In this document: one piece after another, positions 1-64,000 of the stretch
Numbering within the stretch: the stretch's first letter is position 1
How the letters are laid out: the number at the start of each line of letters is the position of its first letter
Assembly: GCA_030698565.1 (NCBI GenBank)
Contig: JAUYJS010000005.1
Span: forward strand, 154,497 to 218,496
Origin: Candidatus Shapirobacteria bacterium
Lineage (GTDB): Bacteria; Patescibacteriota; Microgenomatia; UBA12405
Reading direction: 5' to 3'
Length of the DNA: 64,000 bases
The notes under the pieces: model-generated
Databases searched by the model: none
Told to the model about the DNA's origin: nothing
The model's input: only the letters and a program-made list of their open reading frames with translations
Translations under genes and position numbers: made by a program

Positions 1-807
1 TGGTATTTATCATTCTTATATAAAAGACCAATAGAAGAGCAAATTGCTTGCCTGCTGCATGACTTGTCACACACTGCTTTTTCACATGTAATAGATTTTG
101 TGGTTAAAAACGAAAAATATGAATTTGCTGACAGTAAATTAAAAGAGATAATTAATAAATCAGATATTCCCCAAATAATTAAAAATGGTGGTTATAATTT
201 AGAAAAAATACTGGATAAAACAAATTTTCCTTTGCTTAATAATTATTTGCCCAATGTATCTGTGGATAGGTGGGACTATTTTATGAGAGATGGTTTTGCG
301 ATAGGTTTCTTGCCTAAGTCACTCATCGACACTTTTTTGAATGAAATATTTGAAAAAGAAGACGTTTTTTATTTTAAGGATATTAGACTCGCGTCAACTT
401 TTGCTATTTTATTTCTAAGTTTTTCCCGTTTGATTTGGTTAGATCCGACAGCGCATGGTGCATTTTTTTTGATGGCAGAAGCTATTAAAATCGCACTTGA
501 AGATAAATTAATTACGGAAGAAGATTTTTTTACTGATGATGAGGTTTTATTTGCCAAACTTAAATCTAGTCCGAATACTAAAATCCAACAATTATTAAAT
601 AGATTGTGTCCCGGAAATGAATTTATATATGAAGATGAAAGTAAAGCTGAATTTTTTGGACAAAACAAACCAAGATTTGTCGACCCGCTTGTTGAAAATT
701 ATGGAAAACTAATTAGAGTTTCAGAGTTGACACCCAGTTTGAAATATTATTTTGAGGAATTTAGCCAAAAATATAAAAAAACTGGAGTCTGCCAATTAAA
801 GAGGTAA
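1..807 (+). CDS. HD-domain phosphohydrolase (5' truncated by window)
   Basis: Frame open from base 1: ...EEQIACLLHDLSHTAFSHV... HD motif, later DRWDYFMRD typical of dNTPase-like HD proteins. Confidence 0.85.
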   Translation, partial: WYLSFLYKRPIEEQIACLLHDLSHTAFSHVIDFVVKNEKYEFADSKLKEIINKSDIPQIIKNGGYNLEKILDKTNFPLLNNYLPNVSVDRWDYFMRDGFAIGFLPKSLIDTFLNEIFEKEDVFYFKDIRLASTFAILFLSFSRLIWLDPTAHGAFFLMAEAIKIALEDKLITEEDFFTDDEVLFAKLKSSPNTKIQQLLNRLCPGNEFIYEDESKAEFFGQNKPRFVDPLVENYGKLIRVSELTPSLKYYFEEFSQKYKKTGVCQLKR

Positions 808-815
808 TATTAGAA

Positions 816-1076
816 GTGGAATTTACTGTTTATATTTTACGAACTTCGGCCAACACACTTTATATTGGCCAAACAAGTAATTTAGTTAGAAGACTAAAAG
901 AACACAACAGTAAAAATGGCCGAGGAGCAAAATATACCCGGTGTTTTGAGTCGTGTTCCTTGGTTTATTCTGAAATTTATCCAAGCAGATCCGAGGCTAT
1001 GAAAAGAGAATTTGAGTTGAAAAAATTAACGAGATTAAAAAAAGAAGAGTTGATAAAAACTAAGTCAAAAGATTAA
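816..1076 (+). CDS. GIY-YIG nuclease family protein (UPF0213/YhbQ-like)
   Basis: VYILR...LYIGQT..L.RRL.EHN...GAKYTR, EAMKRE motifs. Confidence 0.9.
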   Translation: MEFTVYILRTSANTLYIGQTSNLVRRLKEHNSKNGRGAKYTRCFESCSLVYSEIYPSRSEAMKREFELKKLTRLKKEELIKTKSKD

Positions 1077-2191
1077 TTAGGAAATTGCGAGTAATTGGGT
1101 GAAGAAGCTGGATTGTTTATAAAATTTTGAACTTCGGTCCAATTATTATCCCCTGCTTTAGGTAAAAGAACATACTGACCATCGGCGCTTTTACCTTGTT
1201 CCAAAACATTCTTATCGGTTAATGCAATTGATTCAATTTTATATTGACTTAATTCTGACGCGTTGTTTATAAATTCGTGCATTTTGTTGAAATCCATGTC
1301 GGTTTTAAGATTAGCCGATATGGTATTTATAAAAGGAATTATTTTGGGAATAAAATTTGAGTTAATGATTTTATTCTTGATACTAGTAATTACTAATTTC
1401 TGGCGCAAAGATCTTCCAAAATCACCATCGTCCTGAAGAGAGTGGCGGGAGCGAACAAATTTTAAGGCTGTCTGCCCATCCATGGTTTGTGAACCAGCAT
1501 CGAAATGTAAATGTTCGTAACGACAAGTGAAGGATTCCTCTAATTTGCTAGCAGAAATGGTGGCGGTCAAAGCTTTGATTTCTTCATCGGATTTGCCACA
1601 GGTATCTTTTTCTTTGTCCCCTATGGGATAGAGATAATCATCAAACGTGGTTTGAATAGGAACATTTATGCCGCCCAAAATATCGACTGTTTTAGTAAAA
1701 CCTTGAAAATCGAGAGCCGCAAAATAATCGATATTGAAACCGACAATCCGACCAACCACATATTTGGCCAATTCTCCCCCACCGGCTGCACCAGTAAATT
1801 CAACTTTTTTTTGAGGGTATCTTTTGTTGTCGTTGCCAATAGAATAGGCGGCGTTAACTTTGAAATTTTTATCTTCTGTAGCTGTAATTGGAATCGGAAC
1901 CCAAAGATCGCGAGGAACGGAAATTAGAGTAATTTTTTTATTTTTTGGTTCAACACGAGCAACTATTATGGAGTCGGTTAAATAAGTACCGTCGTGTGTG
2001 CCACCGCCATATCCCAAAAGGAGAATAGAATAAGGTCGTAATGGATCGAGAGTCGGAGTTGGCTGGATAGAGACGATGGGTTGATTTGGCTTAACAACAA
2101 TTTTTTTATAGTTTATATACCCATAGATACCAGCAAAAATGATTAGAGATATGTTAAACAAACTAACACCGATAAGAATTTTTTTTATCAC
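1073..2191 (-). CDS. LCP (LytR-CpsA-Psr) family glycopolymer transferase
   Basis: N-terminal TM; LTDSII, SVPRDLWV, KVNAAY, FVRSRH, DFGRSLRQ motifs. Confidence 0.92.
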   Translation of the reverse strand: MIKKILIGVSLFNISLIIFAGIYGYINYKKIVVKPNQPIVSIQPTPTLDPLRPYSILLLGYGGGTHDGTYLTDSIIVARVEPKNKKITLISVPRDLWVPIPITATEDKNFKVNAAYSIGNDNKRYPQKKVEFTGAAGGGELAKYVVGRIVGFNIDYFAALDFQGFTKTVDILGGINVPIQTTFDDYLYPIGDKEKDTCGKSDEEIKALTATISASKLEESFTCRYEHLHFDAGSQTMDGQTALKFVRSRHSLQDDGDFGRSLRQKLVITSIKNKIINSNFIPKIIPFINTISANLKTDMDFNKMHEFINNASELSQYKIESIALTDKNVLEQGKSADGQYVLLPKAGDNNWTEVQNFINNPASSPNYSQFPN

Positions 2192-2292
2192 GGTTAAATT
2201 TTATTATATCTCACTACTACTTCGTAGCGTTGGATTGTTGGAGTTTTGATGTTCCCCGCCTTAGAACAAATTTGGACGGAAGTTGTGGGGTT

Positions 2293-3555
2293 TTAGTTTA
2301 ATAACCATTCATATAAGGGTACAACTTCAATCTTTATCCCCTCTCTGTCTACTGTCTGTTTATCACTCTCAGTGATCAGGCGACTGCTAGTAACTCCTTT
2401 GTGTTCTTGGACAGCAGCGACGATAGCCCTTAGTTCCCTTTCCTGTGTTTCGGGGAGATCAAAGTATTGGGAGACTTGAATAAATGAGTTTATCTTAGGT
2501 AAAAAGAAATCAACTTCATAATTTTGAGCTGTTTTGTAATAATAAATATCTTGATATTCTCTTCTTAATTTTAAATAAACAACATTTTCCATTAATTTTC
2601 CTGAGTTCTCAGAAAAATTAAAACCGACTGATACGGCCAAACCAGTATCAATCCCATAAACCTTTTTAGCCGCAATTTGTTGTTCTTTGACCGAGTAAGC
2701 ATATTTATTAACCACAAAAAATAGCCAACTATTTTCTAGATAATCAATATAGCTTTTGATAGTATTAACACTCCCCAATTTAAGAAGTTCTTTAAGTTTA
2801 TTAAAAGAAATAAGAGTAGAGATATTACTGACCAAATAAAAAGTTAATTCTTTTAAACTTTTAACATTATCCAATTTGTAACGAGTGGCAATGTCACGAT
2901 ATAAAACATCATCGTAAAGTGTTTTGTGAATTTTTAATTCTGGATATTTAAGCGAATCCGGAATACCACCAGAGACTACATAATCTTTAGTTAACCCAAC
3001 CAGTTGTCCTTTTTCCTTAGTAGTTAATACTTTCAAATCAGGCACTTTGACATTTTTAAATAATAAAAACTCTTTAAATGAAAATGGGAATAGTTCTACC
3101 CGTAAGTAACGACCAGTCAATCTATTACCCAACTCTTGACTTAATAGAGAAGCATTAGAGCCAGTAACAATAAATTTATAGCCTTGGTCGTGAAGACGAC
3201 GAACAAACCGTTCCCATTCTGGGACGTTTTGGATTTCGTCAAATAGAAATGTATGTTTTTCCCCAAACAAACTGATTAAAGTTTCGTGAAGCAAATCAAA
3301 ATCTTTCACCTCAAAATTTAACAACCGTTCATCTTCAAAATTGACGAAGTAATAATCATCTTTGAGATATTTATTGGCTATTTGAGCCAATAAGGTAGAC
3401 TTCCCTACTCGACGTAAACCACTAATAACTGTAATTTGAGGCGCACTAATAATTTGACCCAACTTATCTAAAATTTCTCTTTTTACACCCAAATCACGAC
3501 CAATAAACGATTGTTGTTGTTCTTTTAAAGCTGAAGCCAAAATATCTCTATTCAT
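2293..3555 (-). CDS. AAA_14 ATPase with C-terminal DUF4143/PD-(D/E)xK-like domain
   Basis: GLRRVGKST Walker A, FDEIQ Walker B, TGSNA, KVYGIDTG, ENVVY, EVDF motifs. Confidence 0.9.
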   Translation of the reverse strand: MNRDILASALKEQQQSFIGRDLGVKREILDKLGQIISAPQITVISGLRRVGKSTLLAQIANKYLKDDYYFVNFEDERLLNFEVKDFDLLHETLISLFGEKHTFLFDEIQNVPEWERFVRRLHDQGYKFIVTGSNASLLSQELGNRLTGRYLRVELFPFSFKEFLLFKNVKVPDLKVLTTKEKGQLVGLTKDYVVSGGIPDSLKYPELKIHKTLYDDVLYRDIATRYKLDNVKSLKELTFYLVSNISTLISFNKLKELLKLGSVNTIKSYIDYLENSWLFFVVNKYAYSVKEQQIAAKKVYGIDTGLAVSVGFNFSENSGKLMENVVYLKLRREYQDIYYYKTAQNYEVDFFLPKINSFIQVSQYFDLPETQERELRAIVAAVQEHKGVTSSRLITESDKQTVDREGIKIEVVPLYEWLLN

Positions 3556-3561
3556 AATTCA

Positions 3562-3602
3562 ACTATAATACATATTGTTTTCACTGTCAATGAAAACAAT
3601 AT
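3562..3602 (-). promoter_or_regulatory. sigma70 promoter (TTGACA-N17-TATAGT) with a 12-bp inverted repeat flanking the -35 box
   Basis: ATATTGTTTTCA-ctgtcaa-TGAAAACAATAT at 3572-3602; the spacer reads TTGACAG on the minus strand; -10 lies 6 nt before the ATG at 3555. Confidence 0.75.
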
Positions 3603-3734
3603 CAGGTTTGTTTTCAACCTAAAATATATTTCATCCACTTAGGCTCCACGCCTTAGAGTCCCTACTATTTATAGTCTGCAATCTTCATTTACGGTGTGTG
3701 TGTGTTATTTTATTTGATGGTATGATTTACTTAA

Positions 3735-3971
3735 ATGAAAAAACTTAACGAAATAAAAATAACTGCAAAGCAATTTTTAATTATTTCGGTCATTAGTTTT
3801 CTCCTTTCATTTATTGCCTTTGAGGGACCGCTCTTCTTAATATCAATATTATCGCTTGGAATATCAATTTATACTCTTGGTGTTAATAAAAACAATATTA
3901 TAATCAAAATAATTGGCGGACTAATCATCGCCTGGATTCTTTATATTTTCTTGTTTAGTAAACCGGTTTAG
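3735..3971 (+). CDS. small membrane protein, hypothetical
   Basis: 78-aa ORF with ~3 hydrophobic segments; TATGAT just upstream. Confidence 0.65.
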   Translation: MKKLNEIKITAKQFLIISVISFLLSFIAFEGPLFLISILSLGISIYTLGVNKNNIIIKIIGGLIIAWILYIFLFSKPV

Positions 3972-4019
3972 ATTCAATTTGAGGAATATTATCTTATTTA
4001 TTTTAATTGGAAAGACAAA

Positions 4020-4847
4020 TTAATCGGTCCACTCTTTTATGGCTCTTTCGTAATTTTCTGGTGTTGAAATCTCGAACCAACTACCGTCATATGAAAAACC
4101 GCACATTTTTTCTTCTTGGGCTAATTTAGTAAAAACTTCATCTATTGTTACTAGGCCATGAGAAGGAATATAACGTAAAATCTCAGGACTAAAAAGATAG
4201 ACTCCGGCGTTAATTAATTGAGTTGGTTTAGAGTGATCGTGTTCTATAAATTTAACGATTTTTTCGCCTCTTAATTGGACGGTGCCGTATCCTTTGGTAT
4301 TGGCTGAATTTGATAGGGCAATTTGAGCCACATATTTTTCTGGCTGATAGTAGCTAATAAATTCCATTAAATCAATTTTGGTTAGTACATCGCCATTGAC
4401 TACTAAAAATGGTTTATCTTGAAGTAAAGTAGAAGCGTTACGAATGGCACCGGCACTACCAAGTGGTTTTGATTCATGACTATAGGAAATTTTTACACCA
4501 TATTTTTGACCGTTGCCCACATATTCTTTGATTTTATCTCCAAGATGACCAGTGGCAATAATTATTTCTTTAATGCCAACTTCCCGAAGCATAGGGATAA
4601 TATAATCAATCAACGGACGGCCGTGAACTGGGATCAAAGGCTTTGGAACCTCGTAAGTTAGCGGCCTCATTTTTACTCCACTACCGCCAGCTAAGATTAT
4701 GGCTTGACCTACTTTGGGAACAAGAACTTGGGACAAAAAATATTCGATAGCATGGGAGCGATTGCGAAGATTAAAACCGTCTATCGCTGCATCAAGGGAT
4801 TTGATAATATCGTTTTTAATGGTAATAGTTAGTCGTTGCCTGTCCAT
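4020..4847 (-). CDS. ribbon-helix-helix domain fused to NDP-sugar nucleotidyltransferase
   Basis: N-term RQRLTITI...NRSHAIE (CopG/RHH-like), then ILAGGSGVKMRPLT..PKPLIPV, NGDV, INAGVY. Confidence 0.85.
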   Translation of the reverse strand: MDRQRLTITIKNDIIKSLDAAIDGFNLRNRSHAIEYFLSQVLVPKVGQAIILAGGSGVKMRPLTYEVPKPLIPVHGRPLIDYIIPMLREVGIKEIIIATGHLGDKIKEYVGNGQKYGVKISYSHESKPLGSAGAIRNASTLLQDKPFLVVNGDVLTKIDLMEFISYYQPEKYVAQIALSNSANTKGYGTVQLRGEKIVKFIEHDHSKPTQLINAGVYLFSPEILRYIPSHGLVTIDEVFTKLAQEEKMCGFSYDGSWFEISTPENYERAIKEWTD

Positions 4848-4927
4848 AAGTTAATATATTATACAACGAAGTAATCCAGCTATTATTTACGGTTGCTTAA
4901 TAGATATAAAATAGATATAAATGAGCT

Positions 4928-6331
4928 ATGAATAAAAAAACTAAAATTGTCGCTACTATTGGACCCGCCTCGGAAAACGGGGAGGTAATTGAAAAATTAA
5001 TTTTGGCTGGTGTGAATTTGTTTAGGTTTAATTTAAAACACAATGATTTTGATTGGCATCAAAATACTATAAAAAAAGTTAGGGAAATAGCTAGAAAACT
5101 GGATTACAATATTGGTACGATTGCTGATTTACAAGGTCCAGAAGTTAGAATAGAAACTTTTGAGGGCAAGGAAGTTGAAATTAAAGAGGATGAAAGTCTT
5201 TTTATTGGACCGACTACTAACAGTAATAAGACCATTACTCTTAATCCAAAAGAAGTAATTTCTAGTTTAGAAGTTGGCGATACGGCTTTTATAGATGACG
5301 GGGATTTGGAATTACAAATAATAGGTAGCAAAAATGGAGTCGTGGAGGCAAAAGTTGAGATAGATTACATAATTAAAAATAGAAAAAGTTTAAATATACT
5401 AAAGAAAACAATTGATTTACCTCTTTTGTCGGAACGTGATCTTGTAGCTTTGGAAATGATCCCTAAAATTGACCCAGATTATATTGCTTTATCGTTTGTT
5501 AGAACTAAAGAAGATATCGAAACTCTAAGATCAAAATTAAAAGAAATTGGAGCAACTTCTAAAATAATAGCTAAAATTGAAAATTCATCGGCTATCAATA
5601 ACCTTGAAGAAATAATTAAGGTTACTGATGCTGTAATGGTAGCTCGAGGAGATTTGGGAGTAGAAGTGGCAATGGGAGAATTGGCTTTTTGGCAAAAAAG
5701 AATAATTGATTTAAGTAGAAAATATAATAAGCCAGTAATTGTTGCTACACAAATGATGCAATCGATGGTCCATAATTATCATCCAACTAGGGCTGAAGCG
5801 ACTGATGTAGCCAATGCTATTTTTGATGGTACAGATGCTTTGATGTTGTCAGAAGAAACTGCCACTGGGGATCATCCATTTAAGGTAATTAAAGAAATGA
5901 ATAAGATTGCAGAATTTTGTGAAAAAAATGGTGTGGCAAAATCAATTGAACTTAAATTAGACAGTACGACGGAAGTTTTGGTGAGGGCTGCGGCTAATAT
6001 TATAAAAAACTCAGGTCAATTTCCGATAAAAGCCATAATCGTCTTCACTGAATCGGGGAATACAGCAAGAATTTTATCTAAATATAGATTTAAAATTCCT
6101 ATTGTTGCTGTTACAAACAATTCTGATACGGTTAGATCATTGGCACTTTCTTATGGAGTAATGCCGTTAATACAGGAATTTCCAGAAAATCAATTTAGAA
6201 TGGAAGATCCAATTTTCAAAAAACTTATAAACTTTGAGTTTATTGAAAAAGACGATAATGTTTTGGTGATTCACGGCAATAACTGGATGACAGCGGGCCA
6301 AACCAGTGATATTAGCTTGATTAAGGTCTAA
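4928..6331 (+). CDS. pyk: pyruvate kinase
   Basis: KTKIVATIGPAS, DLQGPE, IIAKIE, MVARGDLGVE, ATQMM.SM, PTRAE.TDVANA. Confidence 0.97.
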   Translation: MNKKTKIVATIGPASENGEVIEKLILAGVNLFRFNLKHNDFDWHQNTIKKVREIARKLDYNIGTIADLQGPEVRIETFEGKEVEIKEDESLFIGPTTNSNKTITLNPKEVISSLEVGDTAFIDDGDLELQIIGSKNGVVEAKVEIDYIIKNRKSLNILKKTIDLPLLSERDLVALEMIPKIDPDYIALSFVRTKEDIETLRSKLKEIGATSKIIAKIENSSAINNLEEIIKVTDAVMVARGDLGVEVAMGELAFWQKRIIDLSRKYNKPVIVATQMMQSMVHNYHPTRAEATDVANAIFDGTDALMLSEETATGDHPFKVIKEMNKIAEFCEKNGVAKSIELKLDSTTEVLVRAAANIIKNSGQFPIKAIIVFTESGNTARILSKYRFKIPIVAVTNNSDTVRSLALSYGVMPLIQEFPENQFRMEDPIFKKLINFEFIEKDDNVLVIHGNNWMTAGQTSDISLIKV

Positions 6332-6335
6332 TTTT

Positions 6336-7070
6336 TTATTTTTGCAATTCTTTTAACGATTCTTGGTGTTTTTGAGCCATAATATTTTGGACTCTTAAAA
6401 GAGAATCGAATGTACCGGCGTCTTCCCATAAACCCTTAAAAATATTTACAGTTAGCTCACCATTTTTTAGATAAATATTATTAAGGTCAGTAATTTCAAT
6501 TTCACCTCGAGCAGATGGCTGCAAATTTTCAGCGTATTTAACAACACGATTATCATAAGTATATAAACCGACGACAGCATAATTACTTTTGGGAATTTTT
6601 GGTTTTTCTTCGATTGAAAGCGCTGTCATATTTTGGTCAAATTCAACGACACCAAAACGCTCAGGGTCGGTTACTTGTTTGGCATAAACTGTGGCTCCGC
6701 CTTTGAATGAACTCACTTTTTTGGAGAAATCTTCATCAAAAATATTGTCACCTAAAATCATGGTGACGTCGTCGTTGCCGATAAAATTTTTACCAATACG
6801 AAAAGCGTCGGCCAAACCTTTTGGTTCTTCTTGTATCTCGTAAGTAAACCTGGCACCAAATTCTACACCAGAACCGAGGAGATTTAAAAATTGTCCAGCA
6901 TAATCAGGGGCAATAATTATTAAAATGTCAGTAATTCCAGCTTTAATCAAAGTATCTATTGGGTAATAGATCATCGGTTTGTTGTAAACCGGTAAAAGTT
7001 GCTTGGATGTGATCTTAGTTAATGGTCGTAAACGGGTCGCCCTACCGCCTGCAAGAATAATTCCTTTCAT
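6336..7070 (-). CDS. rmlA: glucose-1-phosphate thymidylyltransferase (RmlA/SpsI-like)
   Basis: MKGIILAGG.ATRL.PLT...SKQLLPVYNKPMIYYP, EEKP, SARGEIEITD, W.DAGT. Confidence 0.9.
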   Translation of the reverse strand: MKGIILAGGRATRLRPLTKITSKQLLPVYNKPMIYYPIDTLIKAGITDILIIIAPDYAGQFLNLLGSGVEFGARFTYEIQEEPKGLADAFRIGKNFIGNDDVTMILGDNIFDEDFSKKVSSFKGGATVYAKQVTDPERFGVVEFDQNMTALSIEEKPKIPKSNYAVVGLYTYDNRVVKYAENLQPSARGEIEITDLNNIYLKNGELTVNIFKGLWEDAGTFDSLLRVQNIMAQKHQESLKELQK

Positions 7071-7125
7071 TGTTTATTTAAATTCTAATATCAGCATTGT
7101 ACTACAATTACTGGTCGATTCAAAT

Positions 7126-8343
7126 TTATTTTTTTTTCCAAATAACTTTATTATAAATAAACCAATTTAATGGAATAGTGATTGTAAAAATAGCTATAAC
7201 TTGATAAAGAAAAAGCCTGTCCCCAAAGAGATAAGTCAACGTAGCCACAACGACTGAAGGAAATAAAATACCTGAAATAACAGAGGATAAATTAAAAGTT
7301 AAAAATTTAGTTACAAACTTCAACATGTTCGTTATCTTTTCTTTGGAAAATGTCCATGTATTATTAAAAATAAAATTTGAAATAATTGCTATTTCGGCTG
7401 CCATAGCATTGGCCAAACCATTTAATAGACTAAGATTGGATTCGGGTGTTATTAAAATTGATTTAAAAAATCTAGCACCTGCAGTGTTTATTATAAAACC
7501 AACCCCGCCAACAATTCCAAATTTTAAAAATTTTCTAGTTTGTTCATCATGTAAACGCAATAAAAAAGCAACCCTAAAAATATCTTTGGCAGTATTCGTC
7601 TCAATTTTTGATTCGCCCGCATTGCGTACATGGAAATTAAGAGGAATTTCCTTGTATTTAGCCCCCAATCTTAGAGTTTCAAAAAGTAATTGAAGTTTAT
7701 ATCCAAAACTTTTAGTATATAAATGATCAAAATCCATGTCTAATTTGTCAGCAAAACCGTTGACCCTAGTAACCTTGAGACCCGTAGTGGGATCGGTAAC
7801 CCGCCAAAAATTTTTAAAGGGAAAAAACATGATAAATCGAGCAACTAGACCGCCAATTTCACTGTAGAAAAGTCTTTTAAATCCCCAGCCTTTTGGATTC
7901 GAACCACCTTTAATTTTCCTCGAACCAATGACGTAGTCATAGCCATTTTCAACCTCTCTAAGCATTAGTGGAATTGTTTCTGGCGGGTGTTGGAAGTCAC
8001 CATCAAATTCAAAAATAAAATCGGCTTTTAAGTTGTCCATGGCATACTTAAAACCCTTGAGATAGGCAGCTCCAATTCCATCTTTACTCGTCTCGGAATA
8101 TAAAAAAACATTTGAATATTTTTTGGATTTTTCTTCAACTACTTTTCCAGTTCCATCAGGAGAGTTGCCATCAACGACTAAAATTTTCATATCCCAATTT
8201 CTAATAAGTCCGCTTGTTTTATTTTTAATATCCAAAAAGGTTTTGTCGTTTAAAAAATCGATCATTTCACCAATATTGTCGGCTTCGTTGTAAGTAGGAA
8301 TGACTATAACAGCTATTGGATTCGACTTATTATTTACTTTCAT
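7126..8343 (-). CDS. GT2 polyprenol-phosphate glycosyltransferase fused to GtrA flippase-like domain
   Basis: IPTYNE, VVDGNSPDGTG, FDGDFQH; C-terminal FLKFGIVG...SNFIFNN.WTF GtrA pattern. Confidence 0.9.
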   Translation of the reverse strand: MKVNNKSNPIAVIVIPTYNEADNIGEMIDFLNDKTFLDIKNKTSGLIRNWDMKILVVDGNSPDGTGKVVEEKSKKYSNVFLYSETSKDGIGAAYLKGFKYAMDNLKADFIFEFDGDFQHPPETIPLMLREVENGYDYVIGSRKIKGGSNPKGWGFKRLFYSEIGGLVARFIMFFPFKNFWRVTDPTTGLKVTRVNGFADKLDMDFDHLYTKSFGYKLQLLFETLRLGAKYKEIPLNFHVRNAGESKIETNTAKDIFRVAFLLRLHDEQTRKFLKFGIVGGVGFIINTAGARFFKSILITPESNLSLLNGLANAMAAEIAIISNFIFNNTWTFSKEKITNMLKFVTKFLTFNLSSVISGILFPSVVVATLTYLFGDRLFLYQVIAIFTITIPLNWFIYNKVIWKKK

Positions 8344-8382
8344 AAATTGAGTATAACAGAGATTTTATTGTTAAAATAAGGC

Positions 8383-9069
8383 ATGAAAATAGACATTATT
8401 ACTCTTTTTCCACAAATGTTTGAGTCGCCATTCTCAGCAAGCATACTTAAGAGGGCGATCAATAAGGGGTTAATAAATATTGAAATGCATAACCTAAGAA
8501 ATTGGGCATTGGATAAGTATGGTTCAATAGATAATAGGCCCTTTGGCGGTGATATTGGTATGTTGATGCGTCCTGAGCCGGTGTACCAGGCATTGGAGTA
8601 TGTTAAGGGACAGAAAGGGTTTAATAATAAATCAAAAAAAATTATTTTAATGTCAGCTTCGGGTAAAAAATTTACTCAGAGTATGGCAGAAAAACTTAGT
8701 AAACTAGACAACTTAGTGGTAATTGCTGGGCATTATGAAGGGTTTGATCAAAGGATTGTAGATAATATGGTAGACGAAGAAATCTCTATTGGTGACTTTG
8801 TTTTGACCGGAGGTGAGTTGCCTGCCATGGTAATTGTAGATGCTGTTTGTAGATTAATTCCTGGAGTATTGGGAAAAGATGAATCAAATAAAAATGAAAG
8901 CTTTTCTGAAATTGAAATCGATGGTAAAAAAATAAGAGCTCCTGAATACCCCCAATACACACGCCCAAGAGAATTTATGGGACATAAGGTTCCCGATGTA
9001 TTACTTTCGGGAAATCCTAAAAAAATTAAAGAATGGCAGATTGAACAGATTAAAAAGCGATTAAAATAA
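8383..9069 (+). CDS. trmD: tRNA (guanine37-N1)-methyltransferase
   Basis: ITLFP, RPFGG, GHYEGFDQR, SIGDFVLTGGE, YPQYTRP, VPDVLLSG. Confidence 0.97.
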   Translation: MKIDIITLFPQMFESPFSASILKRAINKGLINIEMHNLRNWALDKYGSIDNRPFGGDIGMLMRPEPVYQALEYVKGQKGFNNKSKKIILMSASGKKFTQSMAEKLSKLDNLVVIAGHYEGFDQRIVDNMVDEEISIGDFVLTGGELPAMVIVDAVCRLIPGVLGKDESNKNESFSEIEIDGKKIRAPEYPQYTRPREFMGHKVPDVLLSGNPKKIKEWQIEQIKKRLK

Positions 9070-9301
9070 CGGCCAACAAAGCAAACAAAAAATATTCGAT
9101 AATAATAGAGAGGTGCAAATCCCCTTTTTTGTAATGATGAAATAGACTCCAAAAAAAATAGGATGAAACTACCCCGTAAATTACACGGTGTCGCAATAAT
9201 TCATTGTAACGAAATTGGAAAAAAAGTATGGCGCCGACGAAAAGAATTATAAATAATATAAAATGTTCACCTGGTTTTTCTTTAATTTCTTTAATGATCA
9301 T
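9050..9301 (-). CDS. small membrane protein, hypothetical
   Basis: 3 hydrophobic segments; 2 nt downstream of the CAP gene stop. Confidence 0.7.
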   Translation of the reverse strand: MIIKEIKEKPGEHFILFIILFVGAILFFQFRYNELLRHRVIYGVVSSYFFWSLFHHYKKGDLHLSIIIEYFLFALLAVILIAF

Positions 9302-9303
9302 TT

Positions 9304-10167
9304 TTAGAAAATTTTGCCTTGTTGGCTATATATTAAAAATATAAATATAATTAAAAGAAAACCTAAATGGCCAGCTGAGGAACCAGATATTCGATGCGTA
9401 CCATTTCTTAAAGTTATATAAGCATCGACTAAAAGAGCAAAGATTAAAATTAAAAACATGAGAGATCCGAGGAGTTTGCTGATAAATAACGGACTAATTG
9501 CTAATCGAGTGGATGTTTGGGCTAAAACTTGTGATTCATTACTTAAACCAAAAGGATGAGAGTTTAATTCGATTTCTTCCGTGGTATTGTTGGCAATAAT
9601 TCCGTCAACTGGAGTACCAAAATGTTGAGCCACCAATGTTGTTTTGATACCACTTATGACTCCGTCGGCCACGCCGATACCGATTTCTTTATATTTAGGG
9701 TTGACGATATTTTCTTTGTGTGTTGGCGATTGCATCCAAGCAGTCATCATGGATTCGGTATCATAATAATCTTTGGCGAGGTTTTCCCCTGCGACCGTAT
9801 ATTCATAATTTTGAGACTTAAAAAAATCCCAAGGAGTTTTGCCTTCTGGTGAAGTGTGGGCCCAATAATTATGAGTAAACATATCTTGAGTCTTATTTTT
9901 AGCGGAATTTGCTAATAAAGACCTAAAGTGTAGTGGTGGTAATCCATTTTTTTGCCTTTCTAAATTAGTTGAATAAAATACTTTAGCTGCGGTAATTTCG
10001 GATGAATAACCTAGAACACCAGGCTTAACTATAGTAAAAGATTTAATAAGTGTTTGATTGAAAAGATAGAAAATAATCAAAAAACTTAAAAAATGCGGAC
10101 GCAAGATACTGGCGCGATGGCTATTTCTTTCCTGGGGTACAAATAAACTTGATAGCAAGTGCTTCAC
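9304..10167 (-). CDS. CAP/SCP domain membrane protein
   Basis: TNLER..NGL..L, YWAHTSP, AGENLA, WMQSPTHKENI, EIGIG; N- and C-terminal TMs. Confidence 0.9.
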   Translation of the reverse strand: MKHLLSSLFVPQERNSHRASILRPHFLSFLIIFYLFNQTLIKSFTIVKPGVLGYSSEITAAKVFYSTNLERQKNGLPPLHFRSLLANSAKNKTQDMFTHNYWAHTSPEGKTPWDFFKSQNYEYTVAGENLAKDYYDTESMMTAWMQSPTHKENIVNPKYKEIGIGVADGVISGIKTTLVAQHFGTPVDGIIANNTTEEIELNSHPFGLSNESQVLAQTSTRLAISPLFISKLLGSLMFLILIFALLVDAYITLRNGTHRISGSSAGHLGFLLIIFIFLIYSQQGKIF

Positions 10168-10181
10168 AAATTTAGTATAGA

Positions 10182-10772
10182 TTAATTAAATACCTTTGCC
10201 AAGATAAAATAAATTAAAATTACTGCACCAACACCAAAAACTATTTTTAGAGAAAAGAAATGTTTTATTCGATCAAATAGATTTGGGGAAGAGGTAGTAC
10301 CTAGTACCTCAGCACAATCAAACTTATAATTTAAGTCAAAATTAGTGGTTAAGTTTTGAAAATCGTTCCCAGTGTTTGAATTTAAACTAGCCGACCAGTC
10401 AATGGTTTCAGATTCATTAGGTTTGATGGTATTTAATGTAATATTTTTCTGAGTCAATATGTCACTCAATCGACCAGAAAATAAAATATTACTGGTTGAT
10501 AATATTTTCATCTCGATTGATTTGGATAATTTGTCGTTCCATCTTTTTCCTTTCACGATTTCTAAATTTAATTTGCATTGACTTGATTGAAGATTAATTA
10601 TCTTTAAATGACTAGTAACCTTAAATCCTGGATAAATATTATCTTGAGAAAATAAGGGTAGATTTGAAGGACTCGAACACTCACCTTCTGATTGGCAAAT
10701 TATATTTATATCGTTAGCATAAGCAAACGGAGTAAAAAGTAAAAATATAAATATAAAGATAATTAATTTCAT
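10182..10772 (-). CDS. secreted TasA-like-fold protein with C-terminal membrane anchor
   Basis: Sec signal (FAYA), LFSQDNIYPG...GNDFQNLT resembling the TasA/camelysin core and the 13168 protein; C-terminal TM. Confidence 0.6.
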   Translation of the reverse strand: MKLIIFIFIFLLFTPFAYANDINIICQSEGECSSPSNLPLFSQDNIYPGFKVTSHLKIINLQSSQCKLNLEIVKGKRWNDKLSKSIEMKILSTSNILFSGRLSDILTQKNITLNTIKPNESETIDWSASLNSNTGNDFQNLTTNFDLNYKFDCAEVLGTTSSPNLFDRIKHFFSLKIVFGVGAVILIYFILAKVFN

Positions 10773-13159
10773 AAATTAAAAATTTTACTGAGAACTTGGG
10801 TACTGCCAATGTCTAAAATCTGAGTTAAATTAACAACGGCGGTTTGACCTATGTCTAAGTCGGGGGTACAAGTTCCTCCCGTCGAACATGTGCCTAAAAA
10901 CAACTCTCTGTCTGTTTTGGAATTTTCGATACTTTGCTTTTTAATTTCACCATAAATTCCTTTTTCTAACCCGAGGCTTGAATAAATAATTTCATAAGTT
11001 AAGTGATCAACATTTGCCGGAATATTGGAAACCGTAAAAGTAATTTTTTTTGAAGACGAGTTGTAGTTGAGCTGAGTGTCGATCGAATTTTTGGTATAAC
11101 TCCAAGTACCAACTCCGTCGGGAGTTCTTTGCCAATCAGAATTGTCGTTATTATCAACATAAGTAGTCGAATCAATAATATTATTTTCTTTTATTAACGA
11201 AATTGTGTCATGATCAGAATCAAAGAGAAAATCAAATTCGGATAGACTAAATAAATAAGCACTGGTTGGACCAACATTAATATTGGTTAAGGTTTGTGTT
11301 TGGCCAGATATATTTTTTATAAAATAGTCGTCAAGAAAAAAATCATTAGAGGTATTGTTGAATAGTTCTATCCCTGGTGAATTAAAAAATATATGGTTTA
11401 AAACAACTTCCGGTTGAACTATTATTTCAATTTGATTATTTTTCTCTTCATTGCCAGCCAAATCGGTAGAGTTAAAATTTAACAGGTTATCCCCAATTAT
11501 TAAATCTGGAATGATGGATGTATCAAATACTCCACTACCTAAATCTTGGGCAATTAGTTGGATGGTAGAAGTTTCTCCAATACGTAAATCAGTGGTCGAT
11601 ATTTTTATATCATCTATGTCGGTCCAAGCGTATCCAGAAGAACCGACATTGTTAACTCCAAAAAATAATTTTAATGGTTGGTCGTAATAGTAATTTGATA
11701 GTGGTTTACTAATGGAGCACCAACCTGAGTCGACTGGGTCACTAAAACTTCGGCCAAAATTAATTATATTTTCTAATAACTGATCATTTTGACCTAAAAT
11801 TTGAACATTAAAATTACTAAAATCATAAGTGTCGCTATTAAAAGATCTAAATGAGAAAGAGACTGTGGGGCGAAGGTTTTGGGGTAAGGAAAAGATTTGA
11901 TAGATTCCGTCTTGGACAGGTTGATCGGTGGTTGGTTCTTTAAAACCCAAAGAAAACATTTCTGAGCCAGTAGTGGGTAAAACCGTTTCTCCTACCCCTG
12001 AATCTGATGAAATTACATGGTGGTCTCCGACTGAACTTGATATGTTCCAACCCAATAACCCTGATTCAAAACTACCATTTTCTAATAAATTTTGACCGGA
12101 CCAGTTCTTAATTGAAAAAGAGGTAGAGTCGATAAAGGTAGTAGGTGGTTTGGTGTCTATTTGAACTAAATATTTTTTTCCTTCAGAGTCAATATCCGTT
12201 TCGTGTCTACCGTCTAGGGTGTGGGCAACTGTATAAAAAGTATATAAACCGTCTTCGTCGGCATTAAAATTAAAACTACCACTTTTATTTCTAAAATCTA
12301 GATTGTCTGGACAAATAAAATTTGAATCCAGATTTATAGAATAACAAAGTTGAACATAGTCCAAATTTGCCACAGAATTTAATGTGTAACCGATATTGAG
12401 ATTGTTTGTATTTACAACCGAATCTTCATTAGTAATTGAAGAAAAAACAGAAACCCAAAAACCAGTTGAAAAAGAGTTGTTTTCTATTGATGAGGTATTA
12501 GAAAAAAATGATTCGGTGTTCGGTATTTGACCAAAAGTAAATGATAAAAAAGGTATAAATATAATTAAAAGATTCAAACTACTTTTCTTGGGTTTATTTT
12601 TTTTCTTTATTTTGTATTTTTTAATTACCTCTTCTTCAATTGCTTTTTTTAATTGAAATAATTGGTTGATAAAAACATAAATTGTAGGTAATAAAATCAA
12701 AAACATAAATCCTTTTGGGGTACGCACCCAGAGAGATAAATAACCCAAAAAAGGAAAGTCAAAAATTACCTTGCCCTTAATTTGTTCGATTTTAATTGGC
12801 TCTAAATCTGGGGAACTGTTGGCGTCGCCTTTGGTTCTGAAAACCATATTTGATTCGTTTTTATCGACACTAATTACTCGATGGGTAATTAGTAGGTCTG
12901 GTTGGGTAATTGAGCTAAAAGTAACAACATCTCCCTCTTGTGTATTTTCTGTTTTATCGGCCGAAACAAATATTAATGATCCAGTTTTTATGGTTGGTTC
13001 CATAGAACCAGACATGACACGAAAAATGTAAAACTTCTTTGTGGGAGTGAAAGTAGTTAATATTATTATTAACAATGCCGATATTAAAACTAAATTTAAA
13101 ATAAAGTTAATGGTTCGTAAACTTATTTGAACAAAGTGCCTAAAAATTTTTATTATCAC
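10769..13159 (-). CDS. sipW: SipW-type signal peptidase I fused to a large secreted region with an internal SipW-class signal (CBM-like and lamin-tail-like segments)
   Basis: VMSGSMEP, ITHRV, TKGDAN..D S26B motifs; then basic stretch + TM + TESFFSNTSSIENNSFSTGFW; NLLENGSFE; IELFN; WQRTPDG. Confidence 0.85.
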   Translation of the reverse strand: MIIKIFRHFVQISLRTINFILNLVLISALLIIILTTFTPTKKFYIFRVMSGSMEPTIKTGSLIFVSADKTENTQEGDVVTFSSITQPDLLITHRVISVDKNESNMVFRTKGDANSSPDLEPIKIEQIKGKVIFDFPFLGYLSLWVRTPKGFMFLILLPTIYVFINQLFQLKKAIEEEVIKKYKIKKKNKPKKSSLNLLIIFIPFLSFTFGQIPNTESFFSNTSSIENNSFSTGFWVSVFSSITNEDSVVNTNNLNIGYTLNSVANLDYVQLCYSINLDSNFICPDNLDFRNKSGSFNFNADEDGLYTFYTVAHTLDGRHETDIDSEGKKYLVQIDTKPPTTFIDSTSFSIKNWSGQNLLENGSFESGLLGWNISSSVGDHHVISSDSGVGETVLPTTGSEMFSLGFKEPTTDQPVQDGIYQIFSLPQNLRPTVSFSFRSFNSDTYDFSNFNVQILGQNDQLLENIINFGRSFSDPVDSGWCSISKPLSNYYYDQPLKLFFGVNNVGSSGYAWTDIDDIKISTTDLRIGETSTIQLIAQDLGSGVFDTSIIPDLIIGDNLLNFNSTDLAGNEEKNNQIEIIVQPEVVLNHIFFNSPGIELFNNTSNDFFLDDYFIKNISGQTQTLTNINVGPTSAYLFSLSEFDFLFDSDHDTISLIKENNIIDSTTYVDNNDNSDWQRTPDGVGTWSYTKNSIDTQLNYNSSSKKITFTVSNIPANVDHLTYEIIYSSLGLEKGIYGEIKKQSIENSKTDRELFLGTCSTGGTCTPDLDIGQTAVVNLTQILDIGSTQVLSKIFNL

Positions 13160-13167
13160 GAATGTTA

Positions 13168-13737
13168 TTAAAACGTCATTGTTGGGTCGCCGTCTAGCTG
13201 AACACCAGCCCCTGATTGGACTGTGTGAAATATTAAATTTGAACTGTCGATTTTTCCTTGAAGATCATTGTTGACTGATGATTTTAGAAGAGCGTCAATT
13301 CGATAATTTTTAGTTGTTCCTGGGTCAACTTGAGCCATGAGTTCCGACCAATTTGTTAGGAAAAACTTATAATCCTGCCAATCTATTATTGTTTCGTTCG
13401 AATCCTTATCGAAAACTGATAGCTCTAAATAGCTTTCGTCTAATTCTGAATTATAAAATGGACTATTTATTAAAAATTGATTAGATATTCCAAAATATAA
13501 ATCGGCATTTATAGTACCATCATATTTAATTGATATGTCTTGTGATTGTGGTTCACCGGGAAGTAGGTTTTCAAAATTTATAGGTGAAGTTAAAGATGAA
13601 TCAAGCTTGACACTCCCTGTTGTGAAAGTATTGCCGGAAATTATTTTAGTATCACTAAAATAAGCGATAACTGCCCCGGTGGTACCAATTAAAAGGAGTA
13701 TTAAAACAAGAAAACTGACAAATATTTTTTTATTCAT
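13168..13737 (-). CDS. TasA/camelysin family protein with SipW-cognate signal peptide
   Basis: Signal followed by AYFSDTKIISGNTFTTGSVKL; NLLPG, NDLQG motifs. Confidence 0.85.
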   Translation of the reverse strand: MNKKIFVSFLVLILLLIGTTGAVIAYFSDTKIISGNTFTTGSVKLDSSLTSPINFENLLPGEPQSQDISIKYDGTINADLYFGISNQFLINSPFYNSELDESYLELSVFDKDSNETIIDWQDYKFFLTNWSELMAQVDPGTTKNYRIDALLKSSVNNDLQGKIDSSNLIFHTVQSGAGVQLDGDPTMTF

Positions 13738-13774
13738 AATGTAATATAAATTACATTATATATATGAAAAAAAG

Positions 13775-14131
13775 TCAATGGGTCAGTTTTATAATTTCTC
13801 GAATTATCAAGCTACCTATCAATATTCCCACTAAATCAATAAAGGTGTCGCTTATTTTACCTTCCCTTCCAGGAACAAATTGTTGATGAAATTCATCTGA
13901 GAGTGAGTAAATATAAGCAATCAAAATTGAATATTGATATTTTTTAAAGGCTGAATATAAAAAAATACCCAATATGGCATATTCAATTAAATGCAAACTC
14001 TTGAAAAATAAAAGACTTTGGACTTGGCCGTTAATAATACCCGTGGTAGAACGGGAAGAGAAATAAAATATTACAGCCATCCATAAAACTGAAGGTAAAA
14101 ATCGGATTAAATTTTTAAAATTTAATTTCAT
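13775..14131 (-). CDS. VanZ family membrane protein
   Basis: WMAVIFYFSS, HLIEY, SDEFHQQFVPGR, D..ID. Confidence 0.9.
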   Translation of the reverse strand: MKLNFKNLIRFLPSVLWMAVIFYFSSRSTTGIINGQVQSLLFFKSLHLIEYAILGIFLYSAFKKYQYSILIAYIYSLSDEFHQQFVPGREGKISDTFIDLVGILIGSLIIREIIKLTH

Positions 14132-14997
14132 GTGTCAGATTTTTTTAGAAATAACGGTATTAAAAGTAGAATACCACCCGAAATTATAAAAATCATTGGT
14201 AAGTAATTTGATTTCTTTTCGTTTTGATTTTTTATTATATTTACTGGGGTTGGGCTAATTTCAGAAACAACGGTCTCACCTAAAACATATTCGCTTGTTG
14301 GAGTAATCAAATCAGAACTCGAAGTTGCCTCTGGACTTGTTGGTGTTGGTGACGGTGATATTGGACTTAGGGTTGGTGTGGGTGTTTTTGTTGGTGTGAA
14401 TGTTGGTGACGGAACATTAGTTGGTTGTGGAGTATTAGTGGGAGTATTGGTGGGTGTGGGTGAAGGAGGCGGATTGGAAATATTTAAATAAACAGAATTA
14501 CTTAAAATAGCATTACCAGAACTGGTGTATTTGGCTGATTCAATTATTTTGCAAGTTATTTTGCAACTGCCATTAGCAGATGAGAACTTAACTCGAATAG
14601 TGATATTTTGACTAATGTTTCCAGAAGAATCTGTTGAAAATTTTGGCATATTTTGCCAACTGCCGTTATACCCATTAAGCCAATTAGAATCATTTTGTAC
14701 CTCGACGGAATAATTATCACTACCAACTCCTCCGTAACATTTAAAATAATAGTCGGTATCGTTTTTCCCATGAGAAAAAATAAAATTTAATAAAAAAGAC
14801 TGCTCCTTAAATTCATCGCTCGAGTTTAAGCTTACTACCAAGGAAACAGCTGTGCTGCCAATTGTCGGCGTTGGAGCGATTGTAATTGTGGGTGTATTTG
14901 TAGAAGTTGGAGTCAATGTTGGAATATCAGTCACAGTTTGACCAAATATTGGAACAGGAAATATTATTCGTAATAAATATAACAATAAAACAAACAC
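14128..14997 (-). CDS. Pro/Thr-rich surface protein with C-terminal TM
   Basis: PT repeats flanking a beta-rich domain; hydrophobic C-terminus + KK. Confidence 0.75.
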   Translation of the reverse strand: MFVLLLYLLRIIFPVPIFGQTVTDIPTLTPTSTNTPTITIAPTPTIGSTAVSLVVSLNSSDEFKEQSFLLNFIFSHGKNDTDYYFKCYGGVGSDNYSVEVQNDSNWLNGYNGSWQNMPKFSTDSSGNISQNITIRVKFSSANGSCKITCKIIESAKYTSSGNAILSNSVYLNISNPPPSPTPTNTPTNTPQPTNVPSPTFTPTKTPTPTLSPISPSPTPTSPEATSSSDLITPTSEYVLGETVVSEISPTPVNIIKNQNEKKSNYLPMIFIISGGILLLIPLFLKKSDT

Positions 14998-15000
14998 AAA

Positions 15001-16443
15001 CTAGTTTAGCAAATCGATGGCGAGATTTATTTTTCTCAATGTGGCCTCTTTGCCAATGATCGGTAGACAGTCAACGACTGGTGGGGTCGAAACTGAACCG
15101 CAAATTGCCACTCTAAAAACCATAAAGAATTGCCCAGTGTTCCAGTTATTTGATTTAATTTGGTCTAACAAATTAGTTTGTAGAGTTAAAAAGTCAAAAG
15201 TTTTTAAGTTTAAAATTAATTCTTTTGTTTTATTTAACATATCATGGGCTAATTCGGGAGTAATATTTTTTTGAAGCAATAAGGTTTTATCGTAGCTTAC
15301 ATCTTCAAATAAAAATTTAGTTAAATTGGCAGCGTCCTTGAGAGTCGTGATTCTTTCCTTTATTAGGGGAATAATTTGCATTAAAATTTCAAAACTGACT
15401 TCCGGAATAAATGGCTTAAGAAGTTCGACGAGTTCACTGTCTGTTTTTTGACGAATGTAGACACCATTTATATAATCTAACTTTTTACGATCAAAAGCAG
15501 GGGCCTTTTTATTTAATTTTTCAATACTAAATTGTTTGACAAAATCGCTTAAGGTAAATATTTCTTGTTCAGTTCCCGGATTCCAACCCAAAAGCATGAG
15601 AAAATTTAAAACAGCTTCGGGTAAATAGCCGTTTTCCAGAAAAATTCGGGCGTGTACGGATCCGTGCCTTTTACTCATCTTGCCTTTGTGGTCTGGGTCA
15701 AGTAATACAGTAAGATGGGCTGTTTTTGGCATGTCCCAACCGAAATATTTGTACAAAAGTACGTGTTTTGGGGTTGATGAAAGCCATTCTTCAGCCCTTA
15801 AAACATGGGTAATATTCATTAACTGATCGTCAACCACAACAGCGAAATGATAAGTTGGGATGCCATTTGATTTAATTAAAACTTGATCATCAATGTCGTT
15901 GGTATTGAATTTTATTTTTCCCCGAATCAAATCTTCAAAAACAACTGTTTCATTTTTGGGAATTACCATCCGAATAGTGTATGAAACTTTAGAGTCTAGA
16001 TTTTTTTGAATTTCTTCTTTGGATAAATGTAGACAGTGCTGGTCGTATTTGGGTAATTTTTTTTGAGATCTTTGCTCTTCACGCAAATTATTCAGACGCT
16101 CTTGGGTACAAAAACAATAATAAGCTAGACCTTTGTTTAATAATATTTGGATGTATTTTTTATAAATATCTAGGCGTTCTGTTTGAATATAAGGACCGTA
16201 GGATCCGCCAATATCGGGGCCTTCGTCCCAAGATAGATTGTAATCTTTGATTACCTGCATGATTCTTTCCTGTGATCCTGGGATAAAACGCTTTTGGTCG
16301 GTGTCTTCAATCCTTAAAATAAATTGACCTTTATATTTTCTGGCTAAGGCATAGTCATAAAGTAGGGTTCTAAGGCCACCAATGTGAAGTTCTCCCGTAG
16401 GGCTAGGAGCTATTCGCGTACGCACAAGAGTTGGATTATCCAT
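15001..16443 (-). CDS. gltX: glutamate--tRNA ligase
   Basis: RIAPSPTG.LHIG, LRIEDTD, KMSKR. Confidence 0.97.
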   Translation of the reverse strand: MDNPTLVRTRIAPSPTGELHIGGLRTLLYDYALARKYKGQFILRIEDTDQKRFIPGSQERIMQVIKDYNLSWDEGPDIGGSYGPYIQTERLDIYKKYIQILLNKGLAYYCFCTQERLNNLREEQRSQKKLPKYDQHCLHLSKEEIQKNLDSKVSYTIRMVIPKNETVVFEDLIRGKIKFNTNDIDDQVLIKSNGIPTYHFAVVVDDQLMNITHVLRAEEWLSSTPKHVLLYKYFGWDMPKTAHLTVLLDPDHKGKMSKRHGSVHARIFLENGYLPEAVLNFLMLLGWNPGTEQEIFTLSDFVKQFSIEKLNKKAPAFDRKKLDYINGVYIRQKTDSELVELLKPFIPEVSFEILMQIIPLIKERITTLKDAANLTKFLFEDVSYDKTLLLQKNITPELAHDMLNKTKELILNLKTFDFLTLQTNLLDQIKSNNWNTGQFFMVFRVAICGSVSTPPVVDCLPIIGKEATLRKINLAIDLLN

Positions 16444-16506
16444 GGCTTATTTTAGCATCATAAAAATTAAAATTTATTATGTTTGTTTTTTTATGTAAAA
16501 TAAGGT

Positions 16507-17550
16507 ATGTCTTCATTAACCCATACGGCCTACATGAGTAGAAAAATAATTAGTTTTGGTAGTGTGGGCTTAGTTGCTTTTCTAGTTCTTTGGTCAGTCT
16601 TAACAAGTGCAATAAAATCATATAATACTGCCTATCCTGCCGTTATACCACCAACTGTAAGATATGGCAGGTTACCTAAAATTGTTTTTCCAGAAAAGCA
16701 ATTTAATAAAAAGACTTTTAGTCTAGAACTACCCAACGATACTTTTCCTAAAATTAGTGAACAGGCAAAAGTATATGTGATTTACCGGCCAGATAGTCTA
16801 TTTTCTGCATTAGAAGATGATTCAAAAACTGCCGCTCAACTCGCTTTTAATAGTAAACCAATAGAAATGAGGGTTGGTTTGTATCAATTCCAAAACCCTG
16901 AATCTAGTAATACATTGATTATGAATGTTTTTGATGGCAGTTTCAAATTAGAGTACCCTTATTTAAACGATCAACTGCTTTTGACTCCAGAAAGGGTTCC
17001 AGATAAAAATGAAGCTATAGATATCGCTTCCGATTTTTTAGGATCAGGAGACAAACTTACAGATGATTTGGCTAATGGTGAAAAAAATGTAAGTTATTGG
17101 AAAATAGAAATGGGCGCTTTGAAACAAGCCAATTCCCAATCGGAGGCTCATATTGCTCGGGTGGATTTTTTCAGAAAAAATATTGATGATAACCTAAAAA
17201 TAGTAACTAATGAGCCCGAAAAAGCGGCAATATCGATATTGGTTAGTGGTTCTAGTGTTAGCGACAAAAGAATCGTTGAGGTTAATTATAAATATGCCAA
17301 CATCGACCGTGAGTCTTTTTCAACATATCCAATTAAATCTACAGAGTCTGCCTGGAAAGAGCTGCAAAGTGGTAATTATTGGCCAGTTTCTGACACTGAA
17401 ACTAGTTCTGTAGTAATACGAAGAATTTACTTGGCATATTTTGAACCAGTGACCTTAACAAATTACATGCAACCAGTCTTTGTGTTTGAAGGTGATAATA
17501 ATTTTATTGCCTATGTTCCGGCTGTGACTGATGATTATACTCAAAAATAA
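16507..17550 (+). CDS. hypothetical membrane-anchored extracytoplasmic protein
   Basis: 347-aa ORF, N-terminal TM, C-terminal YLAY...QPVFVFEG...YVPAV. Confidence 0.75.
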   Translation: MSSLTHTAYMSRKIISFGSVGLVAFLVLWSVLTSAIKSYNTAYPAVIPPTVRYGRLPKIVFPEKQFNKKTFSLELPNDTFPKISEQAKVYVIYRPDSLFSALEDDSKTAAQLAFNSKPIEMRVGLYQFQNPESSNTLIMNVFDGSFKLEYPYLNDQLLLTPERVPDKNEAIDIASDFLGSGDKLTDDLANGEKNVSYWKIEMGALKQANSQSEAHIARVDFFRKNIDDNLKIVTNEPEKAAISILVSGSSVSDKRIVEVNYKYANIDRESFSTYPIKSTESAWKELQSGNYWPVSDTETSSVVIRRIYLAYFEPVTLTNYMQPVFVFEGDNNFIAYVPAVTDDYTQK

Positions 17551-17555
17551 AGTGA

Positions 17556-18476
17556 TTAAGGGGAATATGGTTGCCAGACAATATTTTGTTTGGCCCAGTC
17601 AATAATTTTTCTAGTATCAGAAAAACGTTCGGGACTTTGAGCGACAACACTAATTAAATAGTGACCGTCAATATTGATTAAACTCACAAAGCAGCCTCCC
17701 GCTTCTGGCGTCCAACCGGTTTTGAGACCTTCTATTTCAGAGACAACGTCTAAAAGTTCATTAGTGGAATCCAGGATTCTGATTTCTTTGTTGTCCACAT
17801 CAGCAATAGTAATTTTTTTGCTTTTAACCGTACTTTTTATAATAGGATTTTTGATGGCTATTCTAGATAATTCCGCTAAATCATAAACGGTCGAATAGTG
17901 TTCGGAGTTGTGGATACCATCAAAGTTAATAAACTTGGTACCAATTAGACCGTATTTTTGGGTCATTGAATTCATTTGACTAATAAATCCAACAATTCCT
18001 TGGGGATGGTGCTCGGCTAAATTAAACGCAGCATCGTTGGCTGAATGAACCAAAAGTGCGGAAATTAAAGATCTGACTGTTATATTTTCTCCTACTTTTA
18101 GATCTATTATTTGACCTTCAGTATAAGTTTGTTTAACAGTAACCACTTCGTCTAATGGGTAAATATTTAAAGCTGTCAGAGCAGTAGCTAATTTGGTGAT
18201 TGATGCAGGATAAACCTTGTCGTGAGGATTTTTAGACAATAAAATTGTATTTGTATCGTTGTCGATCAATATATAATTTTGCGCCTGTATTTCAGGATTT
18301 TTGTCTGGTTTTACCACCGGAATTAGAGGGTGTTGGTATTGACCTAATTTTTCCTCACTACTACCTAAAACACTTGAATTTTGTGGGTAGATTAGCCAAA
18401 AACTAGATGATGGTAATAAAAATAAATTTAAAACCATCAAAAGGGCAATGATTAAAAAATCGAGTTTAAATTTCAT
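17556..18476 (-). CDS. D-alanyl-D-alanine carboxypeptidase (peptidase S11)
   Basis: PASITKL (SxxK), SANDAA (SxN), KTG motifs. Confidence 0.93.
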   Translation of the reverse strand: MKFKLDFLIIALLMVLNLFLLPSSSFWLIYPQNSSVLGSSEEKLGQYQHPLIPVVKPDKNPEIQAQNYILIDNDTNTILLSKNPHDKVYPASITKLATALTALNIYPLDEVVTVKQTYTEGQIIDLKVGENITVRSLISALLVHSANDAAFNLAEHHPQGIVGFISQMNSMTQKYGLIGTKFINFDGIHNSEHYSTVYDLAELSRIAIKNPIIKSTVKSKKITIADVDNKEIRILDSTNELLDVVSEIEGLKTGWTPEAGGCFVSLINIDGHYLISVVAQSPERFSDTRKIIDWAKQNIVWQPYSP

Positions 18477-18481
18477 CCTTT

Positions 18482-20290
18482 TTATTGTTGTGCGTAACTC
18501 CCCTGGCTGGGATTAAGCAATTTAACAAAATCACTAGCTTTCATAATTACCGAATTTGTTTTTGAACCAGCATTAAAGGCGATTTCTTTATTTTGCAACA
18601 AGTTCGTATCAACATAAACTGAAGTATTAAATAAATTACCAAAGGGTGGGACTCCCCCAATTTCAGTTCCGGTAATTTTCTTTACTTCTTCGGGATTAGC
18701 CATGCGCAAATCTTTGAAACCAAATTGTTTTTTGAATTCATTATTGTTTAGTTTATCGGAGGCAGATAGAACCGCCAGAATTGGGTTGTTGTCAGCAAAC
18801 ATCACTAAGGCTTTGGCTCCTTGATTAATATTGGTTCCACGAACTTTAGCGGCCTCTTCAGATGTGCTTGTGGCAATATGAGTTAGCTCCTTAAAATTAA
18901 CTTGTTTTTCTTTTAGGTAATTAATTAATTTTTCATGAAGATCAATATTATTATTAATATTTTTTCTACCAGTTAATGACAGACGACTATCTATACGCTC
19001 CATATCTCGAGGAAAAAGACTGGCTTGACGAACATTGTCGAGCTTTAAGATATTTTGAGTAATACGTTCTAAACCAATAGCAAAACCACCTTCTGGGGGC
19101 ATGCCATATTTAAAGGCTTGGCCGTAAGGTGTTTCAAAATCTTTTGGATCTTGACCACGTGATTTTATTTTGGCTTGTAATTCATTGTAATCATGAATTC
19201 TTTGGCCACCACTAATCCATTCAACCCCCCGACCGATTAAATCAAAAGTCAATGTTTCTTCTGGATTTTCTGGGTTAGAGTAAGAATACCAGGCGCGCTT
19301 TTTGGTGTAAAAATGGGTAATAAATACAAGATCACTGCCAAACTCTTCTAGAGACCAACGACAAATTTCTCTTTCGCCTTCAGGGTCCATGTCGAGTTCG
19401 TTTCGAACGTCACGGCCAGAACGCTTGTAAATTAATTCAAGAGCGTCTTTGAGTTTAATAATAGGAGTAGTCTCGACTGTTTTGGGAATAGTAACACCGT
19501 ACTCATCTAGAATATTTTGATGTTTTTCGGAAATAGCTTTAAACACGACCTTGACTACGCTGTCAGCCATTTTCATTAGCTCGGTCCAATTGTCTATAAA
19601 ACCCATTTCCATGTCTAAACTAACGTACTCCGTTAAATGTCGAGTTGTTACTGATGGTTCGGCTCTGTATGCATGAGCGACAGTAAATACACGTTCAAAA
19701 ATTGATGTTAAAACTTGCTTATATAGTTGAGGACTTTGGGCTAAGTAAGCCTTGTAGTCAAAATAATCGACAGAAAATACCTCGGAACCACCTTCGGTTG
19801 ACCCAGCAACTAAAGTTGGAACAAATATCTCAATAAAATCATTTTTGGTTAAATAATTTCTAAAAGCTTCTACAATTGTGGCTTGAATTTTAAAAACGTC
19901 TTGAACTTTTTGGTTGCGTAACGAAGCCGAACGATGATCCAATAAAACCGGGAGTGTTACATTTAAGTCTGGCTGATGAATATCAAAAGGTAAATCGTGA
20001 GATTCAGATAAAATTTTTAGATCTTCAACTTCAATTTCAATTTTTCCAGAAATAATTTTATCGTTAAAATACTTAGAGTCGCGATCACGAACCGTGCCAG
20101 TTATTTCCACAACAAATTCTTCCTTAAGAGAGCCAATATTTTTATCACCGACTACCTGGACAATTCCTGAGCGGTCGCGAATGTCAGCAAAAACTAATTT
20201 GCCGTAACTTCGGACGCTATTTACCCATCCTTTAATAGTAATTTCTTTGCCAACACATGCTGGCGTTTCTCTTATAAGTGTTCTTTGCAT
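18482..20290 (-). CDS. aspS: archaeal-type (probably non-discriminating) aspartate--tRNA ligase with C-terminal YbaK/ProX-family domain
   Basis: OB fold, YLAQSPQLYKQ, ISGGQRIH, GMPPEGGFAIGLER, FPRD; no GAD insert; extra domain with GAKAL, GGVPPFG, FNAG. Confidence 0.92.
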   Translation of the reverse strand: MQRTLIRETPACVGKEITIKGWVNSVRSYGKLVFADIRDRSGIVQVVGDKNIGSLKEEFVVEITGTVRDRDSKYFNDKIISGKIEIEVEDLKILSESHDLPFDIHQPDLNVTLPVLLDHRSASLRNQKVQDVFKIQATIVEAFRNYLTKNDFIEIFVPTLVAGSTEGGSEVFSVDYFDYKAYLAQSPQLYKQVLTSIFERVFTVAHAYRAEPSVTTRHLTEYVSLDMEMGFIDNWTELMKMADSVVKVVFKAISEKHQNILDEYGVTIPKTVETTPIIKLKDALELIYKRSGRDVRNELDMDPEGEREICRWSLEEFGSDLVFITHFYTKKRAWYSYSNPENPEETLTFDLIGRGVEWISGGQRIHDYNELQAKIKSRGQDPKDFETPYGQAFKYGMPPEGGFAIGLERITQNILKLDNVRQASLFPRDMERIDSRLSLTGRKNINNNIDLHEKLINYLKEKQVNFKELTHIATSTSEEAAKVRGTNINQGAKALVMFADNNPILAVLSASDKLNNNEFKKQFGFKDLRMANPEEVKKITGTEIGGVPPFGNLFNTSVYVDTNLLQNKEIAFNAGSKTNSVIMKASDFVKLLNPSQGSYAQQ

Positions 20291-20311
20291 ATGTTTATTT
20301 TATATATAAAT

Positions 20312-20510
20312 AACAAAAAAATCCCGACACGGTGCCAGGATACGAAAAATAAATCTATTTTTCGTGCTCCGTTTTCCTCCCAGCCATAGCCGGATTTGTG
20401 ACACACGTTGGCGCAATTACGGGCGCTTCCCGAAGGGTTCTAATCATCGACTGTCGTCAACTTTCTTCCCTTAGCATCGGCAGTGTTGACTGCGTCATCG
20501 CTTTTGAATT
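20312..20510 (-). ncRNA. structured RNA with T-box-like features ending in an intrinsic terminator
   Basis: GC-richer intergenic tract with several hairpins (GTCAAC/GTTGAC, cUUCGg, GCGC-ccgtaatt-GCGC, ACGAAAAATA/TATTTTTCGT) and ATCCTGGCA-ccg-TGTCGGGAT-T7. Confidence 0.6.
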
Positions 20511-20523
20511 ACTTTATTTTACT

Positions 20524-22182
20524 TCAGTTTGATAAATTGTCAAACAGAATTTCTTTGATTATCAACTGTGGGGTTTTGACACCATTCCAGACATTAATGT
20601 CTAATCTGGCGACAATATTGACTTGGGAGCCAATTTTTATTTGGGAATCAAGGTCTCCTTTTTTAAAGGCGATGGCCTCTGTTGGTTGAGTGCGACCATA
20701 AGAGTCGCCTAATTTTAATTTTAAATGATCACTATTGGCACCAATTAAACGTTTTTGAATTACAGACAAATTTTTAAAGATAAATATAGGCTCTTGGTTA
20801 TCGAAACCAAATGGTTCTAACTTTTTAATTACTTTATAGTTTTTGGTGTTTACGGCTGATAACTTCATTTCGGCGTCAACGTTTAAAATAGGTTGAAGCT
20901 TTAATGTTTTTAATTTTTCGTTAATTATCTGAGTAATGGTCTTTTTGAATTTACTGATTTTTTTGGTTTCAATGGAAAAACCGGCAGCTTCTGAATGACC
21001 GCCGACATCGACAAGTAAATTTGAACATTGCCGAAGAGCATCGATAATATTTAATTCTTTAATCGACCGACAAGATCCTTTGGATATTTCTGGAGTAACA
21101 CCAATAACAATCGACGGTAAATAATATTTTTCGGTTAAACGACCGGCGATTAAACCAATAATTCCTGGCTGAAAAGATTCGTCTTTTACAAAAATTAGCT
21201 TATCTTTATTGTCTAGAACTAGCTTTTGAGCAGTATCGATACCGTTTTGTTGGAGCAGTTGTCGATTTTGGTTGTGTTCATTAGAAATTTGAGCGTATTT
21301 CGAAGCTTGGATAGCATTGCTGCTGCACAATAACCTGAGGGCGTCAGTAGGATTTGACATACGACCAACAGCATTGATCCTAGGACCTAAAACAAACCCT
21401 AAATCAAAAGCAGACAAGAGGTCTTGTTTTAGACTATTTATTTCCATTAATTTTTTGAGACCGGGGTTGGGATTTAACCTGAGATTTAAAAGTCCATGGA
21501 CAACCAAGTTTCGATTAATGTCAACTAAAGGCATACAGTCAGTAACTGTGCCTAGCGCAGCTAAACCGATATCGGCATTGTCATCAAATTTCGAAGCTAG
21601 AAGCCAGGAAATAGCCGAGCCGGATATTTTAGTGGAGTGGACAATGGCAATTGCATTTGGAGGTTCTGTCAAAGGTAAGTGGTGGTCGGTAATAATCACA
21701 TCTATATTTTTTCTATTTAATTTGTCAATTTCTGAGTGGGCAACAATGCCGTTATCAACCGTAATAATTAAATTAAAATCCGTTTTCTTTTCGCTTTGAA
21801 AATTATAGACAGATTTAGCTTTGATGCCATATCCATCTTTTTCCCTGTCTGGAACAAAAGGCAATACTTTTGCACCAATTTTGGTGAGTGATTGCCAAAG
21901 AATCGCCGTGGCAGTAATACCATCAGCATCATAATCACCATAAATTAGGATATTTTCATTCTTGAGAACCGCATCTTTGATTCTTTTTACTGCTTTATCT
22001 AGATTGGATGTTGAGACAGAAAAATCCTGATTTTTCAACTCTTTTGGATGAACTGGATTTAAAAAAATATCCACATCTTTGTTTTTTATTTGCCGATTAT
22101 TCAAAAGTAATTCTAAGAATTCTATTGGGTTTGTTTGATTATCAACAATAGTAGCTGATTTAATTTTTATTTTGGGAACCAT
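20524..22182 (-). CDS. recJ: single-stranded-DNA exonuclease RecJ
   Basis: YGDYDADG, TVDNG, TDHH, GPRINAVGR, GGH..AAG, EPFG..N. Confidence 0.96.
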   Translation of the reverse strand: MVPKIKIKSATIVDNQTNPIEFLELLLNNRQIKNKDVDIFLNPVHPKELKNQDFSVSTSNLDKAVKRIKDAVLKNENILIYGDYDADGITATAILWQSLTKIGAKVLPFVPDREKDGYGIKAKSVYNFQSEKKTDFNLIITVDNGIVAHSEIDKLNRKNIDVIITDHHLPLTEPPNAIAIVHSTKISGSAISWLLASKFDDNADIGLAALGTVTDCMPLVDINRNLVVHGLLNLRLNPNPGLKKLMEINSLKQDLLSAFDLGFVLGPRINAVGRMSNPTDALRLLCSSNAIQASKYAQISNEHNQNRQLLQQNGIDTAQKLVLDNKDKLIFVKDESFQPGIIGLIAGRLTEKYYLPSIVIGVTPEISKGSCRSIKELNIIDALRQCSNLLVDVGGHSEAAGFSIETKKISKFKKTITQIINEKLKTLKLQPILNVDAEMKLSAVNTKNYKVIKKLEPFGFDNQEPIFIFKNLSVIQKRLIGANSDHLKLKLGDSYGRTQPTEAIAFKKGDLDSQIKIGSQVNIVARLDINVWNGVKTPQLIIKEILFDNLSN

Positions 22183-22326
22183 AACTTGTTATATTTTACA
22201 TAAAATTGGTTTTTTAGGTGCGATTTTGTTATAATTGCCAGTGGTTGGGGTAAGTAACGCCAACTAGCCCGGCTAGGATAATATCCTATTAATTTAGTTA
22301 GGTAAAAGGAGTCTTAAAAGACAAAT

Positions 22327-22596
22327 ATGGCAAAAAAATTATTCATAGGTAATCTGGATTTCACGGTGACAGATGAGCAGTTAACGAGTTTATTTTCCGT
22401 TTACGGCCAAGTCGTATCGGTAAATATTGTTCAAGATAAATTCACTCACAGAAGCAAAGGATTTGCTTTTGTAGAATTTGCCAATGAAGAGGATGCCGTC
22501 AAAGCTATGTCCGAATTAGACGGAACTGAACAATCGGGAAGGAACATTAATGTCAAAGAGGCATTGCCTCGTCCTGAAAGACCTGATCAAGGGTAA
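22327..22596 (+). CDS. RRM (RNP-1) RNA-binding protein
   Basis: KLFIGNL (RNP2), SKGFAFVEF (RNP1), GRNINV.EA.PR. Confidence 0.95.
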   Translation: MAKKLFIGNLDFTVTDEQLTSLFSVYGQVVSVNIVQDKFTHRSKGFAFVEFANEEDAVKAMSELDGTEQSGRNINVKEALPRPERPDQG

Positions 22597-22616
22597 TTAA
22601 TACTTGAATTTGGTAC

Positions 22617-22644
22617 AAACCTCCCGGTAATCCGGGAGGTTTTT
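22617..22644 (+). terminator. intrinsic terminator
   Basis: AAACCTCCCGG-taat-CCGGGAGGTTTTT. Confidence 0.85.
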
Positions 22645-22660
22645 GGTTTACAATACTTTT

Positions 22661-24004
22661 ATGAACAAAAATATTTCGATCCCCAAAGAGGTGATCAATA
22701 TAATTAATAAATTCCAAAAGAATGGAACGGAGATTTATATCGTCGGAGGAGCTAGTCGAGATCTTATCATGGACAGAAAAGTAAATGATTGGGATTTTAC
22801 CACCAATATAACTCCTGAAGAAGTTAAAAAAATATTTCCAAATACTTTTTATAATAATAATTTTGGCACGACTAGTATCGTAAATAAGGATAAAGAGATT
22901 TTTGAAGTAACTACTTTTAGAACTGAAAGGGGTTATTCTGATAGCCGGCACCCAGATGAAATTAAATGGGGTAAAACTTTGGAAGAAGATTTACAAAGAA
23001 GAGATTTTACTATTAATGCCATTGCTATAAAAATAAATTCAAATAATCAAGATGTTGAAATAATTGATTTGTTTGGTGGCCAAAAGGATATAGAACAAAA
23101 AAAAATTAGAACTGTCGGTAATCCAGATGAGAGGTTTTCGGAAGATGCTTTAAGACTGATGCGGGCAGTTAGAATCGCGACTCAAATTGGATTTAATTTA
23201 GAAAAAGAGACACTGGAATCAATTAAAAGAAACTCTTCTTTAATTAATAAAGTGGCTGGTGAAAGAATTAGAGATGAATTGTTTAAGATTCTTTTGGCAG
23301 AAAAACCTAGTCGAGGTATTGAGTTATTGCGAGATTCGGAACTTTTGAAAGAAATAATACCAGAACTTTTGTTGGGGATAGATTTTGCCCAAAAGGGCCA
23401 CCATATAGATGATGTTTGGACACATAATCTGAAAACATTAGATAATTGTTTAAGTTCAAATCCAATTACCCGGTTGGCTTGTTTACTGCACGATGTGGCT
23501 AAACCCATTGTGGCAATGGGAAGCGGTGAAGCCAGAACATTTCATAATCATGAAATTGTTGGGTCAAGAATTGCTACAAGGTTTGGCAAAAGATTGAGAT
23601 TATCTAACAAAGAACTGGATTTACTTTTTATATTAGTTCGCCGACATATGTTTACCTCAGAAGAAGGTCAAACAGACAAGGCAGTTAGAAGATTTATAAA
23701 AAATGTTACGCCTGAATACATAGATGAAATGCTTAGTTTAAGACGAGCAGACAGGGTTGGCAGTGGAGCCAGGGAAACTAGCTGGAGATTGGAACTATTT
23801 AAAAATAGAGTCGTTGAAGTGCAAAAGCAACCATTTTCGATCAAAGATTTGAAAGTTGATGGTAAAGATGTCATGGAAATACTGGATATTAAACCTAGTC
23901 GAAAAGTAGGCGAAGTTTTAGAAAATATTTTCAAAGAAGTTGAAGATAATCCAGAACTAAATCAGAGAGAAATTCTGCTAGAAAAAATAAAAGGATTTAA
24001 GTAA
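22661..24004 (+). CDS. cca: CCA-adding tRNA nucleotidyltransferase with HD domain
   Basis: VGGASRD, DWDFTT, RRDFTINA, EDALRLMRA.R, LLHDVAK. Confidence 0.93.
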   Translation: MNKNISIPKEVINIINKFQKNGTEIYIVGGASRDLIMDRKVNDWDFTTNITPEEVKKIFPNTFYNNNFGTTSIVNKDKEIFEVTTFRTERGYSDSRHPDEIKWGKTLEEDLQRRDFTINAIAIKINSNNQDVEIIDLFGGQKDIEQKKIRTVGNPDERFSEDALRLMRAVRIATQIGFNLEKETLESIKRNSSLINKVAGERIRDELFKILLAEKPSRGIELLRDSELLKEIIPELLLGIDFAQKGHHIDDVWTHNLKTLDNCLSSNPITRLACLLHDVAKPIVAMGSGEARTFHNHEIVGSRIATRFGKRLRLSNKELDLLFILVRRHMFTSEEGQTDKAVRRFIKNVTPEYIDEMLSLRRADRVGSGARETSWRLELFKNRVVEVQKQPFSIKDLKVDGKDVMEILDIKPSRKVGEVLENIFKEVEDNPELNQREILLEKIKGFK

Positions 24005-24010
24005 ATTTAT

Positions 24011-24880
24011 TTACTGAGTTTTTGAAGTTTGTTTTTTAAAAAACAGGACTAAGGGAATAGCAACACCAGTAGAAGAATATGTACCACAAACGACACCGAT
24101 CAAAAGGGCGGCGGCAAACCACCGAGTAGCTTCACCACCCAATAGAACTAAGGCGAACAACATGAAAATAACGGTCATAGAATTATTAACAGAACGGTTT
24201 ATGGTTTCAGTGACTGCTGTGTTGGCCATATCCACCCAATTAAATTTACTATTTTGGCGTTTGAGTTCACGAATACGATCAAAAATAACCACTGTGTCGT
24301 GGACCGAAGCTGAAAGTGTAGTCAATAGGGCAGTAACAAAAAGTGAATCCAACTCAGCTCCAAAAAAATGACCTAGCAAGGAAAAACTACCAATTAAAAT
24401 AAAGGTATCATGAAACATAGCGATAACTGCCGATGCACCAAAGGTAAAATCATTAAAACGACTACCAATAAATATAGCTAAAACAAGTGATGACAAAACA
24501 ATTGCATATATTGTTTTTTTGAGTAATTCTTTGCCGAGACTTGGACCTAGAGTCTCAAATTTAAGTTCCTTGAAATCAATATCAATGGCCTTAAACGAAG
24601 TATCCAACTTGTTTTTCTGGTCAGTATTTATATTCTCGAATTTCAAACTAAATACTTGACTATCACCTTTGGTAATAGAAGCAAGTGAAACATTGGCGTC
24701 CTTGAATATGTTTTCTATTTTGGAATTTTCAGAAACATCAGGAAGGATAATTTGCCAAGCAGATCCGCCAGAAAAGTCGATTGATTTTTTAAAATTCCAT
24801 CTGAAGATAGAGTAAACAGAAACTAAGATTAAAGTTAGAGATATTATAAAAAATAGTGGACGAAATTTCATTATATTCAT
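24011..24880 (-). CDS. secF: protein translocase subunit SecF
   Basis: IDFSGG, GPSLG.EL, HDT, DTVVIFDRIRE, GTYSS. Confidence 0.95.
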   Translation of the reverse strand: MNIMKFRPLFFIISLTLILVSVYSIFRWNFKKSIDFSGGSAWQIILPDVSENSKIENIFKDANVSLASITKGDSQVFSLKFENINTDQKNKLDTSFKAIDIDFKELKFETLGPSLGKELLKKTIYAIVLSSLVLAIFIGSRFNDFTFGASAVIAMFHDTFILIGSFSLLGHFFGAELDSLFVTALLTTLSASVHDTVVIFDRIRELKRQNSKFNWVDMANTAVTETINRSVNNSMTVIFMLFALVLLGGEATRWFAAALLIGVVCGTYSSTGVAIPLVLFFKKQTSKTQ

Positions 24881-24882
24881 AT

Positions 24883-26244
24883 TTATTTGTCGTGATGGGC
24901 TAAAACCCGTAGTAAATTTCTAGTAACAAAGACTCCAGTAAAAATACTTAATAAAATACCTAAAATTAGGGTAATAGCAAAACCACGAACCATACCTGAT
25001 GTATTTAAAAATGACCAATTTAGGGGATTAAAAAGAATTAAGCCCGTGATAATTGTACAAGCATTAGCATCTTTGATTGAATCCCAAGCCCGACCAAAAC
25101 CTAACTCCATGGCTGTATTCCAGCTCTTCCCTTTTCTAATTTCTTCACGCATACGCTCAAAAATTAGGATATTACTATCAACGGCCATACCAACTGATAA
25201 AATAAAACCGACTATTCCGGGAAATGTGAGAGTGACAGGAATTAAACGATAAAGACTGAGTGCAAGTAAACCATAGATAATTAAACCGATATTGGCAATG
25301 AAACCTAAATAACCATAATTACCTATCATAAAAAGCGAGACTATAATTAGGCCGACTGAGCCGGCAAAAATACCCTGATTGATTGAGTCTTTTCCTAGAG
25401 TCGCTCCGATCCGAGTTTGTTGAATTAATTTAATAGGTAATGGAAGTGCACCAGCATTTAATTGAGCTGTAAGTGTTTTGGCAGTTTTATAATCAAATTC
25501 CCCACTAATTACGGCATTTCCATCGGTAATTGCACTGTTAACTGTGGGAGCACTAATTATAGAATCGTCTAAAAATATGGCGATTCTTTTGTCGAGATAT
25601 TCTTTGGTGGCTTTTTCAAATAATTTAGCTCCTTCAGGATTGAATTCGATTGCGACTTCTGGCTTGCCTGTTTGAGGATTCGTTGTAACCGCAGCTTTGG
25701 TTAAATGTGATCCGTTAATACCGATGTCTTTTGAAAAAAGATCGTAAATAGTAGCAGAAGCTGTTGCTTCTGGAGCGATTGTAGCTTCACCCATAAATCT
25801 AAGCTGAGCGGTTTTACCAATAAATGAAATTGCTTGATCAAAATCTTCAATACCTGGTAATTCTATGGTCAGTCGGTGTCTGTCGACTTCGTTGGAAATC
25901 TGAACATTGGCTTCACTTAAACCAAAAAGGTTGACTCTTCTTTCGATATTGCCTTTTAGAGATTCGATTGCCTGAGGAATGTCTTCTTTTTTTACACTTG
26001 AAGTATCGACATCAAAATTTAAAGAGGCTCCACCGGCTAAATCTAGGCCGTATTTTAAATCTATATTTTTGCTAAAATTGCCTATTTTAAGCTCTGGTCG
26101 ATAAAACGTGTGTTCCCAATTAACCTTACCTAGGTGTATGTTTACAGGTAAAGATGAGGGCATGTTTAAAATTAGAGCAACAAAGGTTATTCCTAAGATA
26201 ATCCAAAATGTTCGAAGAATGCGTTCAGGGATTTTTGAAGCCAT
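24883..26244 (-). CDS. secD: protein translocase subunit SecD
   Basis: GLDLAGG, RRVNLFGLSE, GALP, GMAVDSNILIFER.REE. Confidence 0.96.
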   Translation of the reverse strand: MASKIPERILRTFWIILGITFVALILNMPSSLPVNIHLGKVNWEHTFYRPELKIGNFSKNIDLKYGLDLAGGASLNFDVDTSSVKKEDIPQAIESLKGNIERRVNLFGLSEANVQISNEVDRHRLTIELPGIEDFDQAISFIGKTAQLRFMGEATIAPEATASATIYDLFSKDIGINGSHLTKAAVTTNPQTGKPEVAIEFNPEGAKLFEKATKEYLDKRIAIFLDDSIISAPTVNSAITDGNAVISGEFDYKTAKTLTAQLNAGALPLPIKLIQQTRIGATLGKDSINQGIFAGSVGLIIVSLFMIGNYGYLGFIANIGLIIYGLLALSLYRLIPVTLTFPGIVGFILSVGMAVDSNILIFERMREEIRKGKSWNTAMELGFGRAWDSIKDANACTIITGLILFNPLNWSFLNTSGMVRGFAITLILGILLSIFTGVFVTRNLLRVLAHHDK

Positions 26245-26246
26245 AT

Positions 26247-26435
26247 TTAATGTTTGTTAATTAAAGATAATTGACGAGGGTGTCCGGTAAAAACATAGGT
26301 AATCGAGGCTTTGGAACTGTTAATTTTAATTTGGGCTAAATCCCCTTCTTTTATACCAAAGTCTTTAATATTTTTAGAAGGGATTGTGATCGCCAAGCTA
26401 TTACCAGTCTTAATTACTTTTCTTGTTTTTGCCAT
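26247..26435 (-). CDS. AbrB/MazE/SpoVT DNA-binding domain protein
   Basis: RKVIKTGNSLAITIPS......GIKEGD. Confidence 0.85.
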   Translation of the reverse strand: MAKTRKVIKTGNSLAITIPSKNIKDFGIKEGDLAQIKINSSKASITYVFTGHPRQLSLINKH

Positions 26436-27026
26436 TTATATATTTATAATTTCTCGCGGATTTCCAATTATAACAAGTGGTGAACTTAGAAAAAAATCAA
26501 CAATGAATTGATCTCTTTTTTGCTTCCGTAATTGAAACTCGCCTTTATCCATAATCATGTAGTTTATTTCGCGACCTCTCTTTTCTTCCTCTAATTTGAT
26601 GGCACTTTCCACTTCTTTAAGCAATACGTTGCCTACAATTACTAAATCAATGGCACCTTCCTTGTTTTCACCAGATACCAACTTGTAATTATAGAAAAGT
26701 AGTTTTATTTTACCCGATAATTCGGTTTTATTCTGTAGGACTAAACCTAAACCGGCGTTTTTATTGGCGAGTGTTAATAAGTCTAAAAATAATGAAGATT
26801 CGCGATTAGCCCAATAATACAGACGATTCCCACGCCACTCTGATTTAACAATGTCAGCCTTCTTGAGATTGTCCAATTCCCGACGGACAGAATTAATTTC
26901 TTCTTCAGTGATTCTAACAAGCTGTCTGACATAGTAGATCTCTTGAGGAAAGTAAAAAAGTGTATTGATTAATTTAACCCTAGTTTGAGAAATAAACAAA
27001 TGCTTAAGACTGTTTTGTATCTTCAT
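26436..27026 (-). CDS. winged-HTH protein with degenerate minimal nucleotidyltransferase-like domain
   Basis: LF.SQTRVKL, YVRQL.R......NSVRREL.NL; C-term IDLVIVG, GREINY. Confidence 0.75.
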   Translation of the reverse strand: MKIQNSLKHLFISQTRVKLINTLFYFPQEIYYVRQLVRITEEEINSVRRELDNLKKADIVKSEWRGNRLYYWANRESSLFLDLLTLANKNAGLGLVLQNKTELSGKIKLLFYNYKLVSGENKEGAIDLVIVGNVLLKEVESAIKLEEEKRGREINYMIMDKGEFQLRKQKRDQFIVDFFLSSPLVIIGNPREIINI

Positions 27027-28278
27027 ATCTGACCACTGAACTTGTAGGTAAAATTTCTATCCAAATTTGACCGGGAACAAATTTAACTTCTTTGCCAGCA
27101 CTGTCTTTGAAAACAGTTCGGCTTGTTCGGTTCTTTTTGGTCCAGGTAATATCTGTTTTATTGCCATTTTCAAATAAATAGCCGGTACCGTTACCTATAA
27201 CACCATAAAGAAGGTGACCGTGTTCATCGATGGAACGAGTTTCTTTGACATATTCGACAACTACATTTTTTGTGGAAATTTGTTTTTGAGTGTTGAAGTC
27301 GATATGTGGTTGCCCACCATTTGAACGAAGATATGAGTTGGAGTTTTTGTCATAATTCCAAGTTACGGAATATTCTTTGTACCCTGTCCAAAAATCAAAC
27401 GAGAAAGTAGGTGTGCTTGGATTTGCAGAGACGGAATCCGCCTGACTAAAGTTCCATGATTGATAATTTTTGTCCCATGATTGGTTATTAATTTGAGTTA
27501 GATTAGTCAATCCTCTATTGGCAGCTGTATTCCAAAGTTCCTTAGTGGAACAATACATGGTATGTTCTGTGGCCCGAGTGTCGCCCAAACGATCTGGTTC
27601 TCGTCGACAAACTTTGTAGGATAAGGAAAATTGGCTTAGATCACCCCAAGTTCCTTTATTGTTCCAACCATAATTAGAAATTTGTTCAATTGCTTGGGCT
27701 TTTTTGTTGGTAGTACAAGGACCAGATTGTTTGCCAGTTACGGGGTCTTTGGGAGCACTACAATTGGCACCACCAACATGAGCATAAAGAGGATAATCAC
27801 TGTATTCAGAAGCCAAATCTAGAAAATAAGTTCGGGCAGATCTGACCGGACCGATATCGTAAGTATTGGTTGAACCATCAACAATACCACAATAAAATAC
27901 TCCCATAAATCGGGTAATTCCGCCTTCGGCGATAGCTTCATAAACAATATCGGCATTTTGTAATCCTGATTGAGGACGGGCTTCAGCGTGGTTTTCGATC
28001 ATAACAGCAAGTGGCCTTCGGGCTGACCAAATTTTTTCTTCATCAGTTGTATATTTAAGTCCGTTTAAAGGACAACTTTGAGTTTTTGGACCACTAAAAT
28101 TAATTACACCTGTTTGTTTGTTATCCTTTTTTTCTGCAACATTATTATTATCTGAAGGAGAATTAGTAGAGAGATTGAAAGAATTCGCTGGAGTTAACTT
28201 GTCGAAGGTTAGGTAGGATATGCCACCAATGACTAAAAACAGACCCAAAAAGCTTAAATTTTTAAATTTATTTGCCAT
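27004..28278 (-). CDS. DUF3048 family protein
   Basis: RPLAVMIENH..ARPQSGL..ADIVYE..AEGGITRF, GPVRSAR; start set at MANKF. Confidence 0.88.
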   Translation of the reverse strand: MANKFKNLSFLGLFLVIGGISYLTFDKLTPANSFNLSTNSPSDNNNVAEKKDNKQTGVINFSGPKTQSCPLNGLKYTTDEEKIWSARRPLAVMIENHAEARPQSGLQNADIVYEAIAEGGITRFMGVFYCGIVDGSTNTYDIGPVRSARTYFLDLASEYSDYPLYAHVGGANCSAPKDPVTGKQSGPCTTNKKAQAIEQISNYGWNNKGTWGDLSQFSLSYKVCRREPDRLGDTRATEHTMYCSTKELWNTAANRGLTNLTQINNQSWDKNYQSWNFSQADSVSANPSTPTFSFDFWTGYKEYSVTWNYDKNSNSYLRSNGGQPHIDFNTQKQISTKNVVVEYVKETRSIDEHGHLLYGVIGNGTGYLFENGNKTDITWTKKNRTSRTVFKDSAGKEVKFVPGQIWIEILPTSSVVRYEDTKQS

Positions 28279-28285
28279 TATTTTT

Positions 28286-28633
28286 TTAACCTTTAATAGT
28301 TTTAAATATAGCTGATTTTTCTTCTTTTGACAAAGAAATGTTTTGACCTTCACCGTTTTTGATCGGTTTGGCATAGAGCCGGGTATTGTCTCTGTTGTGC
28401 AAAGATGTGACCACTACCCCGGAATTGTTTTGATCTAATAAACATAAAACAAAGCTTTGGTCGCCACCAAGATCGTCAAAGGGATTGAATCTGTTTAAAT
28501 TTATTTTAACACTGGCGGGGATATTGTTTATTGCCACTTTATTTTTGTAGCTATTTTTTTTATAAACTATATAAGTCAAATAGCTTAATCCAAGTAAATT
28601 ACAAATTGATACAAAGAGTAAAACGAAAATCAT
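28286..28633 (-). CDS. DUF4446 family protein
   Basis: N-term TM; RFNPFDDLGGDQSF...LLD...G, YAKPI, LS.EE. Confidence 0.85.
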   Translation of the reverse strand: MIFVLLFVSICNLLGLSYLTYIVYKKNSYKNKVAINNIPASVKINLNRFNPFDDLGGDQSFVLCLLDQNNSGVVVTSLHNRDNTRLYAKPIKNGEGQNISLSKEEKSAIFKTIKG

Positions 28634-28678
28634 TACTCAACAATTGTATCAAAATATTGTGCTATACTGGCGATAGAA

Positions 28679-28786
28679 ATGAAGGGAAATGAATTTATAA
28701 AAAGGGATTTATTGAAAAGTTTCACACTTAGCTTGTTGTCGATTTTAGCCATTATTGTTATATATTATTTTAAGAAGAGTCGTTAA
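28679..28786 (+). CDS. 35-aa single-TM small protein (not in ORF track)
   Basis: MKGNEFIKRDLLKSFTLSLLSILAIIVIYYFKKSR; extended -10 TGcTATACT upstream. Confidence 0.5.
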   Translation: MKGNEFIKRDLLKSFTLSLLSILAIIVIYYFKKSR

Positions 28787-28815
28787 ACATTATTATTTTA
28801 AGGAGGTGAATATAG

Positions 28816-28992
28816 ATGGCAACTATTAAATTTTATTCCGTAAAATCGAGAAAGTCAGTTGAAGTAGACGTAGGCAATGTTCAAAAAGTTATGCTAAAGA
28901 ACGGTAGACCAGCTGCTAAAACAGTTGATCCAGAAACAGGTACAAATATGTTTAAGATTCTGTCTGCTGCTGATGCTGCTTTGCTTAAATAA
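28816..28992 (+). CDS. 58-aa DUF5679-like small basic protein, Cys-less variant (not in ORF track)
   Basis: Strong SD AGGAGGTG; MATIKFYSVKSRK...MLKNGRPAAKTVDPETGTNMFKIL. Confidence 0.8.
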   Translation: MATIKFYSVKSRKSVEVDVGNVQKVMLKNGRPAAKTVDPETGTNMFKILSAADAALLK

Positions 28993-29012
28993 ATATTGTA
29001 AAATACAATTAA

Positions 29013-29289
29013 CTCAAAGAAATCGAAGGATCTAACTCCGATTTATCGGGGAGGAAAGTCCGGACCGCAAAAAGCACAGAATTCTGCAGAGCAGAACAAG
29101 ATGTAAGTTTTGGGCAATGCTACAGTGACGAATAGTCCCGATACCTAAAAGGGTCGGGGTGAAGTGAAACGAGCATCCTTCTGGCGGAAATCTCAAGTAG
29201 GGGCGTTTGTATCTAGCTTTTGAGAGCCTCAGGTAGAGAGAATAGATTGATGGTCCTTAAACAGAATCCGGCTTATCGATTTCTTTGGG
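29013..29289 (+). ncRNA. rnpB: RNase P RNA (compact, ~277 nt)
   Basis: GAGGAAAGTCC and ACAGAATCCGGCTTA universal motifs; P1 CTCAAAGAAATCGA/TCGATTTCTTTGGG. Confidence 0.95.
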
Positions 29290-29300
29290 TTTTTGTTTTG

Positions 29301-30281
29301 TTATTTTTCTGATTTATCAGTAAGAACCGTAAATATTGTTTCAATGGTAATATAAATTGGTATTGCTAAAATTGCACCAACTATTCCGCCAAGCTTGGCT
29401 CCAGTTATAAGTAAAAATATTGTAATCAAGGGACTTATTCCAACTGTTTCTTTCATAACCTTCGGTACAATAATGTGGTTTTCTAATTGCTGAATTAAAA
29501 CTCCCCAACCAACAGCCAAAAGTGCTGTTATTGGTGAAATTGTTAAGCCAACAAGAGCAGCAAGGGCAGTAGCAATAATTGGTCCCACATTTGGAACAAC
29601 TTCAAGTAACCCAGCAATTATGGCTAATGGAACGGCATACTTTAATCCTAAAAGTGAAAAACCAATATAAGACAAAACGCCAATTGTGGTCATAAGAATA
29701 ATTTCAGCATGCACCCAATATCCTAATTTCTTTTCGAGAAGATTGAATATCTTTCTTATTTGAGCATCAACTTTGCTGCTTAGAAAACTAAAACCGTATT
29801 TATTTAAATTTTTCCTTTCCAAAAGCATGTAGAAAGTAACTACAAATATTATTAGAGTGGAAACGACGTCGGCTACAACTGAAAAGGCGGTCCTGGCTAT
29901 ATCACCAGGCAAGGTTTCTAATATTTTAAATTGAGAAGAAATGTCTGAGGCGGAAGCACCAAAAAAACTAGTGTTGGCTAGGTCTTGGGGCAAGGTATTA
30001 ATTAAACCAGTGGTTTGTTCTATTAATAATGGGATTATTCCGGCAAAAGCAAAAGAAATAATAGAAAGAATCGTGATGTAAATTAAAACTATTGACAAGG
30101 GCCTAGGCAGTTTATATTTTTCTAGTCGAGTAACTAACGGATTTAAGGCTTCCATGAAAATAAAACAAATGAAAAACAAAACTAAAATTTCTTTTAAAAA
30201 CCAAACTAAAAATATACCTAATATAAGCATGACTGTAAATATTATGGTTCTGTAGGATATTTCAACCCGTTGTGATTTCAT
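29301..30281 (-). CDS. AI-2E (PerM) family transporter
   Basis: Multi-TM; LNPLV..LE, VPNVGP, QQLENH.IVP..M, GAILAIP. Confidence 0.92.
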   Translation of the reverse strand: MKSQRVEISYRTIIFTVMLILGIFLVWFLKEILVLFFICFIFMEALNPLVTRLEKYKLPRPLSIVLIYITILSIISFAFAGIIPLLIEQTTGLINTLPQDLANTSFFGASASDISSQFKILETLPGDIARTAFSVVADVVSTLIIFVVTFYMLLERKNLNKYGFSFLSSKVDAQIRKIFNLLEKKLGYWVHAEIILMTTIGVLSYIGFSLLGLKYAVPLAIIAGLLEVVPNVGPIIATALAALVGLTISPITALLAVGWGVLIQQLENHIIVPKVMKETVGISPLITIFLLITGAKLGGIVGAILAIPIYITIETIFTVLTDKSEK

Positions 30282-31225
30282 TCTGTATTGTACCATTTCG
30301 TGATTGTATATAAAATATTTTTATAACAACCAGTTGAGGTTATATTAAAAATATGAATATTGGGTTGGTTTTTGAACCAGGTTTTTTGACGCCTAGCTAG
30401 AGCATGCTCGTTATATTTCCATTGTTGAACGCATTGATTCAATATTAAGTCCTCGTTTATTGGTTTATTGTTTTTGAGACGCACGCGGTGCGTCTCTACA
30501 AATAATGTTTTAAATTCTTTGTAGGCCAATGTGTTTAATCCAGGATCAGACCATTTATATTTTTTTAATAATTTTTCAATTTCTTTTATTAAACCGTCTT
30601 TTATCCTGTTTTCTACCCGTTTATCAATTTGTTGATAAAGATAGGGATTGGGAGCGGTGAGGGAGATATGAAGAGGATTTATTTTTATTTTGGTTGTAGA
30701 ACGGACACGAAGGTCCGTTCGTACATGTAATTTTATTTCGATTTTGCGAATGAGACGATGGGGGTTGTGTTTTTCGGAATTATTTAAACCATCAAAAGCT
30801 TTTTTATCTAAAATTGAATAAATTTTTTGGAGCCACTTTGTTGAAAGACGATTTAAAAAGAATCTTAGTATCGGCATGGGCTTAATATGATAGGTTTGGT
30901 TTTGGGAATCGATTAGTGAATTAATATATAGGCCCGTACCTCCAACCACGATTGGCAATTTTCCTTTTTTATAAATTTCTTCAATTATACTTTTGGCTAA
31001 TTTTTGATATTCGACTACTGAAAATGTTTGATTGGGATTTATGACATCAATAAGATGAATTGGGATATTTTTGGGATGATCCTTGCCTGTACCAATATCC
31101 ATTCCTTTATATATTTGCCTTGAGTCGGCAGAGATTAGTTCGCCGTTAAATTTTTTGGCCAAAGCGATGGCTAATTTAGTTTTGCCAGTTGAGGTTGGGC
31201 CAGAAATTATTAAAAGTTTGTTCAT
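30278..31225 (-). CDS. miaA: tRNA dimethylallyltransferase
   Basis: GPTSTGKT, SADSRQIYKGMDIGTGK, VGGTGLY, ARRQKTWF. Confidence 0.96.
   Translation of the reverse strand: MNKLLIISGPTSTGKTKLAIALAKKFNGELISADSRQIYKGMDIGTGKDHPKNIPIHLIDVINPNQTFSVVEYQKLAKSIIEEIYKKGKLPIVVGGTGLYINSLIDSQNQTYHIKPMPILRFFLNRLSTKWLQKIYSILDKKAFDGLNNSEKHNPHRLIRKIEIKLHVRTDLRVRSTTKIKINPLHISLTAPNPYLYQQIDKRVENRIKDGLIKEIEKLLKKYKWSDPGLNTLAYKEFKTLFVETHRVRLKNNKPINEDLILNQCVQQWKYNEHALARRQKTWFKNQPNIHIFNITSTGCYKNILYTITKWYNTE
30476..30499 (-). repeat. GTAG-type REP-like palindrome inside miaA
   Basis: Minus strand GTAGAGACGCAC-cgc-GTGCGTCTC, perfect 9-bp stem. Confidence 0.65.
30696..30724 (+). repeat. GTAG-type REP-like palindrome inside miaA
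   Basis: GTAGAACGGAC-acgaag-GTCCGTTCGTAC, perfect 8-bp stem. Confidence 0.65.
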
Positions 31226-31266
31226 ATTAATAATGTATTTTATCTAAGTTCATGGTAAAAATTGTT

Positions 31267-32001
31267 ATGTATTTAGATGTAAATAAAATTAAGGATATCT
31301 TGCTGGAAAAAGAACATTTTAGAATTGTTTTTTTAGGAGATTCGATTACTTCGGCTGAATGGGTTCATCCGAATTGGCGTGAGATAGTAGAATATGTTTT
31401 AAAAGATGAGCTTGAAAATATAATTCCAGATTGGAAAATACCGTCTTGGAAAATAAGAGGGATCAATTGCGGATTTGATGGGTCGACCAGCCTGGATCAC
31501 TTGGAAAGATTGGAATCTGAGGTTTTGAATTATAAACCTGATTTAATAATAAGCTTGTTTGGCGGTAATGATTTGTATTTTGGAATTTCTCCCAAAGAGC
31601 ATAAAGAAAATATAATTAAATTGATAAATAAAATTAAAACAGAGGTCCCCTATTTAATTTTCTGCTCCTCAATTGCATGTGGAAAAAACGAAACAGTAAA
31701 AAATAAAGAATATCCTAAATATGTTGATGAATTAAAAAATATTTTTCCAGTTAATGATGTTTTGTATATAGATATGTATGAAAAATACGCCAAATTTGAT
31801 TTGAATAAATTTTATACTTTTGTTTCTGAAGGCAACGAGGTGGTTGGTATAAAACCAGGAGATATTGATTTTTTACATCCGAATCAATTAGGAAACGCAT
31901 ATATAGCAAAGATAATTTTGAAAGATGGTTTTGGAATTGAATTTGACCCGGAAAAATATATTCGAGAGACAGTGGAAGGAAAAATGTTTCCGGGGTATTG
32001 A
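31267..32001 (+). CDS. SGNH/GDSL hydrolase
   Basis: FLGDSIT, G.DG, GGND, DFLHPN. Confidence 0.9.
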   Translation: MYLDVNKIKDILLEKEHFRIVFLGDSITSAEWVHPNWREIVEYVLKDELENIIPDWKIPSWKIRGINCGFDGSTSLDHLERLESEVLNYKPDLIISLFGGNDLYFGISPKEHKENIIKLINKIKTEVPYLIFCSSIACGKNETVKNKEYPKYVDELKNIFPVNDVLYIDMYEKYAKFDLNKFYTFVSEGNEVVGIKPGDIDFLHPNQLGNAYIAKIILKDGFGIEFDPEKYIRETVEGKMFPGY

Positions 32002-33075
32002 TTAAACGTTAAAACGGAATTCGACGATATCGTCGGGATGCATGACGTATTCTTTGCCTTCGTGGCGCAATTTACCGGCGGTTTTGGCGCCTTCCCAGCC
32101 ATTGTATTGTATAAAATCATTATAATAGACAATTTCGGCCATGATAAATCCCCTTTCAAAATCCGTATGAATTACACCAGCAGCTTGCGGTGCAGTGTCT
32201 CCTTGATGAATTGTCCACGCCCTGGCTTCTGTAACTCCAGCGGTGTAATAAGATTGGAGTCCTAGGGTGTCATAGGCTTTTTGAATCACCCTTTCTAAGC
32301 CAGATTTTCTTACACCCAATTCTTTTAGATAGGCTAGTCTTTCTTCTGGACTTAATTCTGATAAATCAAATTCTATTTTGGCACAAACAGGCACAACTTT
32401 TTCAAAATTTTCTATTTTTAATTTCCAATTTTCAATATTGGAATAAGTGTTTTCATCAACATTGGCAACAATAAAATAAGGCTTATTGGTCAATAAAAAT
32501 AAATCTTTAATTAATCCTTTCTCTTCATCATTCAGTTGAATATTGATAGCCAAGATTCCTTTTTCCATTTCAGCTTTTAATTTTTGAGTGGCAATAAATT
32601 TTTTATTTTTATTTTCTTTGGGATTATTTTTATTGGCACTTAAATATCTATCTACTGTTTCCAAATCTTTAATTATTAGCTCAGCACAAATTACTTCAAA
32701 ATCGCCTTGAGGATCTACTGAACCTTCTTTGATAATATTTTCGTCAGAAAAGGATCGGACCACATGACAAATAGCATCACAATCACGAATGTTGGTTAGA
32801 AATTTATTTCCCAACCCTTCTCCTTGGGCTGCACCTTTGACTAATCCGGCAATATCAACAAATTCTACGATTGCTGGAACGACTTTTTTGGTCTTTACAA
32901 TATCGGCTAAAATAGGTAATTTTTCATCAGGTACTTCGACTACGCCGACGTTTGGATCGATTGTACAAAAAGGGTAATTACTAGCATCGGCAACGCGTTT
33001 GCCCAGTAACGCATTAAATAAGGTTGATTTACCTACGTTGGGAAGACCGACAATTGCGATACTTAATTTAGACAT
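32002..33075 (-). CDS. ychF: ribosome-binding ATPase YchF
   Basis: [48 protein letters not shown]. Confidence 0.97.
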
Positions 33076-33121
33076 GAGGTATTTTACCAACAAATGCCTG
33101 TTTGTGCCGGACTATTTAAAC

Positions 33122-33147
33122 AGAAACCCGGCCGAAGCCGGGTTTCT
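33122..33147 (-). terminator. intrinsic terminator after HU gene
   Basis: AGAAACCCGGC-cgaa-GCCGGGTTTCT (UUCG loop on minus strand). Confidence 0.85.
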
Positions 33148-33167
33148 TTAAAAAATATCAAATAAAA

Positions 33168-33440
33168 TTATTTGACCATTTTTTTGATTTTAGTTCCTGG
33201 AATGTATCTTGGCATTCTTCGGGCGACAATCTTTTTGGATTCTTTAGAACCAATAGCTTTAATAGTTTTGGCTTTGAACATTTTGGTTTTGAAAGTTCCA
33301 AAACCGGAAAGCTTTACTGTTTCACCATTTGAAAGAGCTTTCATAATTTCATTTAGGAAAGTCTCAACTGCTTGCTTAGAAGCTTTTTTACTTAGTTTGG
33401 CTTTTTGAGAAACAACTTCAATAAGATCTTTTTTAGTCAT
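33168..33440 (-). CDS. hup: HU/IHF family DNA-binding protein
   Basis: MTKKDLIEV, GETVKLSGFGTF; start corrected to 33440. Confidence 0.92.
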   Translation of the reverse strand: MTKKDLIEVVSQKAKLSKKASKQAVETFLNEIMKALSNGETVKLSGFGTFKTKMFKAKTIKAIGSKESKKIVARRMPRYIPGTKIKKMVK

Positions 33441-33500
33441 TGTTTTTTTTAAATATATAATTAATATTAATTCTATCGGAATATCGGCAAAATGCAAGTA

Positions 33501-35075
33501 TTATGCGTTATTTTTTACCGCATTTTTATTGAGTTTACTGCCAACAACGACACTACTAGTTCTCAATTCTCTAATAACAGTAACTTTAATTTGCCCTGCC
33601 CACTTGGCCTCTTCTTCTAATTTTTCGGCAATATTTTGACTAAGAACTTCGGCCTCAGAATCGGACACTTGACTGGGTTCGACTATGACAACAACTTCTC
33701 GCCCGGCCTGATATGCCGCAACACTGATAACACCCGGAAAACCTTTGGCGACTTCCTCAATGTTTTTCATTCTTTTTAAATATTCCTCGTGGACTTCGTA
33801 TCTGGCTCCTGGACGAGCACCCGAGGCAGCATCACCGATATAGACGATTATAGATTCGACTGAGGAAAATTCTTTATCTTCATGATGTTCGGCGACACAA
33901 TTTATTACCGACTCCGGTATTTTATATTTTCTTAATAGGTCGACGCCTAGGTCTACATGAGTACCCTCTTGGTCGGTTACGACCTTGCCTATGTCGTGAA
34001 GTAACGCGCCCATTCGGACCACATTGACATCAGCCTTTAACTCATAAGCAATTGCCGTTGCAATTTTAGTAGCTTCAATAGAATGCTTAGCTAAATTTTG
34101 ACCATACGAATATCTGAATTTATATTTACCTATTTCCCTAATGAGATCTAATGGTAAATTAAATACACCAACTTCCTGGCAAATTCTTTTACCTTCATTA
34201 ATTAAGATCTTTTCCATTTCTGTTTTTGTTTGAGCAACGATCTGCTCAATTTTAACTGGTTGGATTCGACCATCTTTAATTAATTTTTCTAAAGAGATTT
34301 TGGCAATTTCTCTTCTAGTTGAATCAAAAGAAGAAATTCGGATATCATTGGTTTCGTCTAATTCTAATTCGACACCAGTAACTTTTTCGAAGGCTCTGAT
34401 GTTTCGACCTTCACGTCCAATAATTTTTCCCTTAATGGTTTCGTCTGGTAAGCTAATAGTGGAAACAGTATATTCGGCCACATAGTCAGTAACTCCGTGA
34501 CGGATATTGTCTACTAATATTTCTTTGGCTAATTCTTCACTTTTTTGTCTAATTTCTTCCTTAGCTTCTTCAATTTTTTTGGCAACCCAATTAACCATCT
34601 TCTTTTCCGTACTACTAATTATGAGCTGCTTGGCCCTTTCAAGATCTAAGCCAGAAATATTTTCCAGTTTTTCTAATTGTTTTCTGTATAAGTCATCGAC
34701 ACTAGTCAATTTAGTTCTAATTTCTGAACTTTGACTATCAAGAGCTTTTTCTTTTTGGAAAAAATATTTTTCCTTTTCATCCAAAGTAGCTAGTCTTTGA
34801 AAAATTTCTTGTTCTTTTACTTTTGCTGCTGCTTCAATTCTTTTGGCATTATCTAATGCAACTTTGGCAGCAAAACTAACCTCTGGAGCTGAAACTGTGA
34901 CTGGTGTCGGGGTAACTGGTTCCTGAGTTTTTTCTTTTGGAGAAAAAACTACCCTGTTTTTTACCGGAACTGTTTTTTTGTCGTCTTGAACTTTAATAAC
35001 CGGAGCAGAAATAGAAGTGGACTTATTGGGTGTACCAAACAACCCTTTAACTTTAGATAAAAATGATTCGAGCAT
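33501..35075 (-). CDS. rny: ribonuclease Y
   Basis: KH motif KGKIIGREGRNIR, SYGQN, LLHDIGK, SGARPGAR, QAGRE; SD GGAGG before the ATG at 35075. Confidence 0.95.
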   Translation of the reverse strand: MLESFLSKVKGLFGTPNKSTSISAPVIKVQDDKKTVPVKNRVVFSPKEKTQEPVTPTPVTVSAPEVSFAAKVALDNAKRIEAAAKVKEQEIFQRLATLDEKEKYFFQKEKALDSQSSEIRTKLTSVDDLYRKQLEKLENISGLDLERAKQLIISSTEKKMVNWVAKKIEEAKEEIRQKSEELAKEILVDNIRHGVTDYVAEYTVSTISLPDETIKGKIIGREGRNIRAFEKVTGVELELDETNDIRISSFDSTRREIAKISLEKLIKDGRIQPVKIEQIVAQTKTEMEKILINEGKRICQEVGVFNLPLDLIREIGKYKFRYSYGQNLAKHSIEATKIATAIAYELKADVNVVRMGALLHDIGKVVTDQEGTHVDLGVDLLRKYKIPESVINCVAEHHEDKEFSSVESIIVYIGDAASGARPGARYEVHEEYLKRMKNIEEVAKGFPGVISVAAYQAGREVVVIVEPSQVSDSEAEVLSQNIAEKLEEEAKWAGQIKVTVIRELRTSSVVVGSKLNKNAVKNNA

Positions 35076-35237
35076 ATTGCCTCCATAATTACTTTGAATC
35101 CCAAAAATCCGCAACCGTACTTACTCTTTGATCAATTTAAAGTTAAAAGTATGATTAAATATTTTTAACATTGTTGGCTGTTTAGGATAAAAAGTAAAAA
35201 ATAACTAATAAAATTTAAAAAATAAGATTCTATTATT

Positions 35238-35888
35238 TTACCTGGAATTTATTAAATCGTCAATCGTAAATTTTACGTTATCATAGGAAAAACCTTTACG
35301 AATTAGGTAGGCGGTTACTTTTTTTCTGTTGTTAAAGTCTATTAAATCACTAGAATTATGTATTTTTTTGATAATTAAATTTTTTATTTTGTCCTTATCT
35401 CCTTCGTTATTTAATTTTTCTGGGGGAATTATACTTGTGTCTATTCCGTTCTTTTTTAATAAAAATATTATTTCTTGACGCGATTTTCGACTATTTTTCT
35501 TTATAAAAAAGTTAATATACTCCTCGTCATTTATGAGTCCTTTTTCTTTTAGTTTTAAAATATTGCTTTCGATTAACTCTCTTTTTTCCGACTCAGATAA
35601 GGCCAATTGATATTTTTTCGTCAATCTTCTAAGATATAAACTTAATTTAAAAGTTAAAATCCTGGTGGTTTTTGGAGAAATAGCTATTTGCCTCAGGGAA
35701 TAATCTTTTAGAAGATAAGTTAAAGCAATATTTACTATTTTTTTGAATATTAATTCATCTAGATCCATCCCTGAATGGAGAGAATGAATCACCACATCAT
35801 CGATAAAGAACGGCAAGTACTTACCATCAGAAAAACGAAGGTATACCCTGTTGGGAATTCGGCTAGCCTTGATTGATTCAAGATTCAT
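35238..35888 (-). CDS. recX: RecX family regulator
   Basis: Downstream of recA; GLINDEEY, YLIRKGFSY. Confidence 0.8.
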   Translation of the reverse strand: MNLESIKASRIPNRVYLRFSDGKYLPFFIDDVVIHSLHSGMDLDELIFKKIVNIALTYLLKDYSLRQIAISPKTTRILTFKLSLYLRRLTKKYQLALSESEKRELIESNILKLKEKGLINDEEYINFFIKKNSRKSRQEIIFLLKKNGIDTSIIPPEKLNNEGDKDKIKNLIIKKIHNSSDLIDFNNRKKVTAYLIRKGFSYDNVKFTIDDLINSR

Positions 35889-35897
35889 TTTTTAAAT

Positions 35898-36950
35898 TTA
35901 TTCTTTTGCTTCTTCAACTGATGCTGGAGTGGTATTTTTGGAAACTTCCCAAATCTTGGTTTTTAAATCTTTAGCGATTTCTGGATGTTCTTTGAGATAT
36001 TTTTTGGCAGCTTCCCGACCTTGAACATTTTGATCGCCAATTTTGTAAAAAGCTCCAGCCTTGGTAATTAAATTAAATTGCGTCGCAATGTCAACTAAAC
36101 CACCAAAGATAGATATACCTTCGGTGTTTAATATATCAAACTCGGCTTCTTTAAAAGGAGGTGCCACTTTGTTCTTAATAATACGAGCACGATGCTGAGA
36201 GCCAATGGATTCACCTGATGGAGTTTTTATGTTGGCAATTTTTCGTAAATCTATTCTGACAGAGGCATAAAATTTTAGAGCCAAACCACCGGGAGTGGTT
36301 TCGGGGTTACCGAACATGATACCGATCTTTTGTCTTATTTGATTGGTAAATATGACTACGGTTTTGGATTTGGAAATAGCTCCGGTAAGTTTTCTAAGAG
36401 CTTGTGACATAAGTCGAGCTTGAACACCCATCATTGAATCGCCCATCTCGCCTTCTATTTCGGCTTTTGGTACTAGTGCAGCAACTGAATCAATGACTAT
36501 GACATCAACGGCATTGGATCTGACCAATGTTTCTACTATTTCTAGGGCTTGTTCACCATTGTCTGGCTGAGAAATCAACATATTGTCTATGTCCACTCCT
36601 ACAGCAGCAGCTCGAGTTGGATCGAGAGCGTGCTCTACGTCTATAAATGCTGCAGTGCCTCCTAGTTTTTGAGCTTCAGCAATTAAATGTAAACAAACGG
36701 TGGTTTTTCCAGACGCTTCTGGTCCGAAAATTTCAGTGACACGACCTCGAGGTAAGCCGCCAATACCCAATGCCATATCTAAAGGAATACAACCTGTGGG
36801 AATGGCTTCTACTGACATGTCGGCTTTTCTTTCACCCATTTTCATAATGGCACCATCACCATAAGTTTTGGTAATTTGTTCCATGGCAATTCGGACCGCT
36901 TCGAGCTTGTTACCTTGAATATTTGTGACTGTTTTCTTTGTTTTTTTCAT
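35898..36950 (-). CDS. recA: recombinase RecA
   Basis: [41 protein letters not shown]. Confidence 0.98.
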
Positions 36951-37127
36951 TGTGTAATTTTTGGTTAAATATTAATATATAGTATATTGATACCAATATG
37001 TTTTGGTCAAGTCAATAAGCAAAACCGAAGAAAAACCGAAACCTAAAATTCGTCATTATAATATAAATAATCGATGTTAAAATACTTAATACTTGATACT
37101 TTTTTACCCTAGACTCAAGTTGTAAAA

Positions 37128-37201
37128 CGGGGATTGGCGCAATTGGCTAGCGCGCACGTATGGGGTGCGTGAGGTTGCTGGTTCGAATCCAGTATCCCCG
37201 A
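37128..37201 (+). tRNA. tRNA-Pro(GGG), CCA not encoded
   Basis: CGGGGAT/ATCCCCG acceptor stem, anticodon loop ATGGGGT, T-arm GCTGGTTCGAATCCAGT. Confidence 0.95.
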
Positions 37202-38754
37202 CAAAACTTTACAACCCTACTTTTTAACATAGTAGCGAATGGCTCTTTTAACGTAAAGTTAGTTACTTTCTTTTCATCAATAGTAAAGTTCAAGAATATT
37301 TCTCGGCAAATTATATCTTTTCCTCTAGTATCTGCCGATTCAACAATAACTGCCGCATTTTTAGATAAGTTCAAGAATTGTTCTATTGTTAAGGGGTCTG
37401 TTTCTGAATTATTTAAATCATTTTCAAGTTTACTAATGTTGTTGGTTAATTGTGTTTCTTGAGCCTCCATTTTTTCTATTTCATCCGAGTTTATTTTCCA
37501 AATGGTTGAACCTATCTTATAATTGATAATTTCCAGACTTCTGTCTTTAATATCTTTTTTAATTTGTTTTAACACTCCTCTAATATTATTTAATTCTTGT
37601 TTTATTTTTTGCTTCTTAGCATCTGATAGTTTTATAAGATTATCTTGATAATTCTCATAATCTTTTTCGGTAAAATTTAACCCGGTTGTTAAAAATTCAT
37701 ATACAAAGTTAAAAATAACTTTAGAACGTATAGATTTATTTTTACGAATACATAAAGGATTATCACAACGAATATAAAGATATTTTGTTTTCTTACGGCT
37801 TCCAGAGGTAGTTGGTGCTATAACCATTCTACCTCCACAATAATGACAGTAAACCATCCCTCTTAAGGGAAAAAAGGATACTTTGTAGTTTATATTTGGT
37901 TTCATCTTCTTTAAATTAAATCTTTGTATAGCCATAAAGTCTTCTTCACTGACTGCCGGTTTAAAAATTGAAGTTAGATTCTCTCTAAGATCTACTGTAT
38001 CGTTTGCTTGTATTATTTTTCCATAATAAAAAGAGTCGTGAAACATGACACTTAATCTCTGTTTACTTATTAGTATTTCTTTTTTAGATTCATTTTTTAA
38101 TACTCGCGAATAACCATTTTTGTCTAGATATTTTTTAATTTCTTCTATTGAATCCCCCTCTTTTCTCATCTGCCAAGCTGTACAAATTAAATCAAAATTT
38201 TTTCCGTCTGGTTTATAAATTCCATTTTCATTTATATAACCATGTTTAGGAATATGGGTTCTACCGCCTTCTGAAAACTTATGTCTAGTTCCCCGTGTTA
38301 CTTTTTGCGATAGATCATCTGAATACTGTTTTGATAACACAAACGCCATTCCTAAAAGCATTTTCCCGTTGGCATCTTTTGTAAAATAATGGGTTTTAAA
38401 TTTTAGGTCTTTAATTATTGCTTCATCAATAAGGTTAATTATTTCTCCCCCTTCTAACATGTTACGAGCCAATCTGTCAGGGTTCCAAGAAATAATTCCA
38501 TCATAAAGACCTTTTTTAATATCCTTAATCATTTGGTTATACAATGGTCTTTGACCGGGTTTCTTAGCTGATTGTTTTTCTGAAATAGTTTCTACAATAT
38601 TTATATTTAAATCTGAGGCTAGTCGCCTACAATCTAATATTTGATCATTGATAGAACGTATTTGTCTTGATTCATCAGTTGTGGATTTACGAGCGTAAAG
38701 AACATATTTTAATTTCTTGATATCTAATTCTTGTTCTTCTAAAATAGAATTCAT
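37147..38754 (-). CDS. large serine recombinase (integrase)
   Basis: YARKST, E..SAK..GQRP, DRLARN catalytic motifs; zinc ribbon CHYCG...C...C; coiled coil; 3' end runs antisense into the tRNA. Confidence 0.93.
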   Translation of the reverse strand: MNSILEEQELDIKKLKYVLYARKSTTDESRQIRSINDQILDCRRLASDLNINIVETISEKQSAKKPGQRPLYNQMIKDIKKGLYDGIISWNPDRLARNMLEGGEIINLIDEAIIKDLKFKTHYFTKDANGKMLLGMAFVLSKQYSDDLSQKVTRGTRHKFSEGGRTHIPKHGYINENGIYKPDGKNFDLICTAWQMRKEGDSIEEIKKYLDKNGYSRVLKNESKKEILISKQRLSVMFHDSFYYGKIIQANDTVDLRENLTSIFKPAVSEEDFMAIQRFNLKKMKPNINYKVSFFPLRGMVYCHYCGGRMVIAPTTSGSRKKTKYLYIRCDNPLCIRKNKSIRSKVIFNFVYEFLTTGLNFTEKDYENYQDNLIKLSDAKKQKIKQELNNIRGVLKQIKKDIKDRSLEIINYKIGSTIWKINSDEIEKMEAQETQLTNNISKLENDLNNSETDPLTIEQFLNLSKNAAVIVESADTRGKDIICREIFLNFTIDEKKVTNFTLKEPFATMLKSRVVKFCRGYWIRTSNLTHPIRAR

Positions 38755-38759
38755 TTGTA

Positions 38760-39140
38760 TTATTGATTAATTGTTTTATACCATCCTCTCGCAAGACGTT
38801 TATTTATTTCTATAAGTTGTTCTTTTACTAATTTATCATCTGTTTCATCTTTTAGGTCTTTAGGCTCTCTTTTACCAAATTCGTCTGTATATACACGTTC
38901 TAAATACCAGGCAGCTGCCTGCCAAGACTTGTTTGAAGCTTCAAAAATTCTACTAATTAATAATAATTTCCTTTCCATTTCTGCCTTTTTTATGGTGTCG
39001 GAAAACTCCGGTTTTTCTTTTTGCCATTCGTAAAAAGTACTTTCTGATATTCCCATACAAAAAGAGGCGTCTCTATTTGACAATCCTTTTTTAATCAGTT
39101 CACAAATTTTTTCTAATAAATCTTTTGAGTATTTAGCCAC
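38760..39140 (-). CDS. phage terminase small subunit-like HTH protein
   Basis: KYS....KIC, GISESTFYEW...PEF, SWQAAAWYLER. Confidence 0.7.
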   Translation of the reverse strand: MAKYSKDLLEKICELIKKGLSNRDASFCMGISESTFYEWQKEKPEFSDTIKKAEMERKLLLISRIFEASNKSWQAAAWYLERVYTDEFGKREPKDLKDETDDKLVKEQLIEINKRLARGWYKTINQ

Positions 39141-39243
39141 ACACTATTTTACATTTATTCTACCGATTAATCATTTATTATCAGTAAAAATGCTAATGAC
39201 ATTAGCCATTTCTAGTTTGAATTATTTTTAACTATTATTCTGA

Positions 39244-39594
39244 TTACAATTTAATACCAGTTATTTGAGGTTTGTTGATTTCATCATTCATAATAGCAAC
39301 CCACATACACCGACAACCATCGTGAATAGGTGGTTTGTATTTATAATAAGCTGGGTCGTCTTTAGCAATTACACTTCCGTCTAATTTTGCACAAGTAGGA
39401 CATGTTTTATCATCTAAAATAGCAGAATACTCAAAAGCATAAATATCCTTGGCGTATTCAGTTAGTAGTATATCTATATTTTCACTTGAGGCATGTATAT
39501 TTGCAGATTCAACATTATTTGACTTGTTATTTACTTGTTTTGAAGTAGAGAATATTTTTATAAATATATCTATTAAGTTGTTAATTATCATCAC
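39244..39594 (-). CDS. stand-alone phage head morphogenesis (SPP1 gp7/MuF) C-terminal domain
   Basis: YSAILDDKTCPTCAKLDG...PPIHDGCRC. Confidence 0.8.
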   Translation of the reverse strand: MMIINNLIDIFIKIFSTSKQVNNKSNNVESANIHASSENIDILLTEYAKDIYAFEYSAILDDKTCPTCAKLDGSVIAKDDPAYYKYKPPIHDGCRCMWVAIMNDEINKPQITGIKL

Positions 39595-39606
39595 ATTTAT
39601 TAGCTA

Positions 39607-39813
39607 TTATTTTCTAAGCGAATTTATTATTTCATTATCAACATTACTAAGGGTTTCCATTGCATTGGTAATTTGGTCAATTAACTGTTTATTGGCGTAG
39701 TTTAAATACAAATTTGTTTTATTTAAATTAAACAAAAATATTACTGAAATAATTAGTCCAACAATAGACAATCTTAAGATCCACAATTCTGTTTTAGATA
39801 TATTAGTTTTCAT
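39607..39813 (-). CDS. small single-TM protein, hypothetical
   Basis: 68 aa, one TM then coiled-coil-like tail. Confidence 0.6.
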   Translation of the reverse strand: MKTNISKTELWILRLSIVGLIISVIFLFNLNKTNLYLNYANKQLIDQITNAMETLSNVDNEIINSLRK

Positions 39814-39845
39814 ATTTTAAGTTAATTATTACCAAATAATAACAT

Positions 39846-39882
39846 AACTTTCCATATATGGAATGGTGTTATATGGCAAGTT
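39846..39882. promoter_or_regulatory. candidate XRE operator (palindrome plus inverted half-site)
   Basis: Perfect TTCCATATATGGAA at 39850-39863; AACTTTCCATAT...ATATGGCAAGTT. Confidence 0.55.
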
Positions 39883-39903
39883 CCCCAATAATGAGCTTGT
39901 TGT

Positions 39904-40140
39904 ATGCAAGGCTATAAAAAAGACAACCCATATCAAAGAGAACGTAAGGTCTTAGGACAAACGATTAAAAGATTAAGGGAGAATGTTGGAATAACTCAAG
40001 AAGATTTAGCGGACAAGGCACATGTTAACGTATCTTATCTAGCAAAGATTGAGACAGGTTATGTAAATACTACCGTTAGATATTTGATTAAGATTGCTAG
40101 AGGGTTAGGAGTAAGTGTAAAAGAATTGTTTGAATTTTAA
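39904..40140 (+). CDS. XRE family HTH regulator (C-protein-like)
   Basis: IKRLRE..GITQEDLA......SYLAKIETG. Confidence 0.93.
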   Translation: MQGYKKDNPYQRERKVLGQTIKRLRENVGITQEDLADKAHVNVSYLAKIETGYVNTTVRYLIKIARGLGVSVKELFEF

Positions 40141-40151
40141 CTCAAAAAAAA

Positions 40152-41762
40152 CTAATTATCGGATTGGGGATCTTTCCAATTATCTGGAATCTTGATAGTT
40201 GCTTTTATTCCTGCGTGGTTTTCAAGTAAATAAAGTAAATTGGTTCCACTAAGTAATTCCAATGGTTTACCTGCAGCAAAATCAAAAGCAGCCTTACCAT
40301 AGCCACTTGTAGTAACTAATATACCTTTAGATGCTCCTTCATTTTGGACCGTACCAAATAAATCCCTTACAGCACTAACACCGACTGTATTTTTGTATCG
40401 TTTTGCTTGAATAACGACCTTACCACCAAATATGGGGCGAGGATCATAAGCGACACAATCAACCCCTCCGTCACGTGATGCTTGGGTTAAACGTGTTTCA
40501 AGACCCATCTTCTCAAAAAGATTAGTTATAAGTGACTCAAACTCACCAGGAGTTAAATCCATTAAATTTGGTCTTTGATCTAATTCAGATAAAACATCTG
40601 ATGCTTCAATAAATCTAGAATCAACCATGTTGAATTCCAACACTGGTCTTACAGGGGCTAATTCTGATGGATTTTTTGAAAAAGATGCGTCAAGTGTTTT
40701 TAAACAAGAAATTGGATCAATTCGTGAAAGATCAATATCTTTAAAAACAGAGTCTGTTGTTCTAATTGTAATAATACAAGGCCGAATATCTTTACCCGTT
40801 CCGCTATTTATTGAATTAACATATCCGTTAAAAACCAAGCTTTCAACTAAATTTTCTTTATCTATAGAAAAAATTATATTTAAAATACGAAGCGATTCTT
40901 GTGCAATAAAAGACGTGTATAAATTTTTACGAAAAGTAATTGATGCTGGAATAGATAAAATTTTGTCTGATGATTTTATATATTTACAAGAGGACTCAAG
41001 AGGAATAATTTCAAATGGTGGTAAATCATATTCTATAACGAGTTGTTTTGACTCTGGTATATATGCGAGTTTTGTATTGGATGGAAATTCAGTGGGAAGT
41101 TCAAAAAATTCTAATGCCCAAGAAAAAAATTCTACTACTGCTTGTGGTTGCTTTTTTGTAAAATTATCTTTTAACTTAAAAATCTCATTATTTTTTTCTT
41201 TTGTCTCTTTAATTATTTTTTCTACCTCTTTATTATAATTTTTTTTAGCTTCTAATAACATCTCTTTCCTCTTTTTTTCTTGTATTTTATACAATTCAAC
41301 GTCTTTATTATAATTAATTTCAGCTTCTTCAGTTCTTTTTTTATGTATATTTTTTACTCCTGGAATTAATTTTAACAATCCAAGTTCTTTAGGAAGATAA
41401 TCCTCAAGTTCAGGCTCATTTTCAGTAATATTTAATTTTCCGGGATTAAATGGTTTTATGTCAGGTTCTTTTATAAATTTATCAAGTGAAAAATTATATG
41501 ATTTTAAAAGTGAGTTTTTAAGTCTATCGGATAATTGCTTTATTTGATTAGACAAATCAACTTTTAAAGCTTCTGTTTGTCCTAGTTGAGATTGTAAATA
41601 TTGGCGAGCTTTTTCTTTTTCGTCCAGAATTTTCGCACGTAACATTTGTTTGCGATGTGCTTCTTCCTCTCTTAGGACACGTTTTTGATAGGCGAGATTT
41701 AATCTTGCTTGTCTATTTGCCTCACGTGCAGACGCACGTATCATTTTTACTAAAAGTCCCAT
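40152..41762 (-). CDS. Mrr-family (type IV-like) restriction endonuclease with long N-terminal coiled coil
   Basis: EFESLI..LF..MG, DGGVDCVA, VIQAKRY, VRDLFG, GILVTTS. Confidence 0.88.
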   Translation of the reverse strand: MGLLVKMIRASAREANRQARLNLAYQKRVLREEEAHRKQMLRAKILDEKEKARQYLQSQLGQTEALKVDLSNQIKQLSDRLKNSLLKSYNFSLDKFIKEPDIKPFNPGKLNITENEPELEDYLPKELGLLKLIPGVKNIHKKRTEEAEINYNKDVELYKIQEKKRKEMLLEAKKNYNKEVEKIIKETKEKNNEIFKLKDNFTKKQPQAVVEFFSWALEFFELPTEFPSNTKLAYIPESKQLVIEYDLPPFEIIPLESSCKYIKSSDKILSIPASITFRKNLYTSFIAQESLRILNIIFSIDKENLVESLVFNGYVNSINSGTGKDIRPCIITIRTTDSVFKDIDLSRIDPISCLKTLDASFSKNPSELAPVRPVLEFNMVDSRFIEASDVLSELDQRPNLMDLTPGEFESLITNLFEKMGLETRLTQASRDGGVDCVAYDPRPIFGGKVVIQAKRYKNTVGVSAVRDLFGTVQNEGASKGILVTTSGYGKAAFDFAAGKPLELLSGTNLLYLLENHAGIKATIKIPDNWKDPQSDN

Positions 41763-41786
41763 AATTTAAGTCAAATAAGTTACAAT

Positions 41787-42365
41787 TTATTTATACCATT
41801 TATCAAAACGTTCTGGAATAACTTTAATTATATATCCGCTTTTCGTTAAAAGAGTATCAAAACCCTCTCCACGGAGTGTATTAAAAATACTAATATGTTT
41901 TGTTCCGCAGATAAAAACGACATTTTTATCTTTTATTTTATCTACAATTTTTTTTAACCAAATTTTTTCTCTTTTTTCATACTCTTTCCACATTTCACAA
42001 TCAATTATCATTCTTTGTTCTGGAGTTAATAGACCTATCCAACCATGTTCTTTTTTTAAATCATTCTCATCTTTAATGTTTTCGTTTATTCTTTCATGCA
42101 ATTCTGGATCACAATAACTATGGTCTATATTATTTTTTAATTCTTTTTTCATTTTATCAACCAAACGTTTTATTGTAGAGCTTTTGACTTTCCATATTTT
42201 ATTAACATCAACACTCCATTCTTCAAACACAAATCTAATATCAAAATCTAAAATTAAATTTTCTAATGTATTTAAAAACTGTTTTGATAAATTACAATCT
42301 TTATTTAACTGAATATCATGGTTAATGCCAATTAAGTAGACCACTTCTTTAGACACTTGGTTCAT
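41787..42365 (-). CDS. hypothetical protein, possible TraB/EreA/ChaN-like fold
   Basis: YLIGINH, VFEE, REKIW, FICGTKH motif order. Confidence 0.6.
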   Translation of the reverse strand: MNQVSKEVVYLIGINHDIQLNKDCNLSKQFLNTLENLILDFDIRFVFEEWSVDVNKIWKVKSSTIKRLVDKMKKELKNNIDHSYCDPELHERINENIKDENDLKKEHGWIGLLTPEQRMIIDCEMWKEYEKREKIWLKKIVDKIKDKNVVFICGTKHISIFNTLRGEGFDTLLTKSGYIIKVIPERFDKWYK

Positions 42366-43194
42366 ACAACTTCTTTTTAAAAAAATTATGATATTTTGCC
42401 AATGAACAATCAATTATTTTATATTGTTTAAGTTTACTTGCAAAATAAAGATAAAAAGTGAAGGAACTCTTTAAAACGAGGTCAATATTATTAGGATTTT
42501 TATCAAGTATCAACATGTCTCCTTTATCATTATTAATCCAAAAGTGCTGAATACCTCTCATTGAAAGATGAACATATTCCGAAAGGTGCTTATAAGCTAA
42601 TAGATAGGTATGTTCAACTCCTCCAGACTTATCTTTTTGTTTTGTTTTTAATTTTTGGTCTATTCCAATAGCCCTATCTAAAAGACTTCCCCATTCCTTA
42701 TCAAATTCCTTCTTTTTCTTGAACGAGATGCCCAGTTTTGATTTGTAGTATGCAAGTTCATCAGAAGGCACTTTAGACATATCTCTTAATTTTTGCCTAG
42801 TGAATATTTTTTTTCTTTGTTTCGGATACCTTGTGTAGTAATCTTGTAATAATTGGACTAGCGATTTTCTATAATAACTATCTTCAATTGCAAAAAGATA
42901 CAATAATCTGTCATTGGGATGACCTAGAACATACATTGAGTTAATCCATGCTTCCACAATGCTTCTTAAGATAACTATTGCTGCCTCTGGTCTACTTTGT
43001 TTACATAGTTCAAATATCGCTTCTGTATATGAGTTAACAGCGGCAAACATTGATACTAATAATATCTGTTTTAAATTTAATTTATTTTTATAAATAGGTT
43101 TTCTTGTAAATTCATCTTTCGTATAATTAACCATTTCCGATAGCTTTTCTAGTATTTCCTGATTTTTGGGTTTTATTTTTGGTAAAATATCCAT
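42349..43194 (-). CDS. DUF5677-like (HEPN-like) protein
   Basis: AIVILRSIVE and YKHLSEYVH motifs. Confidence 0.7.
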   Translation of the reverse strand: MDILPKIKPKNQEILEKLSEMVNYTKDEFTRKPIYKNKLNLKQILLVSMFAAVNSYTEAIFELCKQSRPEAAIVILRSIVEAWINSMYVLGHPNDRLLYLFAIEDSYYRKSLVQLLQDYYTRYPKQRKKIFTRQKLRDMSKVPSDELAYYKSKLGISFKKKKEFDKEWGSLLDRAIGIDQKLKTKQKDKSGGVEHTYLLAYKHLSEYVHLSMRGIQHFWINNDKGDMLILDKNPNNIDLVLKSSFTFYLYFASKLKQYKIIDCSLAKYHNFFKKKLYEPSV

Positions 43195-43288
43195 CTGTTG
43201 TTTTACCTTTTATAACACAAACCTCATGTACATATATTAGATCTTAATACTTCTACTAATTTACTTATTAAGTTCAATAATACTTTTC

Positions 43289-43465
43289 TTAATTAGTTTT
43301 CGGATCATCATCTAACTTAATACGTTTTCCATCTGAGTCTTTTATGCTTGTTGCATTGGCTTTTGCTTCTTCTGAATTTACATCAACAGATTTCATTGTA
43401 TTAATTAGCAGATCAAGTGATGTTGGTTGTGTAGATGTGTTTTTTTGATTTTCGTCAATACTCAT
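43289..43465 (-). CDS. 58-aa hypothetical protein (not in ORF track)
   Basis: MSIDENQKNT...DDDPKTN; TATAAT 7 nt before the ATG. Confidence 0.5.
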   Translation of the reverse strand: MSIDENQKNTSTQPTSLDLLINTMKSVDVNSEEAKANATSIKDSDGKRIKLDDDPKTN

Positions 43466-43588
43466 AAGGAGAATTATAGCTATTTTGTGGGTATTTTAAA
43501 AGTAAATATTCAGATAGTTTTTCTTTGTTGTTGTTATAATCCCAATTATTAACAAGCGATTCAAATAGGGGTTTAAAAAGTTCAATGC

Positions 43589-43711
43589 TTATCGCTTCAT
43601 CCCGACAATACCTTTTTTCTCTTCCCATGCCTCAATTTGCTCATCAGCAAATTTGTCAACTTGGGTGACGTAAACATTGCTATCTATCACTTTAGTGTTT
43701 TTATCTCGCCA
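43589..43711 (-). pseudogene. possible 3' gene remnant
   Basis: Open stretch WRDKNTKVIDSNVYVTQVDKFADEQIEAWEEKKGIVGMKR* preceded by an in-frame stop. Confidence 0.3.
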
Positions 43712-43893
43712 TTACTGTTTTTGTACGTTTAAGGCGACTTGGTGACATAATGTCTCACAGACAAACTGCCCTATTATCGGCTATGTTCTGTAATTTGGAT
43801 TATGGGAAGTTGAGTCACCAAACTTACATCAAAAAGGTGACGTTTGTATACCTAAAAAAACCTGAAATAATTTAGCTTACCGAAAAAAATAAT

Positions 43894-44157
43894 TTATTTT
43901 TTTGGTTGTATAGCCACTTCCTGCTCATTAAAGATAGCCTTCACTGGTTTACCAGTTTCTGCTGTAATTTTTTGCATCGTATCGAGTAAACCGTCTCTTG
44001 AGCAACCAGGCAAAACTTCTACATCAACCTGTTCATTTCCAACACTTATTCCGCCAATAAAAACCTGTACTTTATGACCCTTAACTTTCTTTAAACCACG
44101 CATCGAATACTTTTCAGTTAAGGTCTGGGGGGCTAGGTTTCGATTAACTTCTTTCAT
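43894..44157 (-). CDS. hypothetical protein
   Basis: 87-aa ORF with plausible composition. Confidence 0.6.
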   Translation of the reverse strand: MKEVNRNLAPQTLTEKYSMRGLKKVKGHKVQVFIGGISVGNEQVDVEVLPGCSRDGLLDTMQKITAETGKPVKAIFNEQEVAIQPKK

Positions 44158-44448
44158 AATTTTATCTTCTAAGTTTAGAATTTCATCTATATTGTAACAT
44201 ACATAGTTGTTCCTAAAATTTATAGATATTTGTCATTTTTTTGGATTTAAAATCGCGCGCGCAAAGAATAATTTTCAATCGAGCCCCGCTTTTTACGCCG
44301 TGCCCCCGCCCACGGCGTGCGGGGAAGTGTTATAATTTCATGAATACAGTTCGAATTTTTCAGTACAATGCCGACTTAGTTTAAACGCATTCACATAATC
44401 GCTTGTTCGAAGAAATGAAAGTAAGAGTTTGTGGATCTAATAAAAAGC

Positions 44449-44991
44449 TTAACGCTTTAATTCTGAAATAGCTTCGCCTTCTTCTTGATAAGTCTTGGAA
44501 GACTCTTCAATCATGCTGTATGCGTCTTCTAAACTTCTCCAACCTTTGATAACAACGTCTTTTTCTTCAAGTCTTTTATATTCACTAAAAAAATGAACGA
44601 TTGATTTTAAAAGGTGGGGTGAGACATCGTTTACATCTTTGATATGAGCGAAGTTTGGATTCTTGGCTGGGACAGCTAAAACTTTTTCATCATCACCCTT
44701 TTCGTCGGCCATAATAAAAAGACCGATGGGGCGAGCTTCCATAAGACAACCTGGGAAAACAGGAGAGTCGGTAATAACCATTATATCCATATGATCACCG
44801 TCGGCGGCTCTAGTTTCTGGAATAAAACCATAATCAACCGGATAAAAGAATGGTGAATGAAGTACTCGGTCGAGTTTTATGACATTTAATTCTTCATCAA
44901 ATTCGTATTTGTTATGGGAACCTTGGGGAATTTCTATGATAGCGTTGACTATCTGAGGAGATTTTTTGTTATTTGGCACTAGTTGAATCAT
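44449..44991 (-). CDS. ppa: inorganic pyrophosphatase (family I)
   Basis: IEIP.GS.NKYE, LDRVL, YGFIP.T...DGD..D, D.KVLAV, YK.LE. Confidence 0.96.
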   Translation of the reverse strand: MIQLVPNNKKSPQIVNAIIEIPQGSHNKYEFDEELNVIKLDRVLHSPFFYPVDYGFIPETRAADGDHMDIMVITDSPVFPGCLMEARPIGLFIMADEKGDDEKVLAVPAKNPNFAHIKDVNDVSPHLLKSIVHFFSEYKRLEEKDVVIKGWRSLEDAYSMIEESSKTYQEEGEAISELKR

Positions 44992-45010
44992 AATGATATG
45001 ATACTAGCAT

Positions 45011-45181
45011 ATGGAAAGTAGAAATAAAAGCGAAAATATTAAAGACAATTTGATTTTTAAAATTGAAACAGAGGATACGGATAAGATCCTAAATAAGAGA
45101 ATTAAAATTATAAAACGAGCCTATGCAAGTTTGCGTAGATCGGCTTGGGAAAAATTGAAAGGTAAGTTGGGTGAGTGCTAA
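45011..45181 (+). CDS. 56-aa hypothetical protein (not in ORF track)
   Basis: MESRNKSEN...WEKLKGKLGEC fills the gap between ppa and the 45178 gene. Confidence 0.4.
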   Translation: MESRNKSENIKDNLIFKIETEDTDKILNKRIKIIKRAYASLRRSAWEKLKGKLGEC

Positions 45182-46290
45182 TGGTCGAGTAGATTAATAA
45201 AAAGTAAAAATAGAAGTATTAGTATCACAACGATTATAATTCCGATTGTAAATTTTGATATGGGCTTTTTAGTTTGTTTTATATTATTTTCAGCTAGATA
45301 CTTTAGATTTTGATAAATAGAATAAATAAAAACACTTCCGATTGATCCCCAAATAGTAGCTACTATAAAATTGGTTCCAAAAATAATTATGCCCGATAAA
45401 TTGAATAATTTAATTAAGAAATTTGTTAAAAATGAAATTATAAAAAACAAGACGCCCATTAAAAAGAATCTACTAAATAAATCTGGCCACCAGCCACCAA
45501 CATAACCTTTGCTATCAATTATTGAATCGATAATATTATTATTCTTCTTTTCCACTATTGTATACGGAGCCATTAAATACCAAAAAGAGAACATTATAGA
45601 TGGTATAAAAAGCAATCCAAAAACAATGATGGGGGTAAACAGTGCGCTTATATTGACAGATGTTCTAAGACTAAAGTAAGTTAGATACGCAACGATTAAA
45701 AGGACCGTTGCAAGCAACACATTGACCACTGCTGAAAGTAAAGCTATTTTAGGAATATTTTTTAATATATTTCGTAAGGTTTCCTTTAAATCCAACTTGT
45801 CACTTGACCTTTTCAATATTAAAAATACAGTTATGTTCTTTAAGTTTAAAAATATATTTAATAGTATTATGTTAATAACGCCAAAAACTATTAATATTGG
45901 CGGAAGTGATCGGGTTGTATAACTCTTGACCAGTTCCATAAATGCTGTCCTGGGTATGAAAAGTAATATGATAGACAATAATCCTTCGTACAATAGCGAA
46001 AAAAATAATATTGACAGAGACAAACTTATAAAGTTACTTTTGTATAAATTAATAGATCTTTTTAAAAGGTCGCCAAAACTTAGAATTCCAGTATATATTT
46101 CCTGTTCTGATGAATTTTCTAAACCAATAGAATGAACTTCCGGGACAACATTTACTCTCAACTTTTCGAACGCTTCGTTTATGTCCTGTTCGGACCAACC
46201 AGCCTGAAGCAAATTGATTTTTATTGTTTCCTCAGATAACTTTTTATCAAGACAAATCTTAACGTAATCAAGTAATTGTTGTGTAACCAT
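45178..46290 (-). CDS. multi-TM membrane protein with small N-terminal helical domain
   Basis: MVTQQLLDYV...LLQAGWSEQDINEAF then ~7 TMs; APY, S..YV.G.W. Confidence 0.75.
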   Translation of the reverse strand: MVTQQLLDYVKICLDKKLSEETIKINLLQAGWSEQDINEAFEKLRVNVVPEVHSIGLENSSEQEIYTGILSFGDLLKRSINLYKSNFISLSLSILFFSLLYEGLLSIILLFIPRTAFMELVKSYTTRSLPPILIVFGVINIILLNIFLNLKNITVFLILKRSSDKLDLKETLRNILKNIPKIALLSAVVNVLLATVLLIVAYLTYFSLRTSVNISALFTPIIVFGLLFIPSIMFSFWYLMAPYTIVEKKNNNIIDSIIDSKGYVGGWWPDLFSRFFLMGVLFFIISFLTNFLIKLFNLSGIIIFGTNFIVATIWGSIGSVFIYSIYQNLKYLAENNIKQTKKPISKFTIGIIIVVILILLFLLFINLLDH

Positions 46291-46353
46291 ACCCTAAGTT
46301 TATATTTATTTTATATAAAATAAAGGTATGAAAAAGTAGATATTTTACTAAGG

Positions 46354-47121
46354 CTAAAAACTATTGATTACTTTTTCTTTTTCAATATTATTTTCAAAAA
46401 ATTGTTTTACGTTTTTATAAAGAACGAACGAGTAGATTAATATCAGTGGATTGTACAAAATTTGAAAAAGCCAAGAGGTTACTGTAAATATTGGTTGATG
46501 TTGCTGCCTAAAGAAGAACAAGACTAGTGCGTTTAAAATAGGCAGTGTCCAAATTCTGGCGAAAATTGAGAAAAAAGCGCTTTTGACATATTTTTTGCTG
46601 ATATTAATTGCTTGCAATATACTTGTATTTTGGTCAATTAAAATATAGGGGGCAAAATAAAACCACGTACTTAAAATAGCTAACGGAAAGACAAATAATA
46701 AGAAACCTCCTAAATTAATAGCAATCAAAAGGAGTGATAAAAACATATAAGGCAACGATCTTTTGTGAGCCATTCTGAGCATTTCATTAAAATCGATTTT
46801 ATTCGAATTACTTTTAGAAATTAAAATAGTAGCTATTCTGTAAGTAGATAAATACAAATACATGATTAATATTAATAAAAAGACTAATAGATAAATTATA
46901 ATAGTTGACCAAATGTTAAAACCAATTAATTTGACAATAGGCCGACCGTAAATCTCTATAAGATCTGGTCCGGAAATATAAAATATATGACCCCACAGAG
47001 AAAATTTAAGTATATTAAAAAGATTTTTTTTGTAAATAAATAAAGATTTTTTAATTAAATCGTTTATTTCTAGTAAAGCGCTAGTATCCTTTTTATTTTG
47101 TAAATTAAAATTATTTATCAC
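46354..47121 (-). CDS. multi-TM membrane protein, paralogous to the 45178 gene
   Basis: Shared DL.K.S...YK, W...APY, SK.YV, Y.N.K motifs. Confidence 0.7.
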   Translation of the reverse strand: MINNFNLQNKKDTSALLEINDLIKKSLFIYKKNLFNILKFSLWGHIFYISGPDLIEIYGRPIVKLIGFNIWSTIIIYLLVFLLILIMYLYLSTYRIATILISKSNSNKIDFNEMLRMAHKRSLPYMFLSLLLIAINLGGFLLFVFPLAILSTWFYFAPYILIDQNTSILQAINISKKYVKSAFFSIFARIWTLPILNALVLFFFRQQHQPIFTVTSWLFQILYNPLILIYSFVLYKNVKQFFENNIEKEKVINSF

Positions 47122-47203
47122 GAGTAAGTTTTGCGGTTATATTCATTACTTTATAATTTATTTCTTATAAGAATTTATATTATTTTTACATAAAAGTAAA
47201 CAA

Positions 47204-47227
47204 AAAGACTCCCGGATGGGAGTCTTT
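47204..47227 (-). terminator. intrinsic terminator of the ribosomal cluster
   Basis: AAAGACTCCC-ggat-GGGAGTCTTT with U-tract on the minus strand. Confidence 0.85.
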
Positions 47228-47247
47228 GAAATTCCAATAAAAATAGA

Positions 47248-47655
47248 TTAACGCTTTGGAGATTGCTTTTGGCGTCGGGCTTTACCACCAGTACCAACCA
47301 TTCTTCTTTCTCTAACTCTAGAATCTACAGTCAAAAGCCCGGCAGCACGAAGAAGTGGTCCGAAATCGGCTTCATCCTTCTTTAAAGCTCGGGCAACAGC
47401 CAAAACTAAAGCTTCAAGCTGGCCATTTTTACCACCACCACTGATTTTAGCAGTGAAGTGATATTTATCCATGGTTTTTGTAGTAGAAAAAGGTTTATCT
47501 AAATTAATTTTAAGGGTAGAACCGGGAAAATACTTATCAGCAACTAGATCGTTGACCAGTGATTCGCCTTTACCTTTGTATAATTTAATAGTGGCAACAG
47601 CAGATTTGCGTCTACCAATGGCATAAATGTAAATATTTGGTGTTTTTTTAACCAT
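47248..47655 (-). CDS. rpsI: 30S ribosomal protein S9
   Basis: GRRKSAVA, GGG..GQ, QSPKR. Confidence 0.96.
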   Translation of the reverse strand: MVKKTPNIYIYAIGRRKSAVATIKLYKGKGESLVNDLVADKYFPGSTLKINLDKPFSTTKTMDKYHFTAKISGGGKNGQLEALVLAVARALKKDEADFGPLLRAAGLLTVDSRVRERRMVGTGGKARRQKQSPKR

Positions 47656-47656
47656 A

Positions 47657-48082
47657 TTATTTTTTAGTTAGTTTGTCAGCGTAATCATGTTCGCTGCCTA
47701 CAAAAATTTTTAACCGAGTCATTCTTCTGTCTCTTAACTTATTTTTTGGAAGCATGCCATGTACACCATGCTCAATTACTTTACGTGGATCTTTTTTGAG
47801 AAGTTCTGCAAAAGTTAATTCTTTTAAATGGCCAGCCCAAGCAGTGTGATGATAATAAATTTTATCAGTAGCTTTCTTGCCAGTTACTTGAATCTCAGCA
47901 GCATTGATAGCGATTACATAATCACCATCATCGCGATGATACGAAAAATCAAGCTTGTCTTTACCCATTAATAATTGGGCAATTTGAGTACAGACACGAC
48001 CTAAGGTTTGACCTTTTAGGTCAATTAAATGCCAAGCTCTTTGGACTTCGCTTCCTTTTTTAACGGTTGTTTTAAATTTCAT
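47657..48082 (-). CDS. rplM: 50S ribosomal protein L13
   Basis: WHLID...TLGR, GMLPKN. Confidence 0.96.
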   Translation of the reverse strand: MKFKTTVKKGSEVQRAWHLIDLKGQTLGRVCTQIAQLLMGKDKLDFSYHRDDGDYVIAINAAEIQVTGKKATDKIYYHHTAWAGHLKELTFAELLKKDPRKVIEHGVHGMLPKNKLRDRRMTRLKIFVGSEHDYADKLTKK

Positions 48083-48540
48083 TTTTTCTCCTTTTTGATC
48101 TTCTTAACCTTAGTTGCAACCTTGGCTTTAACTGTTTTTTTCTTTGGTTCTTCGACTACTTTTTTGATAATTTTGAAGTCAACTGGTTTAATAAAAGCGA
48201 GTTTGACAATTAAGGAATCGTCCCCCATTCTTCTTTTAATTTTGATTACTTTGGTAAAGTTAGATGTTTGGCCTTCAAAAACAGATTTGAAAGATGAGAC
48301 GACAGTATTGACCCAGGTTTGATCCTGAAGATGGCGGAAAAGTTCCCTTTTGGCTGTTAGTTCTGGTTTACTCATGATTGTCGAGGACAATCTCTCAATT
48401 AGAGGAATAACCGCTTTGGCCTTAGCTTCGGTAGTTTCAATACCACCATGAGTAAATATATTCCTGGTTAAAGAACGAAGAAGAGCTTGGCGTTCATGAT
48501 GATTGCGGCTTAATTTTTTGCCGAAAATACGATGATTCAT
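48079..48540 (-). CDS. rplQ: 50S ribosomal protein L17
   Basis: KKLSR, IETTEAKAK, RMGD. Confidence 0.95.
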   Translation of the reverse strand: MNHRIFGKKLSRNHHERQALLRSLTRNIFTHGGIETTEAKAKAVIPLIERLSSTIMSKPELTAKRELFRHLQDQTWVNTVVSSFKSVFEGQTSNFTKVIKIKRRMGDDSLIVKLAFIKPVDFKIIKKVVEEPKKKTVKAKVATKVKKIKKEKK

Positions 48541-48543
48541 AAT

Positions 48544-49461
48544 TTATTTCCAAGTAAAGCCCTTCTCTTTGAGCCAAGAATCAATAATCTTTAATGATTT
48601 TTCACCGACATTTTTAGCTTTACTAACTTCCAATCTACCAGCTTTAATTAAAGCGTCGATGGTAGGATAACCGGCTTTTTTGAGTGCATTGGTGACTCGT
48701 AGGGGTAATTCAATTTCTTCAATTGAAATATCGGTACCAGGAGCAGTTGGATTGGAGTCGATAGTGATTACTTCAGAATCAAACTCTTTAGGATCAACTA
48801 TTTGACCGAAAGAAAAAATTAAATCTTTGGCAGCCATCTTGAGGGCTGTTAATGGTTCGACTGAACCATCGGTCCAAATATCTAAAGTCAATTTGTCATA
48901 ATTAGATTTTTTACCTAAACGAGTTGGTTCAACAACATAGTTAACTTTGGTGACTGGAGTAAAAGTAGCATCTAAAATGATTTCACCGACTACATCTGTT
49001 TTTTGCTCCTTGGCCATGGTGTAACCAACTCCCCTTTCGACGATTATGTCCATATCAATGGATGATTTGGAATCGCTTAGGGTAGCAATGTGCTGTTCTG
49101 GATTAGCAACTTTACAAAGTGCACTGTTTTCAATATCGGCAGCAGTAACTTCACCTGATCCTTTTTTCCCTAAATGGATAGTCAAAGGTTCATCTCTATT
49201 ATAAATAAATTTAATTTTCTTTAAATTTAAGGAAATCTCGACGAGATCTTCTTTGACACCCGGAAGAGTAGTGAAAAGATGATTGGCGCCGTCAACTCTG
49301 ATACGAGTGATAGCTGCACCGGGAATTGTAATCAAAAGAACTCGACGAAGACTGTTGCCGAGTGTGTGACCAAAACCGCCAACTAACGGGCTTAATTCGA
49401 ATTTGCCGTAAGCATTAGTAGATTTTACTGTTTTGACATTAAATTTGCTTGTGTCTATCAT
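48544..49461 (-). CDS. rpoA: RNA polymerase alpha subunit
   Basis: GFGHTLGNSLRRVLL, GVKED, YDKLTLDIWTDG. Confidence 0.97.
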   Translation of the reverse strand: MIDTSKFNVKTVKSTNAYGKFELSPLVGGFGHTLGNSLRRVLLITIPGAAITRIRVDGANHLFTTLPGVKEDLVEISLNLKKIKFIYNRDEPLTIHLGKKGSGEVTAADIENSALCKVANPEQHIATLSDSKSSIDMDIIVERGVGYTMAKEQKTDVVGEIILDATFTPVTKVNYVVEPTRLGKKSNYDKLTLDIWTDGSVEPLTALKMAAKDLIFSFGQIVDPKEFDSEVITIDSNPTAPGTDISIEEIELPLRVTNALKKAGYPTIDALIKAGRLEVSKAKNVGEKSLKIIDSWLKEKGFTWK

Positions 49462-49475
49462 AGTTAGTCTCCTTT

Positions 49476-50108
49476 TTATCTTGAATAATATTCAATAATT
49501 AAATTTAAATCTATACCATTGTTGACTTCATCCTTGTTTGGTAATGAAATAACAGTGGCAGTGTAATTTTGTTTGTTGAGATCTAGCCAAGTAGCGGCTT
49601 TAAAGTCTTTTTCAGCCATAGGCATTTTGTCTTGATATTGAGTTAATGCTTTTGATTTTAAAGAAACAACGTCGCCGACCTTAATTTCATAGGAAGGAAT
49701 ATTGATTAGTTTTCCGTTTACTAAAATGTGTTTGTGGCTAATGATTTGCTTAGCTGCTGACCTGGAAGAGACCAAGCCAGATATATAAACTATATTATCC
49801 AATCTTCTTTCCAAAAGAACAATCAAATTATCACCAACTAAACCTTTTATTTTTTTAGCTTTAGTATAGTAATTTTTGAATTGAGTTTCCTGTACACCAT
49901 AAATTCTTTTGGCTTTTTGCTTGGCACGAAGCTGGATGCCGTAATCGGTTGGCTTGGAGGAAGATTTAATACCGTGCATACCGGGCTTTACTGCGCCTTT
50001 CTTTTCGATCGGGCATTTGGCAGATAAACATCTGGCACCTTTAAGATAAAGTTTAGTGCCTTCTGTTCGGCATAATCTACATTTTGAATGAAGTGTAATT
50101 CTGGACAT
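49476..50108 (-). CDS. rpsD: 30S ribosomal protein S4
   Basis: CRLCR.EG.KLYLKG.RC, LERRLDN, IIEYYSR. Confidence 0.97.
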   Translation of the reverse strand: MSRITLHSKCRLCRTEGTKLYLKGARCLSAKCPIEKKGAVKPGMHGIKSSSKPTDYGIQLRAKQKAKRIYGVQETQFKNYYTKAKKIKGLVGDNLIVLLERRLDNIVYISGLVSSRSAAKQIISHKHILVNGKLINIPSYEIKVGDVVSLKSKALTQYQDKMPMAEKDFKAATWLDLNKQNYTATVISLPNKDEVNNGIDLNLIIEYYSR

Positions 50109-50114
50109 ATGTTT

Positions 50115-50513
50115 TTATACTCTTCTTTGTTTTGGAGGTCGGGGACCATTGTGAGGTACTGGAGTGATGTCTGAAATCATGTCGACATCGAAATCTCTTT
50201 TAATCCTCAAAAAGCGGAGAGCGGCATCACGGCCAACCCCTGGACCTTTTATATAAACAGCTAACTTTTTAACACCATGTTTTTTGGATTCATCTAAAGC
50301 TTTCTCTATGGCAGTTGTAGCTGCAAATGGAGTAGATTTACGTGCTCCTTTGAAACCGCAATTACCAGAACTGGACCAGGCAAGAACGTTGCCTTTGACA
50401 TCAGTAACAGTAACAATAGTATTGTTGAATGTAGATTTTATGTAAAGCCGGGCTTCAGCCAAGTTTTTGAAAATTTTCTTTTTTATTACTTTAGTTGTAG
50501 TAGTTTCGTTCAT
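50115..50513 (-). CDS. rpsK: 30S ribosomal protein S11
   Basis: STFNNTI, GFKGARKSTPFAA, TPVPHNG. Confidence 0.97.
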   Translation of the reverse strand: MNETTTTKVIKKKIFKNLAEARLYIKSTFNNTIVTVTDVKGNVLAWSSSGNCGFKGARKSTPFAATTAIEKALDESKKHGVKKLAVYIKGPGVGRDAALRFLRIKRDFDVDMISDITPVPHNGPRPPKQRRV

Positions 50514-50527
50514 AATTTATGTTTAAT

Positions 50528-50947
50528 TTATTTATTTTCAGTATTACTAGCAGCCTTTTGCTGAGCTTCAATTTTTGCCCAAGCTTCCTTGGTAAGTGAA
50601 CCGATTGTTTTTCTTTTACCTTTTCTAGTACGAGAATTAGTTTTGGTTCTTTGACCTCTGGCTGGCAGACCGACTATGTGGCGGATACCACGATAACTTT
50701 TAATAGCTTTTAAACGTTCAATATTTTCTCTAATTTCTCTTTTAAGATCGCCTTCTATTTTAAAAGTTTCTAGGGCTTTCATTATATTTCCGATGTCATC
50801 GCGAGAAAGATCTTTGATTCTAGTGTCTAAATTAACATTGGCTAATTTGGCCAAACTTTTGACATTGGTTTTGCCAATACCGAAAATTCGGGTTAACCCG
50901 ATTTCAGATCTTTCATTGTCAGGAATTTCTATACCTATAATTCTCAT
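50528..50947 (-). CDS. rpsM: 30S ribosomal protein S13
   Basis: MRIIGIEIP start; YRGIRH..GLP.RGQRTKTNSRTRKG. Confidence 0.96.
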   Translation of the reverse strand: MRIIGIEIPDNERSEIGLTRIFGIGKTNVKSLAKLANVNLDTRIKDLSRDDIGNIMKALETFKIEGDLKREIRENIERLKAIKSYRGIRHIVGLPARGQRTKTNSRTRKGKRKTIGSLTKEAWAKIEAQQKAASNTENK

Positions 50948-50951
50948 GATT

Positions 50952-51065
50952 TTAACCCTGTTTTTGGGTGTGTCTTTTAGTAGAACAAATAACTCTCTTG
51001 ACACCCTTTCGGATGACGATTTTACAATTTTTACATCGACGTTTAACGCTAGATTTTACTTTCAT
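50952..51065 (-). CDS. rpmJ: 50S ribosomal protein L36 (not in ORF track)
   Basis: [37 protein letters not shown]. Confidence 0.95.
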
Positions 51066-51122
51066 AGGAATGCTTGGATATTGTAACCTAAAATTGTTTC
51101 AATATCAAAGACCAAATTTCGA

Positions 51123-51329
51123 TTAAGTTCTATAGACAATACGACCTTTGTCTCCTTCTGGACTTAGTACCATAGAAACAGAGTCTCCTGCCATAACCCG
51201 AATATGGTTCATTCTCAATTTTCCGGCTAAATGGGCAATTATTACTTTTTCGTTTTCTAATTTTACCCGAAAAAGATAATTGGGTAAGACTTCTGTCACC
51301 AGACCTCTATGTGTTGGCTCGTTCTGCAT
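51123..51329 (-). CDS. infA: translation initiation factor IF-1
   Basis: [30 protein letters not shown]. Confidence 0.96.
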
Positions 51330-51952
51330 TAATTGTTTAATTGATTAATTAATAATGGTGATTTTACAGTTTCCTTTATGTTTTGGCAAATGTCATTAAA
51401 AATTAGTTCTGTTGGCTGATTGCCATCGATAGTAATTAGTAGTTTTTCTTGATTAAAATAATCTAATATTGGTTCAATGGTTGCTTGATAAGATTTAAAC
51501 CTTTGGGCAATAGCTTCTTCTGTTTCGTCGGTCCGACCATGATCAGAAAAAGTTTGTCCGACTTTCTTTTTTAACTGGCGTCTTTTGATTATTTCTTCAG
51601 GATCAATGTCGATATGGAAAAGTGCTGAAATTTTTTGATCCTTAGATTCCAGATACTTTTGAATAATAATCCCCTGCTCTAAAACTCTAGGGAAACCATC
51701 GACAACAAAATTAAAATTATTTATTTGATCTAGTTTTTTTGTAAGAATATTAATGGCGACTTTGTTTGGTACCCAAGTGCCTTTATCGATATAGGGTTTG
51801 GCCATTTGACCAAGTCGGGTGTTGATAGCAATTTCATCTCGTAAAAGTTGCCCCATAGAAATATGAATTAAATTGTATTTCTCAGACAACATTCTACCTT
51901 GAGTACTTTTGCCACAACCAGAGGGGCCAATAATAAATAGGTTTAATTTCAT
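51329..51952 (-). CDS. adk: adenylate kinase
   Basis: [15 protein letters not shown]; follows secY. Confidence 0.9.
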
Positions 51953-51953
51953 A

Positions 51954-53234
51954 TTAATAAGTCAATTTTTCGTAATTATAGGTTTGAACGACGTTTTCTA
52001 TTTTTCTAGTTAATTCAATAACAACAGAAACGACAATTAAGACACTGGTTCCACCAATAGTTAATGTGGTGACACCTGTAATTTTTTCGACAACGGAAGG
52101 CATAACTGCTATGGCTCCCAAGAATACAGCTCCAATGAAAACTACTCTGTTTATCAAATACTGAAGGCGTTTTTCAGTAGCAATTCCTGGGCGGATACCG
52201 GGCACAAATCCACCAGATTTTCTTAATTCATTAGCAACATCTTTGGGCTTGAAGATTACTGAGGTGTAAAAAAAGGTAAAACCAAGAACCATAAGAAAAT
52301 AAAAAATCATATAAAAGTAGCTGTCAGTTCTAAACCATCTGGATAAATTTAGAGCAACAGAAGAAATTATGGGATTGCTGACACTACTTAGAGATTGACC
52401 TAAAATTGAGGGAATGGTGACCAAGGAAACAGCAAAAATGATTGGCATAACACCGGCAGTATTTACTTTGATAGGCAAATAGGTAGTTTGGCCACGATTG
52501 GCGTAGTTAATAGGAATGCGTAAAACAGCTTCTTCGACTAATACTATACCTAATATGAGGAAAAAAGCTAAAACCATAAAAATAACTATATTCATGGTTG
52601 TTTGGGGATTGGAAAAATCTGAGGTAGCAAAAGTCTGGAAAGCACTAACAGGCAACCGAGCGATGATACCGGCAAATATTAACATAGAAATTCCATTACC
52701 TACACCATAGTTATTGATAAGTTCACCAAAAAAAATCATGATCATTGTACCAGCTAACATAGTAGCGATCATGCCTACCAAGGTTAAAGGTGAAAGATTA
52801 CTGATTATATTTTGCGATCTTAGAATGCCATACATACCTATTGATTGAATAATTGATAGTGGAATAGTGGCAATACGGGTATATTGATTGATTTTGGCCC
52901 GACCATATTCGCCTTCTTTACTTAGCTCTTCTAATGAAGGAACGACTAAGGTTAAAAGCTGCATCATAACTGAGGCGTTGATATAGGGGTTAAGGCCTAA
53001 AGCGGCAATGGAAAAATTAGCCAATGTGCCACCGGAAAAAATATCTAAAAGAGACAATAATTGATTTTGATTAAAAAAACTGCGAAGTAAATCTAAATTA
53101 ACACCAGGAACTGGAATATAAGCAATGAATCGAAAAAGTATTAATATTCCTAAAGTAAAAATTATTTTTTGACGAAGGATGGGTGTTTTTAGACCCTCGA
53201 GATATAAAGACAGGGTTTTAACAATCCGATTCAT
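51954..53234 (-). CDS. secY: preprotein translocase SecY
   Basis: [45 protein letters not shown]. Confidence 0.97.
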
Positions 53235-53683
53235 TATTCTATATTACCACCCGCTGCTGTAATTTTCTTTTGAGCTTCTTTGGAAACTAAAATTCCTTTA
53301 AAGTTAATAATCTTGGTAATTTCACCGGAAGATAATACCTTTAACATTGCCCTAGATTCAAGTTTACTTAACTTAGCTCTTTTAGCTAATGTAACTGAAT
53401 CGACTGTTTCGTCTTTTTTAAATAATTTGTCAATTTGAGATAAACTAAAAACAACATTTTGACTTCGGGAATTTAATCTGTGCTTGCCTCTCAAAAATGG
53501 TAATCTTTTGATCCAGCCTTTTTTGATTTTGGTTCCATCAAAAGTTAATTTTGTTTTGCCTCTAACTTTGTCACCTTTGGCACCACGACCAGTAGTATGA
53601 CCACCGACACCAGAACCAATACCACGACCAAGACGTTTGGTACTTTTAGCGGTAATTTTTTTTAGATTTTTTAAGATTTCCAT
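53234..53683 (-). CDS. rplO: 50S ribosomal protein L15
   Basis: [10 protein letters not shown]...GRG.KG. Confidence 0.95.
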
Positions 53684-53684
53684 A

Positions 53685-54158
53685 TTATTTTTTTAACATC
53701 GAAAGAGCCTTGAGTGTAGCCCAAACATTTAAGGATTTATTTTTTGAACCAATGATTTTACTAACTACATCTTTAATTCCAGCTAATTCAACTACGGCCC
53801 GAACTGGACCGCCGGCGATTAGGCCACTTCCCTGTTTACCTGGTCTAATTAAAACCATGGCTCCTTTAAATTTAAGTTGAATGGCTGCAGATATAGTACC
53901 ATTAACAATAGGGATATTGATCATGGCTTTGTGTGATTTTAGAATTGCCTTTTGAATAGCATCAGCTACGCTTTTGGCTTTACCTAAACCAACTCCAACT
54001 CTGTTTTTTTTATCACCAGAAACGACTAGGGCAGTAAAATGGATTTGATTTCCACCTTTTGTTTTCTTGGACACGCGTTTTATTTCGACAACCTTATCTG
54101 TAAATTCGCTTTCCGGTCTGTCTGGTCTTCTAAAATTTTTGTTTGATTCGTTGTTCAT
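53685..54158 (-). CDS. rpsE: 30S ribosomal protein S5
   Basis: RVSKKTKGG, GSGLIAGG.VRAV.ELAG. Confidence 0.96.
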   Translation of the reverse strand: MNNESNKNFRRPDRPESEFTDKVVEIKRVSKKTKGGNQIHFTALVVSGDKKNRVGVGLGKAKSVADAIQKAILKSHKAMINIPIVNGTISAAIQLKFKGAMVLIRPGKQGSGLIAGGPVRAVVELAGIKDVVSKIIGSKNKSLNVWATLKALSMLKK

Positions 54159-54164
54159 GTGTCT

Positions 54165-54509
54165 TTAAAAATTTAATCCTTTTGACCTGGCACCTTCGGC
54201 GACTGCCTTAACTCGTCCGTGAAAACGGTAAGGACCTCGATCAAATCTAACTTTATTTATCTTTTTATCAATAGCTAAAGCGGCAATAGTCTCGCCAACC
54301 ATAGTTGCTTTTTGAGTTTTTGTTTCTTTACTTTCTTTAATTGTTTTAGTCGAAGCTGAAACTAAGGTTTTGCCATGTTTATCGTCGATTATTTGAGCCC
54401 AAATGTGTTGATTACTTCTGAACACACTAAGACGAGGTACACCTAAATTGTTTGATAGTGAACCTCTAACTCTTTTAGTTCGTCTAATTTTTTGATTTTG
54501 ATTGATCAT
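54165..54509 (-). CDS. rplR: 50S ribosomal protein L18
   Basis: PRLSVFRSN, FDRG..RFHGRV. Confidence 0.96.
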   Translation of the reverse strand: MINQNQKIRRTKRVRGSLSNNLGVPRLSVFRSNQHIWAQIIDDKHGKTLVSASTKTIKESKETKTQKATMVGETIAALAIDKKINKVRFDRGPYRFHGRVKAVAEGARSKGLNF

Positions 54510-54517
54510 GGTAGTTT

Positions 54518-55057
54518 TTAGGCCTTAGCCTTTTTACCTGCTTTAAGTTTAATAAATTCACCAGCATATCTAATACCTTTACCTTTGTATGGTTCTGGTT
54601 TTCTGATTTTTCGAATATTGCTAGCTACTTGACCAACAATTGTTTTGTCGGCTCCAGTTACGGAAACTTTTGTATCTTCTGTAACTTGGAATAGTATACC
54701 TTCGGGAGCAATTATATCAACAGTGTGGATGTAACCAGCATTGACTATAAGTTTATTGCCAGAAAGAGAAGCTTTGTAACCAGTTCCTCTAATTTCCAAT
54801 TCTTTTTTCCAATGAGTAACTACACCTTGAACCATGTTGTTGATATGGGCACGGATGGTTCCATGATTAGCTCTAGTTTTTTTGTCTTCTGAAACTCGAC
54901 TGACAATAACTTGGCCGTCTTTAACTTCCACATTAATTTTTACTGGAAGTTTTAGTTTTAAGTTTCCTTTTGGACCAGAAACATTAACTATATTAGAATC
55001 GACTGCAACAGTGACTCCGACGGGTATATTTATTAGTTGTCTTCCAATTCTTGACAT
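54518..55057 (-). CDS. rplF: 50S ribosomal protein L6
   Basis: MSRIG, PEPYKGKGIRY. Confidence 0.97.
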   Translation of the reverse strand: MSRIGRQLINIPVGVTVAVDSNIVNVSGPKGNLKLKLPVKINVEVKDGQVIVSRVSEDKKTRANHGTIRAHINNMVQGVVTHWKKELEIRGTGYKASLSGNKLIVNAGYIHTVDIIAPEGILFQVTEDTKVSVTGADKTIVGQVASNIRKIRKPEPYKGKGIRYAGEFIKLKAGKKAKA

Positions 55058-55063
55058 AATGGT

Positions 55064-55453
55064 TTACCAAATTTCGGCAATAATTTCTCCACCTAAACCT
55101 TTTTTGGTTGCCTCTTTTTGAGACATTAGGCCAGAAGAAGTAGAAATAATAATTAAAGAATCCTTAGTTTTTCCCCAGGGAAGAGAAGACGATTTTTCAT
55201 ACAATCTTCTACCTGGTTTAGAAAATAATCTAACTTCGGTTACTTTTGGCTGATTGTTGTTGTAAGATAGACTAATAGTCATAGTTTTTTTAATATCTCC
55301 AGTAACTGAATAGTCAGCAATATAGTTATATTTTTTAATTATTTCAGCTAAACTTACTGAATATTTGGAGGCAGGAGCAGAGATACTTTTTCTACTGGCT
55401 CTGTAGCCATTTTTTATTCTAATTAAAAAATCTGATGAGGTTGAGTTAATCAT
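55064..55453 (-). CDS. rpsH: 30S ribosomal protein S8
   Basis: IRIKNG, SKPGRRLY, STSSG, GGE. Confidence 0.96.
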   Translation of the reverse strand: MINSTSSDFLIRIKNGYRASRKSISAPASKYSVSLAEIIKKYNYIADYSVTGDIKKTMTISLSYNNNQPKVTEVRLFSKPGRRLYEKSSSLPWGKTKDSLIIISTSSGLMSQKEATKKGLGGEIIAEIW

Positions 55454-55467
55454 GTTTTTTTATTAAA

Positions 55468-55653
55468 TTACCAACTTGCCTTTTTAACTCCGGGAAGTAA
55501 ACCGGCATTAGCTAACTTACGAAAATCGAGACGACAAATTCCAAAGAGTCTAATAAAACCTCGAGAACGACCACAAATGTGACATCGATTGTGATACCTA
55601 ACTTTAAATTTTAGTTTTTTATATTCACGAACGATTTTTGCTGTTGTTGCCAT
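55468..55653 (-). CDS. rpsN: 30S ribosomal protein S14 (short type Z)
   Basis: [23 protein letters not shown]. Confidence 0.96.
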
Positions 55654-55656
55654 ATT

Positions 55657-56196
55657 TTATTTTTTTTCAAATCGAAGACCCAGGGCGGATAATAACATTT
55701 TTGCTTCATCTTTTGAAGAGGCATAAATGTTTAAGGTCACCTGGACTGAACGAATTTTAGTGACTTTATCCAAATTTACTTCAGGAAAATAAGTTTGGTC
55801 TTTTATGGTTAAATTATAATTTCCTTTGTCGTCAAATGCGGTGAGTGAAACACCTTTAAAATCGCGTAATCTAGGAAAAACTAAGTTAAATAATTTTTCA
55901 ACAAAATCATACATGCGTTTACCACGTAGGGTAACAACTAAAGCTAAAGGCTCGTTCATTCTTAATTTAAAAGAAGCGACGGCTTTTTTAGCTTTGGCTA
56001 ATCTGGGTTTTTGACCAGTGATAGCCATGATTTCGGCTTCAGCGGCATTCAAAGCTTCCTGACTCTCTCGGGCATCAGATACACGATGATTAATAACGAC
56101 TTTATTGAGACGAGGCAAAGAAAGAGCATTTCTTTTTTTACCTAATTCCTTGATCAAGTTTTCTTTGATGGTTTTATTGACTTGGGTACTTAACAT
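55657..56196 (-). CDS. rplE: 50S ribosomal protein L5
   Basis: ITGQKP, VTLRG, PRLRDFKG. Confidence 0.96.
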   Translation of the reverse strand: MLSTQVNKTIKENLIKELGKKRNALSLPRLNKVVINHRVSDARESQEALNAAEAEIMAITGQKPRLAKAKKAVASFKLRMNEPLALVVTLRGKRMYDFVEKLFNLVFPRLRDFKGVSLTAFDDKGNYNLTIKDQTYFPEVNLDKVTKIRSVQVTLNIYASSKDEAKMLLSALGLRFEKK

Positions 56197-56200
56197 AGTT

Positions 56201-56527
56201 TTATTTTTTAATTTGAACAGAAACTAATACTGCTTGGCATTTTTTGCAGATTCGACTTTTGTCGCCGGCTTTGTCAATTTGATAACCTACTCTGGTAGCT
56301 TTTTTACATTGAGGGCAAATCAAGGCAACTTTACAAACATTCATTGGTCTTTCTTTTTCTATAATACTACCCTTTTGACCTTGAGTTGGTTTGATATGTT
56401 TTTTAAATATATTTAAACCCTTGACTGTTACACGGCTAGATTTTGGAAAACTACGAATAATTTCGCCTTCCCTATTTTTATCTTTACCGATTAATATTTT
56501 AACTTTATCGCCTTTTAAAATTTTCAT
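56201..56527 (-). CDS. rplX: 50S ribosomal protein L24
   Basis: KGDKV.IL.GKDK KOW motif. Confidence 0.96.
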   Translation of the reverse strand: MKILKGDKVKILIGKDKNREGEIIRSFPKSSRVTVKGLNIFKKHIKPTQGQKGSIIEKERPMNVCKVALICPQCKKATRVGYQIDKAGDKSRICKKCQAVLVSVQIKK

Positions 56528-56529
56528 AA

Positions 56530-56898
56530 TTAGTAGACCTCTTTGGCCATTGATGCAATTTTGTTAAACCCAGCATCTTTTATTTCACGAGCGATTGGCC
56601 CAAAGATCCTGGTTCCTCGTGGATTATTTTGAGAATCAATTATAACACCGGCATTATCACTAAAGCGGATATAGGATCCATCGGCTCGACCATATTCTTT
56701 TCTGGTACGGACAATAACCATTTTAACCTTATCCTTCTTTTTGACTAAACTGTTGGGAATAGCCTCTCTGACGACAGCTAAAACCGTATCACCAATAGTA
56801 GCTTTTTTATGGAAAGAACCAGTGTAGACATGAATAACTTGGACAAGTCTGGCTCCGCAATTATCGGCTGGTTTGATTATACTTCTGAGCTGGACCAT
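56530..56898 (-). CDS. rplN: 50S ribosomal protein L14
   Basis: ADNCGA, GTRIFGPIARE. Confidence 0.97.
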   Translation of the reverse strand: MVQLRSIIKPADNCGARLVQVIHVYTGSFHKKATIGDTVLAVVREAIPNSLVKKKDKVKMVIVRTRKEYGRADGSYIRFSDNAGVIIDSQNNPRGTRIFGPIAREIKDAGFNKIASMAKEVY

Positions 56899-56901
56899 AG
56901 T

Positions 56902-57174
56902 TTATAAATGTTTTATTATTTCTAATGTAGTAAATCTTTTGATTTTACTTAATGGTCTAGTTTCTCGAACCAGAACCATATCACCTTCATTGGCCGATAA
57001 ATTATTCTCGGCATAAATTTTACTGCTTTTTTTTATAATTTTTTTGTAAAGCGGATGGCGACTTTTGTATTCCAATTTTACAACAATAGTGTTGGTCATT
57101 TTGTTGGAAACAACTTTACCAGTAAATGTTTTACCGGTTTTACCTGCTTCTTTTTTAATAATTTTATTTTTCAT
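56902..57174 (-). CDS. rpsQ: 30S ribosomal protein S17
   Basis: GKVVSNKM, HPLYKK, ETRPLSK. Confidence 0.96.
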   Translation of the reverse strand: MKNKIIKKEAGKTGKTFTGKVVSNKMTNTIVVKLEYKSRHPLYKKIIKKSSKIYAENNLSANEGDMVLVRETRPLSKIKRFTTLEIIKHL

Positions 57175-57376
57175 TTTCTTTTTCTTTCAATAAAGTCAAG
57201 ATATATACAATCTCATATTTAATCTTTTTAAAGATAGAAGTATCCTTCTGATTGCCAGTATGAAATTTCATTCTGCTTTCAACTAAATTCTTTTTACTAT
57301 TAGAAAGAAGCTTTTGCAACTCAGCGACACTTTTTTGTCTGTAGGAGATTTTATCAGTTTTTTTCATAAATTCCAT
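57164..57376 (-). CDS. rpmC: 50S ribosomal protein L29
   Basis: Between rplP and rpsQ; helical basic protein. Confidence 0.88.
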   Translation of the reverse strand: MEFMKKTDKISYRQKSVAELQKLLSNSKKNLVESRMKFHTGNQKDTSIFKKIKYEIVYILTLLKEKENEK

Positions 57377-57378
57377 AC

Positions 57379-57783
57379 CTATTTTCTTTTAATTATTTTA
57401 GTGATAACGGGTAATTTAGCAGATGCTAGTTTTAAAGCCACTGTTGCTTCTGACTCGGTGACTCCAGAAATTTCAAACATGATACGCCCAGGCTTAACTA
57501 CACTAACATAACCTTTGACATCACCCTTACCAGCACCCAATGGAGCACCAGCACCTTTTTCAGTAATTGGCTTGTCGGGGAAAATTCGAACCCACATACG
57601 ACCGGTTCTTTTGGTGGCATGAGCGATAGCTCGCCTGGCAGATTCGATTTGGTTGGCAGTGACCCAGCTACAGGTCATGGCTTTGAGACCATATTCACCA
57701 AAAGTAACTAGGTTACCTTTGGAGTTGCCGCGCATAGTACCTCTAAATTGTTTTCTATATTTGGTTCTGCTTGGTTGCAACAT
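57379..57783 (-). CDS. rplP: 50S ribosomal protein L16
   Basis: MLQP.RTKYRKQFRG, RIFPDKP, KLP. Confidence 0.97.
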   Translation of the reverse strand: MLQPSRTKYRKQFRGTMRGNSKGNLVTFGEYGLKAMTCSWVTANQIESARRAIAHATKRTGRMWVRIFPDKPITEKGAGAPLGAGKGDVKGYVSVVKPGRIMFEISGVTESEATVALKLASAKLPVITKIIKRK

Positions 57784-57787
57784 AATT

Positions 57788-58429
57788 TTATCCTAAACAC
57801 AAATAAACTTTAACCCCAATATATCCTGAACGAGTCAGAGATGGGTTTTCAAAATAATCAATATTGGATCGAATTGTGCTTAGAGGAACTTTTCCTTGTG
57901 AAAATTTTTCTCGGCGACTAATTTCAGCACCGTTAATTCTACCGGAAAGAATAATTTTTATACCCTTGGCACCAGAAGACATAGATTTTTCCATGGCAGA
58001 TAAAACTACCCTACGATAAGGCATTCTCTTGGTTAGTTGATAGGCAATTTTTTCTGCTACTAATTTGGCTGATAAATCACTGTGCTTAAATTCTTCAACT
58101 TGGATTTCGATATTTATTTTACCAGAAGTTTTGACTAATAATTTTTGAATTTCTTTTTTGGTTGTTTCTAATTCTTTACCACCACGACCAATTACTAATC
58201 CTGGCCGGCTAACAATTAAAATCAATTTTATTTTTTTGACAGACCTTTCGATTCGAGTATCCACAATACCGGCTGAATATAATTTCTTTTGCAAAAGATC
58301 TCTGATGGACTTATCTTCCATTAAAAATTGAGGATATTTCTTTTTATCTGCAAACCAAGAAGACTTCCATTCGGGACTGTTTTTGACAGTCTCTAGTCTA
58401 AAAATGATAGGATTTACTTTTTGACCCAT
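57788..58429 (-). CDS. rpsC: 30S ribosomal protein S3
   Basis: MGQKVNP, RPG.VIGRGG, SGRINGAEI.R. Confidence 0.97.
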   Translation of the reverse strand: MGQKVNPIIFRLETVKNSPEWKSSWFADKKKYPQFLMEDKSIRDLLQKKLYSAGIVDTRIERSVKKIKLILIVSRPGLVIGRGGKELETTKKEIQKLLVKTSGKINIEIQVEEFKHSDLSAKLVAEKIAYQLTKRMPYRRVVLSAMEKSMSSGAKGIKIILSGRINGAEISRREKFSQGKVPLSTIRSNIDYFENPSLTRSGYIGVKVYLCLG

Positions 58430-58432
58430 AAT

Positions 58433-58834
58433 TTATTTATTTCCTTTAACAATTATTTCAAGACGACTATGTCTTTTTTGAATAAGACCACGAGCAAAGC
58501 GAGAACCGTGGGACTTGTCCATTCTTTTAATCTTTTGACCTTCGTCGACTTTGATGATATCAAACTTTAATGTGTCTGTGTTTAAACCAAAATTATTTTT
58601 GGCATCAGCGATAACGTTTTGGACTGACTTGACAAGTAACCGGGCGGCTTTTGTATTGGTAAATTTAAGTTGAGTTAATGCAACCGAAGGAAGTAAGATT
58701 CTAATTCGGTTGACTAAAAGTCTTAATTTCCGAGGGGAAATCATTAAGTTTTTATTTTGATAACGCACACTGACGATCTGAATTTCTTTGACTTCAGTGA
58801 CAGCTGGTTTAATATTTTTAACAGTTTTTGCCAT
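58433..58834 (-). CDS. rplV: 50S ribosomal protein L22
   Basis: ISPRKLRL, KVDEG. Confidence 0.95.
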   Translation of the reverse strand: MAKTVKNIKPAVTEVKEIQIVSVRYQNKNLMISPRKLRLLVNRIRILLPSVALTQLKFTNTKAARLLVKSVQNVIADAKNNFGLNTDTLKFDIIKVDEGQKIKRMDKSHGSRFARGLIQKRHSRLEIIVKGNK

Positions 58835-58837
58835 AGT

Positions 58838-59110
58838 TTATGTCTTTTCAACAACTCTTTTAACAACACGTCCATGACCCTTAAAGGTTCTGGTAGGAGA
58901 AAATTCGCCTAAGCGATGTCCGACCATATCTTCAGTTACATAAACATTAATAAATTTTTTTCCATTATGAACTTCAAAATTTTTGCCGACGAAATCAGGT
59001 GATATTTGACTTCTTCGAGCATATGTTTTGATTGATCCAGCTGTTTGGGCTTGAACTTTTTTTATAAGTTTGGCATCAATATATGGACCTTTTTTGGAAC
59101 TTCTGGACAT
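58838..59110 (-). CDS. rpsS: 30S ribosomal protein S19
   Basis: [23 protein letters not shown]. Confidence 0.97.
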
Positions 59111-59853
59111 TATTTGCGTCGTTTAACAATTAATCTATTGGAGGTATTTTTGCGTTTGCGAGTTCTTTTACCCATGGCTGGTTTACCCCATGGAGTTTTT
59201 GGATTCATACCAATTGAACTTCGACCTTCACCACCGCCGTGTGGATGGGAGTGAGGATTTTGAGCAACTCCTCGGACAGAAGGACGGATACCACGATGTC
59301 GTGAATCTCCGGCTTTAACTAATTTTTGGTTAATATGATCAACATTGCTAACTTGGCCAATGGTTGCTTTGGAGTCGGCATCAAAAATTCTGATTTCTCC
59401 GGAAGGAAGTTTAATAATAGCTTTCTTGTTGTCGATGCTTTGAACATAGGCAGCAGCTCCGGCGGTTTTAATTACTTTAGCTGGTTGGCCTTTTTTGAAT
59501 GCAAGAGCATGAATCGGAATACCAATTGGAATATTTTTGATTAATAAACAATTGCCTTCTTTGATTGGAGCGGCATCTGTGGAAATTAAAACATCATCAA
59601 CTTTGAGATTGGCTGTGGCCAAAATATAAGATTTACTGCCGTCTTCATAATGAAGAAGGGCAATATTGGCGGTTCGATTTGGATCGTATTCAATGGCGGC
59701 TACCTTGGCTTTAATATCGATTTTGTCTCTTTTCCAATCAATTTCTCTTAGAAATCTTTTTTGTTCTCCACCGCGATGTCGGATAGAAACATGGCCTTGA
59801 GAATCTCGTCCGCTAGTTTTTTTCTTAATAGTTAATAATGATTTGACTGCCAT
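59110..59853 (-). CDS. rplB: 50S ribosomal protein L2 (short N-terminus)
   Basis: [34 protein letters not shown]. Confidence 0.97.
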
Positions 59854-59856
59854 GGT

Positions 59857-60162
59857 TTATTTGGTTTTAAGAGTTAATAATTCGATTTTTTGATCTTTTT
59901 TGATAAAAATCACAGCTTTCTTCCTGTCGGGTTTATTGATGGTTTTCTTCTTGCGCCAATCTGTTTTGAGTTTACCTTTGATAATATAGGTATTGACTCG
60001 AATTGGATCAATTGAAAAAACCATTTTAAAAGCTTCGGCTATTTGATTCTTGTTGGAGTATGTATTAACCCAAAAAGAATAGTAACCTCTCTCTTGCAGA
60101 GCTAAGGATTTTTCCGTAACAATTGGTTTTAATATAATATTTTGTGGGCTTAATAAGTTCAT
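59857..60162 (-). CDS. rplW: 50S ribosomal protein L23
   Basis: PIVTEKS, KKAV. Confidence 0.95.
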   Translation of the reverse strand: MNLLSPQNIILKPIVTEKSLALQERGYYSFWVNTYSNKNQIAEAFKMVFSIDPIRVNTYIIKGKLKTDWRKKKTINKPDRKKAVIFIKKDQKIELLTLKTK

Positions 60163-60164
60163 GT

Positions 60165-60800
60165 TTATTTGATGATTTTGGCCACTGCTTTTTTGCTAAA
60201 GATCAAAAAGTTTTGGTTTGACAAATCATAAACATTTAAAGATTTTAAAGATAAAAGATTGGTTTTAGGAAGATTTCGAAAAGCTCTTCTCACATTATTC
60301 AGGGTTTTTGTCGTTATAATGCCAACCTTTGAGCTGTCTGATAATACTTCATTTACAGCTCTTAGTCCAGTGAGCAATTTTAAACCTTTTTTGGTTTTAG
60401 GATCGATAGAACCGATTTTGTCGATGACTAAAATCCTTTTATCTTGAGCAAATTTTGTCAAGATTGAATTTAGAGCGGCAATTTTCATTTTTTGAGGCAA
60501 TTTTAGGGTGTAGTTTTGCACACCTCGGGGTCCAAAAGTTACGCCTCCGCCAACAAATAGAGAGGCTTTACGTGAACCATGTCGGGCGCGTCCAGTACCT
60601 TTTTGAGCCCAAACTTTTTGGGTGGTTCCAATGACTTCTGCTCTAGTTTTAGTTTTAGCGTAAGAATGATGTTGATTAGCCAAATAAACTCTAATTGCTT
60701 GAGCAATGAGCTGTTCGGAAATCTTGGCATCGAAGACTGATTTTGGCAAAGTAATTTCGCTTAACTTTTCTGCTTTAGTATTGTAAACTGCGGTTTTCAT
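60165..60800 (-). CDS. rplD: 50S ribosomal protein L4
   Basis: [19 protein letters not shown]. Confidence 0.97.
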
Positions 60801-60804
60801 ATAA

Positions 60805-61428
60805 TTAGATTTTCTTTAAAATGGTAATCCAGGAATTAAAACTACCAGGAATCGAACCACTGATTGCTATTTCATTAGTTTCTTTGTTTATACTAATGAT
60901 TTTTAATCCAGTAACTGTTTTGTTTTTATTACCGTAATGACCTGGCATTTTTTTACCTCGAACAACCTTGCCTGGGGTTTGAGCACCAATAGAACCTGGA
61001 GCTCTAACTCTGTCTGATTGCCCACCAGAAACTGGTTGACGTTGAAAACCCCACCTTTTGATAACACCAGCGAAACCTCTACCCTTGGAAACACCAGTAA
61101 CATCAACTATGTCGCCGACTGAGAAAACATTGTCTACTGAGATGTCAGTACCAATTTCAATATTTTGATCTGTTACGGCTTTAAATTCTTTGAAATGATT
61201 GGGTTTTATCTCTAGTTTAATTTTTGAAAGTTTATCGAGGGTGGCTTTGTCTAATTTCTTCTTTGTTCCGTAAGCAATTTGAACAGATTGATATTTGTCT
61301 TTATCTTGGGTTTTTATTTGAGTAACTTTGACAGGTAATGCTTGACACCTGGTTACAGAAATTCTGTTACCGTTTTCTAAAAAAACACTGGTCATATGAC
61401 CTTTTTTTACAATGAATCCTGAAATCAT
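60805..61428 (-). CDS. rplC: 50S ribosomal protein L3
   Basis: [29 protein letters not shown]. Confidence 0.97.
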
Positions 61429-61431
61429 AGT

Positions 61432-61743
61432 TTACATCTTAATTTCTACTTCCACGCCAGAAGGTAGGTCTAGGTGCTGAAGAGAATCTACAGTACGAAG
61501 GCTGGTGTTGGAAATATCGATAAGCCTCTTATGAGTAAGAATTTGATAATGATCCCGAGCATTTTTATCTGTGTGGGGACTAGTAAGAACGGTAATTAGT
61601 TTTCTATCTGTGGGCAAAGGAATAGGTCCTTGCACTTGAGCACCAGCGGTAACCGCAGCCTCAACTATTTTGATAGCTGCTTCATCGATAATTCGATGAT
61701 CAAAAGATTTTAATCTAATTCGGATACGGTTACCTTTGGCCAT
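61432..61743 (-). CDS. rpsJ: 30S ribosomal protein S10
   Basis: [26 protein letters not shown]. Confidence 0.97.
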
Positions 61744-61745
61744 AA

Positions 61746-62918
61746 TTATTTTATGATTTCTGTGATAGCGCCGGCACCAACTGTCAAACCACCTTCGCGG
61801 ATAGCGAATCTTTGACCTGGTTGCATGGCCACAGGTTTAATTAATGTAATTGTAACGTTAGCATTGTCACCTGGCATAATCATTTCGGTACCATCGGCTA
61901 ATTTTACATCGCCGGTAACATCAGTAGTTCTAATGAACACTTGAGGTCGGTAACCTGAAAAGATAGGAGTATGACGACCACCTTCTTCTTTTTTGAGTAA
62001 TAAGACTTCAGCTTTGAATTCGGTATGAGGAGTAATGGAAGCAGCTTTGGATAAAATTTGTCCCCTTTCAATGTCTTCTTTTTCTACACCGCGGAGCAAC
62101 AAACCAACATTGTCGCCAGCTTGACCTTGATCAAGAATTTTGTGGAACATTTCTACTCCAGTAACGACTGCTTTTTTGGTGTCTCTTAAACCTACGATTT
62201 CAATTTCATCATTGACCTTAACAATACCTTTTTCAATTCTACCGGTGGCAACGGTACCTCTACCTTTGATGGAGAAGACGTCTTCAATTGGCATTAAAAA
62301 TGGTTTGTCGAGTTCGCGTACAGGTTCAGGAATATAATTGTCGAGTGCATCCATTAATTTTTTAATGGATTCAACACCATCGGCATCACCGTTTAGGGCT
62401 TTAAGAGCTGAACCACGAATAATTGGAGTTTCGTCACCTGGGAATCCGTATTTAGTTAATAAATCACGAATTTCCATCTCGACTAAATCTAAGAATTCAG
62501 GATCTTCAACTAAATCAACTTTATTTAAGAAAACAACTAAGGATGGAACGTTTACTTGTTTGGCCAAAAGAACGTGTTCTCTAGTTTGAGGCATAGGGCC
62601 GTCTGGAGCAGAAACAACCAAAATAGCACCATCCATTTGGGCAGCACCCGTGATCATGTTTTTTACATAATCAGCATGTCCCGGACAATCGATGTGAGCA
62701 TAATGTCTTTTTTCAGTTTCGTATTCAATATGAGAAATAGCAATGGTGACGATTTTAGAGGAGTCTCTAACAGTACCACCTTTTGCAATATCAGCGTAAG
62801 ATTTGGCGCTTCCTTGGATCTTGGACATAGCTGCCGTTAAAGTAGTTTTACCATGATCCACATGACCGATAGTGCCAACGTTAACGTGAGGTTTGGTTCT
62901 TTTATATGTGTCTGCCAT
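61746..62918 (-). CDS. tuf: elongation factor Tu
   Basis: [32 protein letters not shown]. Confidence 0.98.
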
Positions 62919-63038
62919 TTGTTTTCTCCTTTGTTGTTTTTTGTCTTTTGAGGACTAATTTATAATTAATAATATTTTAGCTTAAAATGCTTTAAGATTG
63001 TATCAACTAATCTTTTTGTTTGCAACACAGTAAAACTG

Positions 63039-64000
63039 TTAAGATTTGACAGTTTTACTAATAAGTAACCCTTCCTGAATTTCGCGAGGAACTGGATCAT
63101 AATGGCTTGGTTCCATATAAAAAGAACCGCGGCCTTGAGTCAAGCTACGAATTACAGTAGCATAACCTCTAACTGCTTCTAGTGGGATAAAAGCCATGAC
63201 GGTAGTAAAGTTTCCCGATTCTGTGGTTCCATTAATTTGGCCGCGCCTGGAAGAAAGGTCTCCAATAACTGAACCTAAAAATTCAGAGGGAGTGCTGACT
63301 TCAAATTTCATAATAGGTTCCAAGATTATTGGTCTGGCTTTTTCGAAAGCATATTTTATGGCGTAAGAACTGGCCAATTTAAAGGCCATTTCGGATGAGT
63401 CGACTTCGTGATAAGTACCGTCGTAAACAGTTACTTTTATATCTGTGGCGGGGTATCCAGCGATAATACCTTTTTTCAAAGTTTCTTTGACACCTTTTTC
63501 AATTGCAGGAATAAAATTGGCTGGAATGGCACCGCCTTTGACGGCGTTTACAAATTCGTAACCCTCACCTCTGTTTTTTGGTTCAATTTTGATTTTACAA
63601 TGACCATACTGACCATGACCACCAGATTGATGAATGTATTTACCTTCGCCCTCGGCATTGGCACTGATTGTTTCTCGATAGGCAACTTGAGGTGAACCGG
63701 TTTTAACATTGACACCAAATTCTCTTTTAAGACGGTCGACAACTATTTCCAAATAAAGCTCGCCCATGCCAGCAATAATTGTTTGTCCGGTTTCGTGGTT
63801 ATAAGTAACTCTAAAGGTAGGATCTTCGATGGCTAGTTTGTTTAGAGCGGTACCCATTTTTTCTTGATCATCGGCAGTTGCTGGTTCAATAGACAAAGAT
63901 ATGACTGGTTCAGAAAATTGAATTGGAGACAAGGATATAGGATTGCTCTTGTCACACAAACTGTCGCCAGTTGTCGACTCTTTTAGACCGATACAAGCAA
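63039..64000 (-). CDS. fusA: elongation factor G (C-terminal part; gene starts beyond window)
   Basis: EDPTF, PQVAYRETI, QSGG.GQYG, HEVDSSEMAF, LEPIM. Confidence 0.97.
   Translation of the reverse strand, partial: ACIGLKESTTGDSLCDKSNPISLSPIQFSEPVISLSIEPATADDQEKMGTALNKLAIEDPTFRVTYNHETGQTIIAGMGELYLEIVVDRLKREFGVNVKTGSPQVAYRETISANAEGEGKYIHQSGGHGQYGHCKIKIEPKNRGEGYEFVNAVKGGAIPANFIPAIEKGVKETLKKGIIAGYPATDIKVTVYDGTYHEVDSSEMAFKLASSYAIKYAFEKARPIILEPIMKFEVSTPSEFLGSVIGDLSSRRGQINGTTESGNFTTVMAFIPLEAVRGYATVIRSLTQGRGSFYMEPSHYDPVPREIQEGLLISKTVKS

Follow-up and report, generated by a model that had tools for sequence, protein, structure and literature searches.

A three-gene locus of Candidatus Shapirobacteria predicted to encode a TasA-type donor-strand pilus with a SipW-fused tip and a membrane-anchored terminator

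In a 64,000-nucleotide window (the whole stretch of DNA analyzed here) from a Candidatus Shapirobacteria bacterium, we found three consecutive genes, here termed ORF1, ORF2, and ORF3 (Table 1), that probably specify all parts of a TasA-type donor-strand pilus: a tip initiator, a shaft, and a membrane-anchored terminator. The first-pass annotation had read the locus as an acceptor-only anchor, a shaft, and a donor-only cap, and this reading gains support from the fold of ORF3, which is that of TasA without the donor strand, and from the co-occurrence of the three genes.

All three genes are present on the minus strand in the tightly coupled arrangement originally described: a gap of 8 nt separates the end of ORF1 from the start of ORF2, and the stop codon of ORF2 overlaps the start codon of ORF3 in an ATGA. 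Scans of the locus for promoters and terminators returned counts at the level of shuffled sequence (30 versus 26.7 and 2 versus 3.2, respectively). ORF2 joins a SipW peptidase and a secreted passenger in frame, and an assembly error as the origin of this fusion is ruled out by contigs of runs X2, X4, and X6 that bridge the junction and by the 22 fused ORFs, that of this locus included, found in loci of the same family; further, a comparison of four sequencing runs revealed no indel at the fusion among the listed differences. The source is an ultrasmall groundwater bacterium. Many strain differences fall at positions 10795 to 10892 (among 40 of 229 differences listed); from residue 756 onward, 14 codons differ, 7 of them synonymously, and we do not claim a hypervariable tip end.

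Table 1. Features of the locus, with positions in the window
Feature	Position	Strand	Description and basis
ORF1	13168..13737	-	189 aa; TasA/camelysin-family subunit, predicted shaft (donor + acceptor)
Predicted donor strand	13615..13662	-	ORF1 residues 26-41; TIGR04088 stretch 10-43 and family alignment
ORF2	10769..13159	-	796 aa; SipW and secreted passenger, in-frame fusion
SipW/SEC11-type peptidase	12650..13159	-	ORF2 residues 1-170; two membrane helices; S52, H93, D118
Linker and second signal peptide	12509..12649	-	ORF2 residues 171-217; basic linker, predicted cytoplasmic; ends T-E-S217
TasA-like first strand, predicted free donor	12461..12508	-	ORF2 residues 218-233
All-beta domain, probably Ig-like	12125..12454	-	ORF2 residues 236-345; model secondary structure
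Jelly-roll, CBM/MAM fold, candidate adhesin	11588..12118	-	ORF2 residues 348-524
Lamin-tail-like domain	11156..11413	-	ORF2 residues 583-668; PF00932 E 8.6e-5, below cutoff
C-terminal beta domain, Cys pair (GTCS...C)	10772..11089	-	ORF2 residues 691-796; family alignment
ORF3	10182..10772	-	196 aa; TasA fold without donor strand, predicted terminator and anchor
TasA-fold acceptor domain	10305..10715	-	ORF3 residues 20-156; four conserved Cys; model pLDDT 88.5
C-terminal hydrophobic helix, no LPxTG	10197..10250	-	ORF3 residues about 175-192; hydropathy and motif scans

ORF1 scores above the cutoffs of both PF12389 (28.6 versus 22.5 bits) and TIGR04088, cognate_SipW (24.2 versus 19), bearing out the SipW-class signal and TasA-like core proposed for it earlier, and its family profile matches the TasA structures 5of1 and 8aur with an E value of 1e-7. 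On the Bacillus TasA equivalog model NF046066 it attains 13.8 bits, short of the cutoff of 450, and is thus a distant relative rather than an ortholog of TasA. We infer from its sequence that cleavage after A25 would free the donor strand and that ORF1 would polymerize by donor-strand exchange. We judge it unlikely that the proteins instead form a short tethered adhesin complex, in which no more than a few ORF1 subunits would connect ORF3 to the passenger, as a stalk displaying the adhesin above the cell wall. The close coupling of the genes, with no terminator-like site between them, is compatible with such a stalk, in that no excess of the shaft subunit is visible from the sequence, and stalks of this sort, long and FN3-like or rich in Ser/Thr/Pro, already occur in relatives of ORF3. 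However, the scan for terminator-type sites did no better than shuffles, the shaft gene is the first of the operon, where expression is usually highest, and the solved relatives of ORF1, TasA and AbpX, are long filaments.

The N-terminal part of ORF2 matches TIGR02228 over residues 20 to 164 (114.2; cutoff, 51.85) and does not pass the Bacillus SipW equivalog NF046067 (114.6; cutoff, 190). The family profile matches SEC11 structures, and the motifs SGSMEP (50), THRV (92), and TKGDANSSPD (109) include the residues, falling in conserved alignment columns, that we take to be catalytic as in the SEC11/SipW family. These motifs are retained in 29 of the 31 fused SipWs by pattern and in the remaining two by eye. 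The SipW of ORF2 would cleave its cognate substrates, in cis or in trans. Its fusion without a stop codon to a second signal peptide stands as first described; this signal ends at S217|F218, giving a passenger of 579 aa. The layout of basic linker and second signal recurs in 21 of the 22 fused ORFs, the exception being G007. Among 58 SipW genes, 31 are fused to a passenger, and the tree shows repeated switches between the two states and lends no support to a single origin; the fusion being optional and recurrent, the mechanism proposed below does not need it. An in-frame TTG at codon 195 of ORF2 would allow the passenger a separate internal start, but in 10 of the 22 fused ORFs the region checked contains neither ATG nor GTG nor TTG. 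We found no SipW-substrate fusion in the literature searched.

If the second signal were to stay uncut as a membrane helix, SipW and the passenger would form a nucleating platform, and the polarity of the fiber would be reversed, with a donor-less protein as its far cap. TapA was described as membrane or wall associated, and a role as distal cap would fit the donor-less relatives that have repeat-rich tails and no C-terminal helix. Nevertheless, this arrangement appears highly improbable: the donor strands of TasA fibers need a free N terminus (PMC9674648), fused forms retain an A-x-A/S site ahead of the strand, free passengers have an ordinary cleavable signal, and ORF3 in the source family is membrane bound at its C terminus.

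In line with the earlier view that the passenger has no TasA core, comparison of its profile with that of the shaft aligned the first 20 columns and nothing else. The first 20 residues of the passenger are unpaired in its model, and the strand at residues 218 to 233 (pLDDT of about 51 to 54 against a model mean of 87) scores 14.0 bits on a strand matrix trained on 35 of the 43 shaft ORFs. More than 10 bits was reached by 23 of 44 passengers (median, 11.5), the other 21 scoring less; neither the 37 proteins of ORF3 type (median, -18.8) nor the 172 controls included any that exceeded this value. Passenger strands also matched the shaft strand of their own operon better than those of other operons (32.3 versus 16.7; 0 of 20,000 permutations; n = 29). 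Against nearest kin by the C-terminal domain, however, 15 were better, 9 were worse, and 2 were tied (P = 0.31; n = 26), and we therefore rejected strand coevolution as independent evidence.

The remainder of the passenger is a string of beta domains. The jelly-roll model matches the carbohydrate-binding module (CBM) 8xmz with a Z score of 15.5 (rmsd, 2.3; 135 residues aligned), followed by many further modules of this kind at Z scores of 12 to 15; our guess is that the CBM-like tip binds a glycan on the surface of a host cell or matrix. PF19077 (Big_13) is matched, anywhere in the protein, in 10 of 36 passenger-family members, and the lamin-tail-like domain occurs in 18 of the 36. The C-terminal beta domain, which is retained even in minimal passengers, has structural look-alikes in the Atlas in Roizman-, Davies-, and Gottesmanbacteria (TM, 0.73 to 0.84), while its profile gave no clear match in the PDB and an Atlas feature search gave none. 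For the whole passenger, Foldseek returned generic multi-beta-sandwich matches only; TasA was absent among the matches listed for it and for the CBM-matching search (50 rows), and TapA (6hqc) did not appear in sequence searches or in fold searches based on multidomain passenger models. The passenger has the build of a TapA-like initiator, with a TasA-like first strand after the signal peptide and a body without a TasA core.

ORF3 has no match in Pfam or NCBIfam; Pfam searches with all 37 members of its family yielded scattered weak matches only, and a search of PDB sequences with the family profile yielded one row (E value, 0.26). However, hhalign comparison of the ORF3 and shaft family profiles gave 98.5%, and the ORF3 model matches TasA 5of2 with a Z score of 11.1 (rmsd, 2.4; 129 residues aligned; chain range, 40 to 234), 5of1 with 10.7, and the fiber form 8aur, from residue 43, with 9.6, against 6.8 to 7.0 for the next unrelated row and 6.7 for AbpA (7ueg). 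The donor strand of TasA comprises residues 28 to 38 (PMC9674648), and the match of ORF3, beginning at residue 40, thus starts where that strand ends. Model, profile, and scans agree with the first-pass annotation in assigning to ORF3 a TasA-like core, an ordinary Sec-type signal peptide, no donor strand, and a C-terminal helix. Among the best 150 representatives of the family, none has a donor-like start, 126 have a C-terminal hydrophobic segment, and 149 lack LPxTG, as does ORF3 itself. A VLG motif precedes the anchor helix in 4 of 11 anchored ORFs against 24 of the genome's 652 other ORFs, which we treat as a lead only. ORF3 would accept the donor strand of the shaft; its isolated model is nearer to the self-complemented TasA monomer than to the fiber form (11.1 versus 9.6), and the four conserved cysteines could lock it shut.

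The three genes co-occur widely, as the earlier interpretation demanded, in the unchanged order shaft, (SipW-)passenger, acceptor, which recurs in other Patescibacteria. Of 101 genomes of the source bacterium's family, 44 contain relatives of ORF3, and in the phylum at large the ORF3 profile has matches in 36 of 301 genomes, in some through shaft or related genes. Directly upstream of 42 ORF3-type genes lies a passenger in 36 cases (19 of them SipW fused), with a shaft gene further upstream in 31; in 3 of the 42, no passenger is adjacent although the contig extends far enough to hold one. In one case, G068 (100% complete, 220 contigs), a fused operon is not followed by ORF3, and a search of the whole genome did not yield one either. 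Four genomes (89 to 97% complete) have the operon without sipW and gave no TIGR02228 match above the cutoff. Of the 20 loci inspected in Patescibacteria of other families, 6 have a base with LPxTG, and 7 have a donor-less protein that ends in Gly/Asp-rich repeats without a C-terminal helix, showing that a C-terminal anchor is not always present. The description of the pilus as sortase free fits ORF3, which has no LPxTG, but those 6 bases carry the motif and the source genome encodes three sortases.

These exceptions bear on a further alternative, namely, that the passenger, in the role of TapA, starts a released TasA-like matrix fiber and that ORF3 is a closed, self-complemented protein outside it. 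Operons without ORF3, ORF3 genes without a passenger, and the likeness of the ORF3 model to the closed monomer are in its favor, as is the TasA-like neighbor BsaB of Clostridium perfringens, for which no linkage to BsaA polymers was observed. On the other side, self-complementation is also seen in TasA monomers, which open on arrival of the donor (PMC9674648), and it is exactly the donor strand that is missing in 37 of 37 family members and in all of the best 150 ORF3-type representatives, with the gene staying last in the operon, which need not be expected of an unrelated surface protein. We thus consider a released fiber improbable.

For the anchored pilus, we propose the following mechanism. 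ORF2 would be inserted by three membrane helices, so that both the catalytic center and the site of the second cut lie outside, and SipW, in cis or from a neighboring molecule, would cut at the end of the second signal and free the passenger strand. This strand would insert into the groove of an ORF1 precursor still tethered to the membrane, as between TapA and TasA; SipW would then cut ORF1, and the freed strand would pass to the next ORF1 precursor, such that the fiber is extended from its membrane end and the passenger stays at the outer tip. ORF3 would take the last strand and, having none to pass on, stop growth, and its helix would keep the finished fiber anchored. The fusion would set about one starter per peptidase, although it is not required. 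A bolder version, which we consider rather unlikely, is a self-starting pilus polyprotein, in which the adhesin is cut in cis and handed to the first shaft subunit, giving one anchored fiber per peptidase; in addition to type IV pili, Patescibacteria would then have a second organelle for attachment to hosts, whose glycan-binding tip could be exchanged. That the fiber serves host attachment at all is a guess.

The Bacillus subtilis tapA-sipW-tasA system (5of1/5of2, 8aur; PMC9674648, PMC10151520) likewise couples a TasA-family subunit to a dedicated SipW, and TapA, which donates the first strand to TasA, resembles the passenger as a minor protein that can start the fiber and that combines a TasA-like first strand with a body of another type. 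In contrast, the starter here is fused to SipW and includes, among other domains, CBM-like and lamin-tail-like ones, and the operon ends in a TasA-fold base that lacks the donor strand and has a membrane helix, for which the available text of these papers offered no counterpart. The anchored-pilus architecture that was first proposed is not new in kind, having been published as a model for the haloarchaeal Tat-fimbriae (tafi; PMC11821415), with TafC as tip, TafE and TafA, the latter as shaft, TafF as terminator, and TafD as peptidase (PMC11821415, PMC12337348). Both systems are proposed to have a tip initiator, a shaft that donates strands, a peptidase of their own, and a terminator that is exported by Sec and has C-terminal helices; TafF, whose anchor role was proposed without a genetic test (PMC11821415), is resembled by ORF3 in its pilin-like fold without a donor strand, Sec signal, and C-terminal membrane segment. 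The tafi differ in Tat export, in seven genes including a regulator and a DUF5305 helper (PMC11821415, PMC12337348), and in a divergent pilin fold with a TafA-like domain in the tip, and the word "fused" does not occur in PMC11821415. The present system, with no twin-arginine motif in the ORF1, ORF2-internal, or ORF3 signals, falls outside tafi proper and is bacterial, Sec-type, and of the TasA family, and distributes four functions over three genes.

Archaeal bundling pili (AbpA/AbpB; 7ueg; PMC9245690) share the donor-strand TasA superfamily, with AbpB proposed as starter and adhesin, but have no dedicated peptidase; the same paper lists Patescibacteria among the holders of PF12389. AbpX loci (bioRxiv 10.64898/2026.01.04.697558) have predicted tips and SLH or LPXTG anchors, whereas their peptidase has ten helices and a reported fusion with DUF5305, not with a substrate. 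The sipW-bsaABC locus of C. perfringens (PMC7395162, PMC11580942) specifies a SipW-dependent, membrane-anchored TasA-like polymer, with an LPXTG-bearing TasA-like neighbor as the speculated anchor and with proposed growth at the membrane side, SipW acting after strand exchange. It may differ in that BsaA is locked by isopeptide bonds; BsaB was not needed for polymers, and no SipW fusion was found in the text available.

The tip-shaft-terminator model for tafi is in silico so far, and the present locus, having three genes only, is the smallest kit for its test in a laboratory host; the fusion further allows a clean test of a signal peptidase processing its own substrate in cis. In the literature searched, the main theme of studies on attachment in Patescibacteria is the type IV pili of Saccharibacteria. 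The spread of ORF3 relatives points to a second common surface fiber in uncultured Patescibacteria.

All three of the adjoining ORFs that the first-pass annotation had read as a shaft, a peptidase-tip fusion, and a base are present in the window sequence at the claimed positions. ORF1 (189 aa), the predicted shaft of the TasA/camelysin family, scores over the cut-off for both PF12389 and TIGR04088 in profile searches. ORF2 (796 aa) combines a SipW/SEC11-type domain (TIGR02228, 114 bits) with a basic linker and a second hydrophobic signal that ends between S217 and F218, beyond which lies a passenger of 579 aa; family profile searches with ORF3 (196 aa), the predicted base, returned zero matches. 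The source genome measures 846 kb (completeness 97%), and named homologues of ORF2 include proteins of Candidatus Shapirobacteria and Patescibacteria. The window DNA occurs in groundwater metagenomes, where contigs of runs X2, X4, and X6 span the fusion junction of ORF2, with no indel listed for it across the 4 sequencing runs compared. Among the flanking genes, those coding for the CAP-domain and VanZ-like proteins also adjoin the operon in several relatives.

Coordinates of the operon, its neighbors, and related loci
Feature	Sequence	Coordinates	Strand
ORF1, predicted shaft	window	13168-13737	-
ORF2, SipW fused in frame to passenger	window	10769-13159	-
ORF3, donor-less predicted base	window	10182-10772	-
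CAP-domain membrane protein, downstream	window	9304-10167	-
VanZ-like gene, upstream	window	13775-14131	-
Membrane-anchored Ser/Thr/Pro-rich protein, upstream	window	14128-14997	-
Predicted lipoprotein with Cys-pair domain, outside window	G000:C3	6921-7154	
Giant surface protein with Cys-pair domain	L061	462-5114	
SipW fused to base protein (G208)	L125	7048-8373	
Fused ORF of G007	L068	6234-8452	
Second operon type	L051	5871-8331	
Second operon type	L064	3100-5346	
Second operon type	L071	2922-4564	
Second operon type	L077	12311-14539	
Second operon type	L085	10403-12891	

The proposal that ORF3 has a TasA-like core without the N-terminal donor strand, i.e., the strand given to the next subunit, is upheld by its profile, its model, and its strand scores. 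Profile-profile alignment of the ORF3 family (37 members) with the shaft (29 proteins) gave 98.5% over 113 columns. The predicted structure (pLDDT 88.5) found the TasA fiber 8aur as its top match among 48,161 chains (Z 9.6, rmsd 3.0, 128 aligned) and, in a second look at 1000 chains, the TasA monomer 5of2 (Z 11.1, rmsd 2.4, 129 aligned). These alignments begin at TasA residues 40-43, and the TasA donor strand is reported to comprise residues 28-38 (PMC9674648). Of 43 shaft ORFs, 35 served to train a matrix for the strand; with it, none of the 37 ORF3-type proteins and none of 172 controls exceeded 10 bits. Likewise, the donor pattern occurs in 0 of the best 150 of 3267 ORF3 representatives, 126 of these 150 possessing a C-terminal hydrophobic segment. 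Structural look-alikes in the Atlas are mainly Bacillota proteins, one cluster of which contains PF12389 in 74% of its members and a Gram-positive anchor in 41%. The window's ORF3 is shorter than most of its family; longer relatives display an FN3-like domain (a label read by eye from sequence rather than a family assignment) together with a stalk and between one and three helices, and some add a lamin-tail domain. A VLG motif (residues 157-159) ahead of the C-terminal anchor is shared by 112 of the best 150 relatives and precedes the anchor in 4 of 11 anchored proteins of the window's genome versus 24 of 652 others.

Two features count against ORF3 as an acceptor: its isolated model is closer to the self-complemented TasA monomer than to the fiber form, and its four conserved cysteines might lock the fold. 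The first would suit a matrix fiber that is released, with ORF3 as a bystander, a reading that we regard as quite unlikely. The closed-form likeness is not decisive, because TasA monomers are described as likewise closed, opening on strand exchange (PMC9674648).

The passenger of ORF2 is TapA-like. As anticipated, it lacks a TasA core: the shaft profile aligned over its first 20 columns only, and the passenger and ORF3 profiles gave no alignment. The strand matrix exceeds 10 bits in 23 of 44 passengers, a set that takes in one strand-less SipW-base protein fusion, and the window's passenger scores 14.0. Its model (pLDDT 87.2, pTM 0.83) leaves residues 1-20 without a pairing partner and gives them low confidence. 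Mature residues 131-307 are predicted to fold like carbohydrate-binding modules or MAM domains (Z up to 15.9), a likeness that by itself shows no ligand. Passengers of the family are modular in build: the smallest (L073, L074, L084) consist of the strand and a C-terminal Cys-pair domain and nothing more, and a few (L081, L087) have a TasA-like core behind the strand. The Cys-pair domain, which had no match to a known family, is also found in a protein of the same genome that is predicted to be a lipoprotein, in short proteins encoded by many genomes of the family, and close to the N terminus of giant surface proteins. An apparent co-variation between passenger and shaft strands did not hold up under a kin control.

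Co-occurrence of the three genes in the same order recurs within the family and elsewhere in the phylum. ORF3 matches were found in 44 of 101 family genomes, and we examined 44 loci in all, including the regions of the 40 best-scoring ORF3 places apart from the window's own. A passenger, SipW-fused in 19 cases, lies directly upstream of 36 of 42 ORF3-type genes; beyond it comes a shaft gene in 31, the remaining 5 meeting a contig or locus end. The other six ORF3-type genes comprise two at contig ends, one adjacent but missed by the script (L024), and three true exceptions. Since loci were picked mostly via ORF3, operons without it are not countable from them; one was met (G068). Four genomes (G048, G058, G072, G032) have shaft, passenger, and base with no sipW (L063, L078, L080, L086); as none has a TIGR02228 match over the cut-off, a general signal peptidase may serve these operons. 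Their first strands are divergent. The family also has operons of a second type: after a TasA-like gene and sipW comes a gene for a TasA-core protein with Asp (A|DL or A|DF) rather than an aromatic residue at the start of its first strand, and then a second sipW, possibly providing one peptidase per substrate class.

Across the phylum, the ORF3 profile matched 36 of 301 genomes, and most of the 20 loci inspected (from 35 non-own genomes) have a shaft gene followed by sipW, whether free or fused, and then the gene of a donor-less protein. This last protein carries LPxTG in 6 of the 20 and, in 7, a Gly/Asp-rich repeat tail without a C-terminal helix. The GGxGxD repeats of these tails (L124, L126, L127, L131, L132, L134, L138) we take to be RTX-like; the N-terminal helix of such proteins, far from an A-x-A site, may be an uncut anchor. 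For the window's system itself, an uncut platform with reversed polarity is very improbable in our view. The description of the system as sortase-free holds for ORF3, which has no LPxTG, but not for the genome, where 3 sortases and further LPxTG proteins are encoded.

The SipW fusion is optional. Among the loci, 31 of the 58 SipW genes have it, and on a midpoint-rooted SipW tree the fused/free label switches 9 times, at least 4 of them forced by starred branches, without direction as to gain versus loss. Free sipW frequently overlaps the passenger start, so that the two would become one ORF through a frameshift or the loss of a stop codon. In L125, SipW is joined to a donor-less, LPETG-bearing base protein and not to a tip, which suggests that fusion arose through operon compaction rather than as a special mechanism. 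With its three helices, the fusion would have its active site and second cleavage site both facing outside. The fused ORF of G007 has lost both the second SipW helix and the hydrophobic core of the second signal (the third helix) and retains the cleavage site and strand, a joint loss compatible with this topology. G007 is a streamlined variant whose base gene lacks a signal peptide.

Published systems offer precedents. TapA is reported to donate the first strand of the TasA fiber (PMC10151520; PMC9674648); AbpB is proposed to be both starter and adhesin, and PF12389 is listed for Patescibacteria (PMC9245690). SLH and LPXTG anchors are predicted to join AbpX fibers (bioRxiv 10.64898/2026.01.04.697558), BsaA polymers are described as membrane-anchored with a speculative LPXTG anchor (PMC11580942; PMC7395162), and CapP is known from B. 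cereus (PMC13082335). The haloarchaeal Tat-fimbriae are modeled with a tip, an adapter, a shaft, and the TafF terminator with a Sec signal and C-terminal helices (PMC11821415; echoed in PMC12337348), assignments that rest on AlphaFold, not knockouts (PMC11821415). The same design was thus already modeled there, whereas here it is bacterial and built from three genes. In the literature searched (main texts, few subscription journals), we found no description of a SipW-substrate fusion, on which the supplements with gene neighborhoods of the AbpX preprint and PMC11580942 may bear, or of a Patescibacteria operon of shaft, SipW-passenger, and base. The peptidase-starter fusion is apparently undescribed.

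The protein families, the fold, the distribution of the strand, and the gene order are observed; together they probably denote a donor-strand fiber. Its passenger, with the strand freed by predicted cleavage, would start the fiber; ORF1 precursors, tethered by their signals, would dock at the membrane and be released by SipW; and ORF3 would receive the last strand and anchor the whole. A short stalk in place of a long fiber, which would differ in polymer length, is unlikely. The three-gene system is real, conserved, and coherent, and probably a variant of the TasA-superfamily donor-strand pilus.
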